DNA of 64,000 bases, taken from positions 9,858,001-9,922,000 of the forward strand of contig OZ024747.1 of assembly GCA_964016885.1 (NCBI GenBank), written 5' to 3'. Under the pieces are notes generated by a model. That model searched no databases, was not told the DNA's origin, and saw only the letters and a list, made by a program, of their open reading frames with translations. The position numbers and the translations under genes are program-made. Each line of letters begins with the position of its first letter. The first letter of the stretch is position 1. This stretch comes from Eledone cirrhosa. Lineage: Eukaryota. This document shows, piece after piece, positions 1 to 64,000 of the stretch.

Positions 1-49
1 GATGTTGTAGACGCTCTTGTGTTCTTTATCATATATATATATATATATA

Positions 50-740
50 CGTGAACGGCAAAGCATAAACGAACTAAGGAAAAAATTAGAGATAAGAGGG
101 ATCAGATGTTGTTTACTCGAGAGAAGGCTACGTTGGTATGGACACGTGATGCGCATGAAAGTCGATAGCTGTATAACAAAGTGCAGGGCAATAAAGATAG
201 ACGGTAGTCACGGAATAGGCAGACCTAGAAAAACCTGGGACGAGCTGATAAACTCCGACATCACACACTTACACCTCTCCAAGACAATGTCACTGGACCG
301 AGACCTTTGGCGGTACTCAGTAACAGAGAAGACCCGCCTTACCTAAATATATAGTAAAACCTACTCCAGCCAGTAGGCATCTCTAACAAAATACACCCCG
401 TCCCACCCCCACCCCCACCCCATCCACACCATCCCGTTCTATGTAAAGTTATGTTGGTGCCGCGCCATCGAGGCCGAAACAAATGAGATCGTGTAGGTGT
501 CACGACAAAAAAACACACAGTCCACGCTGTAATGTGGCCGTGTAGGCAACACGGTAAAAACCTCCCAGACCCACACTCTAAATGTGGTTGGTGTTAGGAA
601 GGGCATCCAACTGTAGAAAACCTGCCAGACAGTCCTATGCGAGCAAGACAATCACTCTTGCCTCAAGTGGGACTACCCCCGTCCAAACCCATGCAAGCGT
701 GGAACACGGACGTTAAACGTTGATGATGATGATGATGATG
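50..740 (+). mobile_element. RTE-clade LINE 3' fragment (ORF C-terminus, 3'UTR, (GAT)n tail)
   Basis: Translation RRLRWYGHVMRM...GRPRKTW...DRDLWR is the typical RTE ORF C-terminus; stop at 346. The 3'UTR ends ...CCCATGCAAGCGTGGAACACGGACGTTAAAC-(GAT)n at about 740. Starts at a (TA)n tract. Confidence 0.85.
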
Positions 741-770
741 ATATATATGCATGTGCAAGTATATATATAT

Positions 771-1099
771 CATTCATTTCACGTCCGCTTTTCCCTGCTT
801 GCAAGGGTGGGACGGGAACTGATTCTAGCTTGATTTCTACAGCTGGATGCCCTTCCTAACACCAACCTCATTTACAGTGAGTGCTGGGTGCTTTTTTGCC
901 GTGGCACCTCCACGACCACTTTACAGTGGAATGATAGGGACCCCAGTCCCTATCATCTCATTTCTACAGCTGAGTAAACTGGAGCAATGTGAAATAAAGT
1001 GTCTTGCTCAAGGAAACAACACATCACCCGGTCTGAGAATTGAACTCACAACCTTTCGATTGCAAGCCCAATGCTCTAACCACTAAGCCATGTGCCTCC
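771..1099 (-). mobile_element. SINE family A (tRNA-derived head, RTE-type tail), copy 1
   Basis: On the minus strand: GGAGGCACATGGCTTAGTGG (A box) ... GAGTTCAATTC (B box) ... CCTTGAGCAAGACAC ... CCCTTGCAAGCAGGGAAAAGCGGACG tail. Near-identical to six other copies in the window. Confidence 0.9.
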
Positions 1100-1414
1100 A
1101 TATATATACTTGCACCTGCTCACACACATACACATATATAGATACACACATACACACACACACTCACAATCACATCATATATATATAAATAGTCACACAC
1201 ATACGTATATCTAATGCTAGCTACTGTTAAGTACAGTAAACAGGCCAGTCTGAAGTAGAGAGTTGTGTAGGTGGTGCTGTTAAGAAAGGTTAGGAGATGG
1301 AAATAGAAGAAGAAAGTGATGGGCCCAGGGAGGGAATAGTAAGAGTGTAAGGGAGAGAAGTTGGTGGGTGGTAAAGAAATAAAATAATGGAGCATGATTC
1401 AGTGATTTATATAA

Positions 1415-3545
1415 AGTGTCAACAACTTAGGGTGTGGTTCACAGTGAGAAGGAATTGGACAGTTCCAGAGAAACGTCTCATAGAATCTGTAGAGTAGCAT
1501 TGGTGGTGGTGGTGTTGTGGTGTGGTATTGGTGTTGGTGTTGTGGTAGTGGTGTTGTTGTTGTGGTAGTGGTGTTGTTGTTGTGGTAGTGGTGTTGTGGT
1601 AGTGGTAGTGGTGTTGTGGTAGTGGTGTTGTTGTGGTGGTGGTGGTGGTGGTGGGGTTGTGGTCTGGTATTGGTGTTGTGGTAGTGGTATTGTTGTTGTG
1701 GTAGTGGTGTTGTTGTTGTGGTATTGGTGTTGTGGTAGTGGTATTGTTGTTGTGGTAGTGGTGTTGTTGTTGTGGTAGTGGTGTTGTGGTAGTGGTGTTG
1801 TTGTGGTGGCGGTGGTGGTGGTGGGGTTGTGGTCTGGTATTGGTGTTGTGGTAGTGGTATTGTTGTTGTGGTAGTGGTGTTGTTGTTGTGGTATTGGTGT
1901 TGTGGTAGTGGTATTGTTGTTGTGGTATTGGTGTTGTTGTGGTGGCGGTGGTGGTGGTGGGGTTGTGGTCTGGTATTGGTGTTGTGGTAGTGGTATTGTT
2001 GTTGTGGTAGTGGTATTGTTGTTGTGGTAGTGGTGTTGTGGTAGTGGTATTGTTGTTGTGGTAGTGGTGTTGTTGTTGTGGTATTGGTGTTGTGGTAGTG
2101 GTATTGTTGTTGTGGTAGTGGTGTTGTTGTTGTGGTAGTGGTGTTGTGGTATTGTTGTTGTGGTAGTGGTGTTGTTGTGGTGGCGGTGGTGGTGGTGGGG
2201 TTGTGGTCTGGTATTGGTGTTGTGGTAGTGGTATTGTTGTTGTGGTAGTGGTGTTGTTTTTGTGGTATTGGTGTTGTGGTAGTGGTATTGTTGTTGTGGT
2301 AGTGGTGTTGTTGTGGTGGCGGTGGTGGTGGTGGGGTTGTGGTCTGGTATTGGTGTTGTGGTAGTGGTATTGTTGTTGTGGTAGTGGTATTGTTGTTGTG
2401 GTAGTGGTGTTGTTGTTGTGGTAGTGGTGTTGTTGTGGTGGTGGTGGGGTTGTGGTCTGGTATTGGTGTTGTGGTAGTGGTATTGTTGTTGTGGTAGTGG
2501 TGTTGTTGTTGTGGTATTGGTGTTGTTGTTGTGGTAGTGGTGTTGTTGTGGTGGCGGTGGTGGTGGTGGGGTTGTGGTCTGGTATTGGTGTTGTGGTAGT
2601 GGTGTTGTTGGTGGTGGTGTGGTTCAGAATGAGATGGAATTGGACAGTTCCATAATAACTTCTCATAGAATCTGTAAAGTAGCATTGGTTATGGTGATGG
2701 TGGTGTTGTGGTGATGGTGGTGTTGTGGTGATGGTGGTGTTATGGTGATGGTGGTGTTGTGGAGGTGGTGGAGGTGGTGGTGGTGTTGTGGTAGTGGTAG
2801 TAGTGTCAACAACTTAGGGTGTGGTTGACAGTGGGAAGGAATTGAACAGTTCCAGAGTAACTTCTCATAGAATCTGTAGAGTAGCATTGGTGGTGGTGGG
2901 GGTGTGGGGGTAATGGTAGTGTTGTTAGTGGTGGTGGTGGTGTGGTGGTAATGGTAGTGTTGTTAGTGGTAGTGGTGTGGGGGTATTGTGGTAATGGTAA
3001 TGTTGTTAGTGGTGGTGGTGGTGGTGATGGTGGGAGTGTGGGGTAATGGTAGTGTTGTTGTTGGTGGTGGTGGTGGTGTGGTGGTGTGGTGGTAATGGTA
3101 GTGTTGTTAGTGGTGGTGGTGGTGTGGTGGTAATGGTAGTGTTGTTAGTGGTAGTGGTGTGGGGGTATTGTGGTAATGGTAATGTTGTTAGTGGTGGTGG
3201 TGGTGGTGATGGTGGGAGTGTGGGGGTAATGGTAGTGTTATTAGTGGTGGGGGTGTGGGGGTATTGTGGTAATGGTAATGTTGTTAGTGGTGGTGGTGGT
3301 GGTGATGGTGGGAGTGTGGGGGTAATGGTAGTGTTGTTAGTGGTGGTGGTGGTGGTGGTGTGGTTCACAGTGAGAAGGAATTGAACAGTTCCATAATAAC
3401 TTCTTATAGAATCCATAGAGTAGCATTGGTTGTGTTTCATAGTTGGTGTTGGTGTTGTTGTTGTGGTGGTGTTGTGTCAACAACTTAGGGTGTGGTTCAG
3501 AGTGAGATAGAATTGGACAATTCCAGAGTAACTTCTCATATTGGT
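1415..3545. repeat. Compound repeat: (GGT/TGT/AGT)n tracts punctuated by five copies of a ~70-90 bp cassette
   Basis: Cassette GTGTGGTTCACAGTGAGAAGGAATTGGACAGTTCCAGAG...CTCATAGAATCTGTAGAGTAGCATTGGT at about 1415, 2616, 2802, 3358 and 3475, with degenerate trinucleotide tracts between copies. Confidence 0.9.
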
Positions 3546-3622
3546 GTTGTTTGAGGTAGTATGACGAAACACCCTGGCTAGGGACATGACTAAAGGTGAA
3601 GCTAGAGTTGTGGATGAGGGTG

Positions 3623-3846
3623 AAATGTACCTGTGATAAACTACCTATCATCTCAAATTTACCTGTCATAAACTACCCATCACCTCAAATTTACCTGTCA
3701 TAAACTACCCATCATCTCAAATTTACCTGTGGTAAACTACCCATCATCTCAAATTTACCTGTCATAAACTACCCATCATCTCAAATTTACCTGTGGTAAA
3801 CTACCCATCATCTTAAATTTACCTGTCATAAACTACCCATCTTCTC
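3623..3846. repeat. 32-bp minisatellite, ~7 copies
   Basis: Unit AAATTTACCTGTCATAAACTACCCATCATCTC. Confidence 0.95.
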
Positions 3847-4335
3847 ATTCAAATAACAAAAATAAACTGTAATAGCATCCCCTCACCACCACCCACCCAC
3901 CCACCAACCCACCAACCCACCAACCAACCCACCCACCGACCAACCAACCAACCCACCGACCGACCAACCAACCAACCAACCAACCAACCTCCCACCCTGT
4001 GCTTTGTTTAGAATTTTCAAATGGTTTGGCTTATCTTACTTTAAATACAAATCTTGGTCTGTTTGGAATAAACAACAAAAAAAAACGTTGAGACACTTTT
4101 TAACATTTAAAAAAAAACTCAATGTAGTAAATATGTTAATACCAACTTAACTATTGTTTATCATATGAATGGCATCCCTGAGTAATTTTCACAACTAATC
4201 TATATTTTATTACTTATTTTACTCCTAGCATGAATTCCACTTACAAAAAATATGAAAATTATAATCAAAGGAAACACTCAGCGTATCGAGGTTCAATAAA
4301 TAATTTCACAGATCTTGTGCTCAATGACAAAGGTC

Positions 4336-4368
<33 letters not shown>

Positions 4369-4686
4369 TCAAGTTTCACTTGGAAAGGAAGGTGAGGGTG
4401 GAGGGAGAAGTGCTGCCCCGCTGTACATATGCTAAAAGGGGGTGAATGTTGCAAGAATGGTCCATGTGAATGGGCCTACTCTGAGCATGCACTGCAAATA
4501 TTCAGAACATATCGAAGGGTCCTTGCTGTTCCCAGTAGGCATGCTTTTCGAAGTGTTCCAAAAAAGGGGGCTGAGCTAATGTTCTTTAGCCAGCCCCTGG
4601 GAAACTCTTCAAGCCATTGTATATATATATATAGTATAAGAATAAAGGAACAAAGAATCAGTGTTGCATTATAACATATTTAATAA

Positions 4687-4726
4687 CATATTACATATGT
4701 TTCACTGCCAATCAGCTCGAGGAATG
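4687..4726 (-). ncRNA. Degenerate hammerhead-like motif
   Basis: Minus strand CATTC-CTCGA-GCTG attgg CAGT-GAAAC atat GTA-ATATG. Stem II and the palindromic stem III (ACATATGT) are present, but the CUGANGA core is damaged. Lies in a segment bounded by (TA)n. Confidence 0.35.
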
Positions 4727-5481
4727 ATCTATTATTGATCGAACATGACTCTGGAATCCAAAGATCCTCAGATATGCCTCAGTATGTAAGCTCATCTCTG
4801 ATTTTGTATATATATATATATATATACACACACACATATATATACTAGCAGTAACACCCAGCATTGTCTGAGTATTGAATACATTTTTATTTTTACTAAA
4901 CTTAAATGATTAATAGAGAGGTTTTAGGTATTTCTTTACATATGAACTGTTCTACAAAATAAAGGAATCTAGAATGTTTTTACTGACTCTATGTACCGCA
5001 CATCTTCTTGTATTTATTTGGAGTTGGCAAGAAAAATATTTTTATGATCTTTAAGGGTAATGTATGGTTCATTTAACTGATATTTTTACTCTATTGTTTA
5101 TATTTAGACTGGTAAGTGCTAGTGTTGATTTTCTTATAGGTATTGGTAATATTGATGGAAAGGTGTCTACAGTTTGTGTAAATATCAGTTTTGTATGTAT
5201 TTTAATTTTGTCTGAAGATCATGTATGTGTTTAGATTTTGTTAAATTTTATGTAATAAGTCTTCAACATTTTTTTTTTTTAAATTTGGCCTTTTTTAATT
5301 ATATTGCAAAGGATTCCATGTCTGTTTGGTTTTACAACATGTGAAGTTAAACTTGATATCTGTGTTCCATTTATCAAATAAATATGGCTTTCAGCTCTTT
5401 CTCTTGATAAAGTATTTAATCTTTTGAATTAGATACTTAATGTGCTCTTTGGATTGTATCCCTAGAATCCCTACACACACC

Positions 5482-5770
5482 CAGAGGCATAACTAGGGTA
5501 TGGCAAGCATGGCACATGAAGGGGGTGACACATGAAGCGGGCACCACTTGGACTGGGAGCAGGTTCTATTAAAGTAAAATGAACCTCGTCAGAGAGTGAA
5601 AAAAGAAACTCCTTCAGATGTATGATGTGTCTCTATCATGGTGAGAACACTATGGTGGCAGGATCATTAAACCATTTATAGAGATTATTAGACCCATAGG
5701 TAAAAATACAGTGCTGGGTAGGGGATGCAATTTCACTGCTTGCCATAGGGCTATTTTACCTAGTTATGCA
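5482..5770. mobile_element. Non-autonomous DNA transposon (MITE-like)
   Basis: Imperfect terminal inverted repeats GCATAACTAGGGTA ... TACCTAGTTATGC. Confidence 0.5.
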
Positions 5771-6542
5771 CACACATATATGTTATAATTAAGGGTTAGG
5801 GGCTTACAAAATTCCCTTAACAAGGTCTTTATTAACACAAAGCTGTAGTATAAAAAAGACTTGCCCACGATATCACACAAAAAGATCCAACCCAGAACAA
5901 CATGGCAGTAAAGCAAACTTCTTAACTACACAGCTTTGCCAGAAGAAAGAAAAAAAAACCTTAGTTTTACTGGCTGTGATTGTTTTGTAGAACTTATAAA
6001 TTGCTTTCATTGCCTTTTTGTAATTGTATAAATCTTTGAGACCACTGGTAAGTTCACAAATGGAGACATAGCTGTTATCTGTGCTCTATAAATGTCTCAT
6101 CATGACTAGCATCATTGTCATCATCAGCAACATCAACATCATCAGCATCATCATCATTATCAGCAGCAGTAGTACCATCAATAGCACCATTGTCATCACC
6201 CCACCCCCACCCTCATCATGTTGAGAAAAATCATGTACATGGAAAAAAAAAACATGCTTGAAATATGTTGCCATTCAAGCTTGTCTTACCATCATCATTT
6301 ATCAGAAAAACAAATATTATGGATGAAGGTATGTGTGTATATATATGTGTGAATGTGTGTGTGTGTGTGTGAATGTGTGTGTTTGAGTTTAATGTACCAT
6401 TGTAATATATATATATATATAACATACATACCAAAATATAATGCGTATATGTATATTGTATATGCACACACTCACACGTGTATGTGGTATGTGGGAGATA
6501 AAATATTCTATCTTCTACCACGTGTGTATGTATGTATATATT

Positions 6543-6601
<59 letters not shown>

Positions 6602-7092
6602 ATACATGCACACACACAAAATATGTATATTTCATACCTCTATGCATATGTTTCTATATCTATATATAAAAAATGTAAAAAATATTATAGAATGTGCATG
6701 TATATATATATATACACCTACACATATATATTCACACACACACACACTCACTCACCCATATATATATAGAGATATAGAGATATATATATATATATATATA
6801 CACACATACATATATGCACCTACAGGCATACCCACAAAATATATATGTTCTGTCTATGTGTGATGCGCGTTTTATTATAACCAAGGTGATCTTATAGTTC
6901 TTGGCAAAAGCCACACAAATATTTATACCAATAAGCTGTTGCTAAATCTTCTTCTACATTTTCTATTATGGCTCTACATCTATATTCTTGTTTTAATTTC
7001 CTACAATGGTGATAGCAATTATAGAATGACTCAGTATTATTTTCTTTTTAAAGGCAGTGATTAGTAAAATAAATGATAAGTAAAATACACAA

Positions 7093-7475
7093 CCCTTTAG
7101 CATTTAAATCAGCCATATCCAGCCAGAATTCTCTCACCACTTTCTGTTCAAACTGGTTGTAACCGGCTGCTTATACGGATGTTAAAGTATTGCTCTGAAA
7201 ATAAATATCAAAATCTCATAGATTTGATATTATGTGAGATAAAGCCTTTACTATGAAAATATAATAGTAAATTACTCTATATTTACTATTGTTTTTCACA
7301 GAAAAGGCTTTACCTCACATAATTATCTCATGTAATATCGAATCTATGAGATTTTGATATTATATATGTTGAGAACAATACCTTAATGTTGGTATGAGTA
7401 GACAATTACTGCTGGTTTGAACCGAAAGAGGTGAGAGAATTCTGGCCAGATATGGCTGGTTTAAATGCTAAAGGG
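7093..7475. mobile_element. piggyBac-type MITE, tail-to-tail foldback dimer
   Basis: Starts CCCTTTAGCATTT and ends AAATGCTAAAGGG followed by TTAA. The right half is the diverged reverse complement of the left half. Same family as 33699-33918 and 35593-35951. Confidence 0.75.
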
Positions 7476-8127
7476 TTAAAGCTATAAAGCAACCACTGGT
7501 AATCAAACTCACAACCATACAATTGTAAGCTTTACACCCTAACCACTAAGCCATGCACCTGTTTAGTATTGTGGGTAATATTCTGGTAATGATTATAGTA
7601 ACACAGTTTACTATTAGTCTAATAATTACAAGAATCTTACCCAGAAACAATACTAAGTGTTTCTCCAGGCAACCAAGTGTGATATAAATATTCTAGATTG
7701 AAGCAAAACAGTTGTAAGAGATGAAACTGTCACATCAATATGGTGAGAGAAAGACGTTTGTGAAGTTCTAGAGAAACCTAATACCATGTTCTAATTTCAA
7801 CCTTCCTACTACTCCCTTACCTTCTATCTACCTTGTCGTCTTACCAACATTATAACCCCTGTTTTCTCAACTCATCTATTTCTCTGTCTTTATGAAACAT
7901 TACTCTTCTCCCAAAATAATACACCTGTTCTCATTATCTTCTGCCTCTCCATTCTTCGTCTTGCTTCATCTCGGTTCATGTAATTTACTTTTACAGTAAA
8001 TAATTCTTTTGGAGCTACAGAATATTCTTGGATTTTGTTGTAGATGTTAGAAAGATGTACAAATAACCAGCTATATATATATATATATAGATCTATCTAT
8101 CAGAATATAGAGAGATAAATATATCTA

Positions 8128-8464
8128 TCATCATCATCATCATTTTACATCCACTTTTCCCTGCTTGCAAGGGTGCGACGGGAATTGATTCTGGCTTGAT
8201 TTCTACAGCTGGATGCCCTTCCTAACACCAACCTCATTTACAGTGAGTGCTGGGTGGTTTTTGCCGTGGCACCTCCACGACCACTTTGCAGTGGAATGAT
8301 AGGGACCCTAGTCCCTATCATCTCATTTCTACAGCTGAGTAAACTGGAGCAATGTGAAATAAAGTGTCTTGCTCAAGGAAACAACACATCACTCGGTCTG
8401 AGAATTGAACTCACAACCTTTCGATTGCAAGGCCAATGCTCTAACCACTAAGCCATGTGCCTCC
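8128..8464 (-). mobile_element. SINE family A, copy 2
   Basis: Near-identical to 771-1099; has the (GAT)n tail. Confidence 0.9.
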
Positions 8465-8554
8465 ATATCAATATATATATATATAGATCTATCTATCAGC
8501 ATATATATATATAGACATGTTTATCAATATATATATTTATAGATAGATCTATCT

Positions 8555-9315
8555 GTCAATATATATGTGTGTGTGTCAATATATATATATTTATGTATGT
8601 ATATGTGTGTGTCAATATATATATATTTATGTATGTATATGTGTGTGTCAATATATATATATTTATGTATGTATATGTGTGTGTCAATATATATATATTT
8701 ATGTATGTATATGTGTGTGTCAATATATATATATTTATGTATGTATATGTGTGTGTCAATATATATATATTTATGTATGTATATGTGTGTGTCAATATAT
8801 ATATATTTATGTATGTATATGTGTGTGTCAATATATATATATTTATGTATGTATATGTGTGTGTCAATATATATATATTTATGTATGTATATGTGTGTGT
8901 CAATATATATATATTTATGTATGTATATGTGTGTGTCAATATATATATATTTATGTATGTATATGTGTGTGTCAATATATATATATTTATGTATGTATAT
9001 GTGTGTGTCAATATATATATATTTATGTATGTATATGTGTGTGTCAATATATATATATTTATGTATGTATATGTGTGTGTCAATATATATATATTTATGT
9101 ATGTATATGTGTGTGTCAATATATATATATTTATGTATGTATATGTGTGTGTCAATATATATATATTTATGTATGTATATGTGTGTGTCAATATATATAT
9201 ATTTATGTATGTATATGTGTGTGTCAATATATATATATTTATGTATGTATATGTGTGTGTCAATATATATATATTTATGTATGTATATGTGTGTGTCAAT
9301 AAATATATATTTATA
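8555..9315. repeat. 36-bp perfect minisatellite, ~20 copies
   Basis: Unit GTCAATATATATATATTTATGTATGTATATGTGTGT. Confidence 0.97.
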
Positions 9316-9419
9316 GATAGATCTATCTATCTATATATATTTAGAGAGATCTATCTGTCTGTGTATATATATGTGTGTGGTAACATAGGTAGGTAACTAG
9401 GTAGAAGAGTAGGTAAGTA

Positions 9420-9633
9420 GTCAGACAGATAGATAGATAGAGAGACAGACAGATAGATAGAGAGACAGACAGATAGAGAGACAGACAGATAGATAGAGAG
9501 ACAGATAGATAGAGAGACAGACAGATAGATAGAGAGACAGACAGATAGATAGAGAGACAGATAGATAGAGAGACAGACAGATAGATAGATAGAGAGACAG
9601 ACAGATAGATAGATAGATAGATAGATAGGTAGA

Positions 9634-9670
<37 letters not shown>

Positions 9671-9695
9671 CAGACAGATAGATAGATAGGTAGGC
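9420..9695. repeat. (GATA/GACA)n and (GA)n microsatellite
   Basis: Seen directly in the sequence. Confidence 0.95.
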
Positions 9696-10215
9696 AAGTA
9701 GAAACAATTGCTAAATAAGTTGATTAAAACAGGTAGCAGGCTTCATGTTGTAGAGAGCCAGGTAGACAGGTAGACAGACATAAACAGACAACAATTGGTC
9801 TTTCTTCAATTGAGGAATATAAGTTAATCTTTATCAAAACACTGCACACACTCACACACATACACATGGATACATACACACACATGCTTGCCTATATATA
9901 CATACACATATACACATACATATACACACACATATATGCACAGATGCATTCATACAGATGAAGACACTTACATGCACACACACAGACACACATATATATA
10001 CAATATAATAGACTGTAAAATTTTGTCTCAAAATTCTAAGAACCAATCAACCAATTACACCGCCACCACCACCACCACCTCCTCCACCAACACCACTGCA
10101 TGTGCATGTGTGTGTATAGGTGTTGGTTTGTCTGTCTGTGTGTAGATGTTTCTGAGAACATATGTGTGTGTAAGTGTATGTTGGTTTGTTTGTCTATATG
10201 TAGATGTGTCTGAGT

Positions 10216-10261
<46 letters not shown>

Positions 10262-10591
10262 ACAAGTGCAAGTGCTGTGGTTTTGCTTTCTGTGTTCAAC
10301 AATAGAGTCACATGTACTGAAACTTGAAACCTGAAACTGAATCAGTTGAAAGAAGTGGGGAGGTAGAGAGTTAAAGGACCTTGTTAGGGGGTTACACAAG
10401 TGAAAAGGGAGTAAGTTTCATGATACATCTGTTCTAAATATTGTTGCTATATTAAGCAGCAATAACGGGTGGGTGGGCAGGAGATGACACTGAAGGGAGC
10501 TCAAACTTTTCTCTGACTAAGAGGAAAACGACTTAAATAAATATAGAAACAAAAGAAAACAAACCCCAGAAAGTGAAATGTGTTGTTAAAG

Positions 10592-11362
10592 GGAAGTAAG
10601 GATTAATTTGAGCCAGATCTGTGGTTGTTGTTATATTAGGGGTTAGTCTAGTTCAATAATGGAAGTAAGTATTAATTTGAGCCAGATCTGTGATTGGTGT
10701 TATATTAGATGTCAGTCTAGTTCAACAGTGGAAGTAAGGATTAATTTGAGCCAGATCTGTGGTTGGTGTTATATTAGATGTCAGTCTAGTTCAACAGTGG
10801 AAGTAAGGATTAATTTGAGCCAGATCTGTGGTTGCTGTTATATTAGATGTCAGTCTAGTTCAACAGTGGAAGTAAGGATTAATTTGAGCCAGATCTGTGG
10901 TTGCTGTTATATTAGATGTCAGTCTAGTTCAACAGTGGAAGTAAGGATTAATTTGAGCCAGATCTGTGGTTGGTGTTATATTAGATGTCAGTCTAGTTCA
11001 ACAGTGGAAGTAAGGATTAATTTGAGCCAGATCTGTGGTTGCTGTTATATTAGATGTCAGTCTAGTTCAACAGTGGAAGTAAGGATTAATTTGAGCCAGA
11101 TCTGTGGTTGGTGTTATATTAGATGTCAGTCTAGTTCAACAGTGGAAGTAAGGATTAATTTGAGCCAGATCTGTGGTTGCTGTTATATTAGATGTCAGTC
11201 TAGTTCAACAGTGGAAGTAAGGATTAATTTGAGCCAGATCTGTGGTTGGTGTTATATTAGATGTCAGTCTAGTTCAACAGTGGAAGTAAGGATTAATTTG
11301 AGCCAGATCTGTGGTTGCTGTTATATTGGGTGTTAGTCTGGTTCAACAAGAGAAGTAAGGAT
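10592..11362. repeat. 69-bp minisatellite, ~11 copies
   Basis: Unit GGAAGTAAGGATTAATTTGAGCCAGATCTGTGGTTG(G/C)TGTTATATTAGATGTCAGTCTAGTTCAACAGT; no unique spacers between units. Confidence 0.97.
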
Positions 11363-11363
11363 A

Positions 11364-11400
<37 letters not shown>

Positions 11401-11401
<1 letters not shown>

Positions 11402-11510
11402 CTGATGAAGGACTAGTACTGGAACATTAGGACTCTTTTTCTAGCGTTAAACTAATATATTTCTTCATTGTAATGTGGCGTTTCTTTTGTTATTTCTGTT
11501 GATTTTTTAC
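11401..11510 (+). mobile_element. Short hammerhead-bearing element, family H1 (degenerate copy)
   Basis: CTGATGAAGGACTAGT...AGCGTTAAACTAATATATTTCTTCATTGTAATGTG; homologous to 23554-23690 and 46024-46140. Confidence 0.6.
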
Positions 11511-11547
11511 ACACATACACACACACACACACACTCACACACTCACA

Positions 11548-11635
<88 letters not shown>

Positions 11636-11929
11636 CATATATACATATATACATGTGTTAAACAATGGAAAGAAAAAGAGGAGGCTGAGTATAAATGGTG
11701 AGATGGTTGTGTCTTGTTGAGGCTAATACTATGTAGTAATACATGTAACTGGTATTGATTAGTCGATATATCAATATATCAATATTAACAAGGTTCATTC
11801 CACTCTTTGAATTGATTGGAAAACAATGGATCAATTAAACATTGAACCTCGTCTTTATTGTTTTCATTCACACATTACATTGTAACAGTGTTATTATAGG
11901 TCCTACCTTAATCAGGGTGAATATTAAGG

Positions 11930-11984
<55 letters not shown>

Positions 11985-11989
<5 letters not shown>

Positions 11990-12467
11990 AATTAAGTTAA
12001 AAATGTACATCCATATATGTATACTGAAATACTAGTATGCATATGAATACACACACGTATACATATATAGATGTACCAAGTCTTTCACTGGTACTCACAC
12101 TCTATGCAAATTAGTCTGCCCACTACTAATTTTCATAGAAAAAGCATATAACGATATGTGCTTTTACGATTCTCCAGAAAGGCCGGTAGATAGGTAAATA
12201 TTGCTGATGAGTTGTAACAACAACAAAACTAGTTCAATATTCCTTGTCTGGCTTTCTGAAGAATAGAGGAAAGGTGTTTCTTCAAAAACCAGTATGACTC
12301 TAAAAACCGGTTTGTCTGTGTGTTTACATACAGAATAGCTGGATACTCACAGTAAAGTAACCAGTGAAAGACTTGGTACATCTATATATGTATACGTGTG
12401 TGTATTCATATGCATACTAGTATTTCAGTACACATATATGGATGTACATTTTTAACTTAATTGTTTA
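11985..12467 (+). mobile_element. Foldback element in (TA)n: 108-bp inverted arms enclosing a hammerhead motif (Penelope-terminus-like)
   Basis: Arms 11985-12092 and 12360-12467 are reverse complements with about 1 mismatch; long (TA)n on both flanks. Confidence 0.8.
12197..12241 (+). ncRNA. Type I minimal hammerhead ribozyme (G12->A variant)
   Basis: AATATTG-CTGATGA-GTTG taacaa CAAC-aAAA-CTAG-TT-CAATATT: 7-bp stem I, 4-bp stem II, palindromic stem III ACTAGT. GAAA reads AAAA, consistent with CpG decay. Confidence 0.75.
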
Positions 12468-12475
12468 AGCGTCAG

Positions 12476-12704
<229 letters not shown>

Positions 12705-12715
12705 CAGGTGTATAT

Positions 12716-13050
12716 GGAGGCACATGGCTTAGTGGTTAGAGCATTGGCCTTGCAATCGAAAGGTTGTGAGTTCAAATCTCAGACCAGGTGATGTGTTGTT
12801 TCCTTGAGCAAGATACTTTATTTCAGATTGCTCCAGTTTACTCAGCTGTAGAAATGAGATGATAGGAACTGGTCTATATCATTCCACTGCAAAGTGGTCG
12901 TGGAGGTGCCACGGCAAAAAAGCACCCAGCACTCACTGTAAATGAGGTTGGTGTTATGAAGGGCATCCAGCTGTAGAAATCAAGCCAGAATCAGTTCCCG
13001 TCCCGCCCTTGCAAGCAGAGAAAAGCAGACGTAAAATGATGATGATGATG
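12716..13050 (+). mobile_element. SINE family A, copy 3
   Basis: A and B boxes, shared body, (GAT)n tail. Confidence 0.9.
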
Positions 13051-13145
13051 AATGATATATACATACAGGTGTGTATATATATATATATATATATATACAC
13101 TTACAGTTGTATATATATATATATATACACTTACAGGTGCATATA

Positions 13146-13184
<39 letters not shown>

Positions 13185-13232
13185 ACATAGAGGTGTATAT
13201 ATATATATATATATATATATACACTTACAGGC

Positions 13233-13272
<40 letters not shown>

Positions 13273-13509
13273 ATGGGGGTGTGGTAAAACACGAGGTGGA
13301 CCATAATGCACCAGTGTACTCGATGGATGGCCGGCAATGGCAACTTATTCCAATCAATGTCCACTTGGAAGATATAAGGTTCCTCGCAGTAGCTGAAGGC
13401 AACTTCTTTACATCTTTAAGGGTCTTCACCCTACTTTGTAAGCTATTTTATACTCATCTGCAGGGAAGGTGATGGCCTTCGCTAGTTTGGGATGTAAAAG
13501 TCATTGTTT

Positions 13510-13895
13510 ATTGTCCACTTTCAAAAGGGTCACAACATCAATGGAGGGTCACACCATCAATGGAGGGTACTATGATGGCTATCAAGACAAAATCTCCAGA
13601 AAAACTAATGAAGGGGTCTTGTTTCATCAGAGCTGCTCCAGCACACAAGTCCTTGGTTTCAATGGTTGCTGGCTTTGAACTGGTTTATTAGCCTCCCTAT
13701 TCTCCAGATTTGACCCCATCTAACTATCATCTGTTCCTACTATGAAGAAACTCTTGTCAGGGAACCAGTATCGCAGTGATGAGGACGTCATATCTGCTGT
13801 TGATGGCTTTTTTTACCAACTGGATGAAATCTTCTTCACTAATGGGATCTAAGCCCACACCAAAGGAAGAAGTGTGTGGACTGCAAGAGGGGATG
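13510..13895 (+). pseudogene. Mariner-family transposase C-terminal relic
   Basis: Fragmented frames give GHTING, GVLFHQ, PPYSPDLTPSNYHLF (mariner YSPDLAPSD motif) and KKCVDCKRG, with stops and frameshifts. Confidence 0.8.
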
Positions 13896-14013
13896 TTGTT
13901 GCTGTTATTGTTGTTACTATTGTTGTTGTTGTTGGTATTGTTGTTGCAATGGCTGTTGTTATTGTTGTTGCCATTGCTACTGTTGTTATTGTTGCTGTTA
14001 TTGTTCTTACTAT

Positions 14014-14200
14014 TGGGTGGTTATTGGCAGTATTGGTAGAGGGTTGGACGCCGTGCTTTCTAGCATAGTTACGTCCCTTTACAGTCTGTGTTCAAATCCC
14101 GGCGAGGTTAACTTTGCCTTTCATCCTTACGGGGTCCATAAAATAAAGTACCAGTAATGTACTGAGTAATTGCTGGCCTTGTGCCTAAAGTAGAAACAGT
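14014..14200 (+). mobile_element. SINE family B copy
   Basis: GGCAGTATTGGTAGAGGG...GTTCAAATCCC (B box)...CTTTGCCTTTCATCCTTACGGGGTC.ATAAAATAAAGTACCAG...GGCCTTGTGCC.AAAGTAGAAAC; more than 12 copies in the window. Confidence 0.88.
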
Positions 14201-14620
14201 TATTGTTCTTACTATTGTTGTTGTTGTTGTTGTTATTGTTGCTGTCATTGCTGCTGCTGTTGCAGTGGCTATTGTTGTTGTTGTTGTTGTTGTTGCTGTT
14301 GTTATTATTGCTGTTGTTCTTGTTCTTATTGGCTTTGCTGCTGCTGCTCTTATTAACTACCCCCACCCTGCCTGCTTCCTACCCACCTTGTTTCTTTATG
14401 GAGCACACCCTCACCTAGTTCTAACCCACACATACCACCTGCCTCCCTCACTCCAGCCCTCCCTCACTCCAGCCCTCCCTCACTCAAGCCCTCCTCCTAA
14501 CAGCTGTGAATACTTAGAGAGATAGCTCTGGTTAATTAGAATATGTCTGAGAAAGAAAACTGCATTGGGTGAGATATTCATTTCTCATTGTTAACAGAAA
14601 TAGTCTCTTCCTCCTCCTCC

Positions 14621-14741
14621 CTGAGTACCTGAATACCTGGGTACCTGAATACCTGGGTACCTGAATACCTGAGTACCTGAATACCTGGGTACCTGAATAC
14701 CTGGGTACCTGAATACCTGGGTACCTGAATACCTGGGTACC
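14621..14741. repeat. 16-bp minisatellite
   Basis: Unit GTACCTGAATACCTGG, about 7 copies. Confidence 0.95.
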
Positions 14742-14796
14742 ATAGATAAAACGGTTGAGATATCCCTCTCGTAATGTCTACTTCTTCTTCTTCTCC

Positions 14797-14980
14797 TCCC
14801 ACTTATTCCTGAAAGGGTTGAGAGAGTGAGGACAGAGTCCTCAAACACTCCGGCAAGTGTGTCCTGCCAGAAGCAGCTATCTCCAAGTGAGACCAGCCAA
14901 GCTCATGGATATTATCCAACCATCTTGCTTGGGGTTTACTCCTGGGTCTTCTACCAGTTGGTTTTGCCCATCAAATATGT
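14797..14980 (-). mobile_element. 3' fragment of a second RTE-like LINE family
   Basis: Reverse complement is homologous to 24490-24670 (CAAGATGGTTGGATAA...GAGTGTTTGAGGACTCTG...CAGGAATAAGTGGG). Confidence 0.7.
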
Positions 14981-15062
14981 CCACACCAATTTGAGAGATC
15001 ACAACTTTCCTTTATATTCTAATGGAAATCTTAGGAAGGGGTTAAACTATGACCCTCTGACG

Positions 15063-15224
15063 CAGGCATGGACAACCTTTATCAAGCATTGGGCCACATA
15101 GGATGTGAATCATCATAAGACAGGTCACACTAATAAAAGATTCAAGGCAATTTTGAAATGAGGCGTGCCATTTAAAACCAAACGAGTCACATGTGACTCG
15201 TGGACCATAGTTTACCCTTCACTG
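15063..15224. mobile_element. hAT-like MITE
   Basis: Termini CAGGCATGGACAAC / GTTTACCCTTCACTG; near-identical 8-bp flanks CTCTGACG / ATCTGACT. Confidence 0.5.
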
Positions 15225-15654
15225 ATCTGACTATTGTTAAAAGAAGCAAAGGTGAATCACCATTTGTTGTGATTCAGCTACAACTTAGCCATAATAAAAC
15301 ATACTTATGGTCAAAGTAAGCTTACTTTTAATCTGAAAACCCAGTCTTCAAACAACACATTAGATCTAAAATAATGATTATTTTCTACATTGGCAGAAAG
15401 CCACAAATTTGAAGTGGATCAGTGGCAGGATGGGGGTACTATAAGTGGTGATGATGATGATGGTGGTGGTGGTGGTGGTGGAATTGGTGGTACATAACTT
15501 GTACTTATTCTCTTAAAGATTCACAAGTAAACTCCCAATTTGACCCAAGAGGAATTTGAAGATCAAACGCAGAGGGTTGAAACTAAATAGTGTCAGCCAT
15601 GTTGAGAGTTTCTGTAGTTCTACCAGCCTCCTCCTAATAATAATAATAATGCTT

Positions 15655-16050
15655 TCTGATTTAGCCACAAGACCAACAAGTTAGGAGGAGGAAGGGTAAG
15701 TTGATTAAACTGACCCCAGTGTGTTACTGGTACTTTATTTTATTGAGGATGAAAGGCAAAGCTAACCACAGCAGGATTTGAATTCAGAACATAAAGGAGA
15801 GTAATTATGCCACAAAGTATGGTGTCTGATGCTCTACCGATTCTATTGTCAGTCCACCACCTATTAATAATAATGATGATTTTTAACACAGGTGCTATAC
15901 CACAAATTTGGGGAAAAGATATAATTAATGTTTAAAAGATAGGAGGCTAAGTTAACCTTGCCAGGATTTGAACTCAGAATTTAGAGAACCAGAACAAATA
16001 CTGCTTGGAATTTTATCCAATACTTTACCAATTGTACCAATCCAGTGCCA
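15655..16050 (-). mobile_element. Degenerate SINE family B copies
   Basis: CTGGTACTTTATTTT...GGATGAAAGGCAAAG...GGATTTGAA motifs. Confidence 0.7.
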
Positions 16051-16069
16051 TTATAATAATCACAATGAG

Positions 16070-16470
16070 ATACTCAACTACATCATCTTTGGCTGCCTAA
16101 TCCTTGCCAAGTCTGAATATATCGACAAATAGGATCAAGTTGGAAGCTACATTCTACTGGGCAATATGCCAACACAATGACATGAAAATGGTCAAGAAAT
16201 ATAAATGTCTACCAAACAACAGAGTACATGAGAACAACTTTACCGGAATCATCTGGTTTATGCCCTAAATTGACAAAGAAATCAATGCAAACCTTCCAGA
16301 CATAATAATCAAGGACTGTAAGTAAAACACATTTAATTGACATCTCAATCTCTTCTGATGCAAATATTTGCCATAACAAAATGAAGAAACTGTTAAAATA
16401 TGAAGATCTTCAAATGGAAATATTCAAGATGCTGGGCATAATGGTAAAAACAGTGCCACTAATAATTGTG
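16070..16470 (+). pseudogene. R4/Dong-type non-LTR retrotransposon relic (restriction-like endonuclease domain)
   Basis: Broken frames read HII.GC..LA.SEY, DQVGSYI, DKEINANLPDIIIKD, LIDISISSDANI, KYEDLQMEI and TVPLII, matching the RLE (PD..D/E) domain layout. Confidence 0.75.
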
Positions 16471-16471
16471 T

Positions 16472-17272
16472 CTACTTTAGGCACAAGGCCAGCAATTACC
16501 CAGTGCATTACTGGTACTTTATTTTATCGACCCCGTAAGGATGAAAGGTAAAGTTAACCTCGGCGGGATTTGAACTCAGATCGTAAAGGGACGTAACTAT
16601 GTTGGAAAGCATGGCGTCCGACCCTCTACCGATACTGCCAATGGCACAAGGCCAGCAGTTTGAAGGGAAGCGGGAAAGTCGATTAAATCAACCCCAGTGC
16701 ATTACTGGTGCTTTATTTTTTCAACCCTGTTAGGATGAAAGACGAAGCTAACCTCGGCAGGATTTGAACTCAGAACGTAAAGGGCTATAACTCTATGCTG
16801 CAAAGCATGGTATTCGACACTCTACCAATTCTGCCAATCCACCGCCAATAATAATAATGGTTTCTACTTTTGGCACAAGGCCAGCAATTATCCCAGTACA
16901 TTACTGGTACTTTATTTTATTGAACCCATAAGGATAAAGGCAAAGTTAACCTCAACAGGATTTGAACTCAGACTATAAAGGGTCGTAACTCTTTGCTACA
17001 AAGCAAGGTGTCCGACCCTCTACCGATTCTACCAATCCACCGCCAGTAATAATAATGGTTTCTTATATAGGCACAAGGCCAGCAATTTTTAGGGAGGGGA
17101 AAGTCGATTAAGTCGACCCCAGTGCATGACTGGTACTTTATTTTATTGACCCCATAAGGATGAAAGGCAAAGTTAACCTTGGAAGGATTTGAACTCAGGC
17201 TGTAAATGGCTGTAACTCTATGCTGAAAAGCATGGCATCCAACCCTCTACCAATACTGCCAATCCATACTGC
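16472..17272 (-). mobile_element. Four head-to-tail SINE family B copies
   Basis: Copies at about 16472-16640, 16643-16847, 16860-17045 and 17058-17272; the last three are separated by short (AAT)n. Confidence 0.88.
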
Positions 17273-17625
17273 CAGTAATAATTACTAGCAGAAACCATGG
17301 AAATTCTACATTTTCTAAATTTTCTTATTTTTATTTTAACCTCTAAACTTATAAATCTTCCTCAGATTGTTTGGTTGTTGTCGAGATATTTATGATAATG
17401 AGTTCAGTGTTGGAGTGAGATTATTGAAAAACAAAATAGGATTCTGATAATTAGTTGTGTTAGTAACAATATAGCTACATGGTAATCAATCCTCCAGTCT
17501 ACTGTTCAATTTACATTTGATATTGATTGATTGTTTCTTACAAACTGTAAACAGCTTCCTTGTAGACACAATATGGCTGAAATGGTGAAGAAGGTTGCTT
17601 TACAATCATTAGGTCTTACTGCAAG

Positions 17626-17876
17626 CAGGGCTGGATTTAATGGGGTGGGGGAGCAAAGAGAGCAATTGCCTCGGTCCCCCTGCAGTGGAGGACTTCACCA
17701 ACAATGGCCGTAGCAATTTATTTGTGCCCTCAGCTGGGCTTTTTAGTTTTAGGATGGTTAGAATTTTTTTATTTAATACTTGTATGTATAACTTTTCAAT
17801 TCCAATTATTTGCTGTGTATTCTAATATTTTCTGTATGAGGGGCCCGAGCACCCAAAGGTTTTAAATTCAATTCTG
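17626..17876. mobile_element. hAT-type MITE with 8-bp TSD
   Basis: Termini CAGGGCTGGATTTAA / TTAAATTCAATTCTG; perfect TSD ACTGCAAG at 17618-17625 and 17877-17884. Confidence 0.8.
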
Positions 17877-18344
17877 ACTGCAAGACATCTCGGGCAAGTT
17901 TCATTTACTATAGCCCTGGGTCAACTTGTACCTGGGTAGACAGAAACAGTTTGGAAGCAAGTTGGATAGACTGTACCAGTGATTCAATAGGCCACCCTTG
18001 TCATACACTGTGTTATACTGATTCTGAATCTCCCTGAGGATTATGTCAAGTGTACAAATATCTGTGGAGTGCTCGGCCACTTACATGTTAATATCATGAG
18101 TGAGATGTTCCATTGATCGATCAACCGGAACACTCATCGTCAAAACTGATTCCAATCAGTACTGTTCAATAAAATTATTATTAGATTCTCCAGCCGCTGT
18201 ATCAATATGAATCACTTACAATAACATTTCGTCAAAGATAGATTAACAGACTTTAATAAGCGGGGAGGGGGTTGGGGTGGGGGGGGCCAGAAAAATTAAT
18301 AATTGTGGGGGAAGTGGTGGGGGGCACGATTATTCAAGACCTGA

Positions 18345-18820
18345 CTATGTATTTCAAGACTTTATACACAGGAGAGCTCTACTTAGCTGTATTGAGACCT
18401 CTAGCTGTGTAACATTATATATAATTACAACATAATGTATTTCAAGACTTTATACACAGGAGAGCTCTACTTAGCTGCATTGAGGCCTCTGTATCGGTAG
18501 AGGGTCGGACCCCATGCTTTCCAGCATAGTTAGGTCCCTTTACCATCTGAGTTCACCCCGTCGAGCTTTCTTTGCCTTTCATCCTTACAGAGTCGATAAA
18601 ATAAAGTACCAGTAACGCACTGAGATAATTGCTGGCCTTGTGCCAAAAGTAGAAACAATTATATATAATTACAACATAACGTATTTCAAGACTTTATACA
18701 CAGGAGAGCTCTACTTAGCTGTGTAACATTATATATAATCACACCATAACATATTTCCTGACTTTATACACAGGAGAGCTCTACTCAGTTGTATTGAGGC
18801 TTCAAGCTGTGTAACATTAT
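18345..18820. repeat. Degenerate ~80-90 bp tandem repeat (4 units) interrupted by a SINE B (18490-18660, +)
   Basis: Core GACTTTATACACAGGAGAGCTCTACT appears four times; the SINE B body lies between units 2 and 3. Confidence 0.85.
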
Positions 18821-18863
18821 AAGAATATAAGCTTAATGTATTTGCGTTGCTTATATTTTAATG

Positions 18864-18903
<40 letters not shown>

Positions 18904-19912
18904 TTCATCATAATCATACATATATACATATGTACATCATCATATATATATATATATATGTATATACATTTTCCATGTCCTTATCTGCTGTGAGTGTGTG
19001 TATGGATGTGGATATGTGTGTGTGTGCATGTATATATAGATGCTTCTGTGTGTGTGTGTGTGTATACATATATATATGTGTGTGTGTGTTCATATATAAA
19101 GCTGAACTAGTTAATAAAAATATATTGAGGATAGAGAAAGTACAGACTAGTTGTGTTAGAATCTAACTAGTGTCTATGGTTATGACTTGGCTTCTATACT
19201 TATATATATGTGTGTGTGTGTGTGTTACATTGAGAGAGTGTTATAGTTTGTGTGTGTGTGCGTGTGTTAAAGAGAGAGAGTATGTATTATAGTTTGTATG
19301 TGTATTAGTGTGTGCATGAGAGAGTGTTTGTATGTGTTCAGAGCTTGACTTCTATACTTATATATATGTATATATATATATATATATGTGTGTATATATA
19401 TATATATATATGTGTGATAGAGAGAGAGAGTGTGTGAGTGTGTTATAGTTTGTATGTGTGTTAGTGTGTATGTGTCTGTTAGTGTGTTTGTGTCTGTGTG
19501 TGTCTGTGTGTGTGTTTGTGTCTGTGTGAGTTCTGTTGGTAATATTATCCAGGTAGTTTTTCATTGTTAACATATATGTATGAGTGTGTGTATGTGAGAA
19601 TATGTGTGTGTGTGGGGGATCTGTCTGTGTGTGTGATGGTTTGCATGTAGTTATGTGTGTACGTGCATGTTTATGTATGTATGTGTGTTTACGTATGTGT
19701 GTACATGTGTGTTTATGTATGTATATATGTGTATGTATGAATGTATGTATGTATATGTATGTGTGTTTACGTATGTGTTTTTATGTATGTGTATGTATGT
19801 ATGTATGTGTATGTATGTGTATGTATGTGTATGTATGTATGAATGTATGTGTGATGTTTTACAGGTAATAGCTGCATCACTGTGAAGTAATAAAAAAGAT
19901 TCAGATGCAGGG

Positions 19913-20705
<793 letters not shown>

Positions 20706-20765
20706 CATCTCTTCATTTCTATTAAGGTATTCACTTGTTCAACTACTCAATAATTGATATTGCTT

Positions 20766-20829
<64 letters not shown>

Positions 20830-21006
20830 ATATATATATATATATTTCTCCTTCTCTCTTTACCCCTTTCGCTCCCTCCATTTCTCCTTCTCTCCCCCTC
20901 TCTCTGTCATGTATACATATATATATATATATAGGTATTCCCAAAGGGGATTGTGGGGTGAATGAAACAGTTCTAGTCCTGTCGAAGTCATTTGTATACA
21001 ATATAC

Positions 21007-21057
21007 AGATTCCTGATGATTTCTAATGAATGAAACAGTTCTAGTCCTGTAGAATCT
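21007..21057 (+). ncRNA. Type I hammerhead ribozyme, family H2
   Basis: AGATTC-CTGATGA-tTTC taat GAAt-GAAACAG ttctagtc CTGT-A-GAATCT: 6-bp stem I, 3-bp stem II, 4-bp stem III, GUA cleavage triplet. Core intact except U.U at 10.1/11.1. Confidence 0.8.
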
Positions 21058-21249
21058 CATCTATATTAAAACTGTTATACTCTGCTATGTATTGAGTACC
21101 TTACTTACTGTGGTTACCTCCGATTCAACCCGGAATAACGTATATATACATATATATATATTTATATAGATAGATAAGATATATATATAGATAGATATAT
21201 ATATATGCACACAACTAACTCATGCCATTTCCTCTTTCAGCCAATTGTC

Positions 21250-21329
<80 letters not shown>

Positions 21330-21538
21330 CTCTCTCCCTCTCATGCACTAACAGATGCAAAATACACATGCATATATACATGCACAAACACACTCACACA
21401 TACACATATCAACATTCACACACACACACACCAACAGACAGCTACACACACGTATATACAACAACACTTACGCACTCACACACACACATCTACAGACAGC
21501 TACACATCTACTCACAGTCACTGACACACACATAGACA

Positions 21539-21569
<31 letters not shown>

Positions 21570-22052
21570 TCAATCACACACATTTACAGACAGCTACACA
21601 CACATCTACTGACACTCACTCACACACTGATAGACAGCTCTACACTAATAAACATACATTCGCTCACACACACACACATTCACACACACACACACACACA
21701 TGTTCACTGATATACACACACACATTCGCTCACACACACACACACATTCAATCACACACACACATTCACTCACACACACACATATTCACTGATATACACA
21801 CACACATTCGCTCACACACACACACACACACATTCAATCACACACATCTACAGCTCTACACATCTACTCACAGTCACTCACACACACTCACATACAGCCA
21901 TACACCTACACACAGCTGATATATATAAGGAGCAGTCCAACCAGTATCTCATCATTTCGTATTCGACTACTGGCGGTGGCTGCGTACCCTCACCTTTCCC
22001 ATGACTACCCTCAATGTTTTTCACCAGGTAATACACACTTTATCTCTCCCCC

Positions 22053-22120
<68 letters not shown>

Positions 22121-22191
22121 GTATTTGATCTCTTTAGATTTTCTATTTATTTTGGTGTGTTTTTATATATATACACTCTCTCATGTATAGA

Positions 22192-22256
<65 letters not shown>

Positions 22257-22305
22257 ATATATAGTTTACAATTTCATATTTTTTAAAATTCTTAACTGAT
22301 TTGTC

Positions 22306-22348
<43 letters not shown>

Positions 22349-22835
22349 CTCTTTCTTTCTTCCTCTCTTTCTTTCTTCCTCTCTCTTTTTCTGTCTCTCT
22401 CTCTCTTTCTTGTTCTCTCTTTCTCTTTTCTTGTTTGTCTTTTTCTTTCTTCGTCATCATTGGTTTTTGCGTCTTTCTTTCTCTTTCTCACATACATACG
22501 TACACACACACATACACTCACACATACATACGCACACATACACACACATACAGACACACACACATGTGATTAAAACTCCTTCAGTTTTTGTTATTGTGTT
22601 TTGTAGCTGTTCAATCCCCAGGGTTATCAACTCATTGCATTCTAGTTTAACTGGTTGAGTATTCCAACCACACCTTTACCTTTAATGTAATCAACAGGTA
22701 CAACTCTACCTGATGATCTTCTACTCAGCTTTATCCAATTCAATAAGCATTCAATAGGGTCATATTGACCCACAACAACCTAACGGGTCGTATAGTTGAC
22801 TCAAACACACAGTCTCTTCTTCATTATATATCTAA

Positions 22836-23013
22836 AGGTGGATTGGCAGTATCAGTAGAGTGTCAGACACCATGCTTTACAGCATAGAGTTATGACCCAT
22901 TACCTCCTGAGTTCAAATCCCCCCGAGGTTTTCATCCTTATGAGGTTGATAAAATAAAGTACCAGTAATGCACTGGGGTAATTGCTGGCCTTGTGCCAAA
23001 AGTAGAAACAATT
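22836..23013 (+). mobile_element. SINE family B copy
   Basis: Homologous to the other B copies, with a small internal deletion. Confidence 0.85.
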
Positions 23014-23072
23014 ATTTTTATATATCTAACTTCTTTAATGTTTCGACATACAATTACCCACAATCCACACGT

Positions 23073-23123
<51 letters not shown>

Positions 23124-23127
<4 letters not shown>

Positions 23128-23221
23128 GTGTCCCAAAAATGTATACACAAAAGCTGTGTATTCTAATAAATATTGCCTGTACAGGTAATCAAACTGTGTA
23201 TACATTTTATGAGACACCCTG
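23124..23221. mobile_element. Tc1/mariner-type mini-MITE (98 bp)
   Basis: TIRs CAGAGTGTCCCAAAAATGTATACACA / TGTGTATACATTTTATGAGACACCCTG, flanked by TA. Confidence 0.8.
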
Positions 23222-23347
23222 TATATATATATATAGCATTGAGTCTTCTGATTTTTCTATGAATAAATATGTATATATATATATATCACAGTTTAACATC
23301 CATTTGTCATACTTGCATGGGTATATATATATATATATATATATATA

Positions 23348-23424
23348 TTACCCACTCTACTACCCTAAGTATTGAGTACTTTGGTGCGTTATGGTCCACC
23401 TGGTTCCTTACCACTTTTCCTTCG

Positions 23425-23426
<2 letters not shown>
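23348..23426 (+). mobile_element. Tail-only copy of family H3
   Basis: TTACCCACTCTACTACCCTAAGTATTGAGTACTTTGGTGCGTTATGGTCCACCTGGTTCC, between (TA)n tracts. Confidence 0.75.
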
Positions 23427-23461
<35 letters not shown>

Positions 23462-23553
23462 TCAAGGTGACAACAAACAGAGGTACAAAAAATCTTATTT
23501 GTTTTCTCATTTTCCCCTGTGCCTTCCTTTTATCAATCTTCTATTTCTAATTC

Positions 23554-23593
23554 TGTCTTTTGATGAAGGACTAGCGTCTGAAACGTTAAGGCA
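23554..23593 (+). ncRNA. Type I minimal hammerhead, family H1 (C3->U variant)
   Basis: TGTCTT-tTGATGA-a-GGAC tagc GTCT-GAAACGT-T-AAGGCA; stem I TGTCTT/AAGGCA, palindromic ACGT stem III. Confidence 0.65.
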
Positions 23594-24409
23594 CTCTTCC
23601 TGCTATTTCAAGCATTAAACTAATATATTTCTTCCATCTACTGTGCCGTTTGTTTTCTTATTTTTGTTATTTCTATTTACCTTTTACATACATTTGTGTG
23701 TGTACGTGTGTGTGTGTGTGTATGTATAAATGTGTGTACATATATGTGTGTGAGTGCACCCACAATGCATACATGTGTGTGTGTATATATATATATATAT
23801 GTGTGTATGTGTGTGTGTGTGCATGTGTGCATAAATGTATGTGCATATATGTGTGTGTGAGTGCAAGTGTATGTTTGTGTGTGTGTGAAAAAGAAAGAGA
23901 TGACAACAGAAAATGAAGGAAAAATAGAGAGACATTAGAAAAACACACACACACACACACACACACATGCACACGCATCATCAACATCAACATTTTTATG
24001 TCAACTTTTTCATGCTGGTATGGATGTCAGATGGAAGTTACAGCTGGCTGCCCTTCCTGACACCAACTCCCCTTTTGTCACCTCTTACAATGGTCAGGGA
24101 TATGGTTGACCTATTCTAAACCAGGAAATAAACTATTAGAAAACAAGGTGAACTACCTTTGGCTATTTTGTAGAGTTTCTTAACAAGATACTTCCTTGAA
24201 CATTACCTAAGGTACATGGCTTGGTGGTTAGAGAATTGGATTCACAATGATGGGGTTGTGAGTTTGATGTGTTATGTTGTTCTTTCTGCCAGGAGTTGCA
24301 ACCAGAAAATGGTATCAGTAATGGAAACATTGTTTCCTTGGTCCAATTTCATGAGTTCTGCCCCCACTTGGTAAGGGAATGAAGTTTGGGATTTTGTCAA
24401 TTATGGTAT

Positions 24410-24670
24410 TTCTTGAGAGATCACAGCTCTGATACTATGGGCATGTGGTTAGAATGTCTCAGGAAAGAATCGCCAAACAGATCTATGGACAAAACCAACT
24501 CACAGGAGATCCAGGAGTTGACCCCCAGCAAGATGGTTGGATAACATCCTTGAGCTTGGCTCGTCTCACTTGGGGATCCAACCAAATCAGTTGGTGATGG
24601 TTGCTTCTGACAGAACCTGCTAGGAGTGTTTGAGGACTCTGACCCCACAACCCTCTCAGGAATAAGTGGG
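24410..24670 (+). mobile_element. 3' fragment of the second RTE-like LINE family
   Basis: Translates with stops as LERSQL*YYGHVVRMSQERIAKQI...RWLDNILEL; ends CAGGAATAAGTGGG like the 14.8-kb copy. Confidence 0.75.
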
Positions 24671-26010
24671 CAAATCTGGAGAAGAAAGATCTGGAAGCTG
24701 AAAGACCCCTCAGCCAGTAACAGTTGTAAAGATATTTTACGCAACGCCTATGACAGTAAAGAAGAACGGATAGAGACATTCAATGTAGAAGAGCACTGGG
24801 AGTTCCTAAAAAATAACTTACTAAAGGCGACGGATGAGATCTGTGGCTGGAGTAAGACCACAGGCAGGAGGAGAGTGACTTGGTGGTGGAACAATAAGGT
24901 AGATAAGGCAGTTAAGGCCAAGAGACCAGCATGGAAAGAATGGAAGAATGGGGGAAGCAGGGTACATTACATAGAGTCCAGGAGGAAAGCTAGGCGACAA
25001 GAATACTTAGCTAGGAGGGAAGCAGAGGATAGAAAATTCAAGCATGTTTTGCAACGTGAGGACCAGAAACAGGGGGTGTTCAAGATTGCGAGGCAGTGTG
25101 TCAGAGAAAATTGTGATGTCATTGGAGAGAAGTGTATCCGGAATGATAAAGGTGAGCTTGCCCTCACAAGTGCTGAGAAGAAAGATGCATGGAAGAGCCA
25201 TTATGATAGATTACTAAATGAGGAGAATGCATGGGAAGAAGAGACCCTACCCCAAGTAGACCCTATAGAGGGGCCAGCAGTACAAGTGAGCAGCAGCATA
25301 GTAAGTAAGGCAATCAAAGATATGAAGACAGGGAAGGCAACCGGTCCATCGGGTATAGCTGCTGAGATGCTGAAGGCATCTGGGTCGGTAGGTCACACCA
25401 TAACCACATGTATTGTTAACCAGGTAATACTAGGTGCCATACCAAAGGATTGGTGCAGTAGCATCATTGTCAACTGCTACAAAAGTAAAGGTGATGCACT
25501 AGATAGAGGAAACTATAGAGGTATAAAGCTGATGGACCAGGTCATGAAAGTAACAGAAAGAGTTATAGCACAGTTGATTAAGGACTGGGTGAAACTAGAT
25601 GAGATGCAATTTGGGTTTGTGCCAGGAAGAGGCACCACTGATGCCCTCTTCCTTGTGAGGCAGTTACAGGAAAAGTACCTAGCTAAAAGCAAGCCACTCT
25701 ACCAGGCATTCGTCGATCTTGAGAAAGCCTTTGACAGTTCCACGTGCTATAATCTGGTGGACTCTTAGAAAACTAGGAGTAGATGAATGGCTTGTGAAAG
25801 CTGTACAAACCATGTATAGGGGAGCAGTCAGCAAAGTTAGGATTAGCAATGAGTATAGCAAGGAATTTAGCGTACAGGTTGGTGTCCACCAGGGCTCTGT
25901 TCTTAGTCCTCTAAGCTTAACTAAGAATGACACTGCCCACAACAGGACAACCCGTCTAACCCATGCTAGCGTGGAAGAACGGACGTAAAACGGTGATGAT
26001 GATGATGATA
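24671..26010 (+). mobile_element. RTE-clade LINE: 5'-truncated, frameshifted, internally deleted
   Basis: Motifs WWWN, GKATGPSG, NYRGIKLM, QFGFVPGRGTTDA, AFVDLEKAFD, then a frameshift to VPR...VGVHQGSVLSP. Breaks off at about 25912, before the YADD motif, and joins the RTE 3' tail CCCATGCTAGCGTGGAAGAACGGACGTAAAAC-(GAT)n. Confidence 0.93.
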
Positions 26011-26053
26011 TATATAGATGATGATGATGATATATATATATATATATATATAA

Positions 26054-26210
26054 TTTAATATAGAAATGGCTTCTACAAGACTAGAACTGTTTCATTCGAA
26101 AGAAATCATCAGGTCCTGTAGAAGCCATTTCTATATTAAACTTTGTGTGTACTCTACTAATGTATTGAGTACTTCACTTATTGTGGTTACCCCTGATTGA
26201 ACCCGGGGCT
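26054..26210 (+). mobile_element. Family H2 element with inverted 5' segment (hammerhead core on the minus strand, 26066-26112)
   Basis: 28-bp inverted arms 26054-26081 / 26113-26140 enclose the reverse complement of CTGATGATTTCTTTCGAATGAAACAGTTCTAG. The tail matches 21044-21135. Confidence 0.8.
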
Positions 26211-26233
26211 CACACACACACATATATATATTG

Positions 26234-26267
<34 letters not shown>

Positions 26268-26554
26268 AGGTTAGTTAGTATATTCGATGACTGAACACTA
26301 AATTTAACAAATGTGGTGCTGTCAAATGTAACAAGTAATAATAATAATATTAATATTATTATTATTATTGATGATGTTGTAAATGAATGACTGTCTTTGT
26401 AAATAATTGATAAGTTAGGATTTATTGATTTCAGTGATTATCTGTGCACCTATCTAGTATTGATACTTTATTATTATAATAACATGATGAATTTCTTTGA
26501 TTACGGCATTAGGCCAGAAATGTCAAAGTAATTGATTTAGTGTTTACTCCCCCT

Positions 26555-27030
26555 CACACTACACCACACCACACCACACTATACCACACTACAATACACA
26601 ACATAACACTACACCACACTACACTATACCACACCACACCACATCACATCACACCACAACACCACACTACACTATACCAAACCACAATATACAACATAAC
26701 ACTACACTACACCACTACACCATACTATACCACAGCACACTATACCACACTACAATACACAACATAACACTACACCACACCACACTACACTATACCACAC
26801 CACATCACGCCACAACAGCACACTACACTATACCAAACCACAATATACAACATAACACTACACCACACTACACCACACTACATTACACCACACCACACTA
26901 CAACACACCACACCACACTACAACACACCACACTATACTACACCACAACACACCACACCACACTACAATACACCACACCACACTACAATACACCATACCA
27001 TACCACACTACAAGACACCACACTACACCT
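26555..27030. repeat. Degenerate (CACCA/CACTA)n pentanucleotide repeat
   Basis: Seen directly in the sequence. Confidence 0.92.
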
Positions 27031-27199
27031 TTGAGGGTGTTTTTGTCTAACACTCTTTCAATTCTGCCAGTCTCTCATCTAATCCATTGAAAATATATTT
27101 TTAGAACCAATAACATATTTGTCTTTCATTCTTCTGGGGCATGGTGGGAGGTTGATAAAGTGAAATACCAGACAGATACTGGGGAAAGGAAAGACATCC

Positions 27200-27445
27200 C
27201 CTCCCTATTTGCCTCTGGAATGTTCCTCTCCAGGGTACAAGCCCAAGCAAGGTGTCTTTGTGGAAGACCAACAGGCGTCCATTCTAGCCTCTCCTTCCAT
27301 ACCATTGTTGTTATCCAAGGGAAAGACAAAGGCCAATACAGTGAGTGAACTGGAACAACATGAAATAAAGTGTCTTGCTCAAGGACAACCTAGAAATCGA
27401 ACTGATGACCTTATGATTGTGAGCCCAACACTTTAACCACTACCA
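27200..27445 (-). mobile_element. Older SINE related to family A (shared head and core, different tail)
   Basis: GAAATAAAGTGTCTTGCTCAAGGACA core; tail similar to 51470-51740. Confidence 0.65.
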
Positions 27446-27908
27446 ACATCAGATACTGGAGTTGATATAATTGACTTATACTCCTCTCCCAAATTGTAGG
27501 TCTTTTACCTGAGTGAAAATATTGATAACATAGTTTTTCACACAACGAGGGTCGGATAAAAAGTACATAGTCTGACTAAGATACTCTCATGGAATTACCA
27601 AATGAGGATTATTTTCAATATAGTCCCTGGAAAGAAACAACACAGTAATTAATAAGAAAAGTTGAAATTAATGCATGCAAGATTTCACAGCTCTAGCATG
27701 ACCAAGATACTCTCATGGAATGACCAAGATACTCTCATGGAATGACCAAATGAGGTTTATTTTTCAACATACTCCTTCTCAGATAACCTATGAACCTTTC
27801 AGTTGACACTCACATCTTCAACTTTGAATATAGAGGGAAAAATATCCTTTAATAAATCCATGTATATTATATTCCAATCCCTTTGATCCCTGATCCTTGT
27901 CAGGTATC

Positions 27909-28799
27909 TTATTCCGGGATGTATGGAGGAATTCCCAGACCAGATTTGAGCTGGGAATCATTATTTCAGGATGTATGGAAGAATTATCAGACCAGATTTG
28001 AGCTGGGAATCATTATTCCGGGATGTATGGAGGAATTACCAGACCAGATTTGAGCTGGGAATCATTATTCCGGGATGTATGGAGGAATTACCAGACCAGA
28101 TTTGAGCTGGGAATCATTATTCCGGGATGTATGGAGGTATTACTAGATCAGTTTTGAACTGGGAATCATTATTCCGGGATGTATGGAGGTATTACTAGAC
28201 CAGATTTGAACTGGGAATCATTATTCCGGGATGTATGGAGGTATTACTAGATCAGATTTGAACTGGGAATCATTATTCCGGGATGTATGGAGGTATTACT
28301 AGACCAGATTTGAACTGGGAATCATTATTCCAGGATGTATGGAGGTATTACTAGACCAGATTTGAACTGGGAATCATTATTCCGGGATGTATGGAGGTAT
28401 TACTAGACCAGATTTGAGCTGGGAATCATTAGTTCGGGATGTATGGAGGTATTTCTAGACCAGATTTGAACTGGGAATCATTATTTCGGGATGTATGGAG
28501 GAATTATCAGACTAGATTTGAGCTGGGAATCATTAGTTTGGGATGTATGGAGGAATTATCAGACCAGATTTGAGCTGGGAATCATTATTCCGGGATGTAT
28601 GGAGGAATTACCAGACCAGATTTGAGCTGGGAATCATTATTTCGGGATGTATGGAGAAATTATCAGACTAGATTTGAGCTGGGAATCATTATTTCGGGAT
28701 GTATGGAGGTATTACTACACCAGATTTGAGCTGAGAATCATTATTTCGGGATGTATGGAGGTATTACTAGACCAGATTTGAGCTGAGAATCATTATTTC
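27909..28799. repeat. 52-bp minisatellite, ~17 copies
   Basis: Unit ATTCCGGGATGTATGGAGG(A/T)ATTAC(C/T)AGACCAGATTTGA(G/A)CTGGGAATCATT. Confidence 0.97.
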
Positions 28800-29484
28800 T
28801 GAACTGAAGCTAATAACTTGTGTATCAACTAATAATTATTATTTCTAAGTTTGGCAGAAGGCCACAACTTTTGTGTAAGTGGAGTTGTTCTCTATTGAAC
28901 CAACTCCATTACTTGATTGGTATATTTCTTAACGATACCCCCTCCATACACACACACCACCACCACTACCACCAACACCGCTGCCACAGTTACCACCACC
29001 ACCAACATTTTACCCCTCACCACAACCATCGCACCCAACACCACTACCATCACCACCACCATGAGCACCACAAACAACCCTTCCACTACCACCTCCAACA
29101 CCACCACAACCAACCCCACCAAACCCACCATCAACAATGCTGCCACCACCACCAGCAACCCCAGCACCACCATCAGTTAATACAGTAGTCATGGTAATAC
29201 AACTCTTCCAAAGTGTTCTTCGTTGTTATCTAATATCTTTCGTTTCCTTTCCTTTCCTTTGTTATCGTATTTTCCTCTAATACTCCACACAGCTTTAGAA
29301 CAGCGCAGTTGTTGTCCTCTTTCACCTTTAGAACAACAACTCTTTCTTACTCTTCTAGTTCTTTACCATCATCATCACTATCATCATCATAAACACCATC
29401 ATCACCATCATCACCATCATCTTCATTATTATTTTTAAAAATAAATAAATAAAAATTAAAAAATAAAACAAAAATATAAAGAAA

Positions 29485-29525
<41 letters not shown>

Positions 29526-29527
29526 TT

Positions 29528-29740
29528 GGATTGGCAGAATCAGTAAAGTGTCGGACACCACGCTTGCCAACATCGAGTTACGGCCCTTTACGTACCGAGT
29601 TCAAATCCGGCTGAGGTTAGCTTTACCATTCATTCTTACAAGGTCGATAAAATAAAGTACCAGTCATGCACTGGGGTCCATTTAATCGACTTTCCCCTAT
29701 CCCCAAATTACTGTCCTTGTACCTAGATCAGACACAATTA
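29528..29740 (+). mobile_element. SINE family B copy
   Basis: Homologous to the other B copies. Confidence 0.85.
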
Positions 29741-30172
29741 TTTATTATCTTTCAGCCTCATCATTCTCTACCTATTTGTTGGTGCCTCTTTATTTTAGTA
29801 TTTTAGTACCTTTCTCCCCCTCCCCCATGACCCCCCTCGCACTATGAACCTCCCCAGCCCCCTATGAACCCCCCCCCCCCCCTATCTCTCCATCTCCTGA
29901 TTTCCATTTTCCTAGAAATATGGCCAACAATAATTCTTCTCTACTTGGGACCATAACTACAAGATAAACACTTTCTTAGGTTGTGTTTAGTTGGGCTTTT
30001 TTGGTGTGTTTTATTGTTTTGTTGTTTGATAAGAAATAGCTTTCGGTTTAAGGTCGTTGCTATTGTTTGTTGTTGTTGTTGTTGTTGTTGCTGTTGAAGG
30101 AACAACATCCACTGTTGTTGACTGTTTTAAACTCTTACACAAGGGTACATAAATGTGTATATATATAACAAA

Positions 30173-30548
30173 ATCCCACAGGGACTCCCACAGGAACACT
30201 GAGTGCAGTGTCAACTCTGGATGTCGGTGAGCATATCCAGCTAACCTCAGTCTCCTCTCTGTCACTTTTGAGCTGACTTTTGAGCTGACTTTTGGGAGGC
30301 TCCCATACAGCTCTGAGTTTTTCATCCTCAGTGTATACTGATTAATGTTCAGAGCCATCCTCAGCATTCTCGTGTAGCACCCATCCACCATCTGAGGAAG
30401 ACCAAGGTTAACGTATGTTGATGCCCTAAGGACAGACACTGGTCTGCTGGAGATGCAGGGCATGGCAGCGATAATGAGGGACAGAGACCGCTGGAGAGAA
30501 CTCGTCCATGGATCTCAGGAATTTAATCCACCCTAGATAGATAGATAG
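30173..30548 (+). mobile_element. RTE/RTEX-like LINE 3' insertion with 5' inversion and TSD
   Basis: Minus strand about 30180-30392 encodes VDGCYTRMLRMALN...ERRLRLAG..HRHPEL...LWE. Plus strand 30396-30536 encodes GRPRLTYVDALRTDTGL...DRDRWR followed by (TAGA)n. TSD ATATAACAAA at 30163-30172 and 30549-30558. Confidence 0.82.
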
Positions 30549-30566
30549 ATATAACAAATCATCCTT

Positions 30567-30747
30567 TTGGCAGTATCGGTAGAGGGTCGGACGCCATGCT
30601 TTGACGCATAGAGTTACGGCCCTTGCCATTCTGAGTTCAAATCCCGCCGAGGTTAACTTTGCCTTTCATCCTTACGGGGTCGATAAAATAAAGTACCAGT
30701 AATGTACTGGGTAATTGCTGGCCTTGTGCCAAAAGTAGAAACAATTC
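30567..30747 (+). mobile_element. SINE family B copy
   Basis: Near-identical to 45738-45918. Confidence 0.9.
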
Positions 30748-30765
30748 TTATTATATATATATATA

Positions 30766-30931
30766 AGACCACGAAAAACATGGGTGAAGGTCGTGAGAGC
30801 TGATCTCAGATCGCTGAAGCTCATGGAGGAGATGATGAAGGCCTGTGATGAATGGAGAGATGCTGTGCTGAATAGGATCCGTCCAACCCTTGCAAGCAGG
30901 AAAAAGTGGATGTAAAATGATGAAGATGATG
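30766..30931 (+). mobile_element. RTE LINE extreme 3' end (candidate partner of SINE A)
   Basis: RPRKTWVKVVRADLRSLKL...WRDAV; tail CCCTTGCAAGCAGGAAAAAGTGGATGTAAAATGATG matches the SINE A tail. Confidence 0.82.
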
Positions 30932-31100
30932 TTATATTGGAAAGAAACAATGCAGTTATTAATAAGAGTTGAAATTAATACATGCAAGATATCAAGATAT
31001 CACAGCTCTAACATCACTCCTTCATAGTCAGTCTATAAACTGTGCAGCCGTCCTTCATATATTTGCTAAGCTACACACATGAGTTATAGCTTCTTCATTT

Positions 31101-31443
31101 CATCATCATCATCATTTCATTTTACGTCCGCTTTTTCCTTGCTTGCAAGGGTGGGACGGGAACTGATTCTGGCTTGATTTCTACAGCTGGATGCCCTTCC
31201 TAACACCAACCTCATTTACAGTGAGTGCTGGGTGCTTTTTTGCCGTGGCACCTCCACGACCACTTTGCAGTGGAATGATATGGATCCCAGTCCCTATCAT
31301 CTCATTTCTACAGCTGAGTAAACTGGAGCAATGTGAAATAAAGTGTCTTGCTCAAGGAAACAACACATCACCCGGTCTGAGAATTGAACTCACAACCTTT
31401 CGATTGCAAGGCCAATGCTCTAACCACTAAACCATGTACCTCC
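31101..31443 (-). mobile_element. SINE family A, copy 4
   Basis: Near-identical to the other A copies. Confidence 0.9.
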
Positions 31444-31841
31444 ATATCCTCATCATGTACCTCCATGTACCTCTTCATAAATAAACTATATTTCTCTTTA
31501 CATTGTAGACTGATGTAAAGAAACCATTGGTCACCTTTTCTAGAGATTTGGCTGCTTTTCTGAATCATTCACAATGTTTTCACTACAGAGGGAAGTAGTA
31601 TATCTCTTCTTCAGCCACACCCTTATGTAACTTTATCTCTCCCCCTCTCTCTGCCCCTCTCTCTCTCCCCCTCTCTGTCATATATATATTAGCTGTTCTT
31701 TTATTGTTATAGTTAGTAATATTTTGATAGTGGTGAGGTTAGTGGTTTGTTGTTGTTGTTGTTGGTGGTGTTATTGGCAATGGTCATAAATATTCTTTTA
31801 GCTTTCCTCTCAATATATATATGTGTGTGTGTGTGATATGT

Positions 31842-31878
<37 letters not shown>

Positions 31879-31906
31879 TGTATATATATATATATATATA
31901 TATACA

Positions 31907-31944
<38 letters not shown>

Positions 31945-32425
31945 TATGTATACATATATGTATACATATATGTATATATATATATACACACACATATATA
32001 TATACATATATATATATATACATATATATAAATATATATATAAATATATATATATAAATATATATATATAAATATATATACATATATATATAAATATATA
32101 TATATAAATATATATATATACACATATATACATATATATATATAAATATATACATATATATATATAAATATATATATATACATATATATATATAAATATA
32201 TATATATAAATATATAAATATATACATATATATATATAAATATATATATATACATATATATATATAAATATATATATATAAATATATATATATATAAATA
32301 CATATATATATATAAATATAAATATATATATAAATACATATATATATATAAATATATATATATATAAATACATATATATATATATATATATAAATATATA
32401 TATATATAAATATATATATATATAA

Positions 32426-32462
<37 letters not shown>

Positions 32463-32471
32463 CATATATAT

Positions 32472-32818
32472 GGAGGCACATGGCTTAGTGGTTAGAGCAT
32501 TGGCCTTGCAATCGAAAGGTTGTGAGTTCAATTCTCAGACCGGGTGATGTGTTGTTTCCTTGAGCAAGACACTTTATTTCACATTGCTCCAGTTTACTCA
32601 GCTGTAAAAATGAGATGATAGGGACTGGGGTCCATATCATTCCACTGCAAAGTGGTCGTGGAGGTGCCACGGCAAAAAAGCACCCAGCACTCACTGTAAA
32701 TGAGGTTGGTGTTAGGAAGGGCATCCAGCTGTAGAAATCAAGCCAGAATCAGTTCCCGTCCCACCCTTGCAAGCAGGGAAAAAGCGGACGTAAAATGAAA
32801 TGATGATGATGATGATGA
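32472..32818 (+). mobile_element. SINE family A, copy 5
   Basis: Near-identical to the other A copies; embedded in (TA)n-rich DNA. Confidence 0.9.
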
Positions 32819-33250
32819 TATATATATATATATATATAAATACATATATATATATATATATAAATACATATATATATATAAATATATATATATATAAATA
32901 CATATATATATATATATATAAATATATATAAATATAAATATATATATATATAAATACATATATATATATATATATAAATATATATAAATACATATATATA
33001 TATATATAAATATATATATATATAATTAAAAAACGGAGTTATATATATATTTATATGTAAGTGTGTGTGTGTAAATATATATATATATTTATATATTTAT
33101 ATGTATATATTTGCCACCACTCTCACACCAAGTACTTCCAAGAAACTTACTCATATAAATAATTGATATAAAAAAGCATTACTCATAAGGAAGCTGAATA
33201 TTATTATCATTATTGTTGTTGTTCTTGTTGTTGTTGCTGCTGTTGCTGTA

Positions 33251-33285
<35 letters not shown>

Positions 33286-33698
33286 ACTTGACCTTTAGAC
33301 ACAAAGAGAAAGAATTTTTTTGTTTGTTGTTTTATTTTGTTTGAGAATGAGATATTGTGGATGGTGCTGTGGAGTATGTCTAGGTTGCCTGTTATTACCT
33401 CTTGGTTGTTGTTTCTGAAGTGATCTTAGTTGAGAAACAGAGATAGTGGTGGTTATAGTGTAGTGAGGGGGTGGCGGGGGAGGTTAGGAATGGTGTAGAT
33501 ATGGACGTGGGGGAGGGAAGGATCACTTCTTCTCCAGAAATGAAGAGTTTGTGTGGGGGAAGGGCTGAGGAATGTTACTAATGTTCTGTATGGAGAGGCA
33601 TCTTAGAATATAATGGTAAAAGTAGGTGTTCAGAAGGTGGCAGAGTGGATGAGGAGGGTTGAAAGGATATATGAAACCTCAGGTTCTGCCTGTGCTAA

Positions 33699-33918
33699 CC
33701 CTTTAGCATTTAAACCGGCCATATCCAGCCAGAATTCTCTCACCTCTTAGGCTCAAACCGGTCATAATTGGCTGCTCATACTGACGTTAAGGTATTGTTC
33801 TCAAAATAAATGACAACAAAATCTCATATATTTGATATTATGTGAGATAATTATGCGAGATAAAGCCATTTCTGTAAAAATACAATAGTAAATATATAGT
33901 AATGTGAATGCTAAAGGG
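33699..33918. mobile_element. piggyBac-type MITE
   Basis: TIR CCCTTTAGCATT / AATGCTAAAGGG; flanks CTAA / TTAA. Confidence 0.8.
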
Positions 33919-34466
33919 TTAATTTGCTGGGGTATGAGTTCAGGGGTTCAAATACTACTGTGGTTATGGTTTGTATTACATTCATTCCTTGGACAAGACA
34001 TTTTATTCTACCTAGCTCAATAAATACCACAATAAGTACCACAAATGTCACCATATGCCCCTCTCTAAGTCCTGTAAAGTTTTCTGGCAATGTTTGCTAT
34101 ATTGATGGAACTTCCCTACCTCTATGAATGTGTGTGGTTTAATAGTTATAGTTTTTATCTTACAATAATAGGACTATGGTACACTGTCTTGAGCAAGCCT
34201 CTTCACTTCCCATTGCTCCAGTTCACTCAACAGAAAATGTGTACCAGTGGCATCTTGATGTTAGTCCTGCAATGGACTAACAACCCATCCAGGGGTTGTA
34301 TTAAACTTTTAATATCCTTATGAAACTGGGATCAGCTTTGCCCTTCTTCCAACCTGTGCAAGCATGAAAGAATTCATATAAAAACGATGACTCTCTCTGT
34401 ATGTATATATATATATATATATATATATAGGAATGAAAAATGGTGTGCTGCATTGTTGTGAAGAAT

Positions 34467-34504
<38 letters not shown>

Positions 34505-34549
34505 TATATATAGGAATGAAAAATGGTGTGCTGCATTGTTGTGAAGAAT

Positions 34550-34586
<37 letters not shown>

Positions 34587-34919
34587 ATATATAGGAATGA
34601 AAAATGGCGTGCTGCATTGTTGCCAATGTGATATATATATATATATATATATATCAGCTCTATTTCACAATATTTCTTAATGGTATGTCACAGTTCATTG
34701 CTTCATCTCCTCAGTACTTCACCTTCTCTCCACAATGACTGCCATTACTTCCAATTTCTAAGAATTGAATCAACGTTCCCACACATTGCCATCCCTGATC
34801 AATGCCCAATCAATTCCCAATCAATATCCAATCAATCCCTCCTCCCTTTCACATTCCCAAGCATCTTTCTGTTGATGTATGGCTAAAGTCTTGTGTGTTC
34901 TATGATACCAGTAGATAGC

Positions 34920-35345
34920 CAACCAATCATATGCTACCATCTACCAGCCATCCAATTGTTCAACCAATCATATGCTACCATCTACCAGCCATCCAATTGT
35001 TCAACCAATCATATGCTACCATCTACCAGCCATCCAATTGTTCAACCAATCATATGCTACCATCTACCAGCCATCCAATTGTTCAACCAATCATATGATA
35101 CCATCTACAAGCCATCTATTGATATATACCACTGATCACTTATTGATACACACCACTGATCACTTATTGATACATACCACTGATCACTTATTGATACATA
35201 CCACTGATCACTTATTGATATATACCACTGATCACTTATTGATACACTCCACTGATCACCTATCCATAGGTGTTCACCTATCCATAGGTGACCACTTATT
35301 GATACATACCACTGATCACCTATTGATCCATACCATTGTACAATT
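34920..35345. repeat. Adjacent 41-bp (~4.5x) and 24-bp minisatellites
   Basis: Units CAACCAATCATATGCTACCATCTACCAGCCATCCAATTGTT and TATTGATACATACCACTGATCACT. Confidence 0.93.
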
Positions 35346-35592
35346 ATTGATACATAACCCTCCTCTGATCACAGAGTCAACCAGTTAACTTTATTACGTT
35401 TATATAAAGATAAGTGATTGAGATAAAATGTATGAAATATGTTATTGACCTTGCAAAAACATAAAACAGGATATTGGAAATAAAATGAGAATATTGATCT
35501 TTATAGAACAGTAAGTTTGATGATGATGTTAGAAAAAAATCTAATGGCGCAATAAAGTGAAAATCTATAATTTATATAATCAGTTTCCTTTA

Positions 35593-35951
35593 CCCTTTAG
35601 CATTTATATTGGCCATATCCGGCCAGAATTCTTTCACCTCTTTCTGTTTAAACCAGCCGTAACCGGCCAGAATTCTCTCACCTCTTTCTATGCAAACCAG
35701 CCGTAACTGGTCAGAATTTCTACACCTCTTTATCTTAATGTTCAAACCAGCCATATCCGGTCAGAAATCTCTCACCTTTTTCTGCTCAAACTGGCTGTAA
35801 CTGGCTGCACATACTTATGTTAAGGTATTGTTCTCAAAATAAATAATATCAAAATCTCATAGATTTGTTAATATGTGAGATAATTATGTCAAATAAAGTC
35901 TTTACCATGAAAATACAATAGTATATATGGAGTAATGTAAATGCTAAAGGG
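35593..35951. mobile_element. piggyBac-type MITE with amplified subterminal repeat
   Basis: Same TIRs, TTAA on the right; a ~45-55 bp unit CCGGCCAGAATTCTCTCACCTC is repeated four times. Confidence 0.8.
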
Positions 35952-36219
35952 TTAAAAATAGACATCATGTATTTTAGTAGTGAATATAACCAATTATCAG
36001 CTTCTAGCACAAATTATTGAGTTGTTTGTATCCCACTACAGATTTATATGATGTCTATGTTTATAGAGTCTATATCATAATCTTCTCCATTGTTGTTGTT
36101 TTTACATCCACATCATCATTATCAGTATATGTAAGTGTAAAGAAAGTGCTCAAAAGATAGCTTATAAAATAGGGTGAAGACCCTTAAAAGATGGAAAAAG
36201 AAGTTACCATTGGGCCAAT

Positions 36220-36415
36220 GGTACAAAGCCAGCGATCTTTTTTGGAGGTGAGAGGAAAGTCAGTTATATTGATCCCAGTGTGTTACTGGTACTTTATTTT
36301 ATCGACCCCGTAAGGATGAAAGGCAAAGTCAACCTCAGCGGGATTTGAACTCAGTTCGTAAAGGGACGTAACTGTGCTGCAAAGCATGGCGTCCGACCCT
36401 CTACCGATACTGCCA
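36220..36415 (-). mobile_element. SINE family B copy
   Basis: Homologous to the other B copies. Confidence 0.87.
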
Positions 36416-36524
36416 GTTCAAATAACTAGACATGTTACGTTATGTTGTGTCATTTCTATCCAGATGTTAAGCCATACTTGTACTACATATGTTAAGGTAT
36501 CACATAAAACTGTGCTTCTATTGT

Positions 36525-38985
36525 TGGTGGTGGTGTGTAGTGTGTGGTGGTGGTGGTGTGTAGTGTGTGGTGGTGGTGGAGGTGGTGTGTGGTGGTGGTG
36601 GTGTTGTTGGCGGTGTGTGGTGGTGGTGGTGGTGGTGCTGGCAGTGTGTGGTGGTGGTGTCGTTGGCGGTGTGTGGTGGTGGTGGTGGTGTTGGCAGTGT
36701 GTGGTGTTGGTGTGTGGTGGTGGTGTTGGCGGTGGTGTTGGTAGTGTGTGGTGGTGGTGTGTAGTGTGTGGTGGTGGTGGTGTGTGGTGGTGGTGGTGTG
36801 TGGTGGTGGTGTTGTTGGTGGTGTGTGGTGGTGGTGGTGGTGGTGTTGGCAGTGTGTGGTGGTGGTGTTGTTGGCGGTGTGTGGTGGTGGTGGTGGTGTT
36901 GGCAGTGTGTGGTGTTGGTGTGTGGTGGTGGTGTTGGCGGTGGTGTTGGTAGTGTGTGGTGGTGGTGTGTAGTGTGTGGTGGTGGTGGTGTGTGGTGGTG
37001 GTGGTGTGTGGTGTTGGTGGTGTGTGGTGGTGGTGTTGTTGGCGGTGTGTGGTGGTGGTGTGTAGTGTGTGGTGGTGGTGGTGTGTGGTGGTGGTGGTGT
37101 GTGGTGTTGGCAGTGTGTGGTGGTGGTGTTGTTGGCGGTGTGTGGTGGTGGTGGTGGTGTTGGCAGTGTGTGGTGTTGGTGTGTGGTGGTGGTGTTGGCG
37201 GTGGTGTTGGTAGTGTGTGGTGGTGGTGGTGTGTGGTGGTGGTGTTGGCGGTGTGTGGTGGTGGTGGTGTGTGGTGTTGGTGGTGTGTGGTGTTCGTGGT
37301 GGTGGTGGTGTGTGGTGTTCGTGGTGGTGGTGGTGTGTGGTGGTGGTGGTGTTGGCGGTGGTGGTGTTGGCGGCGGTGTTGGTGGTGTGTGGTGGTAGTG
37401 GTGGTGGTGTGTGGTGGTGGTGTTGGTGGTGTGTGGTGGTGGTGTTGGCGGTGGTGTTGGTGGTGTGTGGTGGTGGTGGTGTGTGGTGGTGGTGTTGGCG
37501 GTGGTGGTGCTGTCTGAGGTAGTGGTGGTATCTGTGATGGTGGTGGTAGTGGTGTCTGTGGTAGTGGTGGGATCTGTGGTAGTGGTAGTGGTGGAGATGG
37601 CTGTGGTGGTGGTGGTAGTGGTGTATGTGGTAGTGGTGGGATCTGTAGTAGTGGTAGTGGTGGTGGTGGTAGTGGTGTCTGTGGTAGTGGTGGGATCTGT
37701 GGTAGTGGTGGTGGTGGAGAAGGCTGTGGTGGTGGTGGTAGTGGTGTCTGTGGTAGTGGTAGTGGTGGAGATGGCTGTGGTGGTGGTGGTAGTGGTGTAT
37801 GTGGTAGTGGTGGGATCTGTAGTAGTGGTAGTGGTGGTGGTGGTAGTGGTGTCTGTGGTAGTGGTGGGATCTGTGGTAGTGGTGGTGGTGGAGAAGGCTG
37901 TGGTGGTGGTGGTAGTGGTGTCTGTGGTAGTGGTAGTGGTGGAGATGGCTGTGGTGGTGGTGGTAGTGGTGTATGTGGTAGTGGTGGGATCTGTAGTAGT
38001 GGTAGTGGTGGTGGTGGTAGTGGTGTCTGTGGTAGTGGTGGGATCTGTGGTAGTGGTGGTGGTGGAGAAGGCTGTGGTGGTGGTGGTAGTGGTGTCTGTG
38101 GTAGTGGTAGTGGTGGAGATGGCTGTGGTGGTGGTGGTAGTGGTGTCTGTGGTAGTGGTGGGATCTGTGGTAGTGGTAGTGGTGGTGGTGGAGATGGCTG
38201 TGGTGGTGGTGGTAGTGGTGTCTGTGGTAGTGGTGGGATCCGTGGTAGTGGTGGTGGTGGAGATGGCTGTGGTGGTGGTGGTAGTGGTGTCTGTGGTAGT
38301 GGTAGTGGTGGAGATGGCTGTGGTGGTGGTGGTAGTGGTGTCTGTGGTAGTGGTGGGATCCGTGGTAGTGGTAGTGGTGGTGGTGGAGATGGCTGTGGTG
38401 GTGGTGGTAGTGGTGTCTGTGGTAGTGGTGGGATCCGTGGTAGTGGTAGTGGTGGTGGTGGAGATGGCTGTGGTGGTGGTGGTAGTGGTGTCTGTGGTAG
38501 TGGTAGTGGTGGAGATGGCTGTGGTGGTGGTGGTAGTGGTGTCTGTGGTAGTGGTGGGATCCGTGGTAGTGGTAGTGGTGGTGGTGGAGATGGCTGTGGT
38601 GGTGGTAGTGGTGGGATCTGTGGTAGTGGTAGTGGTGGTGGTGGAGATGGCTGTGGTGGTGGTGGTAGTGGTGTCTGTGGTAGTGGTGGGATCTGTGGTA
38701 GTGGTAGTGGTGGTGGTGGAGATGGCTGTGGTGGTGGTGGTAGTGGTGTCTGTGGTAGTGGTGGGATCTGTGGTAGTGGTAGTGGTGGTGGTGGAGATGG
38801 CTGTGGTGGTGGTGGTAGTGGTGTCTGTGGTAGTGGTGGTGGTGGAGATGGCTGTGGTGGTGGTGGTAGTGGTGTCTGTGGTAGTGGTGGGATCTGTGGT
38901 AGTGGTAGTGGTGGTGGTGGAGATGGCTGTGGTGGTGGTGGTAGTGGTGGTGGTATGTGAGGTACTGGTGGTGGTGGTGGTGAAA
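36525..38985. repeat. GGT/GTG-based low-complexity array with higher-order units
   Basis: Seen directly; sub-units GGATCT, GAGATGGCT and GTGTCT recur in 37510-38940. Confidence 0.95.
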
Positions 38986-39109
38986 GTGTTCACTATTTAC
39001 TTTGGAATAACTACCGACTGTTCACCACCGTTTGTTATATTTCCAGTTGTTTGTCACCGTACTTGGACATTTGCCCAATATTTTGTTTATATTTAGGGAA
39101 CCACCATAT

Positions 39110-39440
39110 TGTCTTCTTCTTCTTCTCCTCCTCCTTCTTCTTCTTCTCCTCCTCCTTCTTCTTCTTCTTCACCTCCTCCTCCTCCACCTCCTTCTTCTTC
39201 ATTTTCTTCTCCTTCTCTGTCTTCTTTTTCTTTTCTTCTTCTTTTTCTTCTTCTTGTTCTTCTCATTCTTCTTTTTCTCTTTCTTTTTCTCTTTCTTTTT
39301 CTCTTTCTTTTTCTCTTTCTTTTTCTCTTTCTTTTTCTCTTTCTTTTTCTCTTTCTTTTTCTCTTTCTTTTTCTCTTTCTTTTTCTCTTTCTTTTCTCCT
39401 TTTTCTTCTCCTTTTTCTTCTTTTCCTTCTTCCTCCTCCC
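39110..39440. repeat. (CTT)n / (TTTTTCTCTTTC)n polypyrimidine repeat
   Basis: Seen directly in the sequence. Confidence 0.92.
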
Positions 39441-39622
39441 CTTTATGTTGTCTTACTCTAAATATTTCTTTTTTTGTTTTGTTCTGCTTTGTTTCACACG
39501 GTACCCCCCCCCCTCCCCCCCTCAAACCACCCCCTCTCACCACCAAGCTATGAATGTTTAAGGAATTATGATTGCCTAGGTTATTGTTGTTGTTGTTATT
39601 GTGGTGATGGTTGACTGAACAC

Positions 39623-39692
<70 letters not shown>

Positions 39693-40189
39693 TCTTTTAG
39701 TGGTTTCAGTCATAGTATCGTGGCCATGCTGGAGCACCACTTTTAAATGATATCTCGGTCAATCATATCAATCTCAGCACTAATTTCATTCTGGGACTTA
39801 TTATATTGATCTATATTATATTGATCTATATATATTGAGCTATATTTATCAATCTATATTTATAGAACTGTAGAGTTATGCTTTTCAACACAACACTGCT
39901 TTTACACAGGTAAATATATATAGACACATCAACACAGACATACAAGTGCCTACACACACACATGTACACACATATACATGGACACACATGCATATGCACA
40001 CACATACATGCACACACAAACGGACATACATATATACACACAAAAACATAAATACTTTGGACACCATACTTTCACCTAGTCTTTATTTTAACAGTTATTT
40101 GTTACTTTATTATAATCCACCATTGTAAGTAACCAACTGTGTTTCAGATTATCTATCCTCATCCTTAACTGAAGATAGTTATTAGCAAA

Positions 40190-40460
40190 TCTTTAGAGAG
40201 TTCTCCTCTCAGGGGAGACCACAACTGCCTGGGAAACTGTCACAATATCCTTGGCTGAAGGTAGGTGCTGGCAAGTATTTAGTGTCCCCCCTCTCAGGGG
40301 AGACCACAACTGCCTGGGAAACTGTCACAATCTCCTTGGCTGAAGGTAGGTACTGGCAAGTCTTTAGAGAGTTCCCCCTCTCAGGGGAGACCACAACTGT
40401 CTAGAAAACTGTCACAATCTCCTGGGCTGAAGGTAGGTGCTAGCAAGTCTTCAGACAGTT
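40190..40460. repeat. ~86-bp tandem repeat, 3 copies
   Basis: Unit CTCTCAGGGGAGACCACAACTGCCTGGGAAACTGTCACAAT.TCCTTGGCTGAAGGTAGGT.CTGGCAAGT. Confidence 0.92.
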
Positions 40461-41459
40461 CTATACCTGACTCAGCAGACATTGTGTGCTTAACAAATGA
40501 AAACTAGACACCTAATTGTTGACATTTTGATGAATTTTTCCCCTCGGTGTGCAAATTCTTTCATCTTCTTTCTGCCCCATCTCGATAGTTTCTTCTTAGT
40601 ATTTTTCTCCATGGCATTCTTTATCAGAAAAAGAAATTATGAGTGTTTTTCTCGACAACCTTAATAGTTATACATGTTATAACCACCTCATAATAAAACA
40701 AAAAAAAGCAATTTAAACTTGCATTTATAATTTATAATTAACTCTAACCTAGTAGTAGACAATCCCAAATTGTATCAGAGGGCTGTGTTGTACCAAACAC
40801 CAAATGTTCTAAACCACAACAGACAGTATCAGCTTGTGACAAGAATATATTATAAGTAGATATGAGACAATAATCCTTGGTTCAACCTTGACTTATGTTA
40901 ATGTACCCACATTTCTATTTCATTACAGCAAATATTTCATTAGCTATAATAGACATAATTGTATTGTACAGTAATTAATTCCATGGTTCAGTATTGTTGT
41001 CATTATCTTTGGTTAACTTTGCCTTTCATTCTTACAGGGTCGGGGGGAGAGGCAAGTTGTGTAAAACACCCCAGTGCATTACTGGTACTTTATTTTATCG
41101 ACCTTGTAAGGATGAAAGGTAAAGCTAAACTTGGCATAATTTATCAGAATATAAAGGGTCGTAATTCTAGCGAAAACCAACCAAACAGTGAGTGTGTTCT
41201 GTTATTAATTCTGGCAATATTATTACAACAATATGACCCTCCCCAAGTATAACAATATATATATATATGTATACATATATATATATACATATATATATAT
41301 ACATTTATATATATACATTTATATATATACATTTATAAATATACATATATATACATATATATTAATAAATATTTGCTCTTCGGTTCTTATATATTTGATA
41401 TATATTTTCCTTATCGAGCCCTCTCTGGATTTTAGTCTTCAATTTTATTATTATTACTA

Positions 41460-41491
<32 letters not shown>

Positions 41492-41554
41492 CATATATAT
41501 ATATACATTTATATATATACATATATATACATATATATATATACATATATATAC

Positions 41555-41587
<33 letters not shown>

Positions 41588-41693
41588 CATATATATATAC
41601 ATACATATATATATACATATATACATATATATATACATACATATATATTACATACATATATATATATATACATATATATATATACATATATAT

Positions 41694-41742
<49 letters not shown>

Positions 41743-41743
41743 C

Positions 41744-41792
<49 letters not shown>

Positions 41793-41926
41793 CATATATA
41801 TATACATATATACATATATATATACATATATACATACATATATATATATACATATATATATACATATATATATATACATATATATATACATATATATATA
41901 TATACATATATATATACATATATATA

Positions 41927-42115
41927 TCATCATCATCATTTTACGTCCGCTTTTCCCTGCTTGCAAGGGTGGGACATGTCTTATTCAGCACAGCATCTCT
42001 CCACTTGTCACAGTCCTTCGTCATCTCCATGAGCTTCAGCAATCTGAGGTCTGCTCTCACCACCTCCGTCCATGTTTTTTGTGGTATTCCTCCACTGGGT
42101 TTTCCTTCTACTGGC
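41927..42115 (-). mobile_element. RTE LINE 3' end (same family as 30766-30931)
   Basis: [24 protein letters not shown]...WRDAVL followed by a SINE A-type tail. Confidence 0.82.
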
Positions 42116-43167
42116 ATATATGTATATATATATATTTGAAAAAAGGAAAAGAATGACTTCACTTGTAGCTGGTATTCTATAACAATTTAATTTTATATTT
42201 TTACAACTTATATTTTTATAACTTTGCTATGTACATCTAAGTCCTTTGTTAACTTCGGTGGAAAGTTTTTTAAAAATCCTGGTTAACTTTCTGAAGAATT
42301 TTCTGGCATTCGTTGGCAGCGATTGTTAAACTGATCTAAAGTTACAATGTGTTGGTGTATATAAAATTCTACCACTATATATATATAGTTTTATGGTTAG
42401 GTGCGTGTGTGGATGGTGTGATTAAGAAGGAAACAGGAGAGATGACGAAAGAGCCATGATTGAAAATGGAATGTTGAATGTTAGAATTATCAAATGTTTA
42501 TATGGGAGGTGGTTGATATTGTCTAGGTTGTTATTAGATAGGGTCAGCGGTTATGTAGATAGTGTTTCTATTTTTATGTTGCTTTCATTCAACTACTACG
42601 TAGATAAAATATCACACGCCCTTGTATAAATAGGTTAATTTAATTTACTAAATGTTCATAAATATTTAATTAATATTTAATTAATATTTAATTAATATTA
42701 AATTAATGTGTTGAGGGCAGTGGACTAGCAGTAGGATTGGTAAAGCTCAGCTGTTGGGCCCAATTCTTTAAATTGAATCCATCCTGCAGCTGTCTTGTTT
42801 TTGAAGATGATTTCACAATATATTTTTAAACATATGTTCTTAGATAAAAAAATAAATTACATTGAATAGATTTGACATATGGAGTGAAAAGTCCATTGTT
42901 TTGGGATAATTTATCCTTTCTCGAAGAAAAAATAATTTGAGACCAATACATTAGGAAGCCAAAAACCCATGCAGATAATGTTTCTAGGCAGGTATGTGTA
43001 GCATTGTTTTAGATAGACATCAAGGATTTTCAGAGGAGTTTTGTTTTCCCATCGAAAAAGGACAAATTGTCCAAAATCTTTCATATTTAAATTATTGTGG
43101 CAAATTTATTTATTTTAATTTTTTTTTTATCTATAAACTTTTATGAATCAATTTTTGCTGATGTCGG

Positions 43168-43874
43168 CCACTACCATCACCATCATCACCTTCACCATCA
43201 CCATCATCACCACCATCGTCATTGCCACCAACACCATCATTACCATCACAATCATCGCCACCACTACCATCATCATCACCATCATTACCATCACCACCAC
43301 TATCACTACAACCACCACCAATACAACTACCACCACCACCACCACCATCACCACTATCACCACCATCACCATCACCACCAATACTACAACCACCATCACT
43401 ACCTTCACTATCACCATCATCACCACCACCACCGCCACGACCACCACCATCACCACCATCACCACCACTACAACCATCACTACAACCACCACTACAACCA
43501 CCACCACTATCACTACTACCACCACCACCACCATCACCACCATCATCACCACCACCATCACCACTACCAACAATACTACTACCACCACCACCACCACCAA
43601 TACACCACCACCACCATCACCACCACCTCCACCACCATCACCACCATCACCACCACCAACAATACTACCCCCACCACCACCACCAGCACTACACCACCAC
43701 CAATACACCACCACCACCACCACCAATACACCACCACCACCAATACACCACCACCACCACCACCACCACCACCACCACCACCACCAACAATACTACCCCC
43801 ACCACCACCACCAGCACTACACCACCACCAATACACCACCACCACCACCACCAATACACCACCACCACTAATAC

Positions 43875-43906
<32 letters not shown>

Positions 43907-44085
43907 CAATACTACCCCCACCACCACCACCAGCACTACACCACCACCAATACACCACCACCACCACCACCACCACCAACAATACTACCCCCACCCCCAC
44001 CACCACCACTACACCACCACCAATAGACCACCACCACCACCACCACCAATACACCACCACCACCACCACCACCACCACCACCACC
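43168..44085. repeat. (CAC/CAT)n low-complexity tract
   Basis: Seen directly in the sequence. Confidence 0.95.
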
Positions 44086-44839
44086 GCCTTCATCAGAACC
44101 AGTTTATCTGGATCCGGGATGTTGTATGTAAACAGACCTTATTTTACTGCGAAGATCAAAAGTTAATGAGACAATGTGATTAGAAATTGAATTACTAACC
44201 AGTGGCAGAATTGACTTTTTCTCTCTTGCACTGTGTGTGTGTGTGTGTGTGTGTATGTGTGTGTGTGTGTTGTGTGTTGTGTGTGTATGTCTGGATGTGT
44301 GTATGTGTGTATGTGTATGTATCTGTGCGGGTGTGTGTCTGTATGTATATATGTGTGTGTGTGTGTATGTGTGTCTGTGTCTGTATCTGTGTGGGTGTGT
44401 GTCTGTATGTATATATATGTGTGTGTGTGTGTATGTGTCTGTGTCTGTATGTGTGTCTGTGTATGTATGTATGTGTGTCTGTGTCTGCACGCATGCGTGC
44501 ACGTGTGTGTGTGTTTGTCAGTATGTGTCAATGTCAGTATGTGTGTGTGTGTCTGTATGTGTGCGTGTCTGTTTGACACTATGTGTATGTGTGTGTGTGT
44601 GTTTTAGATAACAAATCATGACAGGTGATGAGACAAGATGCTGTGAAACCCACTCCTGCTAGCATAGGACAATGGACTTAAAATGATGATGGTGGTGGTG
44701 GTGGGGATGGTGATGGTGGTGATGTTGGTGGTGATGGTGGTGTAGGTGGTGGTGGTGGTGATTAGAAATTGAATTATCAGCTTCTGTCTTTAAGATGTAG
44801 TAGACCTCTCTATATATATATTCTATCATGTGGAGAACA

Positions 44840-45290
44840 TGTACATAGAAAGTCATACTAACGTCATAGCTTTGAGGTCACTATGACATTCATAGAAAGT
44901 CATATTAACGCTGTATCTCCTTGAGGTCACTATGATCTTCATAGAAAGTCATACTAATGTCATATGTCCTTGAGTTCACTATGGCATTCATAGAAAGTGA
45001 TACTAGTATCATATGTCCTTGAGGTCACTATGACCTTCATAGTAAGTCATACTAACGTCATATGTCCTTCAGGTTACTATGACATTCATAAAAAGTCATA
45101 CTAATGTCATATGTTCTTGAGGTCTCTGATCTTCATAGAAAATCATACTGACTTCATGTGTCCTTGAGGTCACTATGACCGTCATAGTAAGTCATACTGA
45201 CTTCATATATCTTTGAGATCACTATGACTTTCTATGAAAGTCATAGTGACTTCATATGTCCTTGAGGTCACTATGGCATCATACTGAGCA
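44840..45290. repeat. ~49-bp degenerate minisatellite with self-complementary units
   Basis: Unit CATAGAAAGTCATACTAATGTCATATGTCCTTGAGGTCACTATGACCTT, about 9 copies. Confidence 0.88.
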
Positions 45291-45499
45291 CATTATAGTG
45301 TCAGCATGACATTGATGAAGTCAGCTTAATCCTTACAAAATATAATACTTAATGCGTTGGTAAGACTTTGAAAAGTCCTACATATCATCAGGGTGACCTT
45401 CATTTGGTACATGTGACTTTTGGATTTATTTGACTATTCACTAGTTACTATATTTATCAAGGTTTTGCAATGATGGCATGGCTTTCATTTGATCAGAAT

Positions 45500-45737
45500 T
45501 ATCTGTGTGACCTTTGAGTGGTAAATGATGTCTGCATGACCTTTTAGATATTATTATGGATCTGTGTGACCTCTGAGCAGTCAATCAAATCTGTATGACT
45601 TTTCGGACATTATTATAGATATTTTTTTCTCTATGAGAGGTCAATCAAGTCTACATGACCTGTTGGACATTATCATGGATCTGTGTGACCTTTGAGGGTC
45701 AATGAAGTTTGTATGACCTTTTAGACATTATTATAGA
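45500..45737. repeat. ~60-bp degenerate tandem repeat, 4 copies
   Basis: GACATTATTATGGATCTGTGTGACCTTTGAG...GTCAATCAA...TGTATGACC. Confidence 0.8.
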
Positions 45738-45918
45738 TTGGCAGTATCGGTAGAGGGTCGGACGCCATGCTTTGACGCATAGAGTTATGGCCTTTGCCAT
45801 TCTGAGTTCAAATCCCACCGAGGTTAACTTTGCCTTTCATCCTTACGGGGTCGATAAAATAAAGTACCAGTAATGCACTGGGTAATTGCTGGCCTTGTGC
45901 CAAAAGTAGAAACAATTA
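45738..45918 (+). mobile_element. SINE family B copy inserted in the 60-bp array
   Basis: The array resumes after the SINE; ATTATAG is present on both sides (possible TSD). Confidence 0.9.
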
Positions 45919-46023
45919 TAGGTCTGTGTGATCTTTGTGTCATTAGCATGGGTCTCCAGCAAGAACTATATGGCTTTCATGTGCTTTTCACATAAATTGC
46001 ATCTTTTATTTCTCATTCTATCT

Positions 46024-46140
46024 TCTGATAAAGGACTAGTGTCCAAAATATACAGACTCTTTTCCTACTATATCAAGCATTAAACTAATATATATTTTCA
46101 TTGTACTGTGTTGTTTGCTTTGTTGTTTCTGTTTACGTTT
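46024..46140 (+). mobile_element. Family H1 element (decayed hammerhead)
   Basis: CTGATAAAGGACTAGTGTCCAAAA...CAAGCATTAAACTAATATAT; stem II GGAC/GTCC is intact but the core is mutated. Confidence 0.6.
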
Positions 46141-46267
46141 CATACATACATATATATATATATATCCTCTGTCGTATAAAATATGTATAACTTCACTTCC
46201 ATTCACCCTCTGTATGGCAGTGTAGAATATTCCAAACTTGTTATTAAATAAACAAATTGTTTTCAAG

Positions 46268-46332
<65 letters not shown>

Positions 46333-46611
46333 TCCCCATTACCACCCTTTGACTGTGGAACTCTCCTTACAAAAAGGTATGCATAACCTCTGGTTAACGT
46401 AAACCAGCTATCACCACATTTGTAATATATGGGATCAGCCCTGATTCAGCAAACCTCTGATCAAACGTATTACAAATGTAGCTAATGTCTTTTTTTTTTC
46501 AGACATAATGCATCTCAGACTTCACTATCCAATGTATCCTTCCTGTTTTAAGGCAGTATATTGTGCTTTTAGGAAAATTTAGCTGGTGTTTCTTACAGGC
46601 TGATTGATTTT

Positions 46612-46858
46612 ATGGAGGCTCTGTCTCATGTAAAGTGTTTAACTCCTCCACTAAGGAGAGTGACTGACTACATAGAGGCTCTCTCATGGGGTGTGTTTAG
46701 TTCCTCCACTAAGGTGAGTGATTGACTACATAGAGGCTGTCACATGGGATGTGTTTAGTTCCTCCACTAAGGAGAGTGACTGACTACATAGAGGCTGTCA
46801 CATGGAATGTGTTTAGCTCCTCCACTAAAAAGAGTGACTGACTACATTAAGGTTGTCT
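46612..46858. repeat. ~59-bp tandem repeat, 4 copies
   Basis: GTGTTTAG.TCCTCCACTAAGGAGAGTGACTGACTACATAGAGGCT. Confidence 0.9.
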
Positions 46859-47367
46859 TACTGACCCTGTTTTAATGACAATAGAGAATTTGTTGAAGGC
46901 GGGGTTGACTGATACATTAATCATGACTTGTGACTATATGGAAGGTTTTTGTAGGTCCAAATGGCCCCTATTTCAAAGGCATTTGGGAAAGTGTTGCCTA
47001 CTACTTTGAATAATCTAGATCCTCTATATAAACTCCTTCATTGATTTATGTAGCTCTTATATCAAAGAGATAGTAAAGGTGCATAACTTCATGGTTAGAG
47101 AGTTGGATTCACAATTATGAGGTTGTGAGTTCCATTGTTGGATCAGATGATGTGTTGTGTCCTTGAGCTAGACATTTTATTTCACAATCTGCCAGAAGTT
47201 GTAACTGGTAGATATCATCAGCAATGGAAAGGCTAATGGAAACATTGTTTCCTTGGTTCAATTTAACAAGTCCCACTCCACTTGGTAAGGGAATAAGGTT
47301 TGGGATTTTGTCAATTGATATCAAAGAGATAAGGAAGCTTGTTAAAGATGATGTGGCAGATACATTG

Positions 47368-47680
47368 ACCAAGATTTGTCACTATACACAAGCCCTTCAC
47401 TTTTTCATGTGATACCTATTTCTAAGATATTAGGGACCTTGGTGGACCAAGACTTGTCACTATACACAGGTCCTTCACTCATTCATGTGGTCCCTATTTC
47501 TAAAACATTAGGGACCTTGGTGGACCAAGACTTGTCACTATACACAAGTCCTTCACTCATTCATGTGGTCCCTATTTCTAAAACATTAGGGACCTTGGTG
47601 GACCAAGACTTGTGACTATACACAAGCTCCTTCACTCATTCATGTGGTCCCTATTTCTAAAACATTAGGGACCTTGATGG
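47368..47680. repeat. 75-bp tandem repeat, 4 copies
   Basis: GACCAAGACTTGTCACTATACACAAGTCCTTCACTCATTCATGTGGTCCCTATTTCTAAAACATTAGGGACCTTGGTG. Confidence 0.93.
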
Positions 47681-48137
47681 CAGAGACATTTACTTAGCCA
47701 ACAACTAAATTGATCTCACAAGCAAGTCTTGCTAGAAATAGCAGCTAAATCTTAGTTTACATTTTTGGATAATGTCGTCCTGGATATACTGCAGCTGATA
47801 AGAGAGGGGATAGTCATGTTGGAGTGGCTTTGATCATTGGCCTTCTGCTTGATCAGGGCAGACCTGGGGCTATACAACAGCAACAACGACATCATCAGCA
47901 ATAACAACAACAGTAGCAACAACCACCACCACAACAACAACATCAACAACAACCACCACAACATCGTCAACCACAACAACAGTAACAACTACCACCAGCA
48001 CAACAACAACAACATCAACAACAACAATAAACAGCTCTAGTGATAACATACAAGTTCCCCCTCCTTCCCCCTCAACTATTGTTGCTTCTGTTGTTGCTGA
48101 TGTCGCTGTACCAGCTGAAGCTGTTACACTTATTGCT

Positions 48138-48417
48138 ATGACTACTACTACTACTACTACTACCACTGCTGCTGCTACTACTGCTACTATCATCACTACT
48201 ACTACTACCACTACTACTGCTGCTGCTACTACTACTGCTACTACCGTCACTACTACTACTACCACTACTACTACTGCTACTACCATCACTACTACCACTA
48301 CTACTACTACCACTACTACTGCTCCTGCTACTACTACTGCTACTACCACTACTACTACTACTAATACTACCTCTACTACTACCAGCACTACTACTACCAC
48401 TACTACTACTACTACTA

Positions 48418-48448
<31 letters not shown>

Positions 48449-48542
48449 CACTACTACCACTACCACCACTACTACTACCACTATTACTACTACTACTACC
48501 ACTACTACTACTACTACTACTACCACTACTACTACTACTACT

Positions 48543-48598
<56 letters not shown>

Positions 48599-48600
48599 CT
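48138..48600. repeat. (ACT)n trinucleotide tract
   Basis: Seen directly in the sequence. Confidence 0.96.
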
Positions 48601-50310
48601 GCTGCTGTTGCTGCTGTCATTGCTGCTGTTGATATTGTTGTCATTACTGCTGATGTGACTAATTATTTCAACAGACATACTGCTGCTGATTGTCACTGCT
48701 AATTGCTGCTGTTAATTCTGTTGTTGTTGTTGTTGTTGCTGTTGTTCTTTTTATGTTCATTGTTGCTGCTGCACGTGCAGCTGATTTTCTCTGTTGTGTT
48801 AGTTGTTGCTGCTGCTATTGCTGCTACTGCTGCAATTTCTACTGCAACTGCTACTGCTGCTACTATTTCAGATACTGCTACTGCTGTTGCTGTTGTTGTT
48901 GTTGTTGTTATGACAGATCTATATATAAGGACGTAAGACGGTAGTCATATGTGCAGATTGATCTTCGGTGCGGTTTGGTATAGTGCACAGCGTGTTGCAC
49001 AGTGTGTGTGGTGGCAAACCAGTGGCAATCACTGTTGTCTGACCGTAACAGCAGGTGGGACATAACACCAAAAACCACCAACACTATCTCTATTAACACC
49101 ATCACCACCAACACCATCACCACCAACACCAACACCAACACCACAACACCATCACCCCCAACACCAACACCCCCAACACCATCACCACCAACACCAACAC
49201 CACCAACACCATCACCAACACCATTACCACCAACACCAACACCACCAACACCACCAACACCACCATCACCAACACCATCACCAACACCAACACCATCACC
49301 ACCAACACCATCACCACCAACACCATCACCACCAACACCAACACCACCACTACTATTAACACCACAAGACCACCACTACTATTAACACCACAAGACCACC
49401 ACTACTATTAACACCACAAGACCACCACTACTATTAACACCACAACACCACCATCACAATTAACACCAACACCACCAACAACAACACCACCAACAACAAC
49501 ACCACCACCAACAACAACACCACCAACAACACCATTCTAGATTAATGCCAGTCACATACTGCATTGCAGCATCACCTCCCACCACTACTCAAATCCTTCC
49601 CCTTGATAACCCACTCTTCATCTTCTTTTTATTTTCTTTCTGATCTTTTTCTTCCTTCCTTTTTTCCTTCCCACTTTCCTTCCCTTCAGCTACACCACTC
49701 TCCCTATCTCTACCACTACTCTTACTACTACCCCTACCACTAACACTACCCCTACCACAGCCACAACCACTACTACTACCCCTACCACTAACACTACCCC
49801 TACCACAGCCACAACCACTACTACTACCCCTACCACTAACACTGCTACTACCACAAACACTACCACCACTACCACAACCACTACGACTACCACAAACACT
49901 ACCTCCACTACTACTACTACTATTACTACTACTACTACCATTTCCAACACCAACACCTATATTAGACTGCTGTGAGGAAATATGAGGATGACCACTACAA
50001 CAACATCAACAACAATAAAATCAAAACGATCACCAATACCAGCAGTACTACTACTACCAACACTACTACTACCAACACTACTACTACCAACACCACTTTC
50101 AACTATTACTAATACTACCACTACATTATCATCACTGTTACCAATATTGGACTGGTGTGGTGTGAAAGAATACAACAACAACAACAGCAACAGCAACAGC
50201 AACAATATCTCCACCATCACCACTGTCCCCATCAACAACAACACCAAACACTGACGCCACGACCACCACCACCACCACCACTACCACCACCACCACCGCC
50301 ATCATCTGTA

Positions 50311-50342
<32 letters not shown>

Positions 50343-50884
50343 ATGCATGTATGTATATATATGTGTGTGTGTGTGCCGTAAGGAAATACTGAACGACAAC
50401 AACAACAACAACAACAACAACAGTAATATTGCCAGTATTACCCCCCCAAAAAAAACCACCTTTACTATATTGCCACAAATGCTGGCATTACCGTCACACC
50501 ACTGCCACAACAACAACAACAACAGCAGCAGTCTTCAACATCCAGACGTGTATGTATGTATGTATATATATATGTGTATAATTATATATATATATTTATT
50601 TCTTCAAATATTTTCTTTAAAACGTAATAAGCATCAACCAGACATGGCTTTTTTTTATGGGTTTTTTTTTTATGTGGTTTTAGTTTCGATTTGTTTTGTT
50701 TGGTATTTTTTATTTTTCTAGAAATTTTTTCTGGGGTGAAGGAGGGATGGGTGGGGAGAACGGAAGGGGTTTCTGAATTTTAAGGAGTTGAGACAAGTGA
50801 CAACAAATATGATAACAATAATAAAATAAAGCATATGTATTGATGATGTTGATCAGATATATATATATGTCTATATATATATAC

Positions 50885-50933
<49 letters not shown>

Positions 50934-50938
50934 TATAT

Positions 50939-50975
<37 letters not shown>

Positions 50976-51152
50976 TATATTATTATACGTATATATATAT
51001 ATATATATATTATTATACATATATAAATACATATATATATATTATTATACATATATATATATACATAATATTATACATATATATATACATATATATACAT
51101 ATATATATACATACATATATATATATATATATATACATACATATATATATAT

Positions 51153-51200
<48 letters not shown>

Positions 51201-51283
51201 GTATATATACATGCATATGTATATATACATAATATATGTATCACCAGCATGGCCTCAGCCGGATGGCTGGAACTGGTAAAACA

Positions 51284-51344
<61 letters not shown>

Positions 51345-51388
51345 CATATATAAGTATATAAATATACATACATATATTTGTATATATT

Positions 51389-51422
<34 letters not shown>

Positions 51423-51469
51423 AATATATACAAATATATGTATGTATATATATATATATATATATATAA

Positions 51470-51740
51470 TCAGACGATGTGTTGCGTCCTTGAGCAAGAC
51501 ACTTTGTTTCTCGTAGCACGAGTTTACTCAGCTGTAGAAATGAGTTGCGACATCAGTGGTGCCTCAAGCTGTGTCGGTCATTGCCTTTCTCTTGTACGAC
51601 AAGTGGCATGGAAAGGGGGGGGGAGACCGGTATGTATGGACACCTGCTGGTCTTCCATAAACAACCTTGTCCAGACTTGTGCCTATGAAAGGAACTTTCT
51701 AGGTGCAAATCACATAGTTGTACGTGACCGCAAGGGGGTT
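51470..51740 (+). mobile_element. SINE (family A-like core, different tail), 5'-truncated
   Basis: GTCCTTGAGCAAGACACTTT...GTTTACTCAGCTGTAGAAATGAG followed by a divergent tail. Confidence 0.7.
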
Positions 51741-51780
51741 ATATCTATATATATATACACACAAATATATGTATGTATAC

Positions 51781-51811
<31 letters not shown>

Positions 51812-52303
51812 AATATATGTATGTATATCTATATATATATATATATATACACAAATATATGTATGTATATCTATATATATATGTATGTATATATATATAT
51901 ATGTATGTATATCTATATATATATATGTGTATGTAGATCTATCTATATATATACACAAATATATGTATGTATATATATATATATATACACACACAAATAT
52001 ATGTATGTATATCTATTTATATATATATATACACAAATATATGTATGTATATCTATATATATACACACAAATATATATATGTATATCTATATATATATAC
52101 ACACAAATATATGTATCTATATATATATATATATACACACACAAATATATGTATGTATATCTATATATATATATACACAAATATATGTATGTATATCTAT
52201 ATATATATACACAAATATATGTATGTATATCTATATATATATACACAAATCTATATGTATATATATGTATGTATTCTCTTTTACCTGTTCCAGCCATCTG
52301 ACT

Positions 52304-52444
52304 GTGTGGTAAGGAACCAGATATACCATAACTCACCAGAGTACTCAATACTTAGGGTAGTAGAGTGGGTAGTAGGAAAATGCCCAGTAATGTCCAGAAA
52401 TAGCCATCAAAACGGCTTGAGCTCTGCCGTCGGGGTCTTGAACA

Positions 52445-52449
<5 letters not shown>
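52304..52449 (-). mobile_element. Family H3 element (inverted half-hammerhead plus tail)
   Basis: Homologous to 57611-57778, 58292-58485 and 60275-60420. Confidence 0.8.
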
Positions 52450-52501
<52 letters not shown>

Positions 52502-52505
<4 letters not shown>

Positions 52506-52822
52506 GCACATGGGTTAGTGGATAGAGCATTGGCCTTGCAATCGAAAGGTTGTGAGTTCAATTCTCAGACCGGGTGATGTGACACTTTATTTCACATTGC
52601 TCCAGTTTACTCAGCTGTAGAAATGAGATGATAGGGACTGGGGTCCCTATCATTCCACTACAAAGTGGTCGTGGAGGTGCCACGGCAAAAAAGCACCCAG
52701 CACTCACTGTAAATGAGGTTGGTGTTAGGAAGGGCATCCAGCTGTAGAAATCAAGCCAGAATCAGTTCCCGTCCCACCCTTGCAAGCAGGGAAAAGCGGA
52801 CGTAAAATGATAATGATGATGA
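52502..52822 (+). mobile_element. SINE family A, copy 6 (internal ~20-bp deletion)
   Basis: Homologous to the other A copies. Confidence 0.9.
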
Positions 52823-52969
52823 TATATATATATATTTGTACATATAAATATCATCCAAACCATCATTTTATGCCAGTTGTTTCACAATTTTCATTATTAT
52901 TATTTTAATTGCATGGGTTGGACAGGTCCTTCTCAGTACAGCATCTCTCAACATGCCGTGTTCATTATC

Positions 52970-53004
<35 letters not shown>

Positions 53005-53043
53005 TTCTATATTTATATGTATGTATATATAAATATATATATG

Positions 53044-53084
<41 letters not shown>

Positions 53085-54194
53085 GTATATATACATATAT
53101 ATACATATATATGTATATATATATATACATATATATACATATATATGTATATATATATATACATGTATATGTATATATATATGTGTATATATATGTATAT
53201 ATACATATATATGTATATATATATATACATGTATATATATATACATATATATACATATATATGCATATATATGTATATACATATATATGCATATATATGT
53301 ATATACATATATATGCATATATATGTATATATATATATATACATATATATGTATATATATGTGTATATATATGTGTATATCTATATGTATATATATATGT
53401 ATATATATGTGTATATATATATACATATATATACATATATGTGTATATATATATATACATATATATACATATATATGTATATATATATACATATATATAC
53501 ATATATATGTATATATATATATACATATATATACATATATATGTATATATATATATATATACATATATATGTATATATATATATATATACATATATATGT
53601 ATATATATATATATACATATATATATACATATATATGTATATATATATATACATATATATGTATATATATATATATGTATGTATATATATACATATATAT
53701 GTATATATATATGTATATATATGTTTATATATATGTCGTTTAGACACACACACATATATATATATATATACGCAGACAGTCACTCTCTCCCTTTCTTTAC
53801 CCAATTCCATCATTGGACTTGTCAGGATGCCGCCATCCATAAACGGTATTGAAAAGCTGACCAGGTCATCAATGCAACCATTATAGCAACAGGGATAAGC
53901 AATGAAGGCCACTACATCACATCTTCTAGATAGTTTGATTATCTATATACTATTGAAAACCCACTCCATTTTCCAGCAAAGATGCACACACACATGCATA
54001 CACACATGGCATACATGGACACGCACGCACACCCATGGGCATTCTCACATGCTCACACACATATGCACACACACATATGCACACAAATGCATATATACAC
54101 ACACACAACCATGGACATACACATGTACACACATGTACACACATGTACTCACATGTACTCACAAATACTATTTTTTACAACCATTATGCTGATC

Positions 54195-55270
54195 ACTGTC
54201 ACCACCACAACCACCACAGCCACCACCACCACCACCACCACCACCATCACCACCACCACCACCATCACCACAGCCACCACCATAGCCACCACCATAGCCA
54301 CCACCATAATCACAGCCACCACAATAACCACCACCACAATCACAGCCACCACCACAGCCACCACCACAGCCATCACCACCACAGCCACCACAGCCACAAC
54401 CACCACAGCCACCACCACCACCACAACCACCACAGCCATCACCATCACAACCAGCATCACCTTCACCACCACAACCACCACAGCCACCACAGCCACCACC
54501 ATCACCACCAGCATCACCTTCACCACCACAACCACCACAGCCACCACCATCACCACCACAGCCACCACCATCACCACCACAGCCACCACCATCACCATCA
54601 CCACCACCACAGCCACAACCATCACCACCAGCATCACCTTCACCACCACAACCACCACCACCACCACCACAACCACCACAACCACCACAACCACCACAGC
54701 CACCACCACAGCCACCACCGCCACCACCACAACCACCACCATCACCACCACCATCACCACCACAACCACCACAGCCACCACCATCACCACCACCACCACC
54801 ACCATCACCACCACCATCACCACCACCATCACCACCACAACCACCACAGCCACCACCATCACCACCACAACCACCACCATCACCACCACCATCACCATCA
54901 CCACCACAACCACCACAGCCACCACCATCACCACCACCACCACCACCATCACCATCACCACCATTACCATCACCACCAGCATCACCTTCACTTCCCTCAC
55001 CACAACCACCACTATTACTGACAAATTACAAATTCACTACTATTACTACTACCACCAGCACTACTACTGTTACTACTACCACCAGCACTACTACTGTTAC
55101 TACAACTACTACTACTATTACTACAACAATTACTACTATTACTACAACAATTACTACTATTACTACAACTACAACCACTACTACTAGTATTACTACAATT
55201 TCTACTACAACTAGCACCACTATTACAACTACAACTAGTACTACTACTACTACTACTACTACTATTGCTA
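54195..55270. repeat. (ACC/ACT)n low-complexity tract
   Basis: Seen directly in the sequence. Confidence 0.95.
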
Positions 55271-55469
55271 CTACTATTTATGAGATGATGCAGGGTCAAG
55301 AGGAATGGATGTTTGTTGTATTGTACTGCAGACCATTCCAATACCATGTCAGTATAGGTGATGGTGGTGGTGGTGGTGGTGGTGGTGGTGGTGGTGGTGG
55401 TGTCAGCAACCACCACCACCACCATCACCGACAACAGCAACAACAACAATAGCAATAAGGAAGCCTTTA

Positions 55470-55693
55470 CTCAGGTCATTTGACCTGCTAGAAATAGTAG
55501 CCAAGGGAGTCTCATCCACGGGTCACTTGACCTGCTAGAAATAGTAGCCAAGGGAGCCTCATCCACGGGTCACTTGACTTGCTAGAAATAGTAGCCAAGG
55601 GAGCCTCATCCATGGGTCACTTGACTTGCTAGAAATAGTAGCCAAGGGAGCCTCATCCACAGGTCACTTGACCTGCTAGAAATCGTAGCCAAA
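55470..55693. repeat. 47-bp tandem repeat, ~4.5 copies
   Basis: GGGTCACTTGACCTGCTAGAAATAGTAGCCAAGGGAGCCTCATCCAC. Confidence 0.93.
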
Positions 55694-55936
55694 TTTCATC
55701 CTTCAAATTGTTATTCTAGAGTCTTTAAGAGATGATGATGTTGATGCTGATGATGGTTATATGTGGAAGACCCTTGATCATAGGTCAGCTCAGTCAAGGG
55801 TTAACCAGCGTGGGGTAGACATGAGAGAGGAGAGGGTCCTAAATAACAACAACAACAGCAGCAGCACTGGACAGCAGCAACAACAGCAGCAACAGCAGCA
55901 AGAACAGCAGCACAAGCCGATAGTAGAAAAAGAAAC

Positions 55937-56041
55937 GGTAATTTCCCAAACAGCTGACTACTTAGCTTCCGTTATCTCTCATAACTTCCTGTCTTTCTAG
56001 AACATTCCATGCCGGTAATCAATGACGCATCAGATATTCCA
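55937..56041. promoter_or_regulatory. Candidate cis-regulatory module (dense TF-motif cluster)
   Basis: Within about 100 bp of non-repeat DNA: CAGCTG, CTTCCG, TTATCT, ACTTCCTGT, TTCtaGAAcaTTC, CATTCCA, TGACGCA. Confidence 0.4.
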
Positions 56042-56429
56042 TTTTTTTCGAATCTATTATATAACCCACCCGCCTAAACAACCACACCCCACCCACACTA
56101 ATTCATGCATTATTTTTTTTTTTTCATTTCTTTATTTTTATCCCCTCTCCACCCACATTTCTCAGAAAATGAAATTACAATGAAACTGAAAATGAAAATA
56201 AAAAATGAAAATGAATATATTGATAAATAAATAAATATTATTCCATTTTATAAAATATATCAAAAACAAAAGAAGAGACATAAAAATAAAAAGGGACAAT
56301 TTTATATTTATTTTTTCCACCTAAAAATCAAACAAAATCAAGGTTATAACAGATAAAATAATTAAATGAAATTTATAGCATTTTATAAAACTCTAAAATA
56401 AGATATTACCACAACATCCAGCCCACAAT

Positions 56430-56657
56430 ACACACACACATTTTATAAAACCACATATTACCACAATACACACATTTTATAAAATCCTAAAACCAGATAT
56501 TACCACAATACACACATTTTATAAAACCCTAAATCCAGATATGACCACAATACACACATTTTATAAAACCCTAAAACCAGATATTACCACAATACACACA
56601 TTTTATAAAACCCTAAAACCAGATATTACCACAATACACACATTTTATAAAACCCTA
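56430..56657. repeat. 42-bp tandem repeat, ~5 copies
   Basis: CCAGATATTACCACAATACACACATTTTATAAAACCCTAAAA. Confidence 0.93.
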
Positions 56658-56987
56658 GACAGAACACTAGACACCAAAGAGCCTGAAAAACAACAACAAC
56701 CACAAATCTCCATAAGAAAAAACATTAAGACGAAGAGATACATTAATCAGTTGTTTTTTTCTGAATTACATATCTACGCACATGTATGTATGTATGTATG
56801 TATGTATGTATGTATGTGACATTTTTTAAATGCAAGGTATTGCTGGCCACAGGCAAGTCCCTAGCAGGACTAAAAAGCTACATTCATGATGCTCATACTT
56901 AAGTATCAAACGATGGCATATTATTCGAAAACAAGTTGCAGCCATCATGTGTGTATGTATATAATATAATAACAATATGACCCTCCC

Positions 56988-57058
56988 TATTTTATCTGAT
57001 GAGAACGCAAATATCATCCCATGATGATATTTGTTTTTGAAATGCGCATAATAAAATA
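56988..57058 (+). ncRNA. Type I hammerhead ribozyme, family H4
   Basis: TATTTTAT-CTGATGA-gaacgCAAATATCATC ccat GATGATATTTG ttttt-GAAAT gcgc ATA-ATAAAATA: 8-bp stem I, 11-bp upper stem II, palindromic stem III ATGCGCAT, AUA triplet. Confidence 0.85.
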
Positions 57059-57088
57059 CATGGAACTCTTTTAACCATCTTTTGATCT

Positions 57089-57134
<46 letters not shown>

Positions 57135-57170
57135 ATTTATGTATGTATATGTGTTTGAATGCACGAATAC

Positions 57171-57220
<50 letters not shown>

Positions 57221-57224
<4 letters not shown>

Positions 57225-57412
57225 AAAAATGATTAAAAAAATGGTTTGAAAAGCCCACCTGGTATATACATAAAAGATCTTTTTGTGACATGTACAAAAA
57301 TTGTTAAAAATTGATGTCGTCAGTTTTTCATGTCAATTTCTGTACCTTTTATAAAAATCCTTTATATATATATCAGGTGGGCTTTTCAAACCCTTTTTTT
57401 ATCATTTTCTTT
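57221..57412. repeat. Imperfect inverted repeat (foldback/MITE-like)
   Basis: AAAGAAAAATGAT...GGTTTGAAAAGCCCACCTG pairs with CAGGTGGGCTTTTCAAACC...ATCATTTTCTTT; arms about 80 bp. Confidence 0.8.
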
Positions 57413-57579
57413 AAATAATGTGATCTGTATAGGGCGTTGTCTAACGTTTTAACTATATATATAGAAGTGAAAACTATATATATATATATATAGAAGTGAA
57501 ACTCAACCCAAACCAAACAGTGAGTGTGTTCTGTTATTATTTCTGGCAATATTATAACAATATGACCCTCCCCAAGTAT

Positions 57580-57610
<31 letters not shown>

Positions 57611-57612
<2 letters not shown>

Positions 57613-57778
57613 CGAAGGAAGTGTGGTAAGGAACCAGGTGGACCATCATGCACCAGAGTACTACATACTTAGGGTAGTAGAGTGGGTAATATGAAAATGT
57701 TCAAGACCCCGACGGCAGAGCTCAAGCCATTTCGATGACTATTTCTGGACTAAAAAAAAGTCGAGTCTTGAACATTTC
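57611..57778 (-). mobile_element. Family H3 element
   Basis: On the minus strand: a short inverted arm, then GTCCAGAAATAGTCATCGAAATGGCTTGAGCTCTGCCGTCGGGGTC, then the tail. Confidence 0.8.
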
Positions 57779-58113
57779 CCTATACATACATACATACATA
57801 CATACATACATACATACATACATACATACATAGATACATACATATGTGTATGTGTGTAGGTATATAATTCAGAAAAAAAACAAGATTAATCCAGTGTGAT
57901 TTAAGGTGAAAAACACACACACAAACATATAAGAAAAACCCATGAAAATGTGATTTATACAATATTGGCCTTGGTTAGCTAACTTCTAAGTCCATCTCCC
58001 ACATTTTAGGGTGTAAATATGTAGGATTATATCTTCATATATATTACAGTAATGGTACTGATATACAGGCTGGTTTCATTGTTGTCAAAGGAAATATAGT
58101 TATACATATGTTC

Positions 58114-58156
<43 letters not shown>

Positions 58157-58259
58157 AATATATATGAATATATATTCCTATACATATGTCTATATATTAA
58201 GCATGGAAAAGCAGTCTTAAAAATGATGATGATGATATATATATATATATATGATGATG

Positions 58260-58291
<32 letters not shown>

Positions 58292-58295
<4 letters not shown>

Positions 58296-58482
58296 AACGA
58301 GTAGGACCCCGACGGCTGAGCTCAAGCCGTTTCGACGGCTAATTCTGGACTGAATTAGCCATCGAAACAGCTTGAGCTCAGCCGTCGGGGTCCTACTCGT
58401 TCCTATTACCCACTCTACTACCCTAAGTATTGAGTACTTTGGTGCGTTATGGTCCACCTGGTTCCTTACCACATTTCCTTCG

Positions 58483-58485
<3 letters not shown>
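58292..58485 (+). mobile_element. Family H3 element with a ~54-bp near-perfect hairpin
   Basis: TAGGAACGAGTAGGACCCCGACGGCTGAGCTCAAGCCGTTTCGACGGCTAATTC-tggact-GAATTAGCCATCGAAACAGCTTGAGCTCAGCCGTCGGGGTCCTACTCGTTCCTA, then the tail; flanked by (TA)n. Confidence 0.85.
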
Positions 58486-58527
<42 letters not shown>

Positions 58528-58689
58528 GAGAAATAGAGAGAGGGAGAAACATGTATGTGTGTATATATGTATATATATATGTGTGTGTGTATGTATGTAT
58601 GTGTGTGCATGTCTATGTATGTATGTGGTTATGACCATACATATATATGTGTTTAAATTTATATCTTTACATTTATATATACATGGGTG

Positions 58690-58830
58690 TATATATACAT
58701 GGGTGTATATATACGGGTGTATACATATATACGGGTGTATACATATATACGGGTGTATACATATATACAGGTGTATACATATATACGGGTGTATACATAT
58801 ATACAGGTGTATACATATATACGGGTGTAT
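58690..58830. repeat. 18-bp minisatellite
   Basis: Unit GGGTGTATACATATATAC. Confidence 0.93.
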
Positions 58831-59106
58831 GCAAATGTTGTAGACACATGTCATATGTCCATATGTGCATTGCAGCATCACCAAGTTTATCAGCATTTCT
58901 TTTAGGTTACTAATGCCATGATGATGATGGTGATGGTGGTGGTGAAGGTGGTGGTGATGATGCTGATGATGACGATGATGGTGATGATGATGATGGTGGT
59001 GGTGATACTACTAGCATCGGCATCATCCCTCTCATTGTCACCTCTACATTATCATCAACCAACATCACCATCATCATCACCATAATCATTTTCCAACAAT
59101 TGAATA

Positions 59107-59164
<58 letters not shown>

Positions 59165-59225
59165 ATAATAATGAAATATATATTAATTCAAAATATTAAC
59201 AAAATAGATATTGTGATCAAGTATG

Positions 59226-59288
59226 TTTTATTATACATATTTCAGAGGTACTGAGTTAACTTCAACAGTACGTCCTCATCAGATAAAA
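59226..59288 (-). ncRNA. Type I hammerhead ribozyme, family H4
   Basis: Minus strand TTTTAT-CTGATGA-GGAc GTACTG ttgaagttaact CAGTAC cTCT-GAAAT atgt ATA-ATAAAA. Confidence 0.82.
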
Positions 59289-59557
59289 TAAGATGATGCA
59301 TGACATACCCTGACATAGTAGATGGTTAAGATTCAGTCATGGTAGTGAGTAATATATGACAAAACTCAATATTTATATACCTTAATATTGAAAACATAAG
59401 AAAAACATATAATACATACAATAGAGAGGGTGTTAATATTTTGAATTAATATTAATAACTCTTGAAAACCAATTCTGTTGAGTGCTTCCAATCTATTGTA
59501 AAACTCATTCTTTGATTTATTCATTGAACCTTGTTTAACCTTTAAATATATATATAT

Positions 59558-59905
59558 GGAGGCACATGGCTTAGTGGTTAGAGCATTAGTCTTGCAATCG
59601 AAAGGTTGTGAGTTCAATTCTCAGACCGGGTGATGTGTTGTTTCCTTGAACAAGACACTTTATTTCACATTGCTCCAGTTTACTCAGCTGTAGAAATGAG
59701 ATGATAGGGACTGGGGTCCCTATCATTCCACTGCAAAGTGGTTGTGGAGGTGCCACGGCAAAAAAAGCACCCAGCACTCACTGTAAATGAGGTTGGTGTT
59801 AGGAAGGGCATCCAGCTGTAGAAATCAAGCCAGCATCAGTTCCCGTCCCACCCTTGCAAGCAGGGAAAAAGCGGACGTAAAATGAAATGATGATGATGAT
59901 GATGA
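59558..59905 (+). mobile_element. SINE family A, copy 7
   Basis: Near-identical to the other A copies. Confidence 0.9.
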
Positions 59906-60274
59906 TATATATTATTTATTTATGTTCATACACAGAACAAAAGCACTACCTCTGGTTTCAATGCCCAATATTGACCATATTTCCAGATTGTAAGAAGAAT
60001 CTAAATTGTGAGCTAACCTTGAAACCTTAGGTAGAACATCTGTTCCACGAATAAACATAGATAAATTTCTATTTATTTACCACGAGGGCACAAAAGAAGG
60101 GGACAAATACACAGTGGGGGAGTTTACATAAATCGAGTAAAGAAAAAGGAATAACAATAAACATAGATAAATATTCTAATATGATGATGATGATGATGAT
60201 GATATATCTCACCCTTGCTTGAGCCTGGTTTCCTTTTTCCTTTTAGCACCTACAGAAATGTTCTACATATATAT

Positions 60275-60420
60275 AGGAAAAGGTTCAGGACCCCGACGGC
60301 AGAGCTCAAGCCGTTTCGATGGCTATTTCTGGACCTACTAATTACCCACTCTACTACCCAAAGTATCGAATACTCTGGTGCATTATGGTCCACCTGGTTC
60401 TTTACCAGACATCCTTCGTT
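60275..60420 (+). mobile_element. Family H3 element
   Basis: Inverted half-hammerhead joined directly to the TTACCCACTCTACTACCC tail. Confidence 0.8.
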
Positions 60421-60460
<40 letters not shown>

Positions 60461-60462
<2 letters not shown>

Positions 60463-61068
60463 TGGCTGCCAACTCGTTTTCGAGTACGGCCACTACTTTA
60501 TATCCATGTAGGAGAACCCCTACCGAAGCGCTGAACGAGTGTGACTTTTTAGTCCAGCCAGCGACTTGAAAACTCTGGTACAAACACTACACTTGTGACA
60601 ATTATTGACACATAGTGCTGGGCCCATGGTACCATGTGAGGACAAGTGCAGAGAGATCTCCAGATATAAAGCAATGCCTGTGCCGTGAAGCTTTTATAGT
60701 GAGCAAAGGCACTGCACAAAGCCAGTCCCACTCTCTTAACCAAGATGATATTTACCAAAAAGAAGAACAAGTCAACATCATTGGATACCATCAGGGTTGC
60801 AGGTGTTATATCAGAGTTTTCCTTCTCCTAGAATTCTGCCTTGACAAAGGCTAAGGGGTCATCTCTCCCGGTGATTTTGGATGGCCATTGACTCTTAAGA
60901 GCTCCTTTGCCCTTTGACAGGTTTTGTTTTTAGTCCTGCAGGATGTCCAAAGTCACCCTCCTCACCAAGAAACCTTGGTGGGGTTGCCAGTTTAGTCGCC
61001 AACGACCCGACCATGAGACAGGTTGTACTGGGATACATGTTACCAGTAGCACCAACTGGTGACCTGAC
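60461..61068. mobile_element. Probable retroelement fragment between (TA)n tracts (unclassified)
   Basis: GC-richer complex island bounded by (TA)n. GAGTTTTCCTTCTCCTAG resembles LINE UTR sequence from memory only; no recognisable ORF. Confidence 0.3.
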
Positions 61069-61415
61069 ATATATATATATACATATATATATATATACAC
61101 ATATATATACATATATATATATATATACACATATATATACATATATATATATACACATATATATACATATATATACACATATATATATATATATACATAT
61201 ATATACACATATATATACATATATATTTATATACACATATATATACATATATATTTATATACACATATATATACATATATATATATATATACACATATAT
61301 ATACATATATATCTATATACACATGTATATATATAGATATATATATACATATATATCTATATACACATATATATATATATATATATAGATATATATATAC
61401 ATATATATCTATATA

Positions 61416-61449
<34 letters not shown>

Positions 61450-62308
61450 TATACATACATATATTAAAAATACACCCTGTTGATCATGTATACATTTATG
61501 TATAAATACATTTACGTAATACCCTGAACCAACTAGAAAGTCTTCATTGTTTTGTCTTTTACTAGATGGCTGCACGTTTATATCTATACATGTTTGTGTG
61601 TGTGTGTGTGCTTGTTAATGTTATTGCTACGTAATCAGAACTACTGACCTCTCAGACAGACTAGGGGCTCATATGATGCTTCTATCCATTTTTACACAAG
61701 AGAGATTGTCATGTCTCTAACATAGCTGAAGAATCCCCCTCAACCCTTTGTTTGGCAACTGTTCTACAGCTTAATAGACCTTCCTATCACCAACTACTTT
61801 ACAGCATATGCTAGGTACATTTATCAAAAGAGATCAACGACACACTAGAGAGGTTGTCATGCCCTTGACACAACTAAAGTGTTCTCTCGACCCTAGACTT
61901 CTTGATATATACACATACCAATCACCACAATCATCATCATCATCATATGTCCATTTTTCTATACTAGCATTGGTTGGATGTGTCCTCCTAGATGGGCTGG
62001 AAGTGACATCTTGCTTTCACACCTTCCAGCTTTGGCATCATTTCTACAGCTGGATGTCTTTCCTGTCACTAACTACTTTACAAAGTGTACTGCATACATT
62101 TTACCCACACCTGGGAAGTTGTCATGTCCTTGATTCAACTGAAAAGTCCTCTCAAATATATATATATATATAAGTAGAAGGGGTATTTAATTTGTTGGAA
62201 GTTCGACAAATATAAATGTTTATAACTGATTTAGAGCACTCAACAAGTTACTGGAGTAAATATTCAATGATATTAAATAAATGGAAACTATATTTATAAA
62301 ACCATATT

Positions 62309-62372
62309 TATTTTATTATATATATTTCAAGGATACCAAGACAACATTGGTACGCTTTCATCAGATAAAATA
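62309..62372 (-). ncRNA. Type I hammerhead ribozyme, family H4
   Basis: Minus strand TATTTTAT-CTGATGA-AAGc GTACCAA tgttgtc TTGGTAT cCTT-GAAAT atat ATA-ATAAAATA. Confidence 0.8.
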
Positions 62373-62456
62373 CAGAGTTTGTTTTATAAATAGAGACATA
62401 CCCATGAAAATCATACCTTATCGGTTGGAAATTCACTATTTATAAAACAAACTTTG

Positions 62457-62520
62457 TATTTTATCTGATGAAAGCATACCAATGTTGTCTTGGTACCCTT
62501 GAAATATATATAATAAAATA
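62457..62520 (+). ncRNA. Type I hammerhead ribozyme, family H4
   Basis: TATTTTAT-CTGATGA-AAGc aTACCAA tgttgtc TTGGTAc cCTT-GAAAT atat ATA-ATAAAATA. Confidence 0.8.
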
Positions 62521-62964
62521 AATATGGTTTTATAAATATAGTTTCCATTTATTTAATATCATTGTGTATATATATATATATATTATTTGTTTTTGTTTTG
62601 CATTGTTTTTGAAAAGGAGGTTATGTTGAAATATACTGGGTGAGAAAGACATTGCTTTGTTTTGTTTTATCATCCTTTGCCCTATATATACATTTCTACC
62701 GCATTGTACCAGCTTTCTGAAATACTTATTAGTCATATAAATATATATATATATAAATATATATAAATATATATATATATATATAATCAATACTTGTAGT
62801 AATAGTAGTGGTAGCAGCAATAGTCGACTTGTATTTGCTACCACAAAAAACTATTTATGCAAGTTGTAGTATATAGAGTGTTTCTTAGGTAATTGTTGGG
62901 GGCAGAGCAGTGGGATTAGTTGGTGCGAGGTGGACCCCACCCCCCCCACCCCACCCCACCCCCC

Positions 62965-63250
62965 ACTAACATCCTTGAAAGGATACCAGCTTCTATTGTA
63001 TCTAACATTCGCAATTACTATTGAATATCTCCCACCCACTACTTAGGGTGATCTTTGTAAAAGAGGGAAGGAACCCCCTTAACATCCTTGATAAGATACC
63101 AGCTTCTATTGTATCTAACATTCACAATTGCTATTGAATATCTCCCACCCACTACCTAGGGTCATCTTTGTAAAAGAGGGAACCCCCTTAACATCCTTGA
63201 TCACATACCAGCTTCTGTTGTATCTAACATTCACAACTAGGGTTATCCTT
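62965..63250. repeat. ~110-bp tandem repeat, ~2.5 copies
   Basis: TAACATCCTTGA...ATACCAGCTTCTATTGTATCTAACATTC at about 62967, 63080 and 63189. Confidence 0.88.
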
Positions 63251-64000
63251 GTGAAATACAGAACTATAACACAACATCAGACTATCAAGGGCATGAAACT
63301 ATCCCAGTGGTCTAGCAATAGGGGACATACTAATATGTAATAAGGATTTGCTTGAGAGATATTCAGATATATGGTTAGAATATCTCAGGAAAGAATCACT
63401 GGACAGATTTTACAGACAAACCAAATGATGATGATGATGATGATGTATGTTATTATTTAGTTCAGGTGAGCCTTAGATGAGGAGAGCTGACTAAAGGCTT
63501 TTCTGTTATAACTATACCATCATTCTTCTCTCTGGCATTACATATCAAGGATTACATTATCAAATGTGTCTTCTCATTTTTCAAGATGGTCATGTATAAT
63601 TTGAAGGTGCCATTTGACTGGTAGTTATAACAGATTAAGTAACTATGAATTGGCTTGTCATATGTATATGTGTATTATATTAATGTGTCTATTCATGTTT
63701 ATGTTTCTAGGTGTTTGAGTGATACACATAGAAACACTTTCTTTGGCTTTGAAAATATACACTCATGCATACATAAATACATACATAAATACATTAAAAT
63801 AGTACTCTCGATTAAATCATGCAAAACCATTTTGCTGGTCTGAGAGCTGATGAGGGTGAAGATGTGTGTGTAAACTTCTCTTGTATATTGCCTTTCTTTA
63901 TTTCCTTCACTTCTATGTGCTAATATGCTTTTCCTTGCCCTACTCCCTTCTCAATCTTTTCTATATTTCATCTGCTTGTCACCCACCTCGTGGATTGACT

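Follow-up and report, generated by a model that had tools for sequence, protein, structure and literature searches.

Minimal type I hammerhead motifs at an Eledone cirrhosa locus probably lie in truncated pLTRs of three related PLE families

A type I hammerhead descriptor search of a 64-kb window of Eledone cirrhosa DNA (the window being the whole stretch that was analysed) revealed exactly four motifs, distributed over three loci.

56988..57058, + strand: locus 1 hammerhead motif, type I, stem III ATGCGCAT; predicted cut after 57050
59226..59288, - strand: locus 2 hammerhead motif, type I, stem III ATATGTAT; predicted cut after 59232
62309..62372, - strand: locus 3 minus-arm hammerhead motif, type I, stem III ATATATAT; predicted cut after 62317
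62457..62520, + strand: locus 3 plus-arm hammerhead motif, type I, stem III ATATATAT; predicted cut after 62512

The search thus confirmed the four motifs and the coordinates of an earlier reading of the sequence (hereafter the original prediction); the stem II arms and stem III octamers it quoted are present, and its cuts after AUA at 57050, 59232 and 62512 are correct, the one at 62317 having been omitted. As expected for type I hammerheads, the motifs show the CUGANGA / GAAA / UH core and three stems, stem I being the open one. With Rfam, no hammerhead match was obtained over the whole window at the gathering score, nor among the 150 matches listed at E<=10 for the 55-64 kb portion; such a match reflects a library threshold and is not a structural criterion for this type of ribozyme. 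A repeat finder run on the window gave an output dominated by microsatellites. Only A/T is found in stem I and in two of the octamers of stem III. This composition would favour a chance match within AT-rich DNA, an explanation whose likelihood is practically negligible: it is refuted by the finding of any descriptor match in just 1 of 200 block-shuffled windows and by the presence of 80,017 matching motifs in the genome against none for the reversed pattern.

The motifs are carried by the following insertions of Penelope-like elements (PLEs).

56982..57095, + strand: locus 1, F1 PLE 3'-end fragment, truncated at its 5' side, which matches the 3' end of L153 at 99%
59180..59432 (ends approximate), - strand: locus 2 main arm, 5'-truncated F2 PLE 3'-end fragment with the short 3' end
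59431..59530 (end approximate), + strand: locus 2 inverted partner with the long 3' tail, 95% to L147 5312-5438
62187..62437 (low end approximate), - strand: locus 3 minus arm, F3 PLE end with hammerhead and long tail
62433..62566, + strand: locus 3 plus arm, the inverted partner, truncated at its 5' side and having the short 3' end

The locus 1 fragment stops, at an approximate coordinate, at the short 3' end of F1, in (TA)n; in L153, one of the longer copies found elsewhere in the genome, the RT+EN stretch ends about 0.8 kb upstream of the 3' end matched by this fragment. The main arm of locus 2 is 91-92% identical to the 3' ends of L147 and L152, both of which have RT+EN upstream, and its inverted partner begins downstream of the hammerhead and shares with it a 22-nt perfect inverted match. 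At locus 3, the minus arm is 98-99% identical to the pLTRs of the full-length copies L141 and L142, and the two arms pair with each other over about 140 bp, in a hairpin that buries the motif. Inverted partners are thus found at two of the three loci (2 and 3). The loci are three independent 5'-truncated insertions of three PLE families and do not form a local system; their hammerhead copies are likely inert, dead fragments, in contexts expected to block folding.

Could they be, instead, non-autonomous retrozyme repeats, or a cluster adopted by the host for processing a local transcript? The clustering of four motifs inside 5.5 kb might suggest so, as might a fully paired heteroduplex that is possible on paper between two minus-strand motifs separated by 3.1 kb, one at locus 2 and the other at locus 3. 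But we hold this to be highly improbable. The genome-wide density of about 27 motifs per Mb already predicts some 1.7 per 64-kb window and, with 80,017 motifs in the genome, four in one window are unremarkable. Moreover, every locus matches a PLE end at 91-99%, the locus 3 motif is buried in its hairpin, and no obvious host exon was seen, by eye, among the listed ORFs. Helix III is weak, too, in the type I hammerheads of non-LTR retrozymes (PMC7229834), which likewise reach high copy number in animals, but these retrozymes are short tandem non-coding units, with a hammerhead in each; here, tandem units of 150-450 bp are absent and the motifs lie at the ends of coding elements.

The full element consists, in order, of a hammerhead, an RT-GIY-YIG ORF, a long 3' UTR and a second hammerhead, both motifs being in direct orientation and 3.3-3.9 kb apart. 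In F3, same-strand motif pairs lie 3.45-3.47 kb apart around RT-EN remains (L141, L142), and in a sister family (L037, L040, L044) ORF stretches of 738-808 aa are found between direct motif pairs; open stretches in sister copies measure 775-821 aa. Both pLTRs were seen for F3 and this sister family; for F1 and F2 we saw the 3' copy only, with the motif downstream of RT-EN stretches (L153 for F1, L147 and L152 for F2). An endonuclease fragment adjoining an F1 motif in L046 was discounted as an unrelated neighbour. DKT, YRDD, CxCX5C and GIY-YIG-like motifs were found in F1, F2 and F3, and copies of all three have SDKTNN, i.e. DKT replacing DKG. Pfam detected GIY-YIG in one of five proteins (E=1.5e-4) and gave no RT match on their long ORFs; a PDB sequence search gave no meaningful match, while relatives with PF00078 or PF01541 were found. 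The endonuclease appears to have no CCHH, as judged by eye on the translations. Copies end at two discrete 3' positions adjoining (TA)n, located some +50-57 and +140-150 nt beyond the cut, and show the traits of EN+ PLEs: 5' truncation, an inverted truncated partner and an optional tail. The original prediction had placed all loci in a single family, H4. What we find is one clade of PLE families, with RT-region identities of about 47-67%; judged by its motifs, it likely belongs to the Hydra clade.

That clade has a cephalopod member with a hammerhead, Hydra-1_Obim of Octopus bimaculoides (Craig et al. 2021, PMC8557442), the motif of which differs in sequence from those described here. Common to the elements of that study (PMC8557442) and to ours are a C-terminal GIY-YIG, DKT, the CxCX5C linker, no CCHH seen, insertion into (TA)n targets, a hammerhead near the 3' end and, often, a U directly 5' of GAAA. 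There are differences too. In the part of File S2 of PMC8557442 that we saw, stem III is of the AC..GT kind (GUH triplets) and mostly of 9 nt, whereas here it is an 8-nt AT..AT with AUA. Hydra-clade elements are generally smaller than 3 kb with a tail of 30-40 nt, whereas ours have 3.3-3.9 kb between motifs and a tail of about 90 nt; this size limit is descriptive, not diagnostic. With the parent identified as a PLE, the kind of hammerhead is one already known. The motifs share with known minimal PLE hammerheads the CUGANGA/GAAA core, the type I layout, a long helix II, a tiny palindromic helix III, the pLTR position about 3 kb apart, close opposite-strand pairs, copies that are mostly solitary and truncated, and a predicted cleavage as dimers.

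One trait is missing, namely the usual G10.1-C11.1 pair with an extra base between 9 and 10.1: G10.1-C11.1 occurs in just 2 of 148 copies. This pair is typical rather than universal, and several published Hydra-clade motifs are likewise without it. At the start of each stem II in the window, the original prediction missed three base pairs and one mismatch, C×C or C×U; at position 4 of stem II, a C×Y mismatch is conserved in 13 of 13 subfamily representatives. The statement that stem II 'differs completely' between loci holds for the distal stem and the loop, but not for the basal columns, which are homologous (GGAC-GTAC vs AAGC-GTAC at loci 2 and 3).

Selection acting on the parent elements, as the original prediction proposed, is well supported for the RNA fold. 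Among 13 subfamily representatives (10 singleton clusters of 23 having been removed first), two-sided changes affect 7 of the 8 pairs of stem II, a score matched by none of 500 shuffles, and 2 of the 4 pairs of stem III; stem I has wobble changes only. Allowing a pair-keeping A>G in stem I raised the descriptor matches from 35,756 to 64,207 (+28,451), while the mirror pair-breaking T>C raised them only to 36,544 (+788); these genome counts are of copies rather than of independent events, and a small number of subfamilies accounts for the A>G excess. A-to-I editing as the origin of this excess is unsupported by the flanks of F2 and F3, where no A>G excess was seen (3.2 vs 4.4 and 1.9 vs 4.2 per 1000, respectively); in the F1 flank, a small sample of 12 copies, there were 3 vs 2 changes. 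Finally, the free core position 7 is non-U in 5,168 copies and the invariant U4 in 276.

Stem III bears on the manner of cleavage. It is very short and palindromic, and its two innermost letters, which are adjacent and unable to pair within one molecule, are UA, UG or CG in all 13 representatives; 196 of 206 copies are self-complementary at the centre, and the middle is RYRY in 78,585 of the 80,017 genome motifs. Covariation of this kind in its middle part is possible only for a duplex of two molecules, in accordance with cleavage as a dimer and with the dimer reading of the original prediction. For a monomer, closure of stem III is unfavourable by about +3 kcal/mol; the self-duplex is worth -10.5 kcal/mol for locus 1 (F1), and those of F2 and F3 are weak (-2.2 and -3.2 kcal/mol, the former being that of the locus 2 motif). 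RNAalifold favours a misfold, in which stem I is paired with a portion of stem III, and stem I of the locus 2 copy has 6 bp vs 8 bp in its family. Cleavage of the monomer, a 2-bp stem III being propped by protein or by a tertiary contact between stems I and II, appears quite improbable: the conserved C×Y mismatch, what may be a distal helix of stem I in F3 and the protein-assisted cleavage of the Poseidon element PAc of Anolis (PMC11167929) would be consistent with it, but complementarity is maintained at the centre of stem III through UA, UG and CG, a property that is dispensable for a monomer loop, and the closure is unfavourable.

Copy 5' ends showed, by eye on sampled junctions, no pile-up at the predicted cut: roughly 4 of 30 junctions (drawn from 229) for the cut vs roughly 7 of 30 (from 358) for the +7 control, in a test restricted to junctions at which the element and the flank have different bases. 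The cut site is spanned by all the copies counted. Both observations suit a reading in which the same parents keep the fold mainly for binding or positioning of RT-EN, in vivo cleavage being negligible. So do the weak duplexes, the nearly frozen sequence of stem I, and PAc, where no RNA-seq ends were seen at the cut (PMC11167929) and in vitro insertion is unimpaired by ribozyme mutants (Frangieh et al. 2024, PMC11167929). We still think this unlikely, if less so than monomer cleavage, since the pattern of constraint is a catalytic one: U4 is fixed, N7 is free and the rest of the core is invariant at about 50% RT identity. PAc further resembles our elements in its AT-rich targets, in uncut RNA as the source of copies and in the two discrete positions of the 3' ends past its hammerhead (PMC11167929), but it is from another clade and its hammerhead overlaps the start codon, whereas in L037 about 219 nt separate the cut from the first ATG downstream.

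The most probable explanation, in our opinion a rather likely one, is that the window contains minimal type I hammerheads in truncated pLTRs of three related PLE families, likely of the Hydra clade, the active parents of which would cleave after AUA as dimers, probably with the help of protein. The transcript of a full or tandem element would carry the motif twice, and the 8-nt stem III segments of both, being self-complementary, would pair mutually, complete both cores and trim the RNA. Two internal sites would serve as alternative starts of reverse transcription, the template being for the most part RNA left uncut, or rejoined where it had been cut. The copies of the window would have been dead on arrival, the conservation having been imposed on their parents. 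A bolder version, which we consider doubtful, is that of an AUA-cleaving dimeric variant in which the frozen U-rich/A-rich stem I and the invariant C×Y mismatch form a contact, either as an RNA tertiary interaction or with the element's own RT-endonuclease, so that cleavage is switched on only in the ribonucleoprotein. If this were true, then with about 80,000 copies sharing stem III palindromes, trans pairing across families could cut host transcripts.

What is new is a very large, young, multi-family set of hammerheads in one genome. This set is strong comparative evidence for selection on the core, the stems and the intermolecular stem III, and its copies with long open frames would make the dimer and protein-assistance models testable in this family.

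A type I hammerhead descriptor, run over the whole 64-kb window, gave four matches, all within the interval of the original prediction and recovering every motif placed there, at 56988(+), 59226(-) and 62309(-)/62457(+); any match at all was found in 1 of 200 block-shuffled control windows. The cuts predicted after AUA at 57050, 59232 and 62512 fell at the same positions, and one was added at 62317. The motifs lie in three 5′-truncated insertions (loci 1, 2 and 3) of the Penelope-like element (PLE) families F1, F2 and F3, respectively.

Hammerhead motifs in the window
56988-57058, plus strand: type I hammerhead motif, locus 1, predicted cut after AUA at 57050
59226-59288, minus strand: type I hammerhead motif, locus 2, predicted cut after AUA at 59232
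62309-62372, minus strand: type I hammerhead motif, locus 3, predicted cut after AUA at 62317
62457-62520, plus strand: type I hammerhead motif, locus 3, predicted cut after AUA at 62512

An Rfam scan of the window did not score these four as hammerheads. In every motif stem II consists of 3 bp at the base, a C opposite C or U, and then the pairing arm first noticed; the description of stem II as unrelated between loci holds for the distal stem and loop only, the basal part being homologous. From sequence comparison, the four motifs are well supported as real. In the 3.0-Gb genome, 35,756 sites match the strict pattern exactly and 80,017 match a relaxed one (reversed-pattern control, 0). The latter corresponds to about 1.7 motifs per 64 kb, so that nothing is unusual about three insertions carrying four motifs; axolotl retrozyme hammerheads, at ∼120,000, are more numerous.

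Covariation was assessed on 206 distinct copies, from which 13 clusters of at least two copies were retained and 10 singletons left out. Among the 13 cluster representatives (which, like all copies counted here, are related sequences and not independent events) 96.9% of cells are paired and two-sided changes occur at 9 of the 20 pairs; the covariation score was matched by none of 500 shuffles, and the count of two-sided pairs by itself was reached in 20 of 500. The comparison supports selection on the fold in the parent elements. The stem I strands are reverse complements of each other, so that A>G on one and T>C on the other amount to an identical mutation of double-stranded DNA in an identical context. 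The strict pattern gained 28,451 copies when five A>G changes, compatible with G·U pairing, were permitted, and 788 when the five mirror-image T>C changes, which disrupt pairing, were permitted. RNA editing as the source of the A>G excess is disfavoured by the flanks of F2 and F3, which have no A>G bias. Core position 7, which is free in hammerheads, is non-U in 5,168 copies, and the invariant U4 in 276.

A single molecule can form only two stem III pairs, enclosing a 4-nt loop, and the computed cost is about +3 kcal/mol. The outer loop letters covary (A-U, G-C) among the representatives, and all 13 have UA, UG or CG as the two adjacent inner letters; an 8-bp duplex between two motifs explains both, in agreement with the dimer that the palindromic stem III had suggested. 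By computed energy the F1 duplex is strong (-10.5 kcal/mol) and those of F2 (-2.2) and F3 (-3.2) are weak, so that help from a protein is likely needed. Cervera and De la Pena (PMC4209133) saw no cleavage by a minimal monomer and a low level of it by dimers (the same conclusion by Lunse et al., as reported in a review), and PAc, the Poseidon PLE of Anolis, is cleaved only in the presence of its protein (PMC11167929).

The cut site lies within each of the counted copies, which therefore derive from RNA uncut or rejoined there. Copy 5′ ends do not pile up at the predicted cut in the F3-type samples: among 229 copies with a non-A immediately preceding the cut, about 4 of a sample of 30 start there, vs about 7 of 30 sampled from 358 at the +7 control position. 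Both observations stand against cleavage being a routine step.

Beyond the predicted cut, copies have two 3′ endpoints, a short one running into (TA)n and a long one ∼90 nt further. The short end lies at +51 in 6 of 23 F1, +55 in 18 of 28 F2 and +57 in 8 of 37 F3 copies; the long end, at +145-147, is found in 28 of the 37 F3 copies, which the query had enriched for this end. Each of loci 2 and 3 is accompanied by an inverted 5′-truncated partner, with the tail confined to one arm. The copies match the published tail and inversion pattern of PLEs, and their two ends agree with the two internal reverse transcriptase (RT) start sites of PAc (PMC11167929). The tails of all three families retain an ACTC..CAG/..TGTTGAGTGC segment (window 59470-59490, plus; 62230-62260, minus). 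For F2 and F3 this segment is predicted to fold into a small hairpin, and it is a candidate signal for protein binding or RT start. The bases immediately upstream of locus 1 (56960-56987) are a piece of another dispersed repeat (compare 57478-57579) and have CCTCCC in common with the element, which points to a microhomology junction. Copies of a tRNA-derived SINE occur at 59560-59850 and at eight other sites; one directly adjoins the locus 2 tail and two score as tRNA in Rfam.

The window copies are likely inert. They all lack a promoter-ORF context as well as a partner of the same family on the same strand, and the locus 3 motif would be buried in either transcript because of a predicted ∼140-bp hairpin (-200 kcal/mol, 400-nt region). 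For loci 2 and 3, the stem III segments of the minus-strand motifs are mutually compatible. Divergent inverted pairs 100-400 bp apart are common genome-wide (e.g. L014, L050 and L081, stretches of the same genome) and, if transcribed, would give long double-stranded RNA, a possible substrate for editing or small RNAs.

Further hammerhead families occur in the same genome (stretches L106, L129, L041, L037, L150, L058 and L142). Among them, one has a 9-nt ACCACTGGT stem III resembling those published for the Hydra clade, and another combines a GCAGT stem I with the same ATATATAT stem III. A distinct repeat flanked by (TA)n (window 57660-57780, 58295-58475, 60285-60420 and 52355-52430; an inverted pair at 58.3 kb) carries on one strand a hammerhead-like half, namely GAAAC, a 5-bp stem with palindromic loop and GUC, with no CUGANGA nearby. 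Our literature search on hammerheads in octopus or cephalopods found no paper on the present family, which supplements may list. In Craig et al. (PMC8557442), the hammerhead of Hydra-1_Obim, a Hydra-clade PLE of Octopus bimaculoides, differs from the present motifs, and a text search of the supplement did not return two motif strings of the family. Other related sources are PMC6765202, PMC7229834, PMC13282606 and bioRxiv 10.64898/2026.07.22.740005.

The parents were traced through relatives elsewhere in the genome. Locus 1 is 99% identical to the 3′ end of L153, and locus 2 91-92% to L147 and L152; in all three a stretch encoding RT and GIY-YIG endonuclease (RT-EN) lies upstream of the motif on the same strand. 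The locus 3 arms are 93-99% identical to the hammerhead-carrying end-pieces (pLTRs) of L141 and L142, where RT-EN remains lie between two direct motifs. In 20 stretches chosen for neighbouring motifs, same-strand pairs spaced 3.3-3.9 kb enclose open stretches of 738-808 aa in a sister family (L037, L040, L044); in L042, an F3 relative, the pair surrounds frameshifted remains instead. RT-EN protein matches were found in 10 of the 14 extended F1 and F2 stretches and not in the other 4. RT-region identity is 47% between F1 and F2 (aligned pieces) and 51-67% between F2 and F3 (pieces >30 aa), and the 3′ UTRs hardly align. The Argonauta protein P0010, which bears the name ‘GATA zinc finger domain-containing protein 14-like’, has 37% identity to the PLE ORF and contains SDKT and YRDD, so that its name looks like a mis-annotation. 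As the only named relative, it points, along with the microsatellites and the tRNA-derived SINE, to an octopod genome. Pfam supported the endonuclease alone, on 1 of 5 element proteins; the proteins have SDKTNN, YRDD, CxCX5C and a GIY-YIG-like motif, and by eye no CCHH, a combination that Craig et al. give as marking the Hydra clade. The motifs' parents are representatives of an already known kind of element; in the motifs themselves, the AUA triplet, the fixed C×Y mismatch and the frozen stem I would merit testing at the bench.
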